A stretch of 43,137 nucleotides of DNA. It comes from a virus (lineage: Duplodnaviria; Heunggongvirae; Uroviricota; Caudoviricetes). Position numbers and translations under genes: made by a program. Of this stretch, positions 1 to 43,137 are shown piece by piece (within the stretch, counting starts at the first letter, position 1; each line of letters starts with the position of its first letter). The stretch is from the IMG/VR virus record IMGVR_UViG_2541047960_000005. The stretch is one strand, 5' to 3'. The notes beneath the pieces were generated by a model. It was given only the letters and a program-made list of their open reading frames with translations. It searched no databases and had not been told where the DNA came from.

Positions 1-197
1 GCATCAATGGTCTTTACAAAGCGGAGGTAATACACCGTAAGAGCTGGAAAAACCGTGCAGAAGTGGAACTGGCCACACTCACGTGGGTGGACTGGTATAA
101 CAATCGACGATTGCTGGAAAGGCTGGGCCATACTCCTCCGGCAGAAGCAGAAAAAGCTTATTATGCTTCCATCGGAAACGATGATCTGGCAGCCTGA
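1..197 (+). mobile_element. IS3-family (rve/integrase-core) transposase, C-terminal fragment; 5' end lies outside the window
   Basis: Frame from nt 3 reads ...ELATLTWVDWYNNRRLLERLGHTPPAEAEKAYYASIGNDDLAA, stop TGA 195-197; the W-x-x-YN-x-RR...LG...P pattern is typical of IS3-family DDE transposase C-termini. Exact IS right end not determined. Confidence 0.6.
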
Positions 198-436
198 GTT
201 CACAGATAAAACACTCTCCAGGAAACCCGGGGCGGTTCAAGGCTGCCTATACGCTCTTTGATTTCTTTAATCAGTTCTTTGTCGGTTAAAGTGGTCATGG
301 GTCAGTTCTCAACCAATAGTTATGTGAATGAAAGAAAGCAGCCAAAGAATGGACTCAATAACTGCCCAACCAATAACGGCGCAAATGACACCGAAAACAA
401 CGAAAAAACCAGTACCAGGCAAATTATTGAACATCC

Positions 437-1114
437 TCACTCTCCTTTGATGCCAATGTTTACAGCCTGGCAAGCCTCTTTGAGCACCCAGTCAACAGCG
501 TCTTTCCATGCTCCGGTTTCGACTGGCGGGTTCTCACGTTTTACCTGCTCATAAAAACGCACCGCTTTAATCAGTCCTTCAGGTACTACTGGCGATGGCT
601 GTTTAGCTTCTAAATCAGCAATTCTGTCAACTACGGCATCTACTGCATCTGAAAAACCGAACCAGTTACTCCACTCAGGCCTATCCCCGGTTGCTGCAAA
701 ATACATATCAGCTAAAGCAGACTCAGCATGGTCACGCTCGTTAATGAGTTGCTCTTCGCTTTTCTCCAGTTCAGCAATACGCTTACTTCCATCCGAGATA
801 ACACCTTCGTAATACTCACGCTGCTCGTTGAGTTTTGATTTTGCCAACTCCAGTTGTTTTGTTAGTTCCGCAATACGGCAAACATCGTTGATACGCGTTT
901 CCTCTAATGCGTTGATCTCATCCAGCAGTGCCAGCACGGTTTCTGGTCCGGTCAGAAATTTGAAGGCGTTGAGCGCATCAATATCCACACCGTAATCTTT
1001 AAGTTCCTGTTCACTTAACAAATCATCATCAACTGGCAACATTAACAGGCGTTCCATTGCTGGAATTGCACGTTCCGCCACCTCACGCAGTGCCTGGTAA
1101 TTAATTTCGCTCAC
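437..1114 (-). CDS. Ea22/Ead-like early protein (tentative)
   Basis: 225-aa ORF with GTG start, GGAGG 6 nt upstream, N-terminus MSEINYQALREVAE; GTGA overlap with upstream gene; position in leftward early operon. Confidence 0.55.
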   Translation of the reverse strand: MSEINYQALREVAERAIPAMERLLMLPVDDDLLSEQELKDYGVDIDALNAFKFLTGPETVLALLDEINALEETRINDVCRIAELTKQLELAKSKLNEQREYYEGVISDGSKRIAELEKSEEQLINERDHAESALADMYFAATGDRPEWSNWFGFSDAVDAVVDRIADLEAKQPSPVVPEGLIKAVRFYEQVKRENPPVETGAWKDAVDWVLKEACQAVNIGIKGE

Positions 1115-1617
1115 TGGTTGCCTCCTTTGCGAAGCTGGGCAGCAAAGTCAACTAACCACTCAGTCATTTCAACCTTCCCTACCAGGTCTGAACCAGGGTA
1201 CATACAGCAATCACTCTGCGCCGCTTTGAAATCCTTATACTCATATTCTTGGGCCACCAGATTTTTTGCAGCTTCTATAGCAGCATCCACCCCCTGCGCC
1301 CGGACTTCAGCCAGGAAAGCATCAGTGGTTGGCGTTTCAGGTATCTGTCTCCTCATCCGTTCTATTGCATGATTGAACCCGAAGTCTTCCGCGAGAGATA
1401 CGTCATCCATATTGTCATTGTCATCTTCAATATCCCGTGATTCTGGAATTGCAGACTTTATTCCCGCATTCTCCGCTGCCAGCGCCGCGCACTTGGCCTC
1501 AAGAGCGGCAACCACTTCCTGATGGTCTTTGTACTTAACGTATGAGCCGGAGATGTCATCACCTTCGGTGTTTAGCCATGCGTCATTGCAATTCACTGCG
1601 TAGGTTCTGATGCTCAT
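1111..1617 (-). CDS. hypothetical early protein
   Basis: ATG at 1617 (MSIRTY...) preceded by GGGAGA; ATGA overlap with upstream ORF; acidic 168-aa product. Confidence 0.55.
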   Translation of the reverse strand: MSIRTYAVNCNDAWLNTEGDDISGSYVKYKDHQEVVAALEAKCAALAAENAGIKSAIPESRDIEDDNDNMDDVSLAEDFGFNHAIERMRRQIPETPTTDAFLAEVRAQGVDAAIEAAKNLVAQEYEYKDFKAAQSDCCMYPGSDLVGKVEMTEWLVDFAAQLRKGGNQ

Positions 1618-1799
1618 GTTGATGCTCTCCCGCCCCTGACAGACGCCAGGCCAGTCAATAAAGTATCCGCACAATGCCTACCCTCAGACGTGCGCGCAGG
1701 ATAAATGCCGTTATGACCCGGCAAAATATATGCTACCCATTCATCTTGCGTTGCCTGTTCCGCCGCCTCGCGCAGTGCCTGATAGTCAATCTTGCTCAC
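1614..1799 (-). CDS. small protein with Ea22-like N-terminal motif (possible remnant)
   Basis: GTG start with GGAGG 6 nt upstream; N-terminus MSKIDYQALREAAEQATQDEW; remainder low complexity; start module is a direct repeat of that at 1086-1130. Confidence 0.35.
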   Translation of the reverse strand: MSKIDYQALREAAEQATQDEWVAYILPGHNGIYPARTSEGRHCADTLLTGLASVRGGRAST

Positions 1800-2100
1800 T
1801 GGCAGCCTCCTTTGCCGGGATTTCTAACTTTTGAGTGGTTGTATCAAATTCAAACAACTTAACCACGTCATCAAACAGGACATAATCACCATCAGGATCT
1901 TCAGTCATATCTGCGCCACAATCCTGACCGCACGAGTCGCAACCATCCATATCAAGCTCGTATCGCTTCAGGTTTGCGATATTTGATAAATTCAGCGCCA
2001 GTACAGCCAGGTCATAAACCTCTTCGGCAGTGACATCGCTGTTCAGTCCCATTTCATGGCGATATATGATTTTTTCTACTCGTTGTTTTGTGATCGTCAT
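1786..2100 (-). CDS. hypothetical protein
   Basis: ORF-track frame; start chosen at ATG 2100 (MTITKQ...); acidic Cys-containing product. Confidence 0.45.
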   Translation of the reverse strand: MTITKQRVEKIIYRHEMGLNSDVTAEEVYDLAVLALNLSNIANLKRYELDMDGCDSCGQDCGADMTEDPDGDYVLFDDVVKLFEFDTTTQKLEIPAKEAASEQD

Positions 2101-2371
2101 TTTTCTCTTCACTCCGATATACAAGGATTACTACACCCCCTCTGCTGATTGCGCGAGCTGGATCCCCTGGTTCCATGCCGTCAATTCCGAAGGCTTCGGA
2201 AAACGCATTCATTGCCTTCTGGCGTTCATCCTGCTTACGGCGTTTATTCCATTTTTTCAGGAACAACAGCGACAGCCACCGTCCGCTGCAGAACACGATG
2301 TAAAAATAACCAAGGAGCGCCAGGCCGACATTCAGGGCCGTTTCTATGGTTAGTTGTGAGTCAGTTGCCAT
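2054..2371 (-). CDS. small membrane protein (one predicted TM helix)
   Basis: ATG at 2371; hydrophobic stretch ALNVGLALLGYFYIVFCSGRWLSLLFL followed by a basic segment. Confidence 0.5.
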   Translation of the reverse strand: MATDSQLTIETALNVGLALLGYFYIVFCSGRWLSLLFLKKWNKRRKQDERQKAMNAFSEAFGIDGMEPGDPARAISRGGVVILVYRSEEKNDDHKTTSRKNHISP

Positions 2372-2609
2372 TTCTTACCTGTTTAAGTAACTGGTTGAAC
2401 ATAACACTTAGGGGATTGCTGTATCCAAACGGCAGATTGTTTACGCAGTACAGAATCGTTTTGTTTTTTTCTCCAGTTCGTACTATTAACCCATTCCACA
2501 ATAACCGTGATAATTCATTACTGATAGAAGTTGCGCTTCTTCCAAGTGCGAGGGATATATCTTCTCTACTGCAATCTGGATTTTCCTGGATATACTCGAT
2601 AACGGTCAT
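2361..2609 (-). CDS. small winged-helix-like DNA-binding protein (tentative)
   Basis: ATG at 2609 with AAGGGA upstream; the helix-turn-helix resemblance in ...REDISLALGRSATSISNELSRLLWNGLIVRTGEK is by eye only. Confidence 0.45.
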   Translation of the reverse strand: MTVIEYIQENPDCSREDISLALGRSATSISNELSRLLWNGLIVRTGEKNKTILYCVNNLPFGYSNPLSVMFNQLLKQVRNGN

Positions 2610-2619
2610 GTGGTCCCTT

Positions 2620-3201
2620 TTACTTAATATCTGTTTCGGATTGCATGCCATGAGTATTCATTTCGTTAATAATTTCATCCAGAAGGATTTCAAGCCCTTC
2701 TCGACCCATATCTGAAAGAATGAAACCTTTATCAGGGGAAGTAGTGAGCATTTTCTGATAAAGAAACAGCGCTCTTCCCATTCCTTCAGCTTCGCCGTAT
2801 TTTTGAATTAAATTCCATTCAATATACTGTTGTAAGGCAAATCGAATGGGGCCGGGATATATCGTCATAAACCCATACATCCCGTTATATACCACGGCGT
2901 GTTCAGTTGTTCCGTGTTCATTCAGGATATCAATTGTGCCGTTCTTGTCTTCTTCTTCGTTGATGAATGTCGTCACATACAACCATCGCCACTGAGCAAC
3001 CTTCATCTCAACCGGAAGTTTACCCAGTAATCCTGCTTCGTCGGCTTGCGCCAGACACTGAAGGATACGTAAACCTCGCACATTAGGAGTATCGAATTCT
3101 CCGGCATCCAGACGACGTATGGCGTCGTGATAATCAATCGTCATACTGCCAGTTCGTATACCATTGGCTGTTGCTTCAGCCTGGAATTCATCGTATTGCA
3201 T
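2620..3201 (-). CDS. hypothetical protein (193 aa)
   Basis: ATG at 3201 with GAGGA 9 nt upstream; AT-rich gene; no recognisable motif. Confidence 0.6.
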   Translation of the reverse strand: MQYDEFQAEATANGIRTGSMTIDYHDAIRRLDAGEFDTPNVRGLRILQCLAQADEAGLLGKLPVEMKVAQWRWLYVTTFINEEEDKNGTIDILNEHGTTEHAVVYNGMYGFMTIYPGPIRFALQQYIEWNLIQKYGEAEGMGRALFLYQKMLTTSPDKGFILSDMGREGLEILLDEIINEMNTHGMQSETDIK

Positions 3202-3206
3202 GATAT

Positions 3207-3401
3207 TTATTCCTCATCTTCATCTTCATCTTCATCTGCTGGTGCAATAACGTCATATCCTGCCTTTTCTGCAATAAACAGGAATGTTGAAAGAGTTCCT
3301 ACAAGTTCATCGTCATGAACATGGCGAATGAATATTACTTTCCCGTTTTTGATGGTCAGCAATACTCTGGTTTGTTCGTGTTCTGCTGTTTTCTGATGCA
3401 T
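3207..3401 (-). CDS. small protein with acidic C-terminal tail
   Basis: 64-aa ORF ending ...PADEDEDEDEE, encoded by a CATCTT hexamer repeated about 4 times (3215-3238). Confidence 0.45.
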   Translation of the reverse strand: MHQKTAEHEQTRVLLTIKNGKVIFIRHVHDDELVGTLSTFLFIAEKAGYDVIAPADEDEDEDEE

Positions 3402-3595
3402 TATTATCTCCCGTATGCTTTACGCAGAAATAAGCAGGCAATATGCATGTAATTTTCACCGTATTGTGCAATAAGGCAGGCGGTCTTGTGTGATGCCATA
3501 TTCTTTATAAAAGTCACAATAAAGCCTCCTGTGGATTAAGGTTGTAACAATCCCCGGCGATAAAACCGCAATAAACGTTCAGGGCATATTTGTTG

Positions 3596-3961
3596 TTATT
3601 GCGCTAATTCTTTTTCGGCAGCAGCTTTTGTATACTCACATGCAAAACTCAGAATTTCGCTGCCGAGTGTTTTCGTTTCGTGATTACTGGACATATGTAA
3701 TACCTGTGTTGCATGCAATAAATGATAAACATTTACCGCAAATGAATCAGGCTCCAGACAAATGCCTTCGTAATTATCTTGCTGTGAGGTTGTTTCTGTC
3801 ATTGCTCCTGAAGTGCATGCGAGCCTGTTTTTGACAATTCTCTTTTCTCTAATCACTATATCGGCAACATCTATTGCCTTTACAACCTCCGGGAGAAGTT
3901 CCGGGTTTGTATAATCAAAGTCATCAACATGGAGAACAGTTATGTTTTCGAACTTTTTCAT
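3596..3961 (-). CDS. hypothetical protein (121 aa)
   Basis: ATG at 3961 with GAGGA upstream. Confidence 0.55.
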   Translation of the reverse strand: MKKFENITVLHVDDFDYTNPELLPEVVKAIDVADIVIREKRIVKNRLACTSGAMTETTSQQDNYEGICLEPDSFAVNVYHLLHATQVLHMSSNHETKTLGSEILSFACEYTKAAAEKELAQ

Positions 3962-4089
3962 GGCTTCCTCAGCTGACTTATATGTTCTGCTATATAGCGA
4001 GTCTCAGAAGTGTTTTCATATTGAGACTGTTTCCGCAATGATTGATAAAAATGTTCGCATGTACCTTGAGGGGCGAAGCGGCGATTATG

Positions 4090-4593
4090 TCACCATTGGT
4101 ATTGGTTCTTCCGCAGAAGAGCTTCGCGAGATAAGGGGCAAACTTGTTGAGATGCGTCATGGTGTTGCTGCTCCTCACTTTTTGGTTGCTCCGGAGGAGT
4201 AACCTCACCAGTTAACAGCCACATCGGATCGCAGCCAAGAATATTTGCCAGTGGGATAAGCATACTGATAGTTGGTTCATACTCTCCGCTCTCCCACTGG
4301 ATGATAATTTCTTCATCGAGATCGAGCAGCCTGGCGAGTTCGGCGGTTGTTAAGCCGCAGGCTTCGCGTTGGGTGCGAAGACGGTTGTTGATTGCAGAAT
4401 TTTTGTTCTGTAAAAGCATTGCTGACGATAGCTTTCTGGATATGCTATTTGTCATATCCCATGCCAGTCCTGCGCATGACTCTATATCGCTAGAGAGCGT
4501 AGCATCAGGTGTTGCTTTTGCTATTAGTGTAATGAGGCTGCCGAGGTTTTTCAGTTCTTCGAGACAGTCAAGAGTTGTAGCTTTATTGATCAT
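4090..4593 (-). CDS. HTH (XRE-family) DNA-binding protein at the first position of the leftward operon
   Basis: Central segment LRTQREACGLTTAELARLLDLDEEIIIQWESGEYEPTISMLIPLANILGCDPMWLLTGE is a classic XRE helix-turn-helix; GAGG upstream of ATG 4593; start overlaps an operator-like TGATAC site. Confidence 0.6.
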   Translation of the reverse strand: MINKATTLDCLEELKNLGSLITLIAKATPDATLSSDIESCAGLAWDMTNSISRKLSSAMLLQNKNSAINNRLRTQREACGLTTAELARLLDLDEEIIIQWESGEYEPTISMLIPLANILGCDPMWLLTGEVTPPEQPKSEEQQHHDASQQVCPLSREALLRKNQYQW

Positions 4594-4696
4594 GAGATGA
4601 TACCTCAGTTACGAACTTTGTTTTATGGTAACTAAGGTATCAAGGCGTGGCAAGTGATTTTTGATACTTTGGTTTCTTTTTGTGTTTTGTGTCTGG
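4594..4696. promoter_or_regulatory. operator/promoter region downstream of cI (OL/pL-like)
   Basis: Half-sites TGATAC (4598-4603), GTATCAA (4637-4643, inverted) and TTGATAC (4661-4667), matching sites on the other side of cI. Confidence 0.4.
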
Positions 4697-5353
4697 TCAG
4701 AAAATATCCCACCTGGCATCAACCACAACACCTACTATTTCGCAATCATTGTCCATTTCTATGATTGGATATTGTGGATTAAGGGGCTTTAGAAACGCCT
4801 TTCCCATGTCAGAAATATATTTTTTGAATGTTGCTTCATTGGTAGATTTTTTTCTGGCGATGACGTAACACCCTGAAAAAACTTCTTTATCTGGGTTGAC
4901 AAGGATCGACATTCCTTCAGGAAATGTTATTCCTACGGGCGAAGTCATTGAGTCTCCGTGCACTTCCAGCCAGAACCCCCTCTCACCAGCGTATTTTACA
5001 GAATGCCTCCAATTATCCTGATCATACATGTTGTAGTCATCACCAGAAGTTGCGAATAATCCTGCCTGAACCCAGTTAATTACAGGGTAAGAGTGTGCTG
5101 TGTCTCTCTGTGGGCAGCTCTTAACATTATTTTCCCAATGCTTATCTTTTTCATCTCCGTTCTGAAGCCACTGCGGTGAACACCGCAGTGCAGCTGCAAC
5201 TTTAAAAAGGGTGTCACCGTTGAAACTTTTTGTAAGGCCTTGCTCGGCTTTACTGATTGCAACTCTGGTGACCCCAGCTTTTTTAGCCAACGCATTTTGT
5301 GTTAACCCAGCTTTTTGCCGTGCGTTGATGAGACGTTCACCTAAAGACTTCAT
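4697..5353 (-). CDS. cI: CI-type prophage repressor (N-terminal HTH plus C-terminal LexA-like S24 peptidase)
   Basis: ATG at 5353 with GAGGAG upstream; N-terminal LTQNALAKKAGVTRVAISKAEQG; C-terminal S24 motifs including AG and VHGDSMTSP. Confidence 0.85.
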   Translation of the reverse strand: MKSLGERLINARQKAGLTQNALAKKAGVTRVAISKAEQGLTKSFNGDTLFKVAAALRCSPQWLQNGDEKDKHWENNVKSCPQRDTAHSYPVINWVQAGLFATSGDDYNMYDQDNWRHSVKYAGERGFWLEVHGDSMTSPVGITFPEGMSILVNPDKEVFSGCYVIARKKSTNEATFKKYISDMGKAFLKPLNPQYPIIEMDNDCEIVGVVVDARWDIF

Positions 5354-5464
5354 TTTTCTTCTCCTCTCATGGCTGTTGATACTAAAGTAACAGAATTTCT
5401 TGATACTTTGGGTTCCTGTGGTTAACATCGTTGGATAACAAAGTATCTGGTGTGAGACTAAAGA
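5354..5464. promoter_or_regulatory. operator/divergent promoter region upstream of cI (OR-like)
   Basis: TTGATAC at 5376-5382 and 5400-5406; 9-bp inverted repeat GATACTTTG (5402-5410) / CAAAGTATC (5439-5447); 24- and ~40-bp spacings mirror the OL side. Confidence 0.45.
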
Positions 5465-5692
5465 ATGACCCTTTATGAAATATTAAAAATTCAATTTAAA
5501 ACCAATGCCGCTATTGGTCGCAGGTTCCCAAAGAAAGGAAGGCCTCGTGGCAGTCAAGGTGTTGGAAAGTGGAAAACGCGAGGTGTTCCGGAGGATGTTG
5601 CCATTCTTTGTCATCTGGATCCGAGCATTCCATATACACACCCAAGTCTAGCGAATACAGAAGATGACAAGCCCACAGGAGACCAACAATGA
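5465..5692 (+). CDS. ORF at the cro position (doubtful)
   Basis: 75-aa ORF whose stop overlaps the next start (ATGA), but no recognisable HTH and a weak ribosome-binding site. Confidence 0.25.
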   Translation: MTLYEILKIQFKTNAAIGRRFPKKGRPRGSQGVGKWKTRGVPEDVAILCHLDPSIPYTHPSLANTEDDKPTGDQQ

Positions 5693-6396
5693 ACACCGCA
5701 ATTTTTAACGGCAAAGCATCCATGACCAGCGTTGAGATCGCAGAGCTGGTGGGAAGCCGACCAGATAGTGTTAAGAGAACTATTGAAACACTGGCTAAAA
5801 AGGGAATCATCCAATTTCCACAGACTGTGGAAATTGAGAATAAACAATCACTTGGGCCTCGCCGATTTTCTAGCGCGTATGTATTCGAAGGTGAACGAGG
5901 TAAGCGCGACAGCATCATTGTCGTCGCACAGCTCTGTCCTGAATTCACAGCTCGCCTGGTAGATCGCTGGCGCGAACTGGAAGAACAGATCCGTAAGCCA
6001 ATGAGCGAAATCGAAATGGTTGCCGCGATGGCTCTTGAAGCCGTTCGCCAACAGAAACGGATCACTCAGGTGGAAGAAAAAGTCAGCCACGTTGCTGAAA
6101 CAGTCGAGCAAATTAAAAAGGGCACTATTCGTGAGGGCTATGCCGGATATCGCCAACTGAAAGCAAAAACCGGTTTGTCAGATGATAAATGCCGCAATCT
6201 GGTGAACGCCTATCAGATTCCTACAGACACCCATGAGTTCATGACGCCGGACGGATTGTTGTCACGTCGCGCAATTGTTGCTGTGGAACCGTTTATGGCT
6301 GCTTTTTATCGGGTTATGGAGGAAGCAGAACCGCGAGGGACTCGCTGGTATCACCCGAAAATGGGGTTATTTCAGGTTATTGGTTGGCAGCGGTGA
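5689..6396 (+). CDS. phage antirepressor-like regulatory protein (tentative)
   Basis: AGGAG 7 nt upstream of ATG 5689; N-terminal MTSVEIAELVGSRPDSVKRTIETLAKKGII and central ...LVDRWRELEEQ resemble phage antirepressor families; not confirmed by search. Confidence 0.5.
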   Translation: MNTAIFNGKASMTSVEIAELVGSRPDSVKRTIETLAKKGIIQFPQTVEIENKQSLGPRRFSSAYVFEGERGKRDSIIVVAQLCPEFTARLVDRWRELEEQIRKPMSEIEMVAAMALEAVRQQKRITQVEEKVSHVAETVEQIKKGTIREGYAGYRQLKAKTGLSDDKCRNLVNAYQIPTDTHEFMTPDGLLSRRAIVAVEPFMAAFYRVMEEAEPRGTRWYHPKMGLFQVIGWQR

Positions 6397-6420
6397 AAAA
6401 AAAGCCGGGAGTAACCCGGC
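6393..6420 (-). terminator. intrinsic terminator oriented for leftward transcription
   Basis: A8 run then hairpin GCCGGG-AGTAA-CCCGGC (6404-6420); on the minus strand this is a hairpin followed by U8. Confidence 0.5.
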
Positions 6421-6615
6421 TCACTCAACATCAATAACGGGGAGCTGTTTCGCATAAAACGGCTCTGAAACATCCAAGAACAGTTCTAAAGATATCAGCA
6501 GCTATATGATCATTTCAAGACCAAATATTGATTCTGCAATTTCGGGACGTTACACTGTCTCTGCACCTTATAAAGCGGGTGCCGGGCGTGGAAACCCGAA
6601 ATTCAATATAGAGCA

Positions 6616-6638
6616 CAACCGCGCTCATGCGGTTTTTT
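6616..6638 (+). terminator. intrinsic terminator (rightward)
   Basis: Hairpin AACCGC-GCTCAT-GCGGTT followed by T6. Confidence 0.5.
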
Positions 6639-6808
6639 CGTGTCATGAGCATCGTTACGCCCAAATTATGGTGGGGCGTGCAGGGCCAACTTCGGTTGGG
6701 CCGGGTTCTATGTTGACCGGTATTTCCACCCCTGTACGTCTCACCACCTATATGGTCGTGGAAAGCCTTGGTGGTGAGTTCATTGAATTCAACATAGGGG
6801 CTGTCACC

Positions 6809-7360
6809 ATGACTACTCTCCCAACCCAATCTCGCCCTGAAATCACGATTATCAATGGTCGCGTTGTCACCACATCTCTTGCAGTAGCTAATTACTTTAC
6901 TAAACGGCATGAGCGGGTTTTAGATAGAATTAGAAACCTCGAATGTTCCGCTGAATTTACTGAACACAATTTTGTGTTAAGTGAATACACCGACGCATCA
7001 GGCCGCAAACTCCCTTGTTACCAAATCACCCGCGACGGTTTTGCGTTTCTTGCCATGGGCTTCACTGGTAAACGTGCTGCCCAGTTCAAAGAGGCATACA
7101 TCAACGCCTTTAACCAGATGGAGAAGAATTTATCTGGTGCTGACGCGGTTGATATGTCAGCTGTCGCACGAAACGCCAGAGGCGTATACCTGCATTTGCG
7201 TGAAATCCATCAAATCTGGACAAGCCAGCTTTATCCAATGCTTAAGGCCGTTGAATCTCCGCTGGCTAGCAAACTGTACGACCGTGTTGGTGATGCTGTT
7301 TTTGGCGCTGCACTTGTTGATTCCAGGCTGAATGGTTCTGACAAGGAGGTTCGCCCATGA
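6809..7360 (+). CDS. Rha-family phage regulatory protein
   Basis: ATG 6809 preceded by AGGGG; motifs VVTTSLAVANYFTKRHERVLDRIRN and YQITRDGFAFLAMGFTGKRAAQFKEAYINAF match Rha; the frame is open back to 6506, so the start could be earlier. Confidence 0.7.
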   Translation: MTTLPTQSRPEITIINGRVVTTSLAVANYFTKRHERVLDRIRNLECSAEFTEHNFVLSEYTDASGRKLPCYQITRDGFAFLAMGFTGKRAAQFKEAYINAFNQMEKNLSGADAVDMSAVARNARGVYLHLREIHQIWTSQLYPMLKAVESPLASKLYDRVGDAVFGAALVDSRLNGSDKEVRP

Positions 7361-7551
7361 TTAGTTACGAAATCATCATCTCCACTACGGAATACAGAAA
7401 CGATGTATCAGTTCGCACGGATGTATCTGTCTGGCACCGTCGCTATAAATCCAGAAAAACAGCGGAACTGAAAGCGGCAGAGATGTGTGAAACCATCTCA
7501 ATGAAAGGTAGCCCGGTTAAATACGTAACTACGGTGGAGGTGCGTCCATGA
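7357..7551 (+). CDS. hypothetical small protein
   Basis: Start overlaps the Rha stop (ATGA); part of a translationally coupled chain. Confidence 0.5.
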   Translation: MISYEIIISTTEYRNDVSVRTDVSVWHRRYKSRKTAELKAAEMCETISMKGSPVKYVTTVEVRP

Positions 7552-7772
7552 TCCGCCACATCGTTAATTCCCTGTATCACCGATACAACCGTTGCCCCCG
7601 TGTGGGGCAGTGGTTCGCCACAAGCAACGGTCACGTTCTGCGGGTTTGCCTAGTCAACGCTGAAAGCCAGAAAGTCGTGTGCGAACTACAGGGGCGTAGC
7701 TACACCATCAGTTACCCTCTGGCGGTATTTCTGTCTGGAAAAATGTTTAAGCGTCTGGGAGGTGTGGCGTGA
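7548..7772 (+). CDS. hypothetical small protein
   Basis: ATGA overlap on both sides. Confidence 0.5.
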   Translation: MIRHIVNSLYHRYNRCPRVGQWFATSNGHVLRVCLVNAESQKVVCELQGRSYTISYPLAVFLSGKMFKRLGGVA

Positions 7773-8068
7773 ACTGTTTTCAGTTTGTGTGCGGATGTGC
7801 TTTCGATAACCCGATTCAGCGCCTAATTATGTTGCGTGTTTTGATGTCGGGTTCTTCAGACGGTGAAGGCGAGAGAGTTATTGATCATCAGGTGCTTGCT
7901 GATTTCTGCTGTTGTTCTAAGCAAGCGATATTCAGGGAAACCCTGGCACTGGAAAGAGCTGGTTATCTTCATATCCGAAAAATTGCAACGCTTACTATTG
8001 ATGCAAAAGCCAGACTACAACCTGCGCGTGGCTACACAATTCTCATGCCGCGGAAGGAGGTTGTATGA
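7769..8068 (+). CDS. hypothetical small protein
   Basis: Overlapping start and stop; sits immediately upstream of the replication initiator. Confidence 0.5.
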   Translation: MNCFQFVCGCAFDNPIQRLIMLRVLMSGSSDGEGERVIDHQVLADFCCCSKQAIFRETLALERAGYLHIRKIATLTIDAKARLQPARGYTILMPRKEVV

Positions 8069-24102: not shown

Positions 24103-25760
24103 TACCTGTATGGAGCACGGCCTGCCCGGACTGGGCAGAGCGCCTGAAAAAGGGGCTGTCGATTATTCCGGCTCCGATTTATCCGGACCAGGCCGCACAT
24201 GCCCTGGCGATTTTTAAACAACTGCGGATTGTGGATGCACCGGGTAGCCCGACGTTCGGGGAGTCCTGTGCACAGTGGGTGTTTGACCTGGTGGCGGCTC
24301 TGTTTGGCTCCTACGATGCGCAGACCGGTGTCCGCCATATCAAGGAAGTGTTCATTCTGATACCCAAAAAAAACAGCAAGTCCACACTGGCCGCCGGGAT
24401 CATGATGACGGCGCTGTTACTGAACTGGCGGCAGGCGGCGGGTTACACGATTCTGGCCCCGACTGTGGAGGTGGCAGCCAACGCCTTCAATCCTGCCAGG
24501 GATATGGTACGACGGGACGATGATCTGGATGACCTCTGTCAGGTGCAGACACATATCCGGACCATCACCCACCGGGTGACGGACACCACCCTGAAGGTGG
24601 TGGCAGCCGATCCGAATACGGTGTCCGGTATCAAGTCCGTGGGGACGCTGATTGATGAGTTGTGGCTGTTTGGCAAGCAGTACAAGGCGGAGGACATGTT
24701 ACGTGAAGCCATCGGCGGGCTTGCCTCCCGCCCGGAAGGGTTTGTGGTGTATACGACCACCCAGTCGAATGAACAGCCAGCCGGGGTGTTCAGACAGAAA
24801 CTGCAGTACGCCCGGGATGTGCGCGACGGCAAAATTAATGATCCGCACTTTCTGCCGGTGATATTTGAACACCCTCCTGAAATGGTGGAAAGCGGGGCTC
24901 ACCTGCTGATGGAAAACCTCGCCATGGTCAATCCGAATCTCGGCTATTCAGTGGATGAGGCCTTTCTGTACCGGGAGTACCGTAAAGCCCGGGAAGCCGG
25001 TGAAGAGACATTCCGGGGGTTCATGTCAAAACACGCCAATGTGGAAATTGGTCTTGCCCTGCGCTCTGACCGCTGGGCGGGGGCTGATTTCTGGGAAGAG
25101 CAGGGCCGTTGTATCAGCCTGGACGATATCCTGCGTCGTGCTGATGTGGTGACGGTGGGGATTGACGGCGGAGGGCTGGATGATCTGCTGGGGATGTATG
25201 TGATTGGGCGTGACCGGGAGACCCGCGAATGGCTGGGCTGGGGCCATGCCTGGGCGCATGAAACCGCGGTGGTCCGACGGAAGAGCGAGGCGTCCCGGTT
25301 TCAGGATCTTGTTGCCTGTGGAGATATGACCATTGTCCGGCGTGTCGGGGATGACACGGCGGAAGTGGCGGAATATGTGCGTCGCATTCATGAGGCTGAG
25401 TTACTGGACCATATCGGTATTGACCCGTCAGGGGTGGGGCAGATTCTGGATTCACTGGCGGAAGCCGGGATCCCCGACGGAATTGTGGTGGGGATAAGCC
25501 AGGGCTGGAAACTGGGCGGGGCCATTAAAACCACCGAGCGCAAACTGGCTGAAGGGGTGCTGGTGCATGGTGACCAGCCCCTGATGGCCTGGTGTGTCGG
25601 CAATGCCCGGGTGGAGCCTAAAGGTAACGCCATTCTTATCACCAAACAGGCCAGTGGACGGGGAAAAATTGACCCGCTGATGGCGCTGTTCAATGCGGTC
25701 TCCCTGATGTCCCTTAACCCGGAACCGAAAAAGAAAGAATATGCGGTTTTTTTCATATAA
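24099..25760 (+). CDS. terminase large subunit
   Basis: 553 aa; start overlaps the small-subunit stop; ATPase-like segment ILIPKKNSKSTLAA and C-terminal nuclease-like region (VVTVGIDGGG...). Confidence 0.85.
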   Translation: MIPVWSTACPDWAERLKKGLSIIPAPIYPDQAAHALAIFKQLRIVDAPGSPTFGESCAQWVFDLVAALFGSYDAQTGVRHIKEVFILIPKKNSKSTLAAGIMMTALLLNWRQAAGYTILAPTVEVAANAFNPARDMVRRDDDLDDLCQVQTHIRTITHRVTDTTLKVVAADPNTVSGIKSVGTLIDELWLFGKQYKAEDMLREAIGGLASRPEGFVVYTTTQSNEQPAGVFRQKLQYARDVRDGKINDPHFLPVIFEHPPEMVESGAHLLMENLAMVNPNLGYSVDEAFLYREYRKAREAGEETFRGFMSKHANVEIGLALRSDRWAGADFWEEQGRCISLDDILRRADVVTVGIDGGGLDDLLGMYVIGRDRETREWLGWGHAWAHETAVVRRKSEASRFQDLVACGDMTIVRRVGDDTAEVAEYVRRIHEAELLDHIGIDPSGVGQILDSLAEAGIPDGIVVGISQGWKLGGAIKTTERKLAEGVLVHGDQPLMAWCVGNARVEPKGNAILITKQASGRGKIDPLMALFNAVSLMSLNPEPKKKEYAVFFI

Positions 25761-25785
25761 CCCTGTTCACACTGTAACCATCACG

Positions 25786-25807
25786 AACCGCTCCGGCGGT
25801 TTTTTTA
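25786..25807 (+). terminator. hairpin plus U-run between terminase and capsid genes
   Basis: AACCGC-TCCG-GCGGTT followed by T8, then AGGAGG SD. Confidence 0.45.
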
Positions 25808-25823
25808 TTTTCAGGAGGCTGAT

Positions 25824-27761
25824 GTGACTCTTAAACGGGCCTGTTCCCTGCTGACGGTGAAATCCTTCAGTGAGGATGAACGGGTGATCACCGGGATTGC
25901 GTCAACGCCTTCTCCGGATCGGGATGGTGACATCCTGGAGCCGGAGGGGGCGGAGTTTGGCAGTACGATCCCGTTTCTCTGGCAGCATGACCATTCCCGC
26001 CCTGTAGGCCAGTGTACGGTGCGCCGGGTCAGCGAAGGGCTGGAAATCACGGCAACACTGGTGAAGCCCGTACCGGATATGCCGTCGCAACTGGCTGCCC
26101 GGCTGGATGAGGTCTGGGCGGCCATTAAGACCGGGCTGGTCAGGGGGCTGTCCGTGGGCTTCCGTCCCCATGAATACACCTTTCTGGACGGAGGCGGACT
26201 GCATTTTCTGCGCTGGGAACTGATGGAGGTGTCTGCCGTCACCGTGCCCGCGAATGCGGAATGCACCATCCGGACCATTAAATCTTACGACCGCCCGTTT
26301 TCTGCCGCGTCCGGCAACCGGAAACCGGTGGTGAAAATCGCATCTTCTGCCGGCGCTGCGGCACAGTCAACAACCGTTTTTCATAAGGAAAAGACCATAA
26401 TGAATATTGGCGAACAGATTAAAAGTTTTGAAAACAAGCGTGCGGCGCTGGCAGCCTCCCTTGAGGAGGTCATGACCAAAGCCGCAGAGGAAGGCCGCAC
26501 ACTGGATGTGGAAGAGGAAGAGCACTACGACAACACCGCAGCGGAAATCCGTCAGGTGGATGCGCACCTGAAGCGTCTGCGTGAACTGGAAACCAGTAAG
26601 GCCGCCACGGCACAGCCGGTGAAACAGGCCGGTAACGGGAATGTGGCCACGGTGGCTTCAGCGCCGGTGATCCGTGTTGAGCAGAAACTGGAGAAGGGGA
26701 TTGGTTTCGCCCGCTTTGCCAAATCACTGGCCGCGGCTAAAGGTGTCCGCTCTGAAGCCCTGGAAGTGGCCCGTCGTCAGTATCCGGATGACAGCCGTCT
26801 GCATCATGTCCTGAAGTCGGCGGTGGGGGCAGGGACCACCACGGACCCACAGTGGGCAGGCAGCCTGTCTGAATATCAGGAATATGCGCAGGACTTTATT
26901 GATTATCTGCGTCCGCAGACCATTATCGGGCGATTTGGTCATGGCGGGATCCCGGCACTTCGTCAGGTGCCGTTCAATATTCGCGTGCATGCCCAGGTGT
27001 CCGGTGGTGCTGCCGGCTGGGTGGGGCAGGGTAAGGCCAGACCCCTGACGAAGTTTGATTTTGAATCCATCACCTTCAGTCATGCGAAGGTGGCGGCTAT
27101 TGCGGTACTGACGGAAGAGCTGATCCGTTTTTCCAGTCCTGCCGCCGATGCGCTGGTCCGTAATGCACTGGCGGAAGCGGTGGTGGCGCGTCTGGACACA
27201 GACTTTGTGGACCCGAAAAAAGCGGCGGTGGCCGATGTTTCCCCTGCGTCCATCACCCATGATGTGAAGGGCACGGCATCAACCGGTAACCCGGATACGG
27301 ATGCGGAAGCCGCGTTTGGTCAGTTTGTGGCAGCAAACCTGCAGCCCACCGGTGCGGTCTGGCTGATGTCCAGCACAAATGCCCTGGCGCTGTCCATGCG
27401 TAAAAATGCGCTGGGTCAGAAGGAATATCCGGACATGACCCTGCTTGGCGGCACCTTCCAGGGCCTGCCGGTGATTGTCTCCCAGTACGTGGGTGACCAG
27501 CTGGTGCTGGTGAATGCGCCGGATATTTATCTGGCTGATGACGGCGGTGTGGCGGTGGATATGTCCCGTGAAGCGTCACTGGAGATGCAGTCTGAACCGA
27601 CCAGCGACAGCAGCACACCGTCACCGGTGGAGCTGGTCTCCATGTTCCAGACCGGCAGCGTGGCCATCCGTGCGGAGCGCTGGATCAACTGGCGTCGTCG
27701 CCGTACCGCGGCAGTGGCGGTGATCACCGGTGTGAACTACGGAACTGCGTCCGGCGGCTGA
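25824..27761 (+). CDS. prohead protease - scaffold-like linker - HK97-family major capsid protein fusion
   Basis: N-terminal protease motifs (IPFLWQHDHSRPVG, GLSVGF, EVSAVTVPAN), central coiled coil, C-terminal HK97-like capsid region; GTG start after AGGAGG. Confidence 0.8.
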   Translation: MTLKRACSLLTVKSFSEDERVITGIASTPSPDRDGDILEPEGAEFGSTIPFLWQHDHSRPVGQCTVRRVSEGLEITATLVKPVPDMPSQLAARLDEVWAAIKTGLVRGLSVGFRPHEYTFLDGGGLHFLRWELMEVSAVTVPANAECTIRTIKSYDRPFSAASGNRKPVVKIASSAGAAAQSTTVFHKEKTIMNIGEQIKSFENKRAALAASLEEVMTKAAEEGRTLDVEEEEHYDNTAAEIRQVDAHLKRLRELETSKAATAQPVKQAGNGNVATVASAPVIRVEQKLEKGIGFARFAKSLAAAKGVRSEALEVARRQYPDDSRLHHVLKSAVGAGTTTDPQWAGSLSEYQEYAQDFIDYLRPQTIIGRFGHGGIPALRQVPFNIRVHAQVSGGAAGWVGQGKARPLTKFDFESITFSHAKVAAIAVLTEELIRFSSPAADALVRNALAEAVVARLDTDFVDPKKAAVADVSPASITHDVKGTASTGNPDTDAEAAFGQFVAANLQPTGAVWLMSSTNALALSMRKNALGQKEYPDMTLLGGTFQGLPVIVSQYVGDQLVLVNAPDIYLADDGGVAVDMSREASLEMQSEPTSDSSTPSPVELVSMFQTGSVAIRAERWINWRRRRTAAVAVITGVNYGTASGG

Positions 27762-27972
27762 GTCTGATGAGGAGGGCGGGAGGCGCGAGCTTCCCGCAGT
27801 AACTGATGGCAAAAATCCAGTATCTGCAGGGCACGCATGATGCCCGGGCCGGGGATATCCGTGATGTGGCACAGCCGTGTGCGGAGGTGCTGGTTCGCCT
27901 GGGGAAGGCGGAGTACATCACAGTGCGACGTCCGGCAGGTCAGAAAAAGAAACGTGATGCGGAGCATGGCGA

Positions 27973-29337
27973 ATGTGGAACCTTTTGTGGCGAACCCGAA
28001 AAAACCAGAAATCAGGACGTGATGTAAAAGAGGTGGGCTGGACCAGCCTGTTTCAGGCGGTGGCTGAGCCTTTTGCCGGTGCCTGGCAGCAGGGTGTGAA
28101 AGCCGATCCGGAAACCGTTTTGTCCTTTCACGCGGTGTTTTCTTGCATTTCGCTGATATCCCAGGATATCGCCAAAATGCGGCTGCGCCTGATGCAGACC
28201 GATACACAGGGGATCCGCCGTGAAAAACGGCAGGGGGATATTGCCCGTCTCTGTCGTCGTCCCAATGCACAGCAGAATCGTATCCAGTTTTTTGAACTGT
28301 GGCTGAACGCCAAACTGCGTCACGGCAATACGGTGGTGCTGAAAATCCGTAACTCCCGGGGGCAGATCAAAGAACTGCGTATTCTGGACTGGAGCCGGGT
28401 TGAACCTCTGGTGGCGGATGACGGCGAGGTGTTCTATCGCATTACACCGGACCGGAACTGCGGGATCACTGAGGCGGTGACGGTGCCTGCCAGGGAAGTG
28501 ATCCACGACCGGTTTAACTGTTTTTTTCATCCGCTTGTGGGGCTGCCGCCGGTGTATGCTGCCGGGCTGGCGGCCACGCAGGGGCATCATATTCAGGCAA
28601 ATTCAACGTCTTTTTTCAGAAATGGCGGCAGGCCGTCCGGGGTGATTGAGATCCCCGGCAGTATTACGGAAGAAAATGCGAAAAAACTGAAGAGCAACTG
28701 GGACAGCGGGTATACAGGCGAAAATGCGGGGAAAACGGCCATTCTGAGCAACGGGGCAAAATACAACCCCACGACGTTTTCACCGGTGGATGCGCAGACG
28801 GTGGAACAACTGAAGATGACTGCTGAAATTGTCTGTTCGGTGTTCCGTGTCCCGGCCTACAAGATTGGCGTGGGACAACCGCCTTCCAGTGACAACGTGG
28901 AGGCGCTGGAGCAGCAGTATTATTCCCAGTGCCTGCAGACGCTGATTGAGTCCATTGAACTGTTACTGGATGAGGCGCTGGAAACGGGGGAAAACGAGAG
29001 TACAGAATTTGATGTCACCACGCTGCTGAGAATGGACAGTGAGCGGCGCATGAAAACGCTGGGGGATGCGGTGAAAAATACGCTTCTCACGCCCAATGAG
29101 GCCCGTAAACGGGAGAACCTGCCGCCTCTGGCCGGCGGTGATGCACTGTATCTTCAGCAGCAGAACTACAGTCTGGAGGCGCTGTCCCGTCGTGATGCCC
29201 GTGAGGATCCGTTCGCGTCGACCGGGAAAACAGTTTCATCACAACTGCCTGACGGCGCATCTGACGGTAATAAGGCCATAAGCGAAACAGAGCGTGATGC
29301 GGTGAAGGCGATGTTCAGGGGGATACTGCGAAAATGA
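27973..29337 (+). CDS. portal protein (HK97-like)
   Basis: 454 aa; GGAG 8 nt upstream of ATG 27973; size and position consistent with portal; three frames are open around the start, so the start is uncertain. Confidence 0.7.
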   Translation: MWNLLWRTRKNQKSGRDVKEVGWTSLFQAVAEPFAGAWQQGVKADPETVLSFHAVFSCISLISQDIAKMRLRLMQTDTQGIRREKRQGDIARLCRRPNAQQNRIQFFELWLNAKLRHGNTVVLKIRNSRGQIKELRILDWSRVEPLVADDGEVFYRITPDRNCGITEAVTVPAREVIHDRFNCFFHPLVGLPPVYAAGLAATQGHHIQANSTSFFRNGGRPSGVIEIPGSITEENAKKLKSNWDSGYTGENAGKTAILSNGAKYNPTTFSPVDAQTVEQLKMTAEIVCSVFRVPAYKIGVGQPPSSDNVEALEQQYYSQCLQTLIESIELLLDEALETGENESTEFDVTTLLRMDSERRMKTLGDAVKNTLLTPNEARKRENLPPLAGGDALYLQQQNYSLEALSRRDAREDPFASTGKTVSSQLPDGASDGNKAISETERDAVKAMFRGILRK

Positions 29338-30395
29338 CAGAGCGTGAACTGTCCATTATCCGTGCGCTGGGTGAAGAATTCGCCACGGTGCTGGCGGATT
29401 TACAGCGCACATTTGAGGAGAAGATGGCCGCACAGTCGGGGGCGTTTGAAGAGAAACTGGCTTCCCTGTCTGCTCTGTTACAGAAGCATGTGACGGTGGA
29501 TGAGGTGCGCCCTGTTCTGCAGGCGATGATGAATGACGCCGTGGGGGCCATTCCGGTACCGCGCGATGGTCGTGATTATGATCCGGAGGTGCTGCAGCAG
29601 GCGGTGAATGATGCGGTCGCGAAAATACCGGTACCGGCGGACGGTAAAAGTGTCACTGCGGATGATGTACGCCCGATGATCGAGCAGATGGTGAAGGACG
29701 CAGTGAGTCATATCCCTGCTCCGCGCGATGGTCGTGATTATGATCCGGAGGTGCTGCTGAGGGCGGTGAATGACGCTGTCGGAAAACTTCCGGTACCGGC
29801 AGATGGAAAAAGTATCACACCGGATGATGTGCGTCCGATGCTCGAGCAGATGGTGACGGATGCCGTGAGTCATATCCCCGTTCCGCGCGACGGTCGTGAC
29901 TACGATCCGGAAGTTCTGCAGAAGGCGGTTCTGGATGCGGTGAGTGCCCTGCCGGCTCCACAGGACGGGCGTGATGCCACGGCACTGGAAATATTCCCGG
30001 CGATTGATGAGCAAAAATCCTTTCCCCGGGGCACGTATGCCACACACCAGGGCGGACTCTGGCGGGCGTATGAAAAAACGCACGGGATGCGGGGATGGGA
30101 ATGCCTGGTTGACGGGGTGGCCGATATTGACGTCAGCATGACCGGCGAACGGTCGTTCACTGTGGTGGTCCGGCAGAGCAGTGGCCAGTGTACGGAAAAA
30201 ACATTTTCCCTGCCGGTGATGCTCTATCGCGGTGTATTCAGAACCGGCGAAACCTACCACCCCGGCGATACGGTGACGTGGGGGGGCTCGTTGTGGCACT
30301 GCAACAGCATGACCGGTGATAAACCCGGAGAAGCTCATTCATCAGGCTGGACCCTGGCTGCAAAACGAGGGCGGGATGCAGGAGGTGGAAAGTGA
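29334..30395 (+). CDS. head-module protein with about 2.7 tandem 58-aa repeats (decoration-like, tentative)
   Basis: Repeat unit IPxPRDGRDYDPEVLxxAVNDAVxKxPVPADGKSxTxDDVRPMxEQMVxDAVSH, encoded by 174-bp DNA repeats (about 29550-30010). Confidence 0.6.
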   Translation: MTERELSIIRALGEEFATVLADLQRTFEEKMAAQSGAFEEKLASLSALLQKHVTVDEVRPVLQAMMNDAVGAIPVPRDGRDYDPEVLQQAVNDAVAKIPVPADGKSVTADDVRPMIEQMVKDAVSHIPAPRDGRDYDPEVLLRAVNDAVGKLPVPADGKSITPDDVRPMLEQMVTDAVSHIPVPRDGRDYDPEVLQKAVLDAVSALPAPQDGRDATALEIFPAIDEQKSFPRGTYATHQGGLWRAYEKTHGMRGWECLVDGVADIDVSMTGERSFTVVVRQSSGQCTEKTFSLPVMLYRGVFRTGETYHPGDTVTWGGSLWHCNSMTGDKPGEAHSSGWTLAAKRGRDAGGGK

Positions 30396-30718
30396 CAGCA
30401 TTACTGACACTGGAAGAAATCAAGGCTCATCTGCGTGTTGACCATGACGCGGATGATGACATGCTGATGGACAAGGTTCGTCAGGCTACAGCTGTGCTGC
30501 TGGCCTACATTCAGGGCAGCCGGGATAAGGTAATCCGTGAGGACGGTGAACTGATCCCGGGCGAGGCATTAACCCGGATGAAGGGGGCTGCCATGCGCCT
30601 GACCGGGATGTTGTACCGGAATCCGGATCTTGCTGAGCGGGAAGACCTCGTGCAGGGGGAACTGCCGTTTTCTGTGTCCGTGCTGATTTACGATTTGCGT
30701 TGTCCGACGGTGTTATGA
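30392..30718 (+). CDS. head-tail connector (gp6-like)
   Basis: MTALLTLEEIKAHLRVDHDADDDMLMDKVRQATAVLLAYI is a typical gp6-like N-terminus; overlapping start. Confidence 0.65.
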   Translation: MTALLTLEEIKAHLRVDHDADDDMLMDKVRQATAVLLAYIQGSRDKVIREDGELIPGEALTRMKGAAMRLTGMLYRNPDLAEREDLVQGELPFSVSVLIYDLRCPTVL

Positions 30719-31080
30719 GGAGGGGGGGGATGGCAATATCTGCAGGTCGTCTGACACAGATGATAAGTGTTCTGAACCCGGTGTTAACCCGTAATGCCGC
30801 CGGAGAAATGACGGAAGAGTGGGTGTCATGCGGGAAAATTCATGCGGATATCCGGGGCAGGAGCAGCCGGGAGCGGATGCAGTCCGGTGCGGAAATGGCG
30901 CAGGCGGAAATCCGCATCTGGGTGCGCGGTCCGTCAGGACGGAAAATCACGGCGGCGTCACGACTGCATGTGCTGAGCGGCCCGTGGCGTGACCGAATTC
31001 TGAATGTTGTCGGGGGGCCGGTGCCGGATGCGACCGGCGGGCGTCTGGAAATTCTCTGTCGGCTGGGAGGGGAAAAATGA
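30700..31080 (+). CDS. head closure / head-tail adaptor protein
   Basis: Position and size in an HK97-like morphogenesis cluster. Confidence 0.55.
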   Translation: MSDGVMRRGGMAISAGRLTQMISVLNPVLTRNAAGEMTEEWVSCGKIHADIRGRSSRERMQSGAEMAQAEIRIWVRGPSGRKITAASRLHVLSGPWRDRILNVVGGPVPDATGGRLEILCRLGGEK

Positions 31081-31523
31081 TCGAAACCCTGCTGGATTTT
31101 TCGGGGCTTGAGGATATCAGTCGCGATTTGCAGCTTCTGAGTGGTGCGGAAAACAACCGGGTGTTGCGTGAGGCAACCCGTGCGGGGGCGAATGTACTGA
31201 AGAACGAAGTGGTGTCACGGGCACCGGTGCGCAGGGGAAAACTGCGCCGCAATGTGGTGGTTCTTTCCCGGCGTTCCCGCGATGGCGGGATGGAATCCGG
31301 TGTGCATATCCGTGGTGTTAATCCGGACACCGGCAACAGTGATAACACCATGAAGGCGGATAATCCCCGCAATGCCTTCTACTGGCGGTTTGTGGAAATG
31401 GGTACCGTGAATATGCCACCACACCCGTTTGTGCGCCCGGCGTTTGATGTGCGCAGTGAACAGGCAGCCCGGGTGGCGATTGCGCGGATGAACCGGGCAA
31501 TTGATGAGGTACTGAGACGATGA
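31077..31523 (+). CDS. HK97 gp10-like tail-attachment protein
   Basis: MIETLLDFSGLEDISRDLQLLSGAENNRVLREATRAGANVLKNEVVSRAPVRRGKLRRN matches the gp10-family N-terminus. Confidence 0.65.
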   Translation: MIETLLDFSGLEDISRDLQLLSGAENNRVLREATRAGANVLKNEVVSRAPVRRGKLRRNVVVLSRRSRDGGMESGVHIRGVNPDTGNSDNTMKADNPRNAFYWRFVEMGTVNMPPHPFVRPAFDVRSEQAARVAIARMNRAIDEVLRR

Positions 31524-31864
31524 CGGAGACGGATTTGTACCCACATCTGGCGCATCTTGCGGGAGGGCAGGCGTATCCGTATGTGGTTCCCCTGCAGGAT
31601 GGCAGACCCTCTGTATCGTTACCGTGGGTGGTTTTCAGCCTGATTTCATCGGTGTCTGCGGACGTGATGGGCGGACAGGCAGAGTCATCGGTGTCGGTGC
31701 AGATTGACGTTTATGCGGTGACGGTCACACAGGCGCGTCAGATACGTCAGCAGGCCCGTGAGTCCATCATGTCGCTGGCCCCGGAATCGGTCAGTGAAAT
31801 GCAGGACTATATTCCGGAAAACCGCTGTTACCGTGCAACCCTGGAGTTTCAGGTCACGGTGTGA
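31520..31864 (+). CDS. tail completion / terminator protein
   Basis: Position immediately upstream of the major tail protein. Confidence 0.5.
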   Translation: MTETDLYPHLAHLAGGQAYPYVVPLQDGRPSVSLPWVVFSLISSVSADVMGGQAESSVSVQIDVYAVTVTQARQIRQQARESIMSLAPESVSEMQDYIPENRCYRATLEFQVTV

Positions 31865-31893
31865 CTTTTTCTTTTTTTCTACAAAACCCATAC

Positions 31894-31914
31894 CCCGCCG
31901 CGTGCGGGTTTTTT
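31894..31914 (+). terminator. hairpin plus U-run upstream of the major tail gene
   Basis: CCCGC-CGCGT-GCGGG followed by T6, then AGGAGG SD. Confidence 0.4.
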
Positions 31915-31930
31915 ATTATCAGGAGGCAGA

Positions 31931-32644
31931 ATGTCTGCTTTGTATGAACGCTCACAGCTGACGCAGGTGATGATTTCATCTGCCCCGGCGACTGCTGAAA
32001 CTATGGATAAGGCGGAATATCTGCGCCTGGACTGCACCATCAAGGAAGTCCAGTTCACCGCCGGTCAGAAACAGGATATTGATGTGACCACGCTCTGCTC
32101 CACAGAGCAGGAGAACATCAACGGTCTGGGGGCGTCGTCTGAGATTTCCATGTCGGGTAATTTTTATCTGAATCAGGCCCAGAACGCCCTGCGTGATGCC
32201 TATGACAATGACTCGTTGTATGCGTTTAAGGTGCAGTTTCCGTCCGGTAAGGGCTTTAAGTTCCTGGCGGAAGTGCGTCAGCACACCTGGTCATCCGGTA
32301 CCAACGGCGTGGTGGCAGCAACGTTTTCACTGCGTCTGAAAGGCAAACCGGTGTCCTATGTGGTACCGCTGGCGTTTGTTAAAAAGCCGGAGGCGAAGCT
32401 TACCGTGAATACCGGTGCGCTGCTGACAATGTCAGTCAGTGTCAACGGGGGAACGCCGCCTTATAAATACGCCTGGAAGAAGGATGGTCAGCCGGTCGAG
32501 GGACAGACTACTGACACTTTCAGTAAAGCCAATACGCAGTCAGGTGATAAGGGGGCTTATACCTGCATGGTAACGGATTCTGCAGAACAGCCGCAGAGAA
32601 TTACCTCTGACGCGTGCACGGTAACGGTAAATGGCGCAGGTTGA
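31931..32644 (+). CDS. major tail protein with C-terminal Ig-like domain
   Basis: 237 aa; C-terminal ~80 aa (LTVNTGALLTMSVSVNGGTPPYKYAWKKDG...YTCMVTD...CTVTV) is Ig-like, as in lambda V. Confidence 0.75.
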   Translation: MSALYERSQLTQVMISSAPATAETMDKAEYLRLDCTIKEVQFTAGQKQDIDVTTLCSTEQENINGLGASSEISMSGNFYLNQAQNALRDAYDNDSLYAFKVQFPSGKGFKFLAEVRQHTWSSGTNGVVAATFSLRLKGKPVSYVVPLAFVKKPEAKLTVNTGALLTMSVSVNGGTPPYKYAWKKDGQPVEGQTTDTFSKANTQSGDKGAYTCMVTDSAEQPQRITSDACTVTVNGAG

Positions 32645-33032
32645 TAAGGATAATCCGATGGCAAAAGATCTGAAAACACTGGCGCTGGCCAGACTGTCCG
32701 GATTTCGTCATAAAACGGTGAAGGTGCCGGAATGGGGGAATGTCAGCGTGGTGCTGCGCGAGCCTTCGGCAGAGGCCTGGTATCTTTGGCGGGAAGTTCT
32801 TAATGGCGATGATGCGGGTGACGATACCCTGTCGGTGGTGGCAAAAACCCGCCGTAACCTGGAGGCGGATGTGACGTTGTTCTGTGATGTTCTGTGTGAT
32901 AAGGACATGAAACGTGTGTTCACCGCAGATGATCGCGAGCAGGTGCTGGCTGTCTATGGTCCGGTGCATGCCCGGTTGCTGCGTCAGGCACTGGAACTGA
33001 TCACCGATGCTGAGTCGGCAAGAAAAAAGTAG
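32631..33032 (+). CDS. G: tail assembly chaperone (G-like)
   Basis: Upstream of the tape measure; ends with slippery A-AAA-AAG; probable true start ATG 32658 with AAGGA SD. Confidence 0.65.
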   Translation: MAQVDKDNPMAKDLKTLALARLSGFRHKTVKVPEWGNVSVVLREPSAEAWYLWREVLNGDDAGDDTLSVVAKTRRNLEADVTLFCDVLCDKDMKRVFTADDREQVLAVYGPVHARLLRQALELITDAESARKK

Positions 33033-33337
33033 CCCGCCCGGAAATTCGCTTTCTGATGCGACTTGCGCTCCGTCTGGGGCGCACCTTATCCGAACTGCGC
33101 CACAGTCTGAGTGCGAGCGAGGCGATGATGTGGATGGAGTTCGACAGGGTGTCCCCGCTGGGCGATGAGCGCGGGGATATCCGTAATGCGCAGATCGTGA
33201 AAGCGGTTTTCGGGGCGCAGGGGATGAATGTTTCACTGAAGGACGCCATGCTCTGCTGGGGCGAGGATGAGGACAAGCCGGAAGCGGATCCTTTTGCGGG
33301 ACTGGAAGACGCGCTGAGCCTTGCTGCACAGTCATAA
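33023..33337 (+). CDS. T: -1 frameshift extension giving the GT-like chaperone fusion
   Basis: Slippery heptamer A AAA AAG (33023-33029) at the end of G; the -1 frame is open to 33337 and is the frame of the 33056 ORF. Confidence 0.6.
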   Translation, partial: KKVARPEIRFLMRLALRLGRTLSELRHSLSASEAMMWMEFDRVSPLGDERGDIRNAQIVKAVFGAQGMNVSLKDAMLCWGEDEDKPEADPFAGLEDALSLAAQS

Positions 33338-33345
33338 ATGATGAG

Positions 33346-33368
33346 AACCGCTGAGGCGGTTTTTTTTC
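33346..33368 (+). terminator. hairpin plus U-run upstream of the tape measure gene
   Basis: AACCGC-TGAG-GCGGTT followed by T9. Confidence 0.4.
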
Positions 33369-33384
33369 GTCCGGAGAAAGGTGA

Positions 33385-36300
33385 ATGGCGACGTTACGTG
33401 AACTGATTATCAAAATTTCGGCAAATTCGCAGTCATTCCAGTCGGAGATCCAGCGGGCTTCCCGCATGGGCAGTGAATATTACCGGACCCTGCAGAATGG
33501 CGGGCGTCAGGCTGCCGCAGTCGCCCGGGAGCAGCGACGCGCCCTGGCTGAGCTGAACAGCCAGTTGACGGAAATTCGCGGTTCTGCTGTCGGAGTGGCT
33601 GGCGCATTTGCCGGTGCCTTTGCCACCGGACACCTGATTTCACTGGCGGATGAGTGGAGTTCCGTAAATGCCCGTCTGAAACAGGCGTCGCAGTCATCCG
33701 ATGAATTTTCGTCATCACAGAAAGTGCTGATGGATATCAGTCAGCGGACAGGTACCGCGTTTTCGGATAATGCGGCCCTGTTTGCCCGTTCGGCTGCCTC
33801 GATGCGTGAATATGGTTACAGTGCTGATGATGTGCTGAAGGTGACGGAGGCCATTTCGACAGGACTGAAACTGTCAGGGGCTGGAGTTGCGGAATCCGGT
33901 TCGGTGATCACCCAGTTCAGCCAGGCACTGGCACAGGGTGTACTGCGTGGCGAAGAATTTAATGCTGTTAACGAAAATGGCGACCGGGTGATCCGCGCGC
34001 TTGCTGCGGGGATGGGTGTGGCCCGTAAAGATCTGAAGGCAATGGCGGATGACGGAAAACTGACAGCGGATAAAGTGGTCCCCGCGTTAATCAGCCAGCT
34101 GGGGATATTACGTGATGAATATGCGGCCATGCCGGAAACGGTTTCCGGTAGTATCACAAAGGTGGAAAACGCCTTTATGGCCTGGGTGGGCGGTGTGAAT
34201 GAGGCCAGCGGCTCGACGAAAACGCTCTCCGGCGTGCTGAATGGTGTGGCCGGACATATTGATAATGTGGCCGCGGCGGCGGGCGTGCTGGTTGCTGTCG
34301 GGGTGGCCCGGTACTTTGGCAATATGGCCGCAGGCGTGGGAAAGGCCACCACAGAGCTGATCGCGGCGAAGTCCGGGACGGTTGCCCTGGCAGCCGCACA
34401 GGCAGATGCGTCTGTTCAGGTGCAGCGTAAGGCGGCAGCTGACGCGCTGGCGGCAGAACGTGCCTGGCAACTGGCACAGGCTGAACTTGCACTGGCCAGA
34501 AACACCAGTGCGGAGGCGCTGGCCACACAGAATGCCGTCGCAAAACGCCGGGCCATGATTGTGGCCAATGCCGCACTGGTACAGTCGAATCAGGCGGTGG
34601 CGGCCTCGAGGAAGGCGCTGGAGAATGCCACGTCGGTTACGGGAATGCTGAAAAGTGGCGCGGCATCCCTGCTTTCGCTTGTCGGCGGGATACCCGGTTT
34701 ACTGATGCTGGGAGCCGGTGCCTGGTACACGGTGTACCAGAATCAGGAACAGGCCAGGGAGTCCGCCCGTCAGTATGCATCGACGATTGATGAAATCCGG
34801 GCAAAGGTACCGGGAATGACCCTTCCGGAACTGGCTGATAATGAGGGTAAAACCCGCGAGGCACTGGAAGAGCAGAATCGTCTGATTGCTGAGCAGGAAA
34901 GTAAAGTCCGGGGACTGAAAACACAGATTGCTGACTATCAGCGCTGGCTGCAGGAAAATCCACAGGGTGGTTCATGTGCGGAGATTATAACCCACGGCCT
35001 TGCGGAGGCAACCGGCAGGCTGGCGGTCGAGCAGTCACGCCTGACACAGATACAGGAAAAGGCGAAGTCTGTACAGGAAACGCTGGCGTCACTGGAATAC
35101 AACCGTGTGGCGAGGATACGTGAGGAGGCGGCAGAGCAGAACAGGGCATACCAGGCATTACTGCAGACGAATGTTCAGCATACGGAATTCAACCGTCTGC
35201 TGGGGCTGGGGAATGAACTGCTTCAGCAGCGGCAGGGACTGGTGAATGTGCCGTTACGGCTGCCACAGGCCACTCTGGATGATAAACAGCAGAGTGCCCT
35301 GACAAAAACAGAGCGTGAGCTGGCCCTGTCCAGACTGAAAGGGGAAGAAAAAGAGCGTGTCCGACTGGGGTATGCGGCGGATGACCTCGGTTTTGTGGGT
35401 GATCCGTATCAGGAGGCGAGACAACGTTATATCAGTAATGCCCTGGAAGCCTGGCGCAATAACGAGGCGAATAAAACCAAATCCCGGGGTGGAAAATCAG
35501 AGACGGAAAAAGCGGAAGACAGTTTTTCCCGGCTACTGAAGCAGCAGAAAGAGCAACTGGCACTGGCGGGTCAGAATACAGAGCTGGCGAAGCTGAAGTA
35601 CCAGACAGCGCAGGGCGAACTGAAAACCCTGACGGAGATACAGAAGCAGGAACTGCTGCGCAATGCGGCCCTGATTGACCAGCAAAAAATCCGGGAACAG
35701 TTGCGATCCCGGGAAGAGACCCTGAAGAATGATAATGTGGCTGCGCGTGCATCAAATGAAGCCGAACTGCTGGGGTACGGGCAGGGAGAACGAGCCAGGG
35801 AACGCATGCGGGAGTTGCAGCAGATCCGCGACAGCTTCCGCCAGAAGGATGCGGACCTTCAGTCTCAGTATCAGACCGGGGATATCAGTGAGGATTTTTA
35901 CAGACAGGCACGGGCACAGAACGCGCAGTATCTGAGCGAACGCCTTAAGGACCAGGCAGCCTTTTATGCCGAATCGGATGCGCAGCGTGCGGACTGGCAG
36001 AAAGGCTTGCAGGAGGGGCTCAGTAACTGGGTGGACAATGCATCCGATTACGCCTCTCAGGCAGCACAGCTGGCAACGGAGGGGATTTCAGGACTGGTGA
36101 ATAACATCACGGAGATGCTGAACGGAAACAAAGTGGAATGGCGCAACTGGGCCTCATCCGTACTGCAGGAAATCTCAAAAGTTCTTATGAATGCCGCGAT
36201 TGTCAACGGAATTAAGACGGCGGCAAACGGTATGTCCGGTGCGGGAGGATTTATTGGCAGCATTGGTGACTGGCTGGGCGGTGCGGTGGCCAATGCAAAA

Positions 36301-36651
36301 GGCGGCGTGTATACCTCGGCAAACCTGAGTGCGTACAGCAACAGCATTGTGGACACGCCCACGTACTTTGCGTTTGCAAAAGGGGCCGGGCTGATGGGGG
36401 AAGCCGGACCTGAAGCCATTATGCCCCTGACCCGGGCGGCGGATAGCTCGCTGGGCGTACGCGCGGTGGGCAGTATGAACGGCAGTGCCGGTCTGGTGTA
36501 TTCCCCGGTCTACCACATCGCCATTCAGAATGACGGGGCTAACGGACAGATAGGGGCGGAGGCGGCAGGCAGTCTTGTGCAGCTGATTGACCAGCGGGTG
36601 CAGGCGGTGATGCTGTCCATGCGACGTGACGGAGGAATGCTGAGTGGCTGA
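33385..36651 (+). CDS. tail tape measure protein
   Basis: 1088 aa, Ala/Gln-rich coiled-coil central region, Gly-rich C-terminal part; position after the G/GT chaperone. Confidence 0.9.
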   Translation: MATLRELIIKISANSQSFQSEIQRASRMGSEYYRTLQNGGRQAAAVAREQRRALAELNSQLTEIRGSAVGVAGAFAGAFATGHLISLADEWSSVNARLKQASQSSDEFSSSQKVLMDISQRTGTAFSDNAALFARSAASMREYGYSADDVLKVTEAISTGLKLSGAGVAESGSVITQFSQALAQGVLRGEEFNAVNENGDRVIRALAAGMGVARKDLKAMADDGKLTADKVVPALISQLGILRDEYAAMPETVSGSITKVENAFMAWVGGVNEASGSTKTLSGVLNGVAGHIDNVAAAAGVLVAVGVARYFGNMAAGVGKATTELIAAKSGTVALAAAQADASVQVQRKAAADALAAERAWQLAQAELALARNTSAEALATQNAVAKRRAMIVANAALVQSNQAVAASRKALENATSVTGMLKSGAASLLSLVGGIPGLLMLGAGAWYTVYQNQEQARESARQYASTIDEIRAKVPGMTLPELADNEGKTREALEEQNRLIAEQESKVRGLKTQIADYQRWLQENPQGGSCAEIITHGLAEATGRLAVEQSRLTQIQEKAKSVQETLASLEYNRVARIREEAAEQNRAYQALLQTNVQHTEFNRLLGLGNELLQQRQGLVNVPLRLPQATLDDKQQSALTKTERELALSRLKGEEKERVRLGYAADDLGFVGDPYQEARQRYISNALEAWRNNEANKTKSRGGKSETEKAEDSFSRLLKQQKEQLALAGQNTELAKLKYQTAQGELKTLTEIQKQELLRNAALIDQQKIREQLRSREETLKNDNVAARASNEAELLGYGQGERARERMRELQQIRDSFRQKDADLQSQYQTGDISEDFYRQARAQNAQYLSERLKDQAAFYAESDAQRADWQKGLQEGLSNWVDNASDYASQAAQLATEGISGLVNNITEMLNGNKVEWRNWASSVLQEISKVLMNAAIVNGIKTAANGMSGAGGFIGSIGDWLGGAVANAKGGVYTSANLSAYSNSIVDTPTYFAFAKGAGLMGEAGPEAIMPLTRAADSSLGVRAVGSMNGSAGLVYSPVYHIAIQNDGANGQIGAEAAGSLVQLIDQRVQAVMLSMRRDGGMLSG

Positions 36652-36985
36652 GATAAAAACGCTGCATCTGGTCCCGCGTGAAGGGATGCAGGTGAGTGAG
36701 AAACCGTCGGTGGCGAGGGTACGGTTTGGTGACGGTTATGAACAGCGCCGCCCGACGGGACTTAATGCCCGACTGAAGACGTTTCAGGCGGTGTTCCGGG
36801 TGACGGATGAGGCGACCCGGCGATGGCTGGAAGAGTTTTTATCGTGGCATGGTGGTTACCGTGCCTTTTTGTGGCGACCGCCGAAACATAACCGGACGGT
36901 GAGGGTGGTGTGCCGGGAGTGGAGCGTCACAGATAACGCCAGGTACAGTGATTTCAGTTGTACGATTGAGCAGGTGGTGAACTGA
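36644..36985 (+). CDS. M: minor tail protein M
   Basis: 113 aa directly after the tape measure gene with overlapping start; lambda-like order M-L-K-I-J. Confidence 0.75.
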   Translation: MAEIKTLHLVPREGMQVSEKPSVARVRFGDGYEQRRPTGLNARLKTFQAVFRVTDEATRRWLEEFLSWHGGYRAFLWRPPKHNRTVRVVCREWSVTDNARYSDFSCTIEQVVN

Positions 36986-37683
36986 TGCAGGATATTCACG
37001 AAGAAAGTCTGAGCGAGTCGGTTAAATCAGAGCAGTCACCGCGGGTGGTACTCTGGGAAATCGACCTGACGGTACAGGGCGGTGAGCGGTATTTTTTCTG
37101 TAATGAGCTGAATGAAAAAGGGGAGCCGGTCACCTGGCAGGGGCGGCAATATCAGGCATACCCGATTGACGGCAGCGGTTTTGAGATGAGCGGGAAGGGC
37201 AGCAGTGCCAGACCGTCGCTGACGGTGTCCAATCTGTTCGGTCTGGTCACCGGGATGGCGGAAGACCTGCAGAGTCTGGTGGGGGCCACGGTGGTCCGCC
37301 GCCGGGTGTATGCCCGTTTTCTGGATGCGGTGAATTTCGTTGCGGGCAATCCGGAGGCCGACCCGGAGCAGGAGCTGACGGACCGCTGGGGGGTGGAGCA
37401 GATGTCACCGCTGACAGCCATGACGGCCTCGTTTGTGCTGGCCACACCGACCGAGACGGACGGGGCGCTGTTTCCCGGTCGTATCATGCTGGCGAACACC
37501 TGTATGTGGACCTACCGCTCTGATGAGTGTGGTTACACGGGCGGGGCTGTGGCGGATGAGTTCGATAAACCCACCACGGATATCCGTAAGGACAGATGCA
37601 GCAAGTGCATGCGCGGGTGTGAACTGCGCAGGAATGTCGGCAATTTTGGCGGTTTCCTTTCCATTAATAAACTTTCGCAGTAA
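36985..37683 (+). CDS. L: minor tail protein L
   Basis: 232 aa with C-terminal Cys cluster (CGYTGG...CSKCMRGC) as in lambda L. Confidence 0.8.
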   Translation: MQDIHEESLSESVKSEQSPRVVLWEIDLTVQGGERYFFCNELNEKGEPVTWQGRQYQAYPIDGSGFEMSGKGSSARPSLTVSNLFGLVTGMAEDLQSLVGATVVRRRVYARFLDAVNFVAGNPEADPEQELTDRWGVEQMSPLTAMTASFVLATPTETDGALFPGRIMLANTCMWTYRSDECGYTGGAVADEFDKPTTDIRKDRCSKCMRGCELRRNVGNFGGFLSINKLSQ

Positions 37684-37693
37684 ATCCCGGTTT

Positions 37694-38437
37694 ATGACAC
37701 AGACTGAATCAGCGATTCTGGCACATGCCCGGCGGTGTGCGCCTGCGGAGTCGTGCGGCTTCGTGATAAGCACGCCGGAGGGGGAGCGGTATATCCCTTG
37801 TGTGAATATTTCCGCGGAGCCGGAGGCGTATTTTCGTATCGCACCGGAAGACTGGCTGCGGGCAGAGATGCAGGGGGAGATTGTGGCACTGGTCCACAGT
37901 CATCCCGGTGGGCTGCCCTGGCTGAGCGAGGCTGACCGGCGGCTGCAGATAAAAAGCGCACTGCCCTGGTGGCTGGTCTGCCGGGGTGACATTCACAAAT
38001 TCCGCTGTGTGCCACATCTGACGGGACGGCGCTTTGAGCACGGGGTGACGGACTGTTACACGCTGTTCCGGGATGCTTATCATCTGGCGGGGACTGAAAT
38101 GCCGGATTTTCATCGCGAGGATGACTGGTGGCGCAACGGCCAGAACCTTTACCTGGACAATATGGCGGTCACCGGCTTTTACCGGGTGCCCCTGTCCTCT
38201 GCACAGGCGGGCGATATTCTGCTGTGCTGCTTTGGTGCTTCGGTACCGAACCATGCCGCCATTTACTGCGGTAACGGTGAGCTGCTTCACCATCTGCCTG
38301 AACAACTGAGTAAACGGGAGAGGTATTCCGAAAAATGGCAACGACGAACGCATTCTGTCTGGCGTCACCGCCACTGGCACGCATCTGCCTTCACGGGGAT
38401 TTACAACGATTTGGCCGCCGCCTCAGCCTGTATGTGA
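37694..38437 (+). CDS. K: tail assembly protein K (MPN/JAMM plus NlpC/P60 domains)
   Basis: JAMM motif EIVALVHSHPGG then NlpC/P60-type Cys/His region (VTDCYTLFRDAYH ... HAAIY). Confidence 0.85.
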   Translation: MTQTESAILAHARRCAPAESCGFVISTPEGERYIPCVNISAEPEAYFRIAPEDWLRAEMQGEIVALVHSHPGGLPWLSEADRRLQIKSALPWWLVCRGDIHKFRCVPHLTGRRFEHGVTDCYTLFRDAYHLAGTEMPDFHREDDWWRNGQNLYLDNMAVTGFYRVPLSSAQAGDILLCCFGASVPNHAAIYCGNGELLHHLPEQLSKRERYSEKWQRRTHSVWRHRHWHASAFTGIYNDLAAASACM

Positions 38438-39015
38438 ACACGGCAGCGGAAGCCATTCGCGCCCTGTCGATGCAGATGCCGGGCTTTCGCCGTCAGATGA
38501 ACGAAGGCTGGTACCAGATACGTATTGCCGGTGATGACACGGCACCGGAGGCGGTGTACGCCCGTCTTCACGAACAGCTGGGTGAGGGAACGGTCATCCA
38601 CATTGTGCCGCGACTGGCCGGGGCCGGAAAGGGTGGACTGCAGATTGTGCTGGGGGCGGCAGCCATCGTGGGCTCTTTCTTCACGGCCGGTGCCTCGATG
38701 GCGTTATGGGGTACAGCCCTGAGTGCCGGCGGTTTTTCTGCCACCACAATGCTGTTTTCACTGGGTGCCAGCATGATACTGGGCGGTGTGGCCCAGATGC
38801 TGGCCCCGAAGGCAAAAACACCGGATTACCGCGCAACGGATAACGGCAGACAGAACACGTACTTTTCCTCGCTGGATAACATGATTGCCCAGGGGAACCC
38901 GATGCCGGTGCCTTACGGGGAAATGCTGGTTGGCTCCCGCCGTATATCCCTGGACATCAGCACCCGTGATGAAGGCGGGGGCGGAAAGGTCGTGGTTATC
39001 GGGCGGCAGGGGTAA
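38335..39015 (+). CDS. I: tail assembly protein I
   Basis: 226 aa overlapping the 3' end of K, hydrophobic Gly/Ala-rich C-terminal segment; start uncertain. Confidence 0.7.
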   Translation: MATTNAFCLASPPLARICLHGDLQRFGRRLSLYVNTAAEAIRALSMQMPGFRRQMNEGWYQIRIAGDDTAPEAVYARLHEQLGEGTVIHIVPRLAGAGKGGLQIVLGAAAIVGSFFTAGASMALWGTALSAGGFSATTMLFSLGASMILGGVAQMLAPKAKTPDYRATDNGRQNTYFSSLDNMIAQGNPMPVPYGEMLVGSRRISLDISTRDEGGGGKVVVIGRQG

Positions 39016-39225
39016 AAAGAATAAAAAAATCCCGCAGTGATCGCGGACAGGAACTGCGGGAGAGTTACGAAGATTAAGTGTAAGGAATTATTCTTATGTC
39101 ACGACAAAAAAATTAACGCAGAGAAATTATACGCGCCACAGTCAGTTTGTGAAAATGTGAAGATATTCAGAATTTTTATGCCATTACCGGTTTTAACCAA
39201 CAGGATTATCGGTGGGCATGAAAGA

Positions 39226-39262
39226 AAACCCCGGTATCTGCTGATACCGGGGTTTCTCTTTA
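39226..39262. terminator. 13-bp-stem hairpin with flanking A-run and T-rich run in the I-J spacer (bidirectional terminator-like)
   Basis: AAACCCCGGTATC-TGCTG-GATACCGGGGTTT flanked by GAAAGAAAA and TCTCTTT. Confidence 0.45.
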
Positions 39263-39358
39263 GCATGGCAGAAATGTGTTTCATGCTTTTCGGGCGAAGG
39301 ATATCCGACTTCTGTACGGAATGGCAAGTGGCGGTTAATTTATTCAGGGGAAGGCTGT

Positions 39359-42300
39359 ATGGGAAAAGGTGGCGGTAAGGCACACACGCCTCGTGAGGCG
39401 AAGGATAATCTCAAATCCACGCAGATGATGAGTGTGATTGATGCGATTGGTGAGGGACCGATAGAAGGTCCGGTGAAGGGACTGCAGAGTATCCTGGTGA
39501 ACAAAACCCCGCTGACGGACACGGACGGTAATCCCGTGATACACGGTGTGACCGCGGTCTGGCGTGCCGGGGAGCAGGAGCAGACACCACCGGAAGGCTT
39601 TGAGTCCTCCGGAGCTGAAACCGGACTGGGCGTGGAAGTGACGAAGGCAAAACCGGTGACGCGCACCATTACGTCCGCGAACATTGACCGCCTGCGGGTT
39701 ACCTTCGGGGTGCAGTCACTGGTGCAGACCACGTCAAAGGGTGACCGTAACCCGGCATCCGTCCGCCTGCTGATTCAGTTACAGCGTAATGGCCGCTGGG
39801 TGACGGAAAAGGATGTCACCATTAACGGCAAGACCACCTCGCAGTTCCTGGCCTCGGTGATTCTGGATAATCTGCCTCCCCGGCCCTTTAACATCCGGAT
39901 GGTCCGGGAGACGGCGGACAGCACCACGGACCAGCTGCAGAATAAGACGCTGTGGTCGTCATACACCGAAATCATCGATGTGAAACAGTGCTACCCGAAC
40001 ACGGCCATTGTGGGGCTGCAGGTGGATGCGGAGCAGTTCGGCGGCCAGCAGATGACGGTGAACTACCATATCCGCGGTCGCATCATCCAGGTGCCGTCAA
40101 ACTATGACCCGGAAAAACGCACGTACAGTGGTATCTGGGACGGCAGCCTGAAACCGGCATACAGCAACAACCCGGCCTGGTGTCTGTGGGACATGCTGAC
40201 TCACCCGCGCTACGGCATGGGAAAACGTCTGGGGGCGGCGGATGTGGACAAGTGGGCGCTGTATGCCATCGGGCAGTACTGCGACCAGACGGTCCCGGAT
40301 GGTTTCGGGGGGACCGAGCCGCGGATGACCTTTAATGCGTACCCGGCACAACAGCGTAAGGCGTGGGACGTTCTCAGTGATTTCTGCTCTGCGATGCGCT
40401 GTATGCCGGTATGGAACGGCCAGACGCTGACGTTCGTTCAGGACCGTCCGTCGGATGTGGTGTGGCCGTACACCAACAGCGATGTGGTGGTGGATGATAA
40501 CGGCGTGGGTTTCCGCTACAGCTTCAGTGCCCTGAAGGACCGGCACACGGCAGTGGAGGTGAATTACACCGACCCGCAGAACGGCTGGCAGACCTCCACG
40601 GAACTGGTGGAAGACCCGGAAGCCATACTGCGCTACGGACGCAACCTGCTGAAGATGGACGCGTTCGGCTGTACCAGCCGCGGTCAGGCCCACCGTGCCG
40701 GGCTGTGGGTGATAAAGACCGAACTGCTGGAAACGCAGACGGTGGATTTCACGCTCGGGTCACAGGGGCTGCGTCACACACCCGGTGACATCATTGAAAT
40801 CTGTGATAACGACTATGCCGGGACCATGACCGGCGGACGTGTCCTGTCCATCGATGCCGCCAGCCGTACCCTGACGCTGGACCGGGAGGTGACACTGCCG
40901 GAGACCGGCACGGCCACTGTTAATCTGATTAACGGCAGCGGTAAGCCGGCGAGCGTGGCCATCACCGCACACCCCGCGCCTGACCGGATACAGGTCAGCA
41001 CCCTGCCGGATGGTGTGGAGACATACGGGGTGTGGGGACTCTCCCTGCCGTCACTGCGTCGTCGCCTGTTCCGCTGTGTCTCCATCCGGGAAAACACGGA
41101 CGGCACCTTCGCCATCACGGCGGTGCAGCACGTACCGGAAAAAGAAGCCATCGTGGATAACGGTGCCCGCTTTGAGCCGCAGTCAGGTTCCCTGAACAGC
41201 GTCATCCCACCGGCAGTGCAGCACCTGACGGTGGAGGTGAGCGCAGCTGACGGCCAGTATCTGGCGCAGGCGAAATGGGACACGCCGCGGGTGGTGAAGG
41301 GTGTGCGCTTCAGTCTGCGCCTGACCAGTGGTAAGGGAACGGATGCCAGACTGGTGACCACCGCCATCACTGCCGATACGGAGCACCGTTTCAGTGGCCT
41401 GCCACTGGGGGAATACACCCTGACGGTCAGGGCGATTAACAGTTATGGCCAGCAGGGCGAACCGGCCACCACCACCTTCCGGATTAACGCGCCTGCAAAA
41501 CCCGCCACCATTGAGCTGACGCCGGGGTATTTTCAGATAACGGCGGTACCGGTGCTGGCGGTGTATGACCCGACGGTGCAGTTTGAGTTCTGGTTTTCGG
41601 AAAAACGCATCACGAACACGGCACAGGTGGAAAAATCTGCCCGTTATCTGGGGACCGGCAGTCAGTGGACTGTCCAGGGCGATCGGATTAAGCCGGGGAT
41701 GGATTTCTGGTTTTATGTGCGCAGTGTCAACCTGGTGGGCAAGTCTGCATTTGTGGAAGCCAGCGGGCAGGCCAGCAATGATGCAAAAGGGTATCTGGAA
41801 TTTTTCCGTGGTCTGATAGATGAGACGCTGCTGGGGCAGGCACTGAAAAAGCGCATTGATGCGTCAGCCCTGCGATCGGATGTCACTCAACTGGAAGAGA
41901 ATATCGGACAACTGGAAGAAGACATCCGTCAGCGGATGGACACGGATATTGCGGAAGTGACCCGGAAAATCGGGGAGGCGGAAAACAGCCTCACGCAGCT
42001 GGTTGCGAAAAAGAATGAGGATCAGACGCTGGCCATCGCGCAGGTGAGTCAGAAAGTGGACCGTGTCAGCAGTGAAATCTCACAGACGGTCAGTCAGAGC
42101 AGTGAGGAAAATACCCGACAGATAGCACAGGTCCGCCAGTACGTGGACAAAAAGCAAAGTGAAATCAAGCAGACAGTCAGCCAGGGCCAGTCAGAAAACG
42201 CCCGGCAGATAGCACAGGTCCGTCAGTACGTGGATGAAAAAGGGAGTGAAATTGCCTCGACCACGGATAAAAAACTGGGTGACCAGGCCGTGACCATACA

Positions 42301-43137
42301 GCAAATCCAGCGGGTTCAGTCAGACACGCGCGATAATCTGAATGCCATGTATATGCTGAAGGTGCAGAAAACGAAGAAGGGTATTCCGTATGTGGCCGGG
42401 ATTGGCGCGGGGATCGAGGATGTCGATGGTCAGACGCTGAGTAACATTCTGCTGCAGGCCGATCGCATTGCGATGATTACTCCGGAGAACGGTAACACCA
42501 CGCCGTTATTTGTGGCGCAGGGGAATCAGCTGTTCATGAACGACGTGTTCCTGAAGCGACTGTTTGCGGTGAGCATCACGTCATCCGGCAATCCTCCTAC
42601 GTTTTCCCTGACGCCGGATGGCAGGCTGGCAGCCCGCAATGCGGATATCAGTGGAGCCATCACGGCGAATACCGGCACGCTCAATAATGTCACCATTAAC
42701 GAGAACTGTGTCATCAGAGGGAAACTGTCTGCAAACCAGATTGAAGGCGATCTCGTTAAAACAGTGGGTAAGGCTTTCCCCCGTGACTCCCGTGCACCGG
42801 AGAGGTGGCCATCAGGGACCATTACCGTCAGGGTTTATGACGATCAGCCGTTTGACCGGCAGATTGTTATTCCGGCGGTGGCATTCAGCGGTGCCAGACA
42901 TGAGCGGGAGAATAACGATATTTATTCGTCATGCCGCCTGATAGTACGGAAAAACGGTGCTGAAATTTATAACCGTACCGCGCTGGATAATACGCTGGTT
43001 TACAGTGGTGTTATTGATATGCCTGCTGGTCGCGGCCACATGACGCTGGAGTTTTCTGTATCAGCATGGTGGGTAAATGGCTGGTATCCCACAGCAAGTA
43101 TCAGCGATTTGCTGGTTGTTGTGATGAAGAAAGCCAC
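39359..43137 (+). CDS. J: host-specificity / central tail fibre protein J (3' end beyond window)
   Basis: N-terminus [39 protein letters not shown]... and long internal stretches match my recollection of lambda J; AGGGGAAGG SD; frame open to the window end. Confidence 0.9.

Follow-up and report, generated by a model that had tools for sequence, protein, structure and literature searches.

A mosaic block of small genes in the predicted leftward early operon of a phiP27/PhiR49_2-like lambdoid prophage

The window, that is, the whole stretch of viral DNA analysed (IMGVR_UViG_2541047960_000005, 43,137 nucleotides), contains a block of small genes at positions 1786-3961, with the immunity region on one side and the Ea22-like/xis/int part on the other. 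The GC content of this segment is 42.4% vs 52.4% for the window, among the lowest 3.4% of equal-sized windows, in agreement with a sequence-only reading of the same DNA, in which an AT-rich block of six genes was described. All six open reading frames are present on the minus strand where they had been placed, but the gene map was incomplete: at least seven leftward genes were found rather than six, because the gene of a 37-aa protein at 3404-3517 had been missed at first, and one more ORF is located on the opposite strand. In addition, the starts of genes A and C were moved, and the conserved core of gene F is limited to its C-terminal 68 aa. The features of the region are as follows.

437..1114, minus strand: second Ea22-like gene, 225 aa, Pfam Ead_Ea22 (1.5e-23), end of the gene string in the window
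1111..1799, minus strand: Ea22-like gene, broken, Pfam Ead_Ea22 (6.6e-12), directly downstream of the block
1786..2100, minus strand: gene A, very acidic 104-aa protein, pI 4.1, phrog_3126 (4.9e-64)
2054..2371, minus strand: gene B, 105-aa DUF4752 protein, Pfam PF15944 (7.2e-37), phrog_667
2361..2609, minus strand: gene C, 82-aa MarR-like protein consisting of a winged helix-turn-helix (wHTH) only, phrog_1687 (1.5e-24, profile positions 65-150 of 162)
2620..3201, minus strand: gene D, acidic 193-aa stand-alone alpha/beta protein, phiP27 L06
3207..3401, minus strand: gene E, acidic 64-aa protein, phiP27 L07, phrog_340 (7e-23)
3404..3517, minus strand: gene of a basic 37-aa protein, pI 9.5, with an AGGAGG ribosome-binding site and third-position bias
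3596..3961, minus strand: gene F, 121-aa ORF, phiP27 L08, phrog_5451 (1.7e-83) and, over residues 57-121, phrog_4587
3960..4202, plus strand: ORF of 80-86 aa, phrog_6104 (1.4e-49), positional counterpart of phiP27 L09
4090..4593, minus strand: gene of an XRE-type HTH regulator (167 aa), outside the block and first in the leftward operon, counterpart of phiP27 L10
4598..4674: OL-like operator cluster, TGATACYTNRGKT at 4598(+), 4630(-) and 4662(+), overlapping the leftward promoter-like site
4653-4625, minus strand: predicted sigma-70-like promoter TTGCCA-17-TACCAT
4697-5353: gene of a cI-like LexA-family repressor, upstream of the block

The genes of the block overlap or are spaced by 2-10 nt, carry Shine-Dalgarno sequences and have coupled stops and starts, and no convincing minus-strand terminators were found between them, which suggests co-transcription. 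Block-internal promoter-like sites are no more frequent than in shuffled sequence, none of them stands out, and the Rfam scan of positions 1-6000 at E <= 0.1 gave no match. The operator-like motif TGATACYTNRGKT has 5 matches in the whole window vs 0.92 expected, its fourth copy being located at 5401, in the cI/cro gap. As in the PL region of lambdoid phages, a leftward promoter-like site is thus overlapped by repeated operators shared with the cI/cro (PR/PRM) region, but the first gene encodes an XRE-HTH regulator, not an N-type antiterminator, and neither N nor recombination (exo/bet/gam) families were matched by the products of 437-4593. Given the operator and promoter context, the tight gene packing and the absence of terminators, the earlier assignment of the block to a leftward early operon is well supported by anatomy, from which we infer transcription itself. 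The block is mosaic gene by gene across phages, has no signature of essential functions and lies between the immunity and Ea22-like genes, so that the proposal of a place for non-essential lambdoid early functions holds, and position and mosaicism fit the accessory part of a lambdoid PL operon.

The regulator belongs to Pfam HTH_3 (3.8e-11), phrog_4739 (3.6e-99) and phrog_4836, ‘CII-like regulator’ (1.3e-40), while its match to the NCBIfam DicA model is below the cut-off. Its N-terminal domain is of a non-HTH type, and the protein shares 80% identity with the N-terminal part of the two-HTH regulators of Stx phages. The plus-strand ORF 3960-4202 and the regulator gene are convergent, and one CATG serves as the start of both this ORF and the 121-aa ORF; in comparison with phage ASU11, the substitutions of the plus-strand ORF are distributed 6/3/19 by codon position, 15 synonymous and 9 non-synonymous. 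This ORF is not annotated in RefSeq.

The conserved core of F comprises residues 54-121 (3596-3802), and RefSeq calls this part alone. The C-terminal half has a coding bias of 19/13/30 by codon position, and the N-terminal half has no coding signal, the changes there being too few to judge. In Stx phages F is only 66 aa long (54% identity), and its short gene either directly follows the regulator gene or overlaps with its end. BLASTP aligned F with residues 24-70 of the PhiR49_2 regulator (9e-10) and with the N-terminal domain of the Stx2_112808 regulator (9e-7); hhalign of F vs the regulator N-terminal domain gave 94.6% probability (E 6.5e-8), and phrog_4836 links F and the regulator. BLASTP of F vs the window's own regulator, the N-terminal domain of which is more diverged, was not significant; the relation is thus seen only via the PhiR49_2 and Stx2 regulator variants and profiles. 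By sequence, F is identified here as a stand-alone copy of the N-terminal, non-DNA-binding domain of the adjacent L10-type HTH regulators, which is a new observation. This paralogy carries no information on interaction between the two proteins.

The gene of the 37-aa protein ends 2 nt before the start of E. It is open in four diverged phages (L003, L004, L016 and L017 in our numbering), with changes mostly in the third codon position (9/3/17 and 7/4/16), and is already annotated in PhiR49_2 and Stx1 phages. Its product had no PHROG, Pfam or PADLOC match.

Protein E has the conserved core RVLLTIxNGKVI...DDE..G...TFL..A..AGY. The acidic tail ascribed to this 64-aa protein earlier is present (DEDEDEDEE), but it is the product of a hexanucleotide repeat, (GATGAA)4 at 3214-3237, the length of which varies between genomes, giving variants of 60, 62, 64 and 66 aa. 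Since the tail is absent from E of phiP27 and ASU11, it is dispensable. The homologue search with E returned near-identical E. coli proteins only; E homologues are also present in Klebsiella phages. E aligns with two antirepressor families over their C-terminal parts, phrog_4792 (5.8e-6, positions 199-240/268) and phrog_2379 (4.3e-4, positions 127-175/187), a resemblance that is weak, and phmmer of E vs the actual antirepressors neighbouring D homologues found nothing. No Bro-N, ORF6N, KilA-N, KilAC or ANT Pfam match was obtained for E, D or F.

For D, a confident structural model was predicted, but no fold relative was found in the PDB; the profile search against PDB sequences returned noise only. 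Pfam searches with 47 members of the D family and 7 longer relatives gave nothing relevant, the sole matches being Ig-like/phage-tail domains on the 973-aa protein P0125. Few polar residues are invariant across the 47 members, and D is probably not an enzyme, judging from this and from the lack of fold or Pfam relatives. The family is distributed among temperate Escherichia, Klebsiella and Aeromonas phages and P4/PICI-like satellites. In other temperate phages and in satellites, D relatives are located in early operons, often beside antirepressor genes; in the satellites they adjoin the primase gene. The satellite context raised the idea that D is a homologue of a P4 left-operon ORF; it was dropped, because no P4 record was returned by tblastn with a D relative as query.

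Genes E and D form a pair co-occurring across Escherichia and Klebsiella phages, described here for the first time. D is present in 32 of the 35 phage records holding E, much of this co-occurrence coming from closely related Stx phages and corresponding to only ~4-5 independent lineages. Among 5,426 complete E. coli genomes, both genes were found, always together, in 203 (3.7%), and E-like genes are located upstream of D in Klebsiella KPP5665-2 and CharmingMan. The gene directly upstream of one D homologue (L010 in our numbering) belongs to phrog_4792/phrog_2379, the same antirepressor families that E matches, and antirepressor genes flank D in two other cases (L013 and L014).

Gene C starts at ATG 2609; the 5' extension, with which C would be 96 aa long at most, shows 0 synonymous vs 6 non-synonymous changes, and the coding bias of C is weak (3/4/6). 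The winged-helix character suggested earlier was confirmed by matches to HTH_24, HTH_27 and TrmB over residues ~12-70, while the scores for MarR_2 (23.0 bits, cut-off 27) and MarR (14.3 bits, cut-off 24.6) are below the Pfam gathering thresholds. A MarR protein is ~140-150 aa long, and its wHTH is framed by N- and C-terminal helices that make up the dimer interface. C shares the wHTH core with this family, but at 82 aa and with an upstream extension devoid of coding signal, it is not a full-length MarR protein and does not have the flanking dimerisation helices. It is labelled ‘MarR family’ in Stx1 phages and is unannotated in CE10 and PhiR49_2. A weak match to phrog_142, ‘Ren-like exclusion protein’ (2.9e-5), covers only the generic wHTH.

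Protein B exceeds the DUF4752 threshold by far (125.8 bits vs a cut-off of 27, model positions 2-84 of 84), and its orthologue is named ‘DUF4752 family protein’ in RefSeq, a family without an assigned function. In accordance with the single transmembrane segment proposed earlier, hydropathy indicates one N-terminal hydrophobic helix (residues 12-30), which is followed by a basic stretch (pI 9.4). The coding bias is 5/2/17 and 16/11/32. Ea22-like genes adjoin B in POCJ13, in a P1-like phage and in an Stx1 phage. The earlier reading, in which none of the products had an assignable motif, was therefore partly wrong, because of DUF4752 in B and the MarR-like wHTH of phrog_1687 in C.

Gene A starts at ATG 2100, not at TTG 2124, as supported by PHROG and RefSeq, and has overlaps of 47 nt with B and of 14 nt with the gene that follows. 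Two Cys are conserved in the protein, and none of its 248 homologues contains a Pfam domain. A zinc knuckle considered for the segment CDSCGQDC was rejected, only these two Cys being conserved. The AlphaFold2 (AF2) model is unusable (pLDDT 49.5, disordered). A was found in 63 phage records, including the 45-48 kb siphoviruses Akira, seszw and Bas80, in which it is flanked only by small unnamed genes next to terminase genes. These siphoviruses are presumably lytic, in which case lysogeny control would be irrelevant there. Unlike the two downstream genes, A has no Ead_Ea22 (PF13935) match, and some of its relatives are fused to an Ea22 C-terminal segment. The first of the downstream genes (1111-1799) carries a 2-bp insertion (extra TG) vs the intact 228-aa gene of CE10, and the tail of an IS transposase is located at 1-197.

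Products of the block were compared with known anti-restriction and abortive-infection families, as the sequence-only reading had advised, and with exclusion families, and none of them matched. Pfam families of anti-restriction (ArdA, KlcA/ArdB, Ocr, Ral, Lar, Gam) or exclusion proteins were not detected even at E <= 1, and PDB sequence searches were empty or insignificant; the fold comparison with anti-restriction proteins covered the D model. In PADLOC-DB 2.0, there were zero matches for A, B, D, E, F, the 37-aa protein and the opposite-strand ORF, and C and the regulator matched only generic HTH parts of CARF/CasR/RmrA models. None of the six proteins, looked for by peptide strings, is among the accessory genes that two large E. 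coli phage screens list in their supplements. Literature searches under RefSeq accessions, DUF4752 and PHROG numbers found no papers, those on PhiR49/ECOR and phiP27 nothing relevant, and no characterised homologue of A, B, D, E, F or the 37-aa protein was found. Cluster membership was left out as homology evidence, because clusters mix neighbouring unrelated genes.

The block is 99.5-99.6% identical to that of phage PhiR49_2 and is present at 99.5% in ~100 E. coli chromosomes. All of its products had been deposited before as hypothetical proteins, and the block is thus already catalogued. The order cI, regulator, F, (37 aa), E, D also occurs in phiP27, Stx1_14040, ASU11 and Stx2_112808. In phiP27, the string L06-L10 beside cI contains direct orthologues in the same order (D is L06, E is L07, F is L08 and the regulator is L10), but phiP27 and ASU11 differ from the block by the absence of C, B, A and the acidic tail of E, and the long-tailed Stx1a/Stx2a phages by the 66-aa F and the two-HTH regulator. 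The L06-L10-type genes of phiP27, ASU11, PhiR49_2 and Stx phages have been characterised nowhere.

The closest analogue by position is the exo-xis region of lambda and Stx phages, in which small, early, dispensable ORFs are likewise located on the PL transcript between the immunity/recombination genes and xis/int, and which likewise ends with Ea22-like genes (here 437-1799). In contrast to this region, A-F have no PHROG or Pfam match to orf60a, orf61, orf63, orf73 or ea8.5, exo/bet/gam are absent between cI and Ea22, and an HTH regulator, not N, is the first PL gene. Genes of the exo-xis region of lambda and Stx phages alter lysogenisation and induction (PMC3824215, PMC7093339, PMC10869804), ea22 being pro-lysogenic (PMC7093339), and in Stx2 phages the early-region type determines induction efficiency (bioRxiv 10.1101/2024.03.06.583675). 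Antirepressors of phrog_4792 and phrog_2379 resemble the block in that E aligns to their C-terminal 40-50 residues and D homologues are repeatedly flanked by antirepressor genes, an early small binding protein being a plausible shared logic, but E has only 64 aa, its similarity is weak and the antirepressor domains are missing. With the anti-restriction proteins (Ral, Ocr, ArdA, KlcA/ArdB, Gam/Abc2), the block products share early expression, small size and acidic character, but no sequence or fold similarity was found. Ral of lambda is located in the PL operon.

The observed layer comprises the structure of the genes, the context of operators and promoter, the coding signal, homology, co-occurrence and the absence of known families, and from these all functions of the products are inferred. 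Tentatively, we favour the interpretation that the block is an accessory part of a repressor-controlled PL-type operon, the products of which are protein-binding modulators of the lysis/lysogeny circuitry. The element would be a phiP27/PhiR49_2-type lambdoid prophage of E. coli, in which at least seven small translationally coupled genes would have been assembled from modules exchanging independently between phages: a promoter-proximal module in the order HTH regulator, F, 37-aa gene, E, D, and distal C, B and A, probably mosaic ‘ea’-type cargo travelling with Ea22-like genes. The products would be made immediately after derepression and may bind the regulator or repressor of the phage itself or of co-resident prophages, with a tuned lysis/lysogeny decision and induction efficiency as the possible outcome, as with the lambda exo-xis genes. 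The positive clues from sequence, namely the wHTH protein C, the domain copy F and the antirepressor-like E, point to regulator-related proteins. Some observations run against modulation: small acidic proteins such as A, D, E and F (pI 4.1-5.0) are equally typical of anti-restriction DNA mimics, the primase-adjacent D relatives in satellites also fit a role in replication or interference, and A is shared with the presumably lytic siphoviruses.

Rather unlikely, although well worth consideration, is that A, D, E and/or F are early counter-defence proteins, for example, acidic DNA or protein mimics. Their early-operon position, mosaic and fast-turning content, low GC and low pI, together with the acidic repeat tail of E, are in line with this, as are the presence of A among small unnamed genes of the 45-48 kb siphoviruses (e.g., Akira), the sharing of D by temperate phages and P4/PICI-like satellites and its orphan fold, like that of many anti-defence proteins. 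However, there was no anti-restriction Pfam match, no solved anti-defence protein was matched by sequence or fold, the six proteins are missing from the two screens, the tail of E is dispensable, and the sole positive homology links lead to regulator and antirepressor families. A related idea, which we hold with low confidence, is that D and E constitute a new orphan-fold early family neutralising a specific protein of the host or of a rival element, either as a new anti-defence factor or as a new antirepressor class; in the latter case, and with the same low confidence, the setting would be prophage-prophage or satellite-helper conflict.

Superinfection exclusion or abortive infection protecting the lysogen, with B and C as candidates, seems improbable. 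Like many exclusion proteins, B is small and single-pass, with a basic stretch beside its membrane segment, C has its Ren-like match, and low GC is moron-like. Yet the genes lie behind the operator-controlled PL and are therefore expected to be silent in a lysogen unless they have their own promoters, internal promoter-like sites being no commoner than by chance; on this anatomy, the exclusion function proposed earlier is unlikely. The PADLOC result for all but C, the restriction of the Ren-like match to a generic wHTH and the consistent link of B to Ea22-like rather than immunity genes argue in the same direction. It is very improbable that some of the ORFs are over-extended or chance frames in a decaying prophage. 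The prophage is indeed damaged (IS transposase tail, frameshift in the Ea22-like gene), RefSeq lacks C and the N-terminal half of F, no coding signal was found in the latter or in the 5' extension of C, and the A model is disordered; against this, the frames of A, B, D, the 37-aa gene and the C-terminal half of F are open in diverged phages and show third-position bias, each listed gene belongs to a PHROG family at E < 1e-22, ribosome-binding sites occur with coupled stops and starts, and the viable phage PhiR49_2 has these genes intact.

The block represents typical, already catalogued phage ‘dark-matter’ genes; the analysis adds corrections to the gene map and two pairings open to testing, that of F and the regulator and that of E and D. 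If one of F, E and D acts in counter-defence, D and E would form a new family, which 3.7% of complete E. coli genomes contain. Long-tailed Stx1a/Stx2a phages as well as genomes of EHEC O111 and ST131 also have the early-region type of the block, and the early region of Stx2 phages sets induction efficiency and hence toxin output (bioRxiv 10.1101/2024.03.06.583675). Should F, E and D modulate the switch, some of the variation in Stx production and in the stability of prophages may be due to them.

Genome analysis supported the description of 1786-3961 as an AT-rich block of leftward early genes. With a GC content of 42.4%, compared with 52.4% in the window as a whole, it falls among the lowest 3.4% of equal-sized windows; the upstream repressor and operators and the tight spacing of the minus-strand genes agree with this. 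The most AT-rich genes are those nearest the repressor, namely C, E and F (39% GC; 28% GC3 for E). All six ORFs of the sequence-only reading were found on the minus strand, but a 37-aa gene among them and an ORF on the opposite strand had been missed. The features of the block and of the region upstream are as follows.

1786-2100, minus strand: gene A, with its start at 2100
2054-2371, minus strand: gene B
2361-2609, minus strand: gene C, with its start at 2609
2620-3201, minus strand: gene D
3207-3401, minus strand: gene E (64 aa)
3214-3237: hexanucleotide repeat (TCATCT)4, encoding the acidic tail of E
3404-3517, minus strand: 37-aa gene
3596-3961, minus strand: gene F, 121-aa ORF
3960-4202, plus strand: conserved opposite-strand ORF, matching phrog_6104 at 1.4e-49
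4090-4593, minus strand: XRE-HTH regulator gene, upstream of the block
4653-4625, minus strand: promoter-like site TTGCCA-17-TACCAT in the 103-bp gap between cI and the XRE-HTH gene
4697-5353: LexA-family cI gene, upstream of the block

The 103-bp gap contains three copies of TGATACYTNRGKT, and a fourth lies in the cI/cro gap; the window holds five matches versus 0.92 expected, and no shuffle gave five. Read on the minus strand, every gene of the block is preceded by a Shine-Dalgarno sequence. The junctions C/B, B/A and A/Ea22 overlap by 11, 47 and 14 nt, respectively, while 37-aa/E, E/D and D/C are separated by 2-10 nt, and no convincing minus-strand terminator was found between the genes of the block. 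Anatomically, this corresponds to the accessory genes of a PL-type operon that begins with the HTH regulator, differing from the lambdoid norm in the absence of N and of exo/bet/gam. Mosaicism follows gene boundaries: different sets of phages carry A, B, C-D-E-37aa, D-E-37aa-F (C-terminal part) and F.

The 37-aa ORF has an AGGAGG site, is open in four phages at 72-94% identity, with substitutions at codon positions 1/2/3 numbering 9/3/17 and 7/4/16, and is annotated in PhiR49_2 and Stx1 phages. Relative to ASU11, the opposite-strand ORF has 6/3/19 changes by codon position. It is flanked by the regulator gene, with which it is convergent and whose 3' end it overlaps by 113 nt, and by F. The annotated F start and this ORF have a CATG in common; upstream of the ORF, within the doubtful N-terminal half of F, is a perfect TATAAT (3910-3915). 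A clear coding signal was obtained for A, B, D, the 37-aa gene and the C-terminal half of F, while that of gene C is weak (3/4/6), and a 42-nt extension upstream of its start shows 0 synonymous and 6 non-synonymous changes. Conservation of F is confined to residues 54-121, the substitutions in its N-terminal half being too few to judge coding. In Stx phages, a 66-aa protein is 54% identical to the conserved half, and the RefSeq call is of 68 aa only.

The region 1500-4700 has full-length matches of 99.3-99.6% identity in about 100 complete E. coli chromosomes, including that of O7:K1 CE10, where it belongs to a prophage inserted next to mlrA; 1,530 of 5,426 complete genomes contain parts of the region. 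The isolated phage PhiR49_2 is 99.6% identical to the block across 100% of its length, and phiP27, ASU11 and many Stx1a/Stx2a-converting phages carry segments of the region at 75-93% identity. In CE10 and similar relatives, the Ea22-like genes are followed by further ea genes, xis and int, which are missing from the window, so the left arm of the prophage appears truncated or IS-interrupted. An IS transposase is represented at positions 1-197 (plus strand) by its C-terminal tail, which matches Pfam rve_2 and rve_3 at ~1e-6. The Ea22-like gene 1111-1799 (minus strand) contains a 2-bp insertion (TG) at ~1671-1672 relative to the intact 228-aa gene of CE10, splitting it into frames of 61 and 187 aa, and is either a pseudogene or the product of a sequencing error.

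The remaining window is represented by ordinary lambdoid functions, including Rha/Roi-like regulators, DnaC- and DnaB-like replication proteins and DUF968, as well as a porin moron, a NanS-like esterase and structural genes. A second low-GC island (12551-16022, ~40.6% GC) looks like typical moron cargo and contains the following genes.

13242-14384, minus strand: porin gene (Porin_1 at 8e-151)
14775-15113: C-terminal fragment of a type II DNA methyltransferase
15594-16022: TolA-C-terminal-like protein

The N-terminal, non-HTH domain of L10-type regulators has a homologue in residues ~62-117 of F, by BLASTP with the regulators of PhiR49_2 (9e-10, 43% identity over 47 aa) and Stx2_112808 (9e-7) and by hhalign with the regulator domain (94.6% probability, E 6.5e-8). 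The regulator gene of Stx phages has its stop directly next to, or inside, the short F gene. Domain homology and position thus identify F as a stand-alone copy of the regulator domain, directly following that regulator. The regulator of PhiR49_2 (L002 6239-6787) has an N-terminal domain different from that encoded at 4090-4593, although this phage otherwise matches the window at 99.5% identity, and its variant is the closest to F; the swap indicates that the N-terminal domain of L10-type regulators is itself an exchangeable module.

Protein E belongs to phrog_340 and combines a conserved core with a (GATGAA)4-encoded tail. Stx phages carry a shorter tail, and phiP27 and ASU11 lack it; across E. 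coli genomes the tail length changes in steps of 6 nt, giving forms of 60, 62, 64 and 66 aa. E also shows weak similarity (5.8e-6 and 4.3e-4) to two antirepressor PHROGs, in their C-terminal segments. Searches of Pfam, NCBIfam, PADLOC and PDB gave no match to protein D (phrog_1515), for which AF2 produced a confident model (pLDDT 86.9, pTM 0.82). An exhaustive profile search yielded 101 clusters, almost all of stand-alone proteins of 190-220 aa, and none of 47 family members matched Pfam.

E-like sequences were found in 35 phage records and D-like ones in 39, with 32 of the 35 in both sets, these records including many close relatives and only four or five independent lineages. In complete E. 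coli genomes, E and D occur together in 203 of 5,426 and never apart, and co-occurrence extends to Klebsiella phages, where the E-like GP33 lies ~650 bp upstream of D. A position of D between cI and xis/int is also found in Klebsiella phages KPP5665-2 and CharmingMan and Aeromonas phage AsXd-1. In P4/PICI-like elements (L005 4001-8321; L007 4001-7743), the homologue lies between alpA and the gene for a ~920-aa primase-helicase, just upstream of the latter, and in the 336-aa protein P0046 it is fused with its downstream neighbour (phrog_37628). Antirepressor genes adjoin D in loci L010, L014 and L013 (KPP5665-2), the antirepressor of L010 being a member of both PHROGs to which E is similar. GP30 of KPP5665-2 (L013 3477-4055) and the homologues in sister phages are named '2-polyprenylphenol hydrolase / flavodoxin oxidoreductase'; neither Pfam nor fold evidence supports this name, which therefore looks like a propagated mis-annotation.

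The sequence-only reading had assigned no motif to any product, which is wrong for two of the distal ones. The membrane protein B, with a single N-terminal hydrophobic helix and a basic stretch, scores 125.8 bits against DUF4752 (cut-off 27) and, judged by this match, is a bona fide member; its gene also adjoins Ea22-like genes in POCJ13, a P1-like phage and the Stx1 phage. Protein C (82 aa) matches MarR-like phrog_1687 at 1.5e-24, although its scores do fall below Pfam thresholds; it comprises the wHTH only and is half the length of MarR proteins. Protein A (pI 4.1) is a member of phrog_3126, has only two conserved Cys residues and gave an unusable AF2 model (pLDDT 49.5); none of its 248 database homologues contains a Pfam domain. 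A is encoded in 63 phage records, among them siphoviruses of 45-48 kb, for instance Akira. In P0184 and P0189 (148-159 aa, some E. coli prophages), A runs on at '...ETPxTDAFLAEVRA...' into the C-terminal portion of the Ea22-like protein encoded downstream, a fusion that marks a recombination joint common to A and Ea22-like genes.

All positive functional links are regulatory: the wHTH of C, the regulator-domain copy F and the antirepressor-like fragment of E. The closest studied analogue of the block, the exo-xis region of lambda and Stx phages, affects lysogenisation and induction (PMC3824215, PMC7093339), and the type of early region governs induction efficiency in Stx2 phages (bioRxiv 10.1101/2024.03.06.583675). 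On these grounds, we tentatively favour the possibility that the products of the block would act as small protein-binding modulators of the phage switch. The sequence-only reading had suspected unrecognised anti-defence or exclusion genes. An anti-defence role would suit the acidity of the proteins, the rapid turnover of the genes and the presence of A in the 45-48 kb siphoviruses, which we presume to be lytic; it is rather unlikely, comparison with known anti-restriction, defence and exclusion families having given no match and none of the proteins being listed in the accessory-gene screens that could be searched. Exclusion protecting the lysogen is the least likely role, since the genes are placed behind operators.

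All proteins of the block are already public, the number of contigs reaching 1,000 or more, under the names hypothetical, 'prophage protein', DUF4752 and MarR-like, and the phiP27 annotation lists the region as L06-L10. Accordingly, the block is ordinary, catalogued yet uncharacterised, and what appears to be new is the relation of F to the regulator, the pairing of E with D and the orphan fold of D.

Follow-up and report, generated by a model that had tools for sequence, protein, structure and literature searches.

The segment from 4594 to 5692 of the stretch that we analyzed (43,137 nucleotides, referred to here as the window) is very probably the primary immunity region of a phiP27-like lambdoid Escherichia coli prophage, organized as a lambda-type two-repressor switch with a diverged Cro. 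It contains the gene for the cI repressor (4697 to 5353, minus strand; 218 aa), whose product carries an N-terminal HTH_3 domain (Pfam E = 1.4e-14) and a C-terminal Peptidase_S24 domain (E = 3.2e-22). The repressor retains the residues for self-cleavage, namely, a predicted cleavage site at A97-G98 and the catalytic residues S135 and K178, which we take to align with A111-G112, S149, and K192 of lambda cI. Repeated half-sites lie on both sides of this gene. A preliminary description of this DNA had read them as operator arrays of an immunity region, and our analysis supports this reading, with the repeats being the predicted lambdoid OL and OR arrays flanking cI.

The repeats are real and nonrandom. 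Four copies of TTGATAC (4637 to 4643, minus strand; 4661 to 4667, 5376 to 5382, and 5400 to 5406, plus strand) lie in intergenic DNA totaling about 215 bp, for which the expectation is about 0.02. The whole window holds 10 copies against 4.03 expected, a number reached in 0 of 100 shuffles. The six half-site copies counted in the preliminary description are these four, an extra TGATAC at 4598 to 4603 (plus strand), and a sixth that has to be reduced to GATAC (5443 to 5447, minus strand), a match at 5 of 7 positions. Each heptamer is the better half of an 18-bp pseudo-palindromic putative operator, TTGATAC-N4-GTATCAA, and a repeat search together with a palindrome scan relates six such sites over 15 to 18 bp. 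When the whole window was scanned with the consensus palindrome, which was built from the same six sites, 13 matches reached the cutoff of at least 10 of 14 positions, compared with a shuffle expectation of 12.6. There is no overall excess, and the sole informative aspect of the scan is the clustering, with 6 of the 13 matches inside 215 bp.

Three of the predicted operators are arranged over a putative leftward promoter, PL (4625 to 4653, minus strand; TTGCCA-17-TACCAT), which comes from a consensus scan only. OL-a (4597 to 4614, ATGATACCTCAGTTACGA) lies 3' of the PL start, across the ribosome-binding site (RBS) and start codon of the L10-like gene, OL-b (4626 to 4643, reading TTGATACCTTAGTTACCA on the minus strand) covers the PL spacer and -10, and OL-c (4661 to 4678, TTGATACTTTGGTTTCTT) sits directly upstream of the PL -35. 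On the other side of cI, the consensus scan predicts PR (5400 to 5428, plus strand; TTGATA-17-TAACAT). Here, OR-a (5376 to 5393, TTGATACTAAAGTAACAG) is closest to cI, OR-b (5400 to 5417, TTGATACTTTGGGTTCCT) overlaps the PR -35, and OR-c (5432 to 5449, TGGATAACAAAGTATCTG) lies over the start site, just 3' of the PR -10; they would be the analogues of lambda OR3, OR2, and OR1, respectively. OL-a and OL-b form an inverted repeat (I1, 93%), and OL-c and OR-b form a direct repeat (D1, 81% over 26 nt). No other sigma-70-like match occurs in either intergenic region, and operators overlap both PR and PL. Candidates for a cI maintenance promoter were GTATCA-17-TAGTAT, the best of them, which overlaps OR-a and OR-b, and TAGAAT in some genera; they are not convincingly conserved, and we claim none.

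Measured between operator centers, the OL sites are 29 and 35 bp apart and the OR sites are 24 and 32 bp apart. The mirrored spacing of 24 and about 40 bp noted in the preliminary description holds for the starts of the heptamers (differences of 39 and 24 to the left of cI, 24 and about 43 to its right) but not for the operators themselves. We rejected equal mirrored spacing as evidence for a special looped architecture, since it is an artifact of taking heptamer starts in oppositely oriented sites.

Comparison with related loci shows which parts of these arrays are kept. The OR centers are spaced by exactly 24 and 32 bp in 15 of 15 loci from nine genera, and column identity among 10 class-A lineages is 0.88 within the operators versus 0.58 outside them. 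OR-b is almost invariant in these 10 lineages, and both specificity classes keep GAWAC-TAAA-GTARCA as the core of OR-a. OR-c forms a clearer palindrome in relatives (GGATAC-TTAA-GTATC). To the left, OL-a is invariant among E. coli relatives with differing flanks, and OL-b is kept in loci from Raoultella, Yersinia, Phytobacter, Photorhabdus, Pantoea, and Xenorhabdus. The PR -35 and the TA...T of the PR -10 are also conserved across genera.

A different origin of the heptamers, as chance or promoter-derived repeats or as sites of another factor, would fit the observations that TTGATA matches five of the six positions of the -35 consensus, that OR-b coincides with the PR -35, and that TGATAC is overrepresented throughout the window (33 observed versus 14.7 expected). 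A candidate for the other factor is the product of the L10-like gene (phiP27; 4090 to 4593, minus strand; 167 aa), the first gene of the leftward early operon, which encodes an N-terminal domain that stands alone in other genera and a C-terminal HTH_3 domain (E = 3.8e-11; phrog_4739). We consider such an origin highly improbable, because the sites share 15 to 18 bp, which is more than a hexamer, and only one of the six falls on a predicted -35. Further, the half-site changes along with the recognition helix of cI; where the helix reads VSRVTISKIELG instead of VTRVAISKAEQG, the half-site reads T/CGAAAC instead of TTGATAC at the same positions. The three OR sites also persist where the gene downstream of cI encodes a short protein without an HTH domain. 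The covariation of the half-site with cI lends indirect support to the predicted binding of these operators.

The second component of the proposed switch is encoded by the first rightward open reading frame (ORF) (5465 to 5692, plus strand; 75 aa), which starts 111 bp from the cI start and corresponds to L12 of phiP27. This ORF had been described as lacking a recognizable HTH, which is accurate insofar as it has no direct Pfam or NCBIfam match. P22_Cro (PF14549) is not matched at an E value of ≤1, so that the gathering score of the family HMM is not reached, and PHROGs places the ORF in phrog_4749, "unknown function." A profile search of PDB sequences returned a single match, to Nup358, which we discarded as spurious (WK-RG-V). 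Deeper analysis does find an HTH, one with an extended turn. The best PDB matches of the predicted fold are the Cro proteins of N15, Xfaso 1, and P22, which points to an all-alpha Cro fold of the P22 type at 10 to 17% sequence identity to solved Cro proteins. The turn of the HTH contains a five-residue basic insertion (FPKKGRPRGSQ versus FGV-----TRQ) that is rich in Lys and Arg (P-K/R-K/R-G-K/R-P/A-R) and invariant in length in 28 of 28 family members. A canonical HTH with a short turn (3 to 4 residues) is not what this protein has, and an HTH with a 9-residue turn may mean nonclassical DNA binding. The family also has a conserved C-terminal motif of its own, AILCHLDxxIPYTH.

Profile comparisons connect the 75-aa family to P22 Cro in two steps. 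Relatives that lack the insertion have a textbook HTH and occupy the same position, and hhalign aligns them with the 75-aa family at a probability of 99.7% (E = 2e-25) with one 5-residue gap, located in the HTH turn. The same relatives align with the P22 Cro family alignment at 97.5% (E = 5.6e-12). Seven of these 10 sequences match PF14549, one of them above the gathering score, and their best PDB sequence match is P22 Cro (E = 3.6e-5). A direct hhalign comparison of the 75-aa family with the P22 Cro alignment is not significant (probability of 1.2%); both profiles are of low diversity, and for this reason only the transitive route works. By its predicted fold, this transitive homology, and its constant position divergent from an S24 repressor, we assign the 75-aa ORF as a predicted Cro. 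The suggestion of the preliminary description that canonical cro is missing and that the switch may be wired through an antirepressor is therefore not supported; the finding named there as refuting it, a Cro-family identity of the 75-aa ORF, is what the computational evidence indicates. Two elements of the suggestion survive. The Cro is noncanonical, with five extra residues in the HTH turn, and an RNA-gated Rha/Ant-type gene does occur 0.8 kb downstream, as a separate module alongside Cro.

Smith et al. (2012) had already typed L12 of phiP27 as "Cro12," with primers that encode MTLYEI and GKQSEV (PMC3430580). That name was assigned by position.

Unlike cI, the 75-aa family does not covary with the operators, since its putative recognition helix, S/G-Q-x-V-G-K-W-K, is invariant in both operator classes and no column of the family separates the two classes. 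The protein could be Cro-like in fold but contact cI as a small antirepressor or modulator, as MOR does in the lactococcal phage TP901-1. In the CI/MOR pair, too, the gene of a small HTH-fold protein takes the cro position and diverges from the repressor gene, and this pair would be a possible model if the 75-aa protein did not read operators itself. We regard this role as unlikely. The best structural matches are Cro proteins that bind DNA, the insertion-less relatives carry their textbook HTH in the same place, and the Lys/Arg-rich insertion fits additional DNA contacts. Both operator classes also have T-N-G-A-W-A-C in common and are alike at OR-a, so that a single Cro could read both.

The predicted cI and Cro genes are divergent neighbors in every locus examined (20 related loci from nine genera). 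The distance between them stays at about 105 to 120 bp while the flanking genes change, and the gene that follows cro may be Roi-like, bssS, or one of several hypothetical genes upstream of replication or helicase genes. In PhiR49_2, a different cI/Cro pair occupies the same slot. In the window, the gene after cro encodes a Roi/Rha/Ant-like DNA-binding protein of 235 aa (5689 to 6396, plus strand). Its start codon and the stop codon of cro overlap in ATGA, and its counterpart in PhiR49_2 is annotated Roi. Judged from these comparisons, the Roi-like gene is part of the phage backbone and lies outside the conserved immunity cassette.

The next ORF is 6506 to 7360 ("Ash/Rha"). Family matches agree with the earlier naming of the two genes after the 75-aa ORF as antirepressor-like and Rha-like, but the first third of the second ORF is taken up by two RNA genes. 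The Rha-domain gene itself (6809 to 7360, plus strand) matches Phage_pRha (E = 2.5e-31, aa 122 to 207 of the long ORF) and antirepressor PHROGs, and its true start is probably ATG 6809. Its product would be antirepressor-like by family resemblance only.

The first RNA gene is an IsrK-like leader RNA (6563 to 6639, plus strand; RF01394, 61.6 bits against a gathering score of 50) with its own terminator and a candidate promoter of its own, TTGATT(6528)-17-TACACT(6556). An antisense RNA of the C4 type known from P1 immI comes next (6664 to 6751, plus strand; RF01695, 82.4 bits with a gathering score of 45, covering model positions 1 to 87 of 87). The leader carries the decoy sites a1 (GTGGAAA, 6588) and b1 (TCAATATAG, 6603), and the C4 targets are a2 (GTGGAAA, 6758 to 6764) and b2 (TCAACATAG, 6789 to 6797), the latter abutting the RBS in AGGGG-N8-ATG 6809. 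Pairing of C4 was judged by exact motif matches. The C4 segment TTTCCAC (6723) is complementary to GTGGAAA at 6588 and 6758, and the C4 hairpin loop CTATGTTGA (6708) pairs with b1 at 6603, with one G-U pair, and with b2 at 6789. RNAduplex runs on the whole C4 molecule against its flanks were uninformative, with 20 of 200 shuffles reaching the downstream energy.

This module (6528 to 7360) resembles P1/P7 immI (c4 RNA-icd-ant) and Gifsy-1 isrK-orf45-anrP in its full-length C4 and IsrK covariance-model matches, in two unpaired stretches of C4 that are complementary to a1/b1 on the upstream side and to a2/b2 at the RBS, and in its location upstream of an antirepressor-family gene. It differs in several respects. 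Instead of forming an immI locus of its own, it lies within a lambdoid phage's early right operon, and b2 abuts the RBS of the Rha gene itself, with no obvious icd. Nor is the module linked to the cI/cro cassette. The IsrK/C4 pair accompanies the phiP27-type backbone, even in a phage whose cI/Cro pair is different, and is absent from the loci of other genera. The IsrK/C4/Rha module is separate from the cassette and additional to Cro, not a replacement for it.

The P22 antirepressor is able to act on an S24-type repressor. A switch with no functional Cro, in which the Roi-like protein (5689 to 6396) or the Rha-domain protein (6809 to 7360) inactivates cI as an antirepressor, would be in keeping with two antirepressor/Rha-family genes directly after the 75-aa ORF, the second of them gated by a C4-type RNA together with an IsrK-like leader, an arrangement known from P1 immI and Gifsy-1 isrK-anrP (PMC4825925). 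We think it very unlikely that the switch works in this way. The fold and transitive homology identify the 75-aa ORF as a likely Cro homologue, and other genera and further E. coli prophages have the cassette of cI, this ORF, and the operators with no antirepressor gene nearby; the RNA module tracks the backbone as described above. The complete S24 domain, with its cleavage and catalytic residues, suggests that cI can cleave itself, and the antirepressor-like genes lack a LexA box. Exact LexA boxes (CTGT-N8-ACAG) do not occur in the window, and boxes with one mismatch are not enriched (19 versus 14.2 expected), with none upstream of 5689 or 6809.

A two-repressor switch with a diverged Cro would operate as follows. 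Dimers of cI would bind the six operators, three over PL and three over PR, and in a lysogen would shut off both early operons. Upon DNA damage, RecA-stimulated self-cleavage of cI at A97-G98 would free PR. The diverged Cro (all-alpha P22/N15 type, its HTH turn lengthened by five mostly basic residues), as the first PR product, would bind the same operators, most likely with a preference for the cI-proximal OR-a, and would turn off cI synthesis. The Roi-like gene and the C4/IsrK-gated Rha gene may add a second layer that resembles immI of P1 and P22, without replacing Cro.

This arrangement corresponds to that of lambdoid immC regions (lambda, P22 c2/cro, 434), in which an S24 self-cleaving repressor is encoded between two tripartite arrays over divergent early promoters, the PR operon opens with a small cro, and the operators are pseudo-palindromes of 17 to 18 bp with one consensus half and one weaker half. 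Lambda OR1 and OR2 are 24 bp apart, and one operator pair here has the same spacing. The region differs from known immC regions in its operator sequence, TTGATAC-N4-GTATCAA, which is new; in its OR spacing of 24 plus 32 bp versus 24 plus 23 bp, which places the third site over the PR start rather than the -10; and in its OL spacing of 29 plus 35 bp. The first PL gene encodes an HTH protein, not N. The same cassette is present in phiP27 as L11/L12 (about 93% DNA identity), reportedly described by Recktenwald and Schmidt in 2002. No homologues of N, cII, or cIII have been reported for phiP27 (PMC3430580). In the literature covered, the scope of which excluded the 2002 phiP27 paper, we found no description of the fold, HTH insertion, or operators of the L12 cassette, and databases (RefSeq, PHROGs) label L12-type proteins hypothetical or of unknown function. 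Compared with the Cro proteins of P22, N15, and Xfaso 1, the 75-aa family stands apart in having no direct HMM match, five extra turn residues, and its own C-terminal motif. HTH variants with extended turns are found in DUF2285 (PMC10359603) and the POU-specific domain, which are unrelated families; here the extension belongs to the Cro lineage, as a basic insertion of 5 residues, and insertion-less sisters are extant.

Taken together, the system is ordinary apart from one modest variant, and the picture of lambdoid switches is unchanged. Its practical value is that the name Cro can now be given to a protein family that occurs in at least nine genera of enterobacteria and in Stx1a-, Stx2a-, and Stx2e-converting phages (the last being phiP27). 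We can also write down the operators of this immunity type (TTGATAC-N4-GTATCAA, with T/CGAAAC in the sister class), which allows immunity groups to be predicted for Stx prophages. With sisters extant that lack it, the insertion of 5 residues in the HTH turn is a small natural experiment in HTH evolution, of a kind that has been studied in the Cro family. A more tentative idea, and a rather doubtful one in our judgment, is that Cro, whose reading helix is identical in two heteroimmune classes, is for that reason not immunity specific and that specificity in this widespread enterobacterial switch resides in cI alone. Such a Cro could possibly read only the bases that the two classes share (T-N-G-A-W-A-C), or OR-a, which is class independent, aided by further contacts from the basic loop; or, by analogy with MOR, it could act on cI itself. 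If this idea is true, a Cro made by one phage could throw the switch of a heteroimmune prophage resident in the same cell.

The region surrounding the cI repressor gene is part of a phiP27-like lambdoid E. coli prophage. Nucleotide identity over window positions 4000 to 6500 is 93% with the Stx2e phage phiP27, 84 to 86% with several Stx1a/Stx2a converting phages, and >99% with prophages of many E. coli chromosomes. Gene calls and family matches give an L10-like helix-turn-helix (HTH) gene (4090-4593, minus strand), cI (4697-5353, minus strand; HTH_3 and Peptidase_S24), a 75-aa ORF homologous to phiP27 L12 (5465-5692, plus strand; gene call), a Roi/Rha/Ant-like gene whose start overlaps the 75-aa ORF stop in ATGA (5689-6396, plus strand), and a long "Ash + Rha" ORF (6506-7360, plus strand; family matches). 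The L10-like gene, first of the leftward genes, takes the place of lambda N and is a fusion of a ~60-aa N-terminal domain with an HTH_3 domain; in Raoultella, Phytobacter, and Pantoea, the N-terminal domain occurs at this position as a stand-alone protein of 69 to 71 aa (BLASTP E 9e-13; locus L011, 1854-2069). Elsewhere, at 15154-15312 and 16192-16398, the window has two tRNA genes and a 162-bit match to the STnc100 sRNA, as is usual for the late-regulatory region in Stx-phage-like prophages.

The heptamer TTGATAC has 10 copies in the window, more than in any shuffle and against an expectation of 4.03, and 4 of these copies lie within the two short intergenic regions flanking cI (~215 bp; ~0.02 expected there). 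The repeats noted in the preliminary description are thus real and non-random. Of the six half-sites it counted, the fifth is TGATAC at 4598 and the sixth only GATAC (5443-5447, minus strand). The shorter TGATAC is over-represented window-wide (33 copies versus 14.7 expected, reached by no shuffle), with 28 of the 33 outside the immunity region, an excess likely caused by oligonucleotide or codon bias.

A repeat search joins the half-sites into direct and inverted repeats of 14 to 26 nt (D1, I1, I2, I3, and I6 to I8). Turned to a common orientation, all six sites read as 18-bp pseudo-palindromes, TTGATAC-N4-GTATCAA, with one good half (5 to 7 of 7 matches) and one weaker half (3 to 5 of 7). 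In each of the intergenic regions flanking cI, a consensus scan picks out a single promoter-like site: a predicted rightward promoter, PR (5400-5428, plus strand; TTGATA-17-TAACAT), and a predicted leftward promoter, PL (4653-4625, minus strand; TTGCCA-17-TACCAT). On the left, OL-a (4597-4614) sits on the L10-like gene's leader and ribosome-binding site, OL-b (4626-4643) covers the PL spacer and -10, and OL-c (4661-4678) is upstream of PL. On the right, OR-a (5376-5393) is upstream of PR on the cI side, OR-b (5400-5417) covers the PR -35, and OR-c (5432-5449) directly follows the PR -10, over the start site. This arrangement is the lambdoid OL/OR layout. The matching 24- and ~40-bp spacings described earlier hold for heptamer starts (39 and 24 on the left, 24 and ~43 on the right) but not for operator centers, which are 29 and 35 bp apart on the left and 24 and 32 bp apart on the right; the match arose because heptamers were compared across oppositely oriented sites. 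Between the cI stop and OL, the loci of other genera (L011 to L018) carry a GC-rich hairpin and A/T run, a cI terminator; the E. coli/phiP27 version (window 4679-4696) has no such hairpin, and cI transcripts may therefore run on into the region of the leftward operon.

We compared the cassette with those of five further E. coli prophages and ten loci from Raoultella, Yersinia, Phytobacter, Photorhabdus, Providencia, Pantoea, Xenorhabdus, and Proteus. In 15 of 15 loci examined, OR has three sites with center spacings of exactly 24 and 32 bp. Within operators, column identity among 10 TTGATAC-class lineages is 0.88, versus 0.58 outside. Five loci have the cI recognition region GVSRVTISKIELGDSQDTRS in place of GVTRVAISKAEQGLTKSFN, and the same five carry T/CGAAAC-N4-GTTTCGA sites at identical positions. 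This repressor-operator covariation is the strongest available evidence that the sites are cI operators, from which we infer binding. The heteroimmune prophage of E. coli 2013C-3033 has a fourth operator-like site overlapping OR-a at a 14-bp offset (L009 2159-2190), and its OL shows the same overlapping extra-site pattern.

The 75-aa ORF has no Pfam or NCBIfam match and no PDB sequence relative in direct searches, and it falls in PHROG 4749, "unknown function," which makes the earlier statement that it has no recognizable HTH understandable. The family is a narrow one: of 5.8 billion proteins in a word-indexed search, 42 matched, all at least 63% identical, and of 1.8 billion cluster representatives in a profile search, 16 did. 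Residues 1 to 60 are very conserved. A confident AlphaFold model from the family alignment (mean pLDDT 86.5; >90 for residues 1 to 60) has four helices, the second and third joined by a short hairpin-like loop. The weakest profile matches (P0047 to P0056) are textbook Cro HTHs, for example, ...FKTQDGIARAFGVTRPAVSIWKKVGVPE..., and hhalign aligns the 75-aa family to this insertion-less group with 99.7% probability (E 2e-25) and a single 5-residue gap, located exactly in the HTH turn (FPKKGRPRGSQ versus FGV-----TRQ). The insertion-less group in turn aligns over its full length with the P22 Cro family (97.5%, E 5.6e-12); 7 of its 10 members match Pfam P22_Cro, one above the gathering score, its top PDB sequence match is P22 Cro (E 3.6e-5), and one member has a divergent HTH_3 + S24 repressor 120 bp away. 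Compared directly, the 75-aa family and P22 Cro show no significant match, and the homology is therefore transitive. Further, phiP27 has been listed as "Cro12," with cro12 primers encoding MTLYEI and GKQSEV, the two ends of L12 (Smith et al. 2012, PMC3430580). We conclude that the 75-aa ORF is the cassette's cro and encodes a diverged all-alpha Cro whose HTH turn is extended and basic. The absence of Cro first proposed is not supported.

Unlike in cI, no residue of this Cro tracks operator class, and its putative recognition helix is invariant. One possibility is that Cro reads bases common to both classes. We consider it improbable that Cro works otherwise, for example, on cI itself like MOR in TP901-1.

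The preliminary description suggested that an antirepressor may drive the switch in place of a classical Cro. The cI gene and the 75-aa ORF move as a pair, while the following gene differs between loci: Roi-like in the window, a minus-strand gene in phiP27, bssS in E. coli cq9, and elsewhere small ORFs, which in other genera are hypothetical and precede replication or helicase genes. PhiR49_2 has the same L10-like and Roi flanks around an unrelated pair (cI of 229 aa, Cro of 96 aa; L003 2285-3398), a clean immunity-cassette swap, so that the cassette and the Roi gene are modules independent of each other. Alignment with lambda cI matches the cleavage site A97-G98 and catalytic Ser135 and Lys178, so this cI should respond to RecA by itself, and a motif search found no LexA box upstream of the antirepressor-like genes. 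With an unlinked next gene, a self-cleavable cI, and no LexA box, an antirepressor in place of Cro is unsupported. The site directly following cro is a hot spot for insertions (L001 3569-4240, L006 1798-2049, L007 1779-2072), with inserts of minus-strand L13 in phiP27, a bssS-family gene in E. coli cq9, and a hypothetical gene in another strain; in contrast, the window's cro and Roi-like gene overlap by 4 bp. At the Roi-like stop codon lies a strong minus-strand intrinsic terminator (6392-6422; 8-bp stem with 6 GC pairs, then T8), ~70 nt downstream of a minus-strand promoter-like site (6489-6518; TTGAAA-18-TATCTT with TG). Between them, these could set the limits of a short leftward transcript, antisense to the 3' end of Roi and recalling lambda oop; its sole Rfam similarity is to terminator-bearing sRNAs, below threshold.

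Rfam matches place two full-length RNA genes inside the "Ash + Rha" ORF. The first, at 6563-6639, is IsrK-like and ends in its own terminator (61.6 bits against a gathering score of 50); the second, at 6664-6751, is a C4 antisense RNA (82.4 bits against a gathering score of 45). The C4 fold leaves two segments unpaired, and each has an exactly complementary target both upstream (a1/b1) and downstream (a2/b2): TTTCCAC pairs with GTGGAAA at 6588 and 6758, and CTATGTTGA pairs with TCAATATAG at 6603 (one G-U pair) and TCAACATAG at 6789. The b2 target adjoins AGGGG, eight bases ahead of an in-frame ATG at 6809, shortly after which the Rha domain starts. A promoter-like TTGATT (6528)-17-TACACT (6556), below the scan threshold, ends 7 nt before the IsrK 5' end and probably serves as the module's own promoter. 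In P1/P7 immI, c4 RNA blocks translation upstream of ant, and the window likewise has a C4 RNA ahead of an antirepressor-like gene. The IsrK/C4/Rha arrangement is also that of Gifsy-1 isrK-orf45-anrP (PMC4825925). On these sequence features, 6528-7360 is a predicted RNA-gated Rha module of the P1 immI/Gifsy-1 isrK-anrP type. The Pfam "Ash" match (aa 16 to 111, nt 6551-6838) coincides with the two RNAs, and a close relative has two PGAP "ash family protein" CDSs with one IsrK/C4 pair inside each; therefore, the "Ash" part is probably not protein, and such CDSs are probably translated RNA genes. E. coli AVS0969 (L004 4063-5451, >99% identical) carries tandem IsrK/C4 units (IsrK three times, C4 twice), each annotated as a separate "ash family protein." The IsrK/C4 module is present in 5 of 5 E. 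coli phiP27-type loci tested, including heteroimmune PhiR49_2, and absent from the other-genus loci bearing the cI/cro cassette. It is a second, separable layer beside cI/cro, as in P22 and P1 immI, and no substitute for Cro.

Given that cI is self-cleavable, that PR and PL are covered by six conserved, covarying operators, and that the first PR gene encodes a Cro homologue, the switch most likely works as follows. Dimers of cI would occupy OR-b, OR-c, and the OL sites, silencing both early operons, and the 24-bp OR-a/OR-b spacing, that of lambda OR1-OR2, would permit pairwise cooperativity. SOS-induced cleavage of cI would free PR; Cro would then bind, probably best at OR-a, and turn off cI synthesis. 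OR-a overlies the only plausible -10 of a candidate cI promoter, and its sequence (GAWAC-TAAA-GTARCA) is similar in both specificity classes; a cI maintenance promoter could not be located. As read from the DNA, the repeats are ordinary OL/OR operators of a lambda-type switch. The system is of a known kind, its extended-turn Cro is a modest structural variant, and the adjacent RNA-gated antirepressor module is of an already-known type.

Follow-up and report, generated by a model that had tools for sequence, protein, structure and literature searches.

A probable antisense-RNA immunity module of the IsrK/C4 type ahead of a Rha-family gene in a lambdoid early operon

In phage P4, the immunity factor is the CI RNA, and in phage P1 the mature C4-type RNA is released from a longer precursor by RNase P. 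The immI region of P1 and P7, described by Citron and Schuster in 1990, reportedly encodes the c4 antisense RNA and carries, in order, the sites a1 and b1, c4 with a' and b', the sites a2 and b2, and the genes icd and ant. The mechanism of P4 immunity is described as premature transcription termination (PMC4825925). In Salmonella, the prophage Gifsy-1 carries the locus isrK-orf45(STnc1160)-anrP (Hershko-Shalev et al. 2016; PMC4825925). Gifsy-1 IsrK is a discrete, Hfq-associated RNA of ~77 nt and acts in trans to activate translation of the read-through mRNA. In cis, IsrK locks the read-through RNA in an inactive fold; in trans, it opens the fold and turns translation on (PMC4825925).

Here we analyse a window of 43,137 nt from a virus of the class Caudoviricetes (IMG/VR record IMGVR_UViG_2541047960_000005). 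A first-pass annotation had claimed a non-coding gap of about 400 nt inside the rightward early operon. The gap between a roi-like gene and rha measures 412 nt (6397-6808), with the qualification that an ORF (6506-7360) spans it and is annotated as protein by pipelines. In this E. coli prophage, the gap very probably contains an entire antisense-RNA immunity module, of the type known from P1 immI, P4 CI, and Gifsy-1 IsrK, placed before the Rha-family gene (Table 1). Control of the IsrK/C4 type is already known, and the sRNA of about 75 nt that had been predicted from promoter to plus-strand terminator is probably real but ordinary, the region being a full-length, 77-nt match to IsrK. The first-pass annotation had overlooked the second RNA gene, C4, as well as the a/b target sites, which explain how the proposed switch operates.

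Table 1. Features in and around the gap between the roi-like gene and rha
Feature	Position	Strand	Description
roi-like gene	5689..6396	+	235 aa; Rha/Ant-type N-terminus; upstream of the gap; Pfam and PHROG matches
Intrinsic terminator	6394..6422	-	stem 6422..6402 (8 pairs, 6 G-C), then eight U at 6401..6394
Candidate leftward RNA	6394..6482	-	about 88 nt; separate from the IsrK/C4 module
Promoter-like site	6489..6518	-	TTGAAA, 18-nt spacer, TATCTT with extended TG
In-frame open stretch before the rha ATG	6506..6808	+	annotated 'Ash' N-terminal extension; spans promoter, IsrK, and C4
PisrK promoter	6528..6556	+	TTGATT (6528-6533), 17-nt spacer, TACACT (6551-6556); read directly
IsrK sRNA	6563..6639	+	Rfam RF01394; 77 nt; three hairpins, the last an intrinsic terminator (6617-6634 and U-run)
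a1	6588..6594	+	GTGGAAA; hairpin 2 loop of IsrK; complement of C4 a'
b1	6603..6614	+	TCAATATAGAGC; single-stranded part of IsrK; complementary to b' loop with G.U wobbles
C4-type antisense RNA	6664..6751	+	Rfam RF01695; 17-bp closing stem, hairpin 1, hairpin 2
AUG in 5' strand of C4	6668..6670	+	equivalent of Gifsy-1 orf45 start codon; in frame with rha, no intervening stop
b'	6705-6716	+	GUUCUAUGUUGA; 12 nt; C4 hairpin 2 loop
a'	6722-6729	+	AUUUCCAC; 8 nt; C4 junction after hairpin 2
Alternative hairpin	6740..6778	+	CTCACCACC (6740-6748) pairs with GGTGGTGAG (6770-6778); a2 in loop
a2	6758..6764	+	GTGGAAA; a' target in rha leader
b2	6789..6799	+	TCAACATAGGG; b' loop target in rha leader
rha	6809..7360	+	183 aa; Rha-family antirepressor-like regulator; gene under proposed control

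Both RNA genes match curated families over the full length of the models. In the whole window, the isrK model aligns at positions 1-77 of 77 with 61.6 bits against a gathering score of 50 (E-value 6.5e-11), and the C4 model aligns at positions 1-87 of 87 with 82.4 bits against a gathering score of 45 (E-value 8e-15). The covariance search that had been suggested as a check of the sRNA is thereby positive for two families, and the predicted fold of IsrK, which answers the suggested folding of 6560-6640, agrees with the Rfam model. IsrK has the three hairpins of its family with the Rho-independent terminator last and a sigma-70 promoter directly upstream, and the hairpins remain paired in 42 homologues. 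C4 has the long closing stem and the two internal hairpins, and the canonical fold is found in 97 of 103 homologues. The C4 stems are 100% paired, with compensatory changes in four of the five hairpin 1 pairs and in 4 of the 17 closing-stem pairs, and the conserved 3' CACCACC motif is visible. Over all intramolecular stems of the module, pairing is 95.6%, and 11 pairs covary. IsrK and C4 are separated by 24 nt; the order IsrK, about 24 nt, C4 recurs in 12 of 12 phage loci examined, including P1, where the curated a1/b1 family RF03163 (55.5 bits) overlaps the IsrK-model match. A search of the gap for tRNA and tmRNA genes finds none.

The promoter-like element TTGATT-N17-TACACT, claimed earlier at 6528-6556, is read directly at those coordinates. 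It lies 7 nt upstream of the full-length IsrK match. PisrK is predicted from the sequence to be active and to start transcription at about 6563, and the transcript ends of the module are predicted in the same way. No lambdoid-class module deviates from these hexamers or this spacing, and in the P1, P4-like, and P2-like classes a sigma-70-like promoter of different sequence occupies the same position. The homology shared with ST64B, among others, starts exactly at 6527. PisrK is not listed by the consensus scan, because its -10 hexamer falls outside the scan rule. The plus-strand terminator, placed earlier at 6616-6638, is found as a stem at 6617-6634 (7 pairs, 4 G-C) followed by UUUUUU. The minus-strand terminator, placed earlier at 6393-6420, is found a few bases off, as a stem at 6402-6422 and a U-run, and abuts the stop codon of the roi-like gene. 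Chance does not account for the features: a 5-kb scan yields 10 terminator-like sites where 5.3 +/- 2.2 would be expected, and none of the others is as strong as these two. Both terminators said to bracket the gap are present; however, the one on the minus strand lies outside the IsrK/C4 module, in a spacer of 131 nt that accompanies the roi-like gene.

The gene downstream of the module begins with an SD-ATG and an N-terminus M(A/T)T..P that are conserved in all lambdoid modules. The Pfam Phage_pRha domain begins 21 aa after the ATG at 6809, and the protein matches the PHROG families 'transcriptional regulator', 'Rha-like', and 'anti-repressor'. By analogy with the P1, P4, and Gifsy-1 literature, Rha would be an antirepressor, like the regulated protein of P1 immI, which disables the primary repressor. 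Rha is the first of a chain of ORFs with overlapping stops and starts that reaches DnaC-like and DnaB genes; the part of the chain beyond rha spans 7357-11358. On the other side of the gap, the counterpart of the roi-like gene is annotated Roi in phage PhiR49_2. The prophage CI repressor is encoded on the minus strand at 4697-5428.

The a' and b' sites of C4 are complementary to sites on both sides, a1 and b1 upstream and a2 and b2 downstream. In particular, b2 overlaps the Shine-Dalgarno sequence AGGGG (6796-6800), 8 nt before the rha ATG, and the same overlap with the ribosome-binding site is present in all lambdoid modules. The alternative hairpin in the leader and the base of the C4 stem cannot form at the same time. 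The hairpin is 96.3% paired in the 42 homologues, compared with 35-56% in slide controls, and a C-G pair is swapped for U-A in 20 of them. The whole leader folds with a z-score of -4.78, and the rha start sits in a hairpin.

These positions suggest how the switch could work. Transcription from PisrK would begin at about 6563, and the majority of transcripts would end at the intrinsic terminator (6617-6640) as 77-nt IsrK. A minority would read through, giving the C4-type RNA (6664-6751) and then the rha leader. C4, probably processed as in its relatives, would present b' and a' for pairing with b2 and a2 in the leader. Pairing of b' with b2 would block ribosome binding, because b2 covers the rha Shine-Dalgarno sequence. 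Rha would head a translationally coupled chain ending in the replication genes, and Rho-dependent polarity, known from P1 and P4, would likely act on the untranslated RNA as well. IsrK, holding a second copy of both sites (a1 and b1), would compete for a' and b' as a decoy, an anti-antisense RNA; the direction of its effect is likewise presumed by analogy. The a/b sequences would set the specificity of immunity, which would differ between phages. The alternative offered by the first-pass annotation, an attenuator governing read-through into rha, is essentially right; the read-through form of Gifsy-1 IsrK is the mRNA of the downstream antirepressor-like gene.

The three sites covary across many phages. 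The 97 canonically folding modules contain 47 combinations of a' and b', and all three site copies change in step. Cognate Watson-Crick matches are present in nearly all 97 modules, with lengths of 7 nt for a1 and a2 and 8-10 nt for b1 and b2. In 42 aligned modules, a1:a' is 97.6% paired (six of seven pairs with compensatory changes) and b1:b' is 92.1% paired (8 of 12 pairs). Jointly the two are 94.1% paired, compared with 64.4% after shuffling and 33-44% in slide controls, and 14 of 19 pairs are compensatory. In the leader, b':b2 is 96.8% paired, with compensatory changes in 8 of 11 pairs. A single register for a':a2 fails to fit all modules, as window-type leaders have 3 extra nt and a 1-nt shift, and a':a2 is therefore counted in two registers. 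Nine window-type sequences pair at the window columns (6758-6764). In the register fitting the other 33 sequences, a five-pair core is 94.8% paired with four of five pairs compensatory, and all seven pairs are 90.1% paired.

RNAduplex energies of the isolated a' and b' loops against their targets do not separate cognate from non-cognate partners, which counts against the switch model; such short probes find alternative G-C-rich partners. Longest matches with G.U pairs allowed do not tell cognate from non-cognate sets either, since the differences among many a' variants lie outside the core and the two sets overlap; column-wise covariation counts replace this test. A third C4 target in the spacer between roi and rha (TCAACAT, 6427-6433) is rejected, as the spacer is ~99% identical across phages with differing C4 specificities.

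The module resembles P1/P7 immI in having the promoter, the a1/b1 leader with terminator, C4, the a2/b2 leader, and the regulated gene in the same order. The C4 fold and the two-site recognition with b2 on the ribosome-binding site are also alike, and specificity varies between phages, as in the heteroimmunity of P1 and P7. In P1, icd lies between the a2/b2 sites and ant and must be translated for ant to be expressed. In contrast to P1, no icd homologue is present: where P1 has a 73-codon ORF, the SD-ATG at 6809 opens the Rha-family gene, and the masked ribosome-binding site is that gene's own. Moreover, the window module lies inside a lambdoid rightward early operon before the replication genes, whereas P1 has a separate immunity operon, and the frame that is open through the RNA genes in the window has stops in P1.

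The likeness to Gifsy-1 includes, as predictions for the window, a terminated IsrK of 77 nt, a read-through form that is the mRNA of an antirepressor-like gene, and a C4-like stable RNA downstream, together with pairing of the IsrK middle hairpin (a1) with the a' region and an AUG in the 5' strand of C4. However, orf45 stops in an AUGA overlap with anrP, whereas in the window the frame from the AUG at 6668 has no stop and runs straight into rha; the Gifsy-1-type AUGA arrangement does occur in three other modules (L049, L096, and L105). The loop of IsrK hairpin 1 and the promoter belong to another sequence class than in Gifsy-1, and the upstream neighbour is the antQ antiterminator there and the roi-like gene here. 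P4, with its CI RNA, seqA, and seqC, has the same Rfam hits in the same order, and its module precedes an operon ending in primase/helicase, as the window chain ends in DnaC-like and DnaB genes. Unlike in the window, IsrK and C4 of P4 lie about 107 nt apart, and the downstream genes of P4 differ. The downstream arrangement is unlike that of each characterised relative, having neither an icd-like ORF as in P1 nor an orf45 with AUGA overlap as in Gifsy-1, and this is counted against the switch model.

The ORF open through the whole module may make a protein-coding contribution. PGAP calls a 284-aa protein from it, and residues 16-111 (translation of 6551-6838) match Pfam PF10554 (Phage_ASH) with 34.7 bits, above the cut-off of 26; homologues score 43-67 bits. 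In addition, many phage records annotate the long ORF, and the rha frame runs without stops through both RNA genes in 48 of 48 lambdoid-class modules. On such observations, ORF 6506-7360 might be taken to code for a real protein of two domains, Ash and Rha, with the RNA-family matches being incidental. This explanation is highly improbable. Diversity at codon positions 1, 2, and 3 of the stretch is 0.267, 0.289, and 0.260, without third-position excess, compared with 0.362, 0.263, and 0.490 in the rha gene proper; this flat profile supports the earlier remark that the long ORFs across the gap look non-protein-like. The variation obeys base-pairing rules within and between three separate sites, which a protein does not explain. 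In every case tested, P4 included, PF10554 falls on the translation of the IsrK/C4 region; in P4 the match lies on the old 'cI' ORF, which overlaps the CI RNA. The P1, P2-like, and P4-like classes have stops in the frame in question. A conserved N-terminal extension in Rha homologues had been named beforehand as an observation that would speak against an RNA. The extension exists, as the 'Ash' domain in the always-open frame, but the RNA reading survives, because what is conserved follows RNA pairing rather than codons. Nor do cdtI, SfV, and ST64B prove a fusion protein by their long N-terminal extension: the differences cluster at the second codon position of the extension, and the conserved ORF, of 59 aa, lies in another frame.

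A second explanation adds to the switch model rather than replacing it: the RNA module is real and, in lambdoid phages, is also translated through into rha. Ribosomes could enter at the AUG inside C4 (6668) or upstream, at 6506 in the window and elsewhere at an SD-ATG overlapping the stop of the previous gene. The selected property would be ribosome transit, which would melt the terminator and C4 and shield early-operon transcripts from Rho, the peptide sequence being irrelevant. Frame 0 is stop-free in all 48 modules, and the other five frames have 1.4-4.3 stops per module; stops in the two other sense frames occur at 33 polymorphic positions. Indels are all of 3 nt, except in one module with compensating 1-nt and 2-nt deletions, and the C4 AUG keeps the frame throughout, at a distance of 138 or 141 nt to the rha ATG. 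Modules of the P1, P4-like, and P2-like classes, which head their own operon, contain stops and occur in any phase. At several independent left junctions, GGAGGTG and 6 nt precede an ATGA that overlaps the stop of the preceding gene. In accordance, translation of orf45 and its coupling to anrP are demonstrated in Gifsy-1 (PMC4825925). However, the codon-position diversity is flat, and the ATG at 6506 in the window has neither a Shine-Dalgarno sequence nor an upstream gene for coupling. Furthermore, the long extension in cdtI, ST64B, and SfV overlaps the better-conserved 59-aa ORF in a different frame, and that part of the annotated ORF is therefore not a coding frame. The modules are also mutually related, so that the counts are not independent. 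We consider such dual use possible, at less than an even chance.

If translation does occur, it could gate the switch. Only lambdoid prophages would then have kept the IsrK-terminator-C4 module in an uninterrupted frame fused to the regulated gene, and a translation-gated bypass of the embedded RNA switch is a speculative reading that we hold to be rather unlikely. In several phages the frame would be translationally coupled to the preceding gene. Transcripts from the internal promoter would remain untranslated and either terminate as IsrK or fold as C4. Transcripts from the early promoter would be translated through, and ribosomes would erase the terminator and the antisense RNA, allowing expression of the replication genes. 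Were this so, the widespread Pfam 'Ash' domain would arise as a side effect of ribosomes crossing two RNA genes.

The antisense-RNA module is mainly a correction to annotation: where the region holds two curated RNA families, pipelines annotate the N-terminal "Ash" part of a Rha-family protein and no RNA gene. The region has matches in 810 of 5,426 complete E. coli genomes (about 15%), and Stx-converting phages account for many of the phage records that match. As the module lies directly before the replication genes, a second layer of control over induction and superinfection is plausible in such phages. The 47 reassorted a'/b' specificities form a natural set of orthogonal RNA-RNA recognition pairs, and the always-open frame poses a small testable puzzle about RNA genes embedded in possibly translated sequence.

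In phage lambda, OOP is a short leftward transcript with its promoter just downstream of an early rightward gene and an intrinsic terminator at the end of that gene. The minus-strand terminator, whose separateness from the IsrK/C4 module had been overlooked, has a similar layout with a promoter-like site on its strand. Together they could define an independent leftward RNA of ~88 nt (6482 to 6394), which might serve as a cis-antisense RNA against rightward transcripts reading through the interval from roi to the module. No sequence similarity to OOP and no Rfam match above threshold are found, and the predicted RNA overlaps just the roi stop codon, not the roi coding region. Minus-strand hits to Rfam sroD, PrrF, RyhB, and SorX/Y are rejected, being far under gathering scores and driven by the terminator hairpin. 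The fold z-score is just -2.24 and comes mostly from the terminator. In phage records the spacer is rare and near-invariant: no more than 9 carry it, at >=98.5% identity, and 4 diverged copies come from metagenomes. The conserved '-35' is also located at -45 to -50 of PisrK, in the UP-element zone, which makes its conservation ambiguous, and a partial likeness to b-type sites shows no covariation with the C4 specificity of the adjoining module. The leftward RNA is a weakly supported candidate, and its existence is a tentative proposition, somewhat more doubtful than not. In its favour, the promoter-like site has an extended -10, and the strong terminator combines an 8-bp stem, with 6 G-C pairs, and a run of eight U. 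The four diverged copies keep the -35, the 18-nt spacing, TGnTATyTT, and the terminator stem while the loop and spacer diverge; in particular, 8 of 18 promoter-spacer bases differ, and both hexamers and the TG are kept. In addition, the 5' segment GUUCUUGGAUGUU is conserved, and one substitution (L097) keeps pairing, as G.U, only on the minus strand.

In this window, a lambdoid E. coli prophage of Stx-phage-like type, the gap between the roi-like and Rha-family genes holds one more example of an RNA system that is already known and curated. In an Rfam search of the entire window at curated thresholds, two matches, isrK and C4 antisense RNA, fall within the gap. A permissive scan also matches 6550-6602, below threshold, to the curated family "a1, b1 targets of C4". 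The first-pass annotation had proposed, from a promoter-like element and a plus-strand terminator, an sRNA of ~75 nt or an attenuator before Rha. Both elements are present, and the isrK match begins 7 nt past the -10 hexamer and finishes at the terminator. Therefore, the predicted sRNA is IsrK; the observation is confirmed, and its interpretation was essentially correct but incomplete. What remains of interest is an always-open frame, a mis-assigned "Ash" protein family, and an unexplained leftward terminator.

Coordinates of the RNA module and its flanking genes in the window
Feature	Position	Strand	Details
CI-type repressor	4697-5428	minus	
Small ORF in cro position	5465-5692		
roi-like gene	5689-6396		
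Gap	6397-6808		412 nt
Terminator	6422..6402	minus	hairpin, then eight U; adjoins roi stop codon
Promoter-like site	6518..6489	minus	extended -10
Promoter-like element	6528-6556	plus	TTGATT, 17 nt, TACACT
isrK (RF01394)	6563-6639		full-length; 61.6 bits, cut-off 50
a1	6588-6594		inside IsrK; complementary to a'
b1	6603-6614		inside IsrK; complementary to b'
Terminator	6617-6634	plus	hairpin, then six U
C4 (RF01695)	6664-6751		full-length; 82.4 bits, cut-off 45
b' (GUUCUAUGUUGA)	6705-6716		12-nt loop of C4 hairpin 2
a' (AUUUCCAC)	6722-6729		8-nt junction just after C4 hairpin 2
a2	6758-6764		leader; complementary to a'
b2	6789-6799		leader; complementary to b'
Shine-Dalgarno AGGGG	6796-6800		overlapped by b2
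rha ATG	6809		Pfam Rha domain from 21 codons downstream

C4 folds into two hairpins and a 17-bp closing stem, and its recognition elements a' and b' are each complementary to two sites, one within IsrK and one in the rha leader. The complete leader folds much better than shuffled controls do (z = -4.78), and the rha start lies within a local hairpin. An extra helix (6740-6748 with 6770-6778), with a2 exposed in the loop, competes for the basal part of the C4 stem. In homologues it is 96% paired, and a C-G pair is swapped for U-A; it is reminiscent of the alternative folds reported from Gifsy-1.

Covariation was counted on an alignment of 42 lambdoid-class modules. The intramolecular stems are paired in 95.6% of cells (shuffled, 88.4%; slid, 37-47%), with compensatory changes in 11 of 42 pairs. 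The a1:a' and b1:b' helices are paired in 94.1% of cells (shuffled, 64.4%; slid, 33-44%), 14 of 19 pairs are compensatory, and none of 500 shuffles attains the observed percentage paired or covariation score. The corresponding values are 96.8% and 8 of 11 pairs for b':b2, whose control is not given for the helix alone, and 90.1% (shuffled, 69.4%; slid, 33-51%) and 4 of 7 pairs for a':a2, counted in the register that fits 33 of the 42 sequences. As judged from this alignment, three-way covariation of this kind marks a functional antisense recognition system; a protein could not give rise to such a pattern.

IsrK is followed by C4 in twelve annotated phage loci: ST64B, cdtI, phiP27, SfV, several Stx phages, a P2-like Citrobacter phage, Yersinia and Hafnia phages, and P1. 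The pair also occurs in P4, where the two are set further apart. The curated a1/b1 family and the IsrK model match overlapping stretches of P1, indicating that, in the classical immI operon, IsrK is the a1/b1 leader. The P1 leader (1431-1512 of its locus), along with its terminator hairpin, scores 47.9 bits against the IsrK model, slightly short of the cut-off of 50; hence a terminated leader RNA resembling IsrK may be made by P1 too. A pattern scan of IMG/VR adds 120 loci, giving 103 distinct modules when pooled with the annotated loci. The canonical fold is found in 97 of them, which carry 17 a' and 32 b' variants in 47 combinations; in nearly all modules, cognate a1 and a2 match over 7 nt and cognate b1 and b2 over 8-10 nt. 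The a' and b' elements reassort independently (the b' of the window is paired with another a' in the prophage contig L036), suggesting recombination between the two recognition sites. In some prophage contigs (L036, also L025, L026, L064, L078, and L082), the IsrK-C4-gene cassette is present two or three times in tandem; the cassettes differ in their a'/b' combination, and each has a small gene of its own downstream. The three copies in L036 are 656 bp apart (9712-9796, 10368-10452, and 11024-11108, minus strand).

Beyond anatomy and covariation, the mechanism for the window element is modelled on P1/P7, P4, and Gifsy-1. The promoter would chiefly yield terminated IsrK, and read-through transcripts would supply C4 and the rha message. 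C4 would bind a2 and b2 and block ribosome entry at rha; IsrK, bearing the same sites, would compete for C4. Antirepressor translation in Gifsy-1 increases >100-fold when IsrK is in excess (PMC4825925). The stop codon of rha overlaps the start codon that follows, and from there seven ORFs (7357-11358) overlap or abut stop-to-start, ending with a replication protein, a DnaC/IstB-like ATPase, and DnaB helicase. Because of this chain, untranslated rha would probably lower downstream expression by polarity, and control of its ribosome-binding site could spread to the replication genes.

The open reading frame across the module raises the question of a protein. Annotation assigns to ORF 6506-7360 a protein of 284 aa, the first 100 residues of which match Pfam "Phage_ASH" (PF10554). 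In every homologue tested, PF10554 corresponds to the translated promoter-IsrK-C4-leader stretch (window 6551-6838), and this protein family seems to have been assembled from translations of the RNA region. In P4, the match (8330-8521 of its locus, minus strand) lies on an obsolete "cI gene product" ORF overlapping the CI RNA; the real epsilon protein belongs to another family, PF25738. PF10554 has been taken as a marker for epsilon (PMC8628076) and described, for the Rha proteins of Stx phages, as a domain of unknown function (PMC8951638). Codon-position diversity is coding-like in the gene proper (0.362, 0.263, 0.490) and flat in the RNA region (0.267, 0.289, 0.260), which indicates, at the sequence level, that conservation there is RNA-driven.

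The frame is nevertheless open in 48 of 48 lambdoid-class modules, the other five frames having 1.4-4.3 stops per module, and stops are present in the P1, P4-like, and P2-like classes; in Gifsy-1-type modules, orf45, which starts in C4, finishes in an AUGA overlap. Indels in lambdoid-class modules are multiples of three, apart from L045 (C4 at 3301-3384, minus strand), where a' has lost 1 nt and the sequence right after C4 has lost 2 nt, so that the frame is regained. Ribosome transit through the module may thus be selected in lambdoid phages, as several left junctions with a strong SD-ATGA overlapping the preceding stop codon would also suggest. We consider this less likely than not. In the window, no Shine-Dalgarno sequence precedes the ATG at 6506 and there is no gene to which it could be coupled; moreover, a 59-aa ORF in a different frame, overlapped by the long annotated extensions of cdtI, ST64B, and SfV, is better conserved. 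This ORF (MQELNRWFRDGRGLYVHVIRWEPE...; cdtI locus 726-905, ST64B locus 2326-2505) terminates at a TGA within TTGATT, the -35 hexamer of the IsrK promoter, and is missed in annotated records, which favour the long overlapping ORF.

The minus-strand terminator reported in the first-pass annotation is likewise present. It is part of a 131-nt spacer that travels with roi and not with the module: homology to most phages starts at 6527, at the -35 hexamer, and only nine phage records contain the spacer at ≥98.5% identity. The leftward promoter-like site predicts an RNA of ~88 nt ending at 6394, which matches no known family in the permissive Rfam scan. In four diverged spacer copies, the hexamers, their spacing, and the terminator stem are all retained, and a single base change allows pairing on the minus strand only. 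We regard a real leftward RNA as a tentative possibility. Its layout resembles that of lambda OOP, which is the only link between the two.

Elsewhere in the window, a phage-borne general porin gene lies on the minus strand (13242-14384; Pfam Porin_1, 503 bits). At 15154-15315 and 16192-16398 lie the tRNA-Met (CAT) and tRNA-Arg (TCG) genes and, after them, a full-length STnc100 sRNA match of 162 bits. An ORF with a TolA C-terminal domain (15594-16022), flanked by the tRNA pair on one side and by STnc100 and the sialate-esterase gene on the other, occupies the position of stx in related Stx phages.
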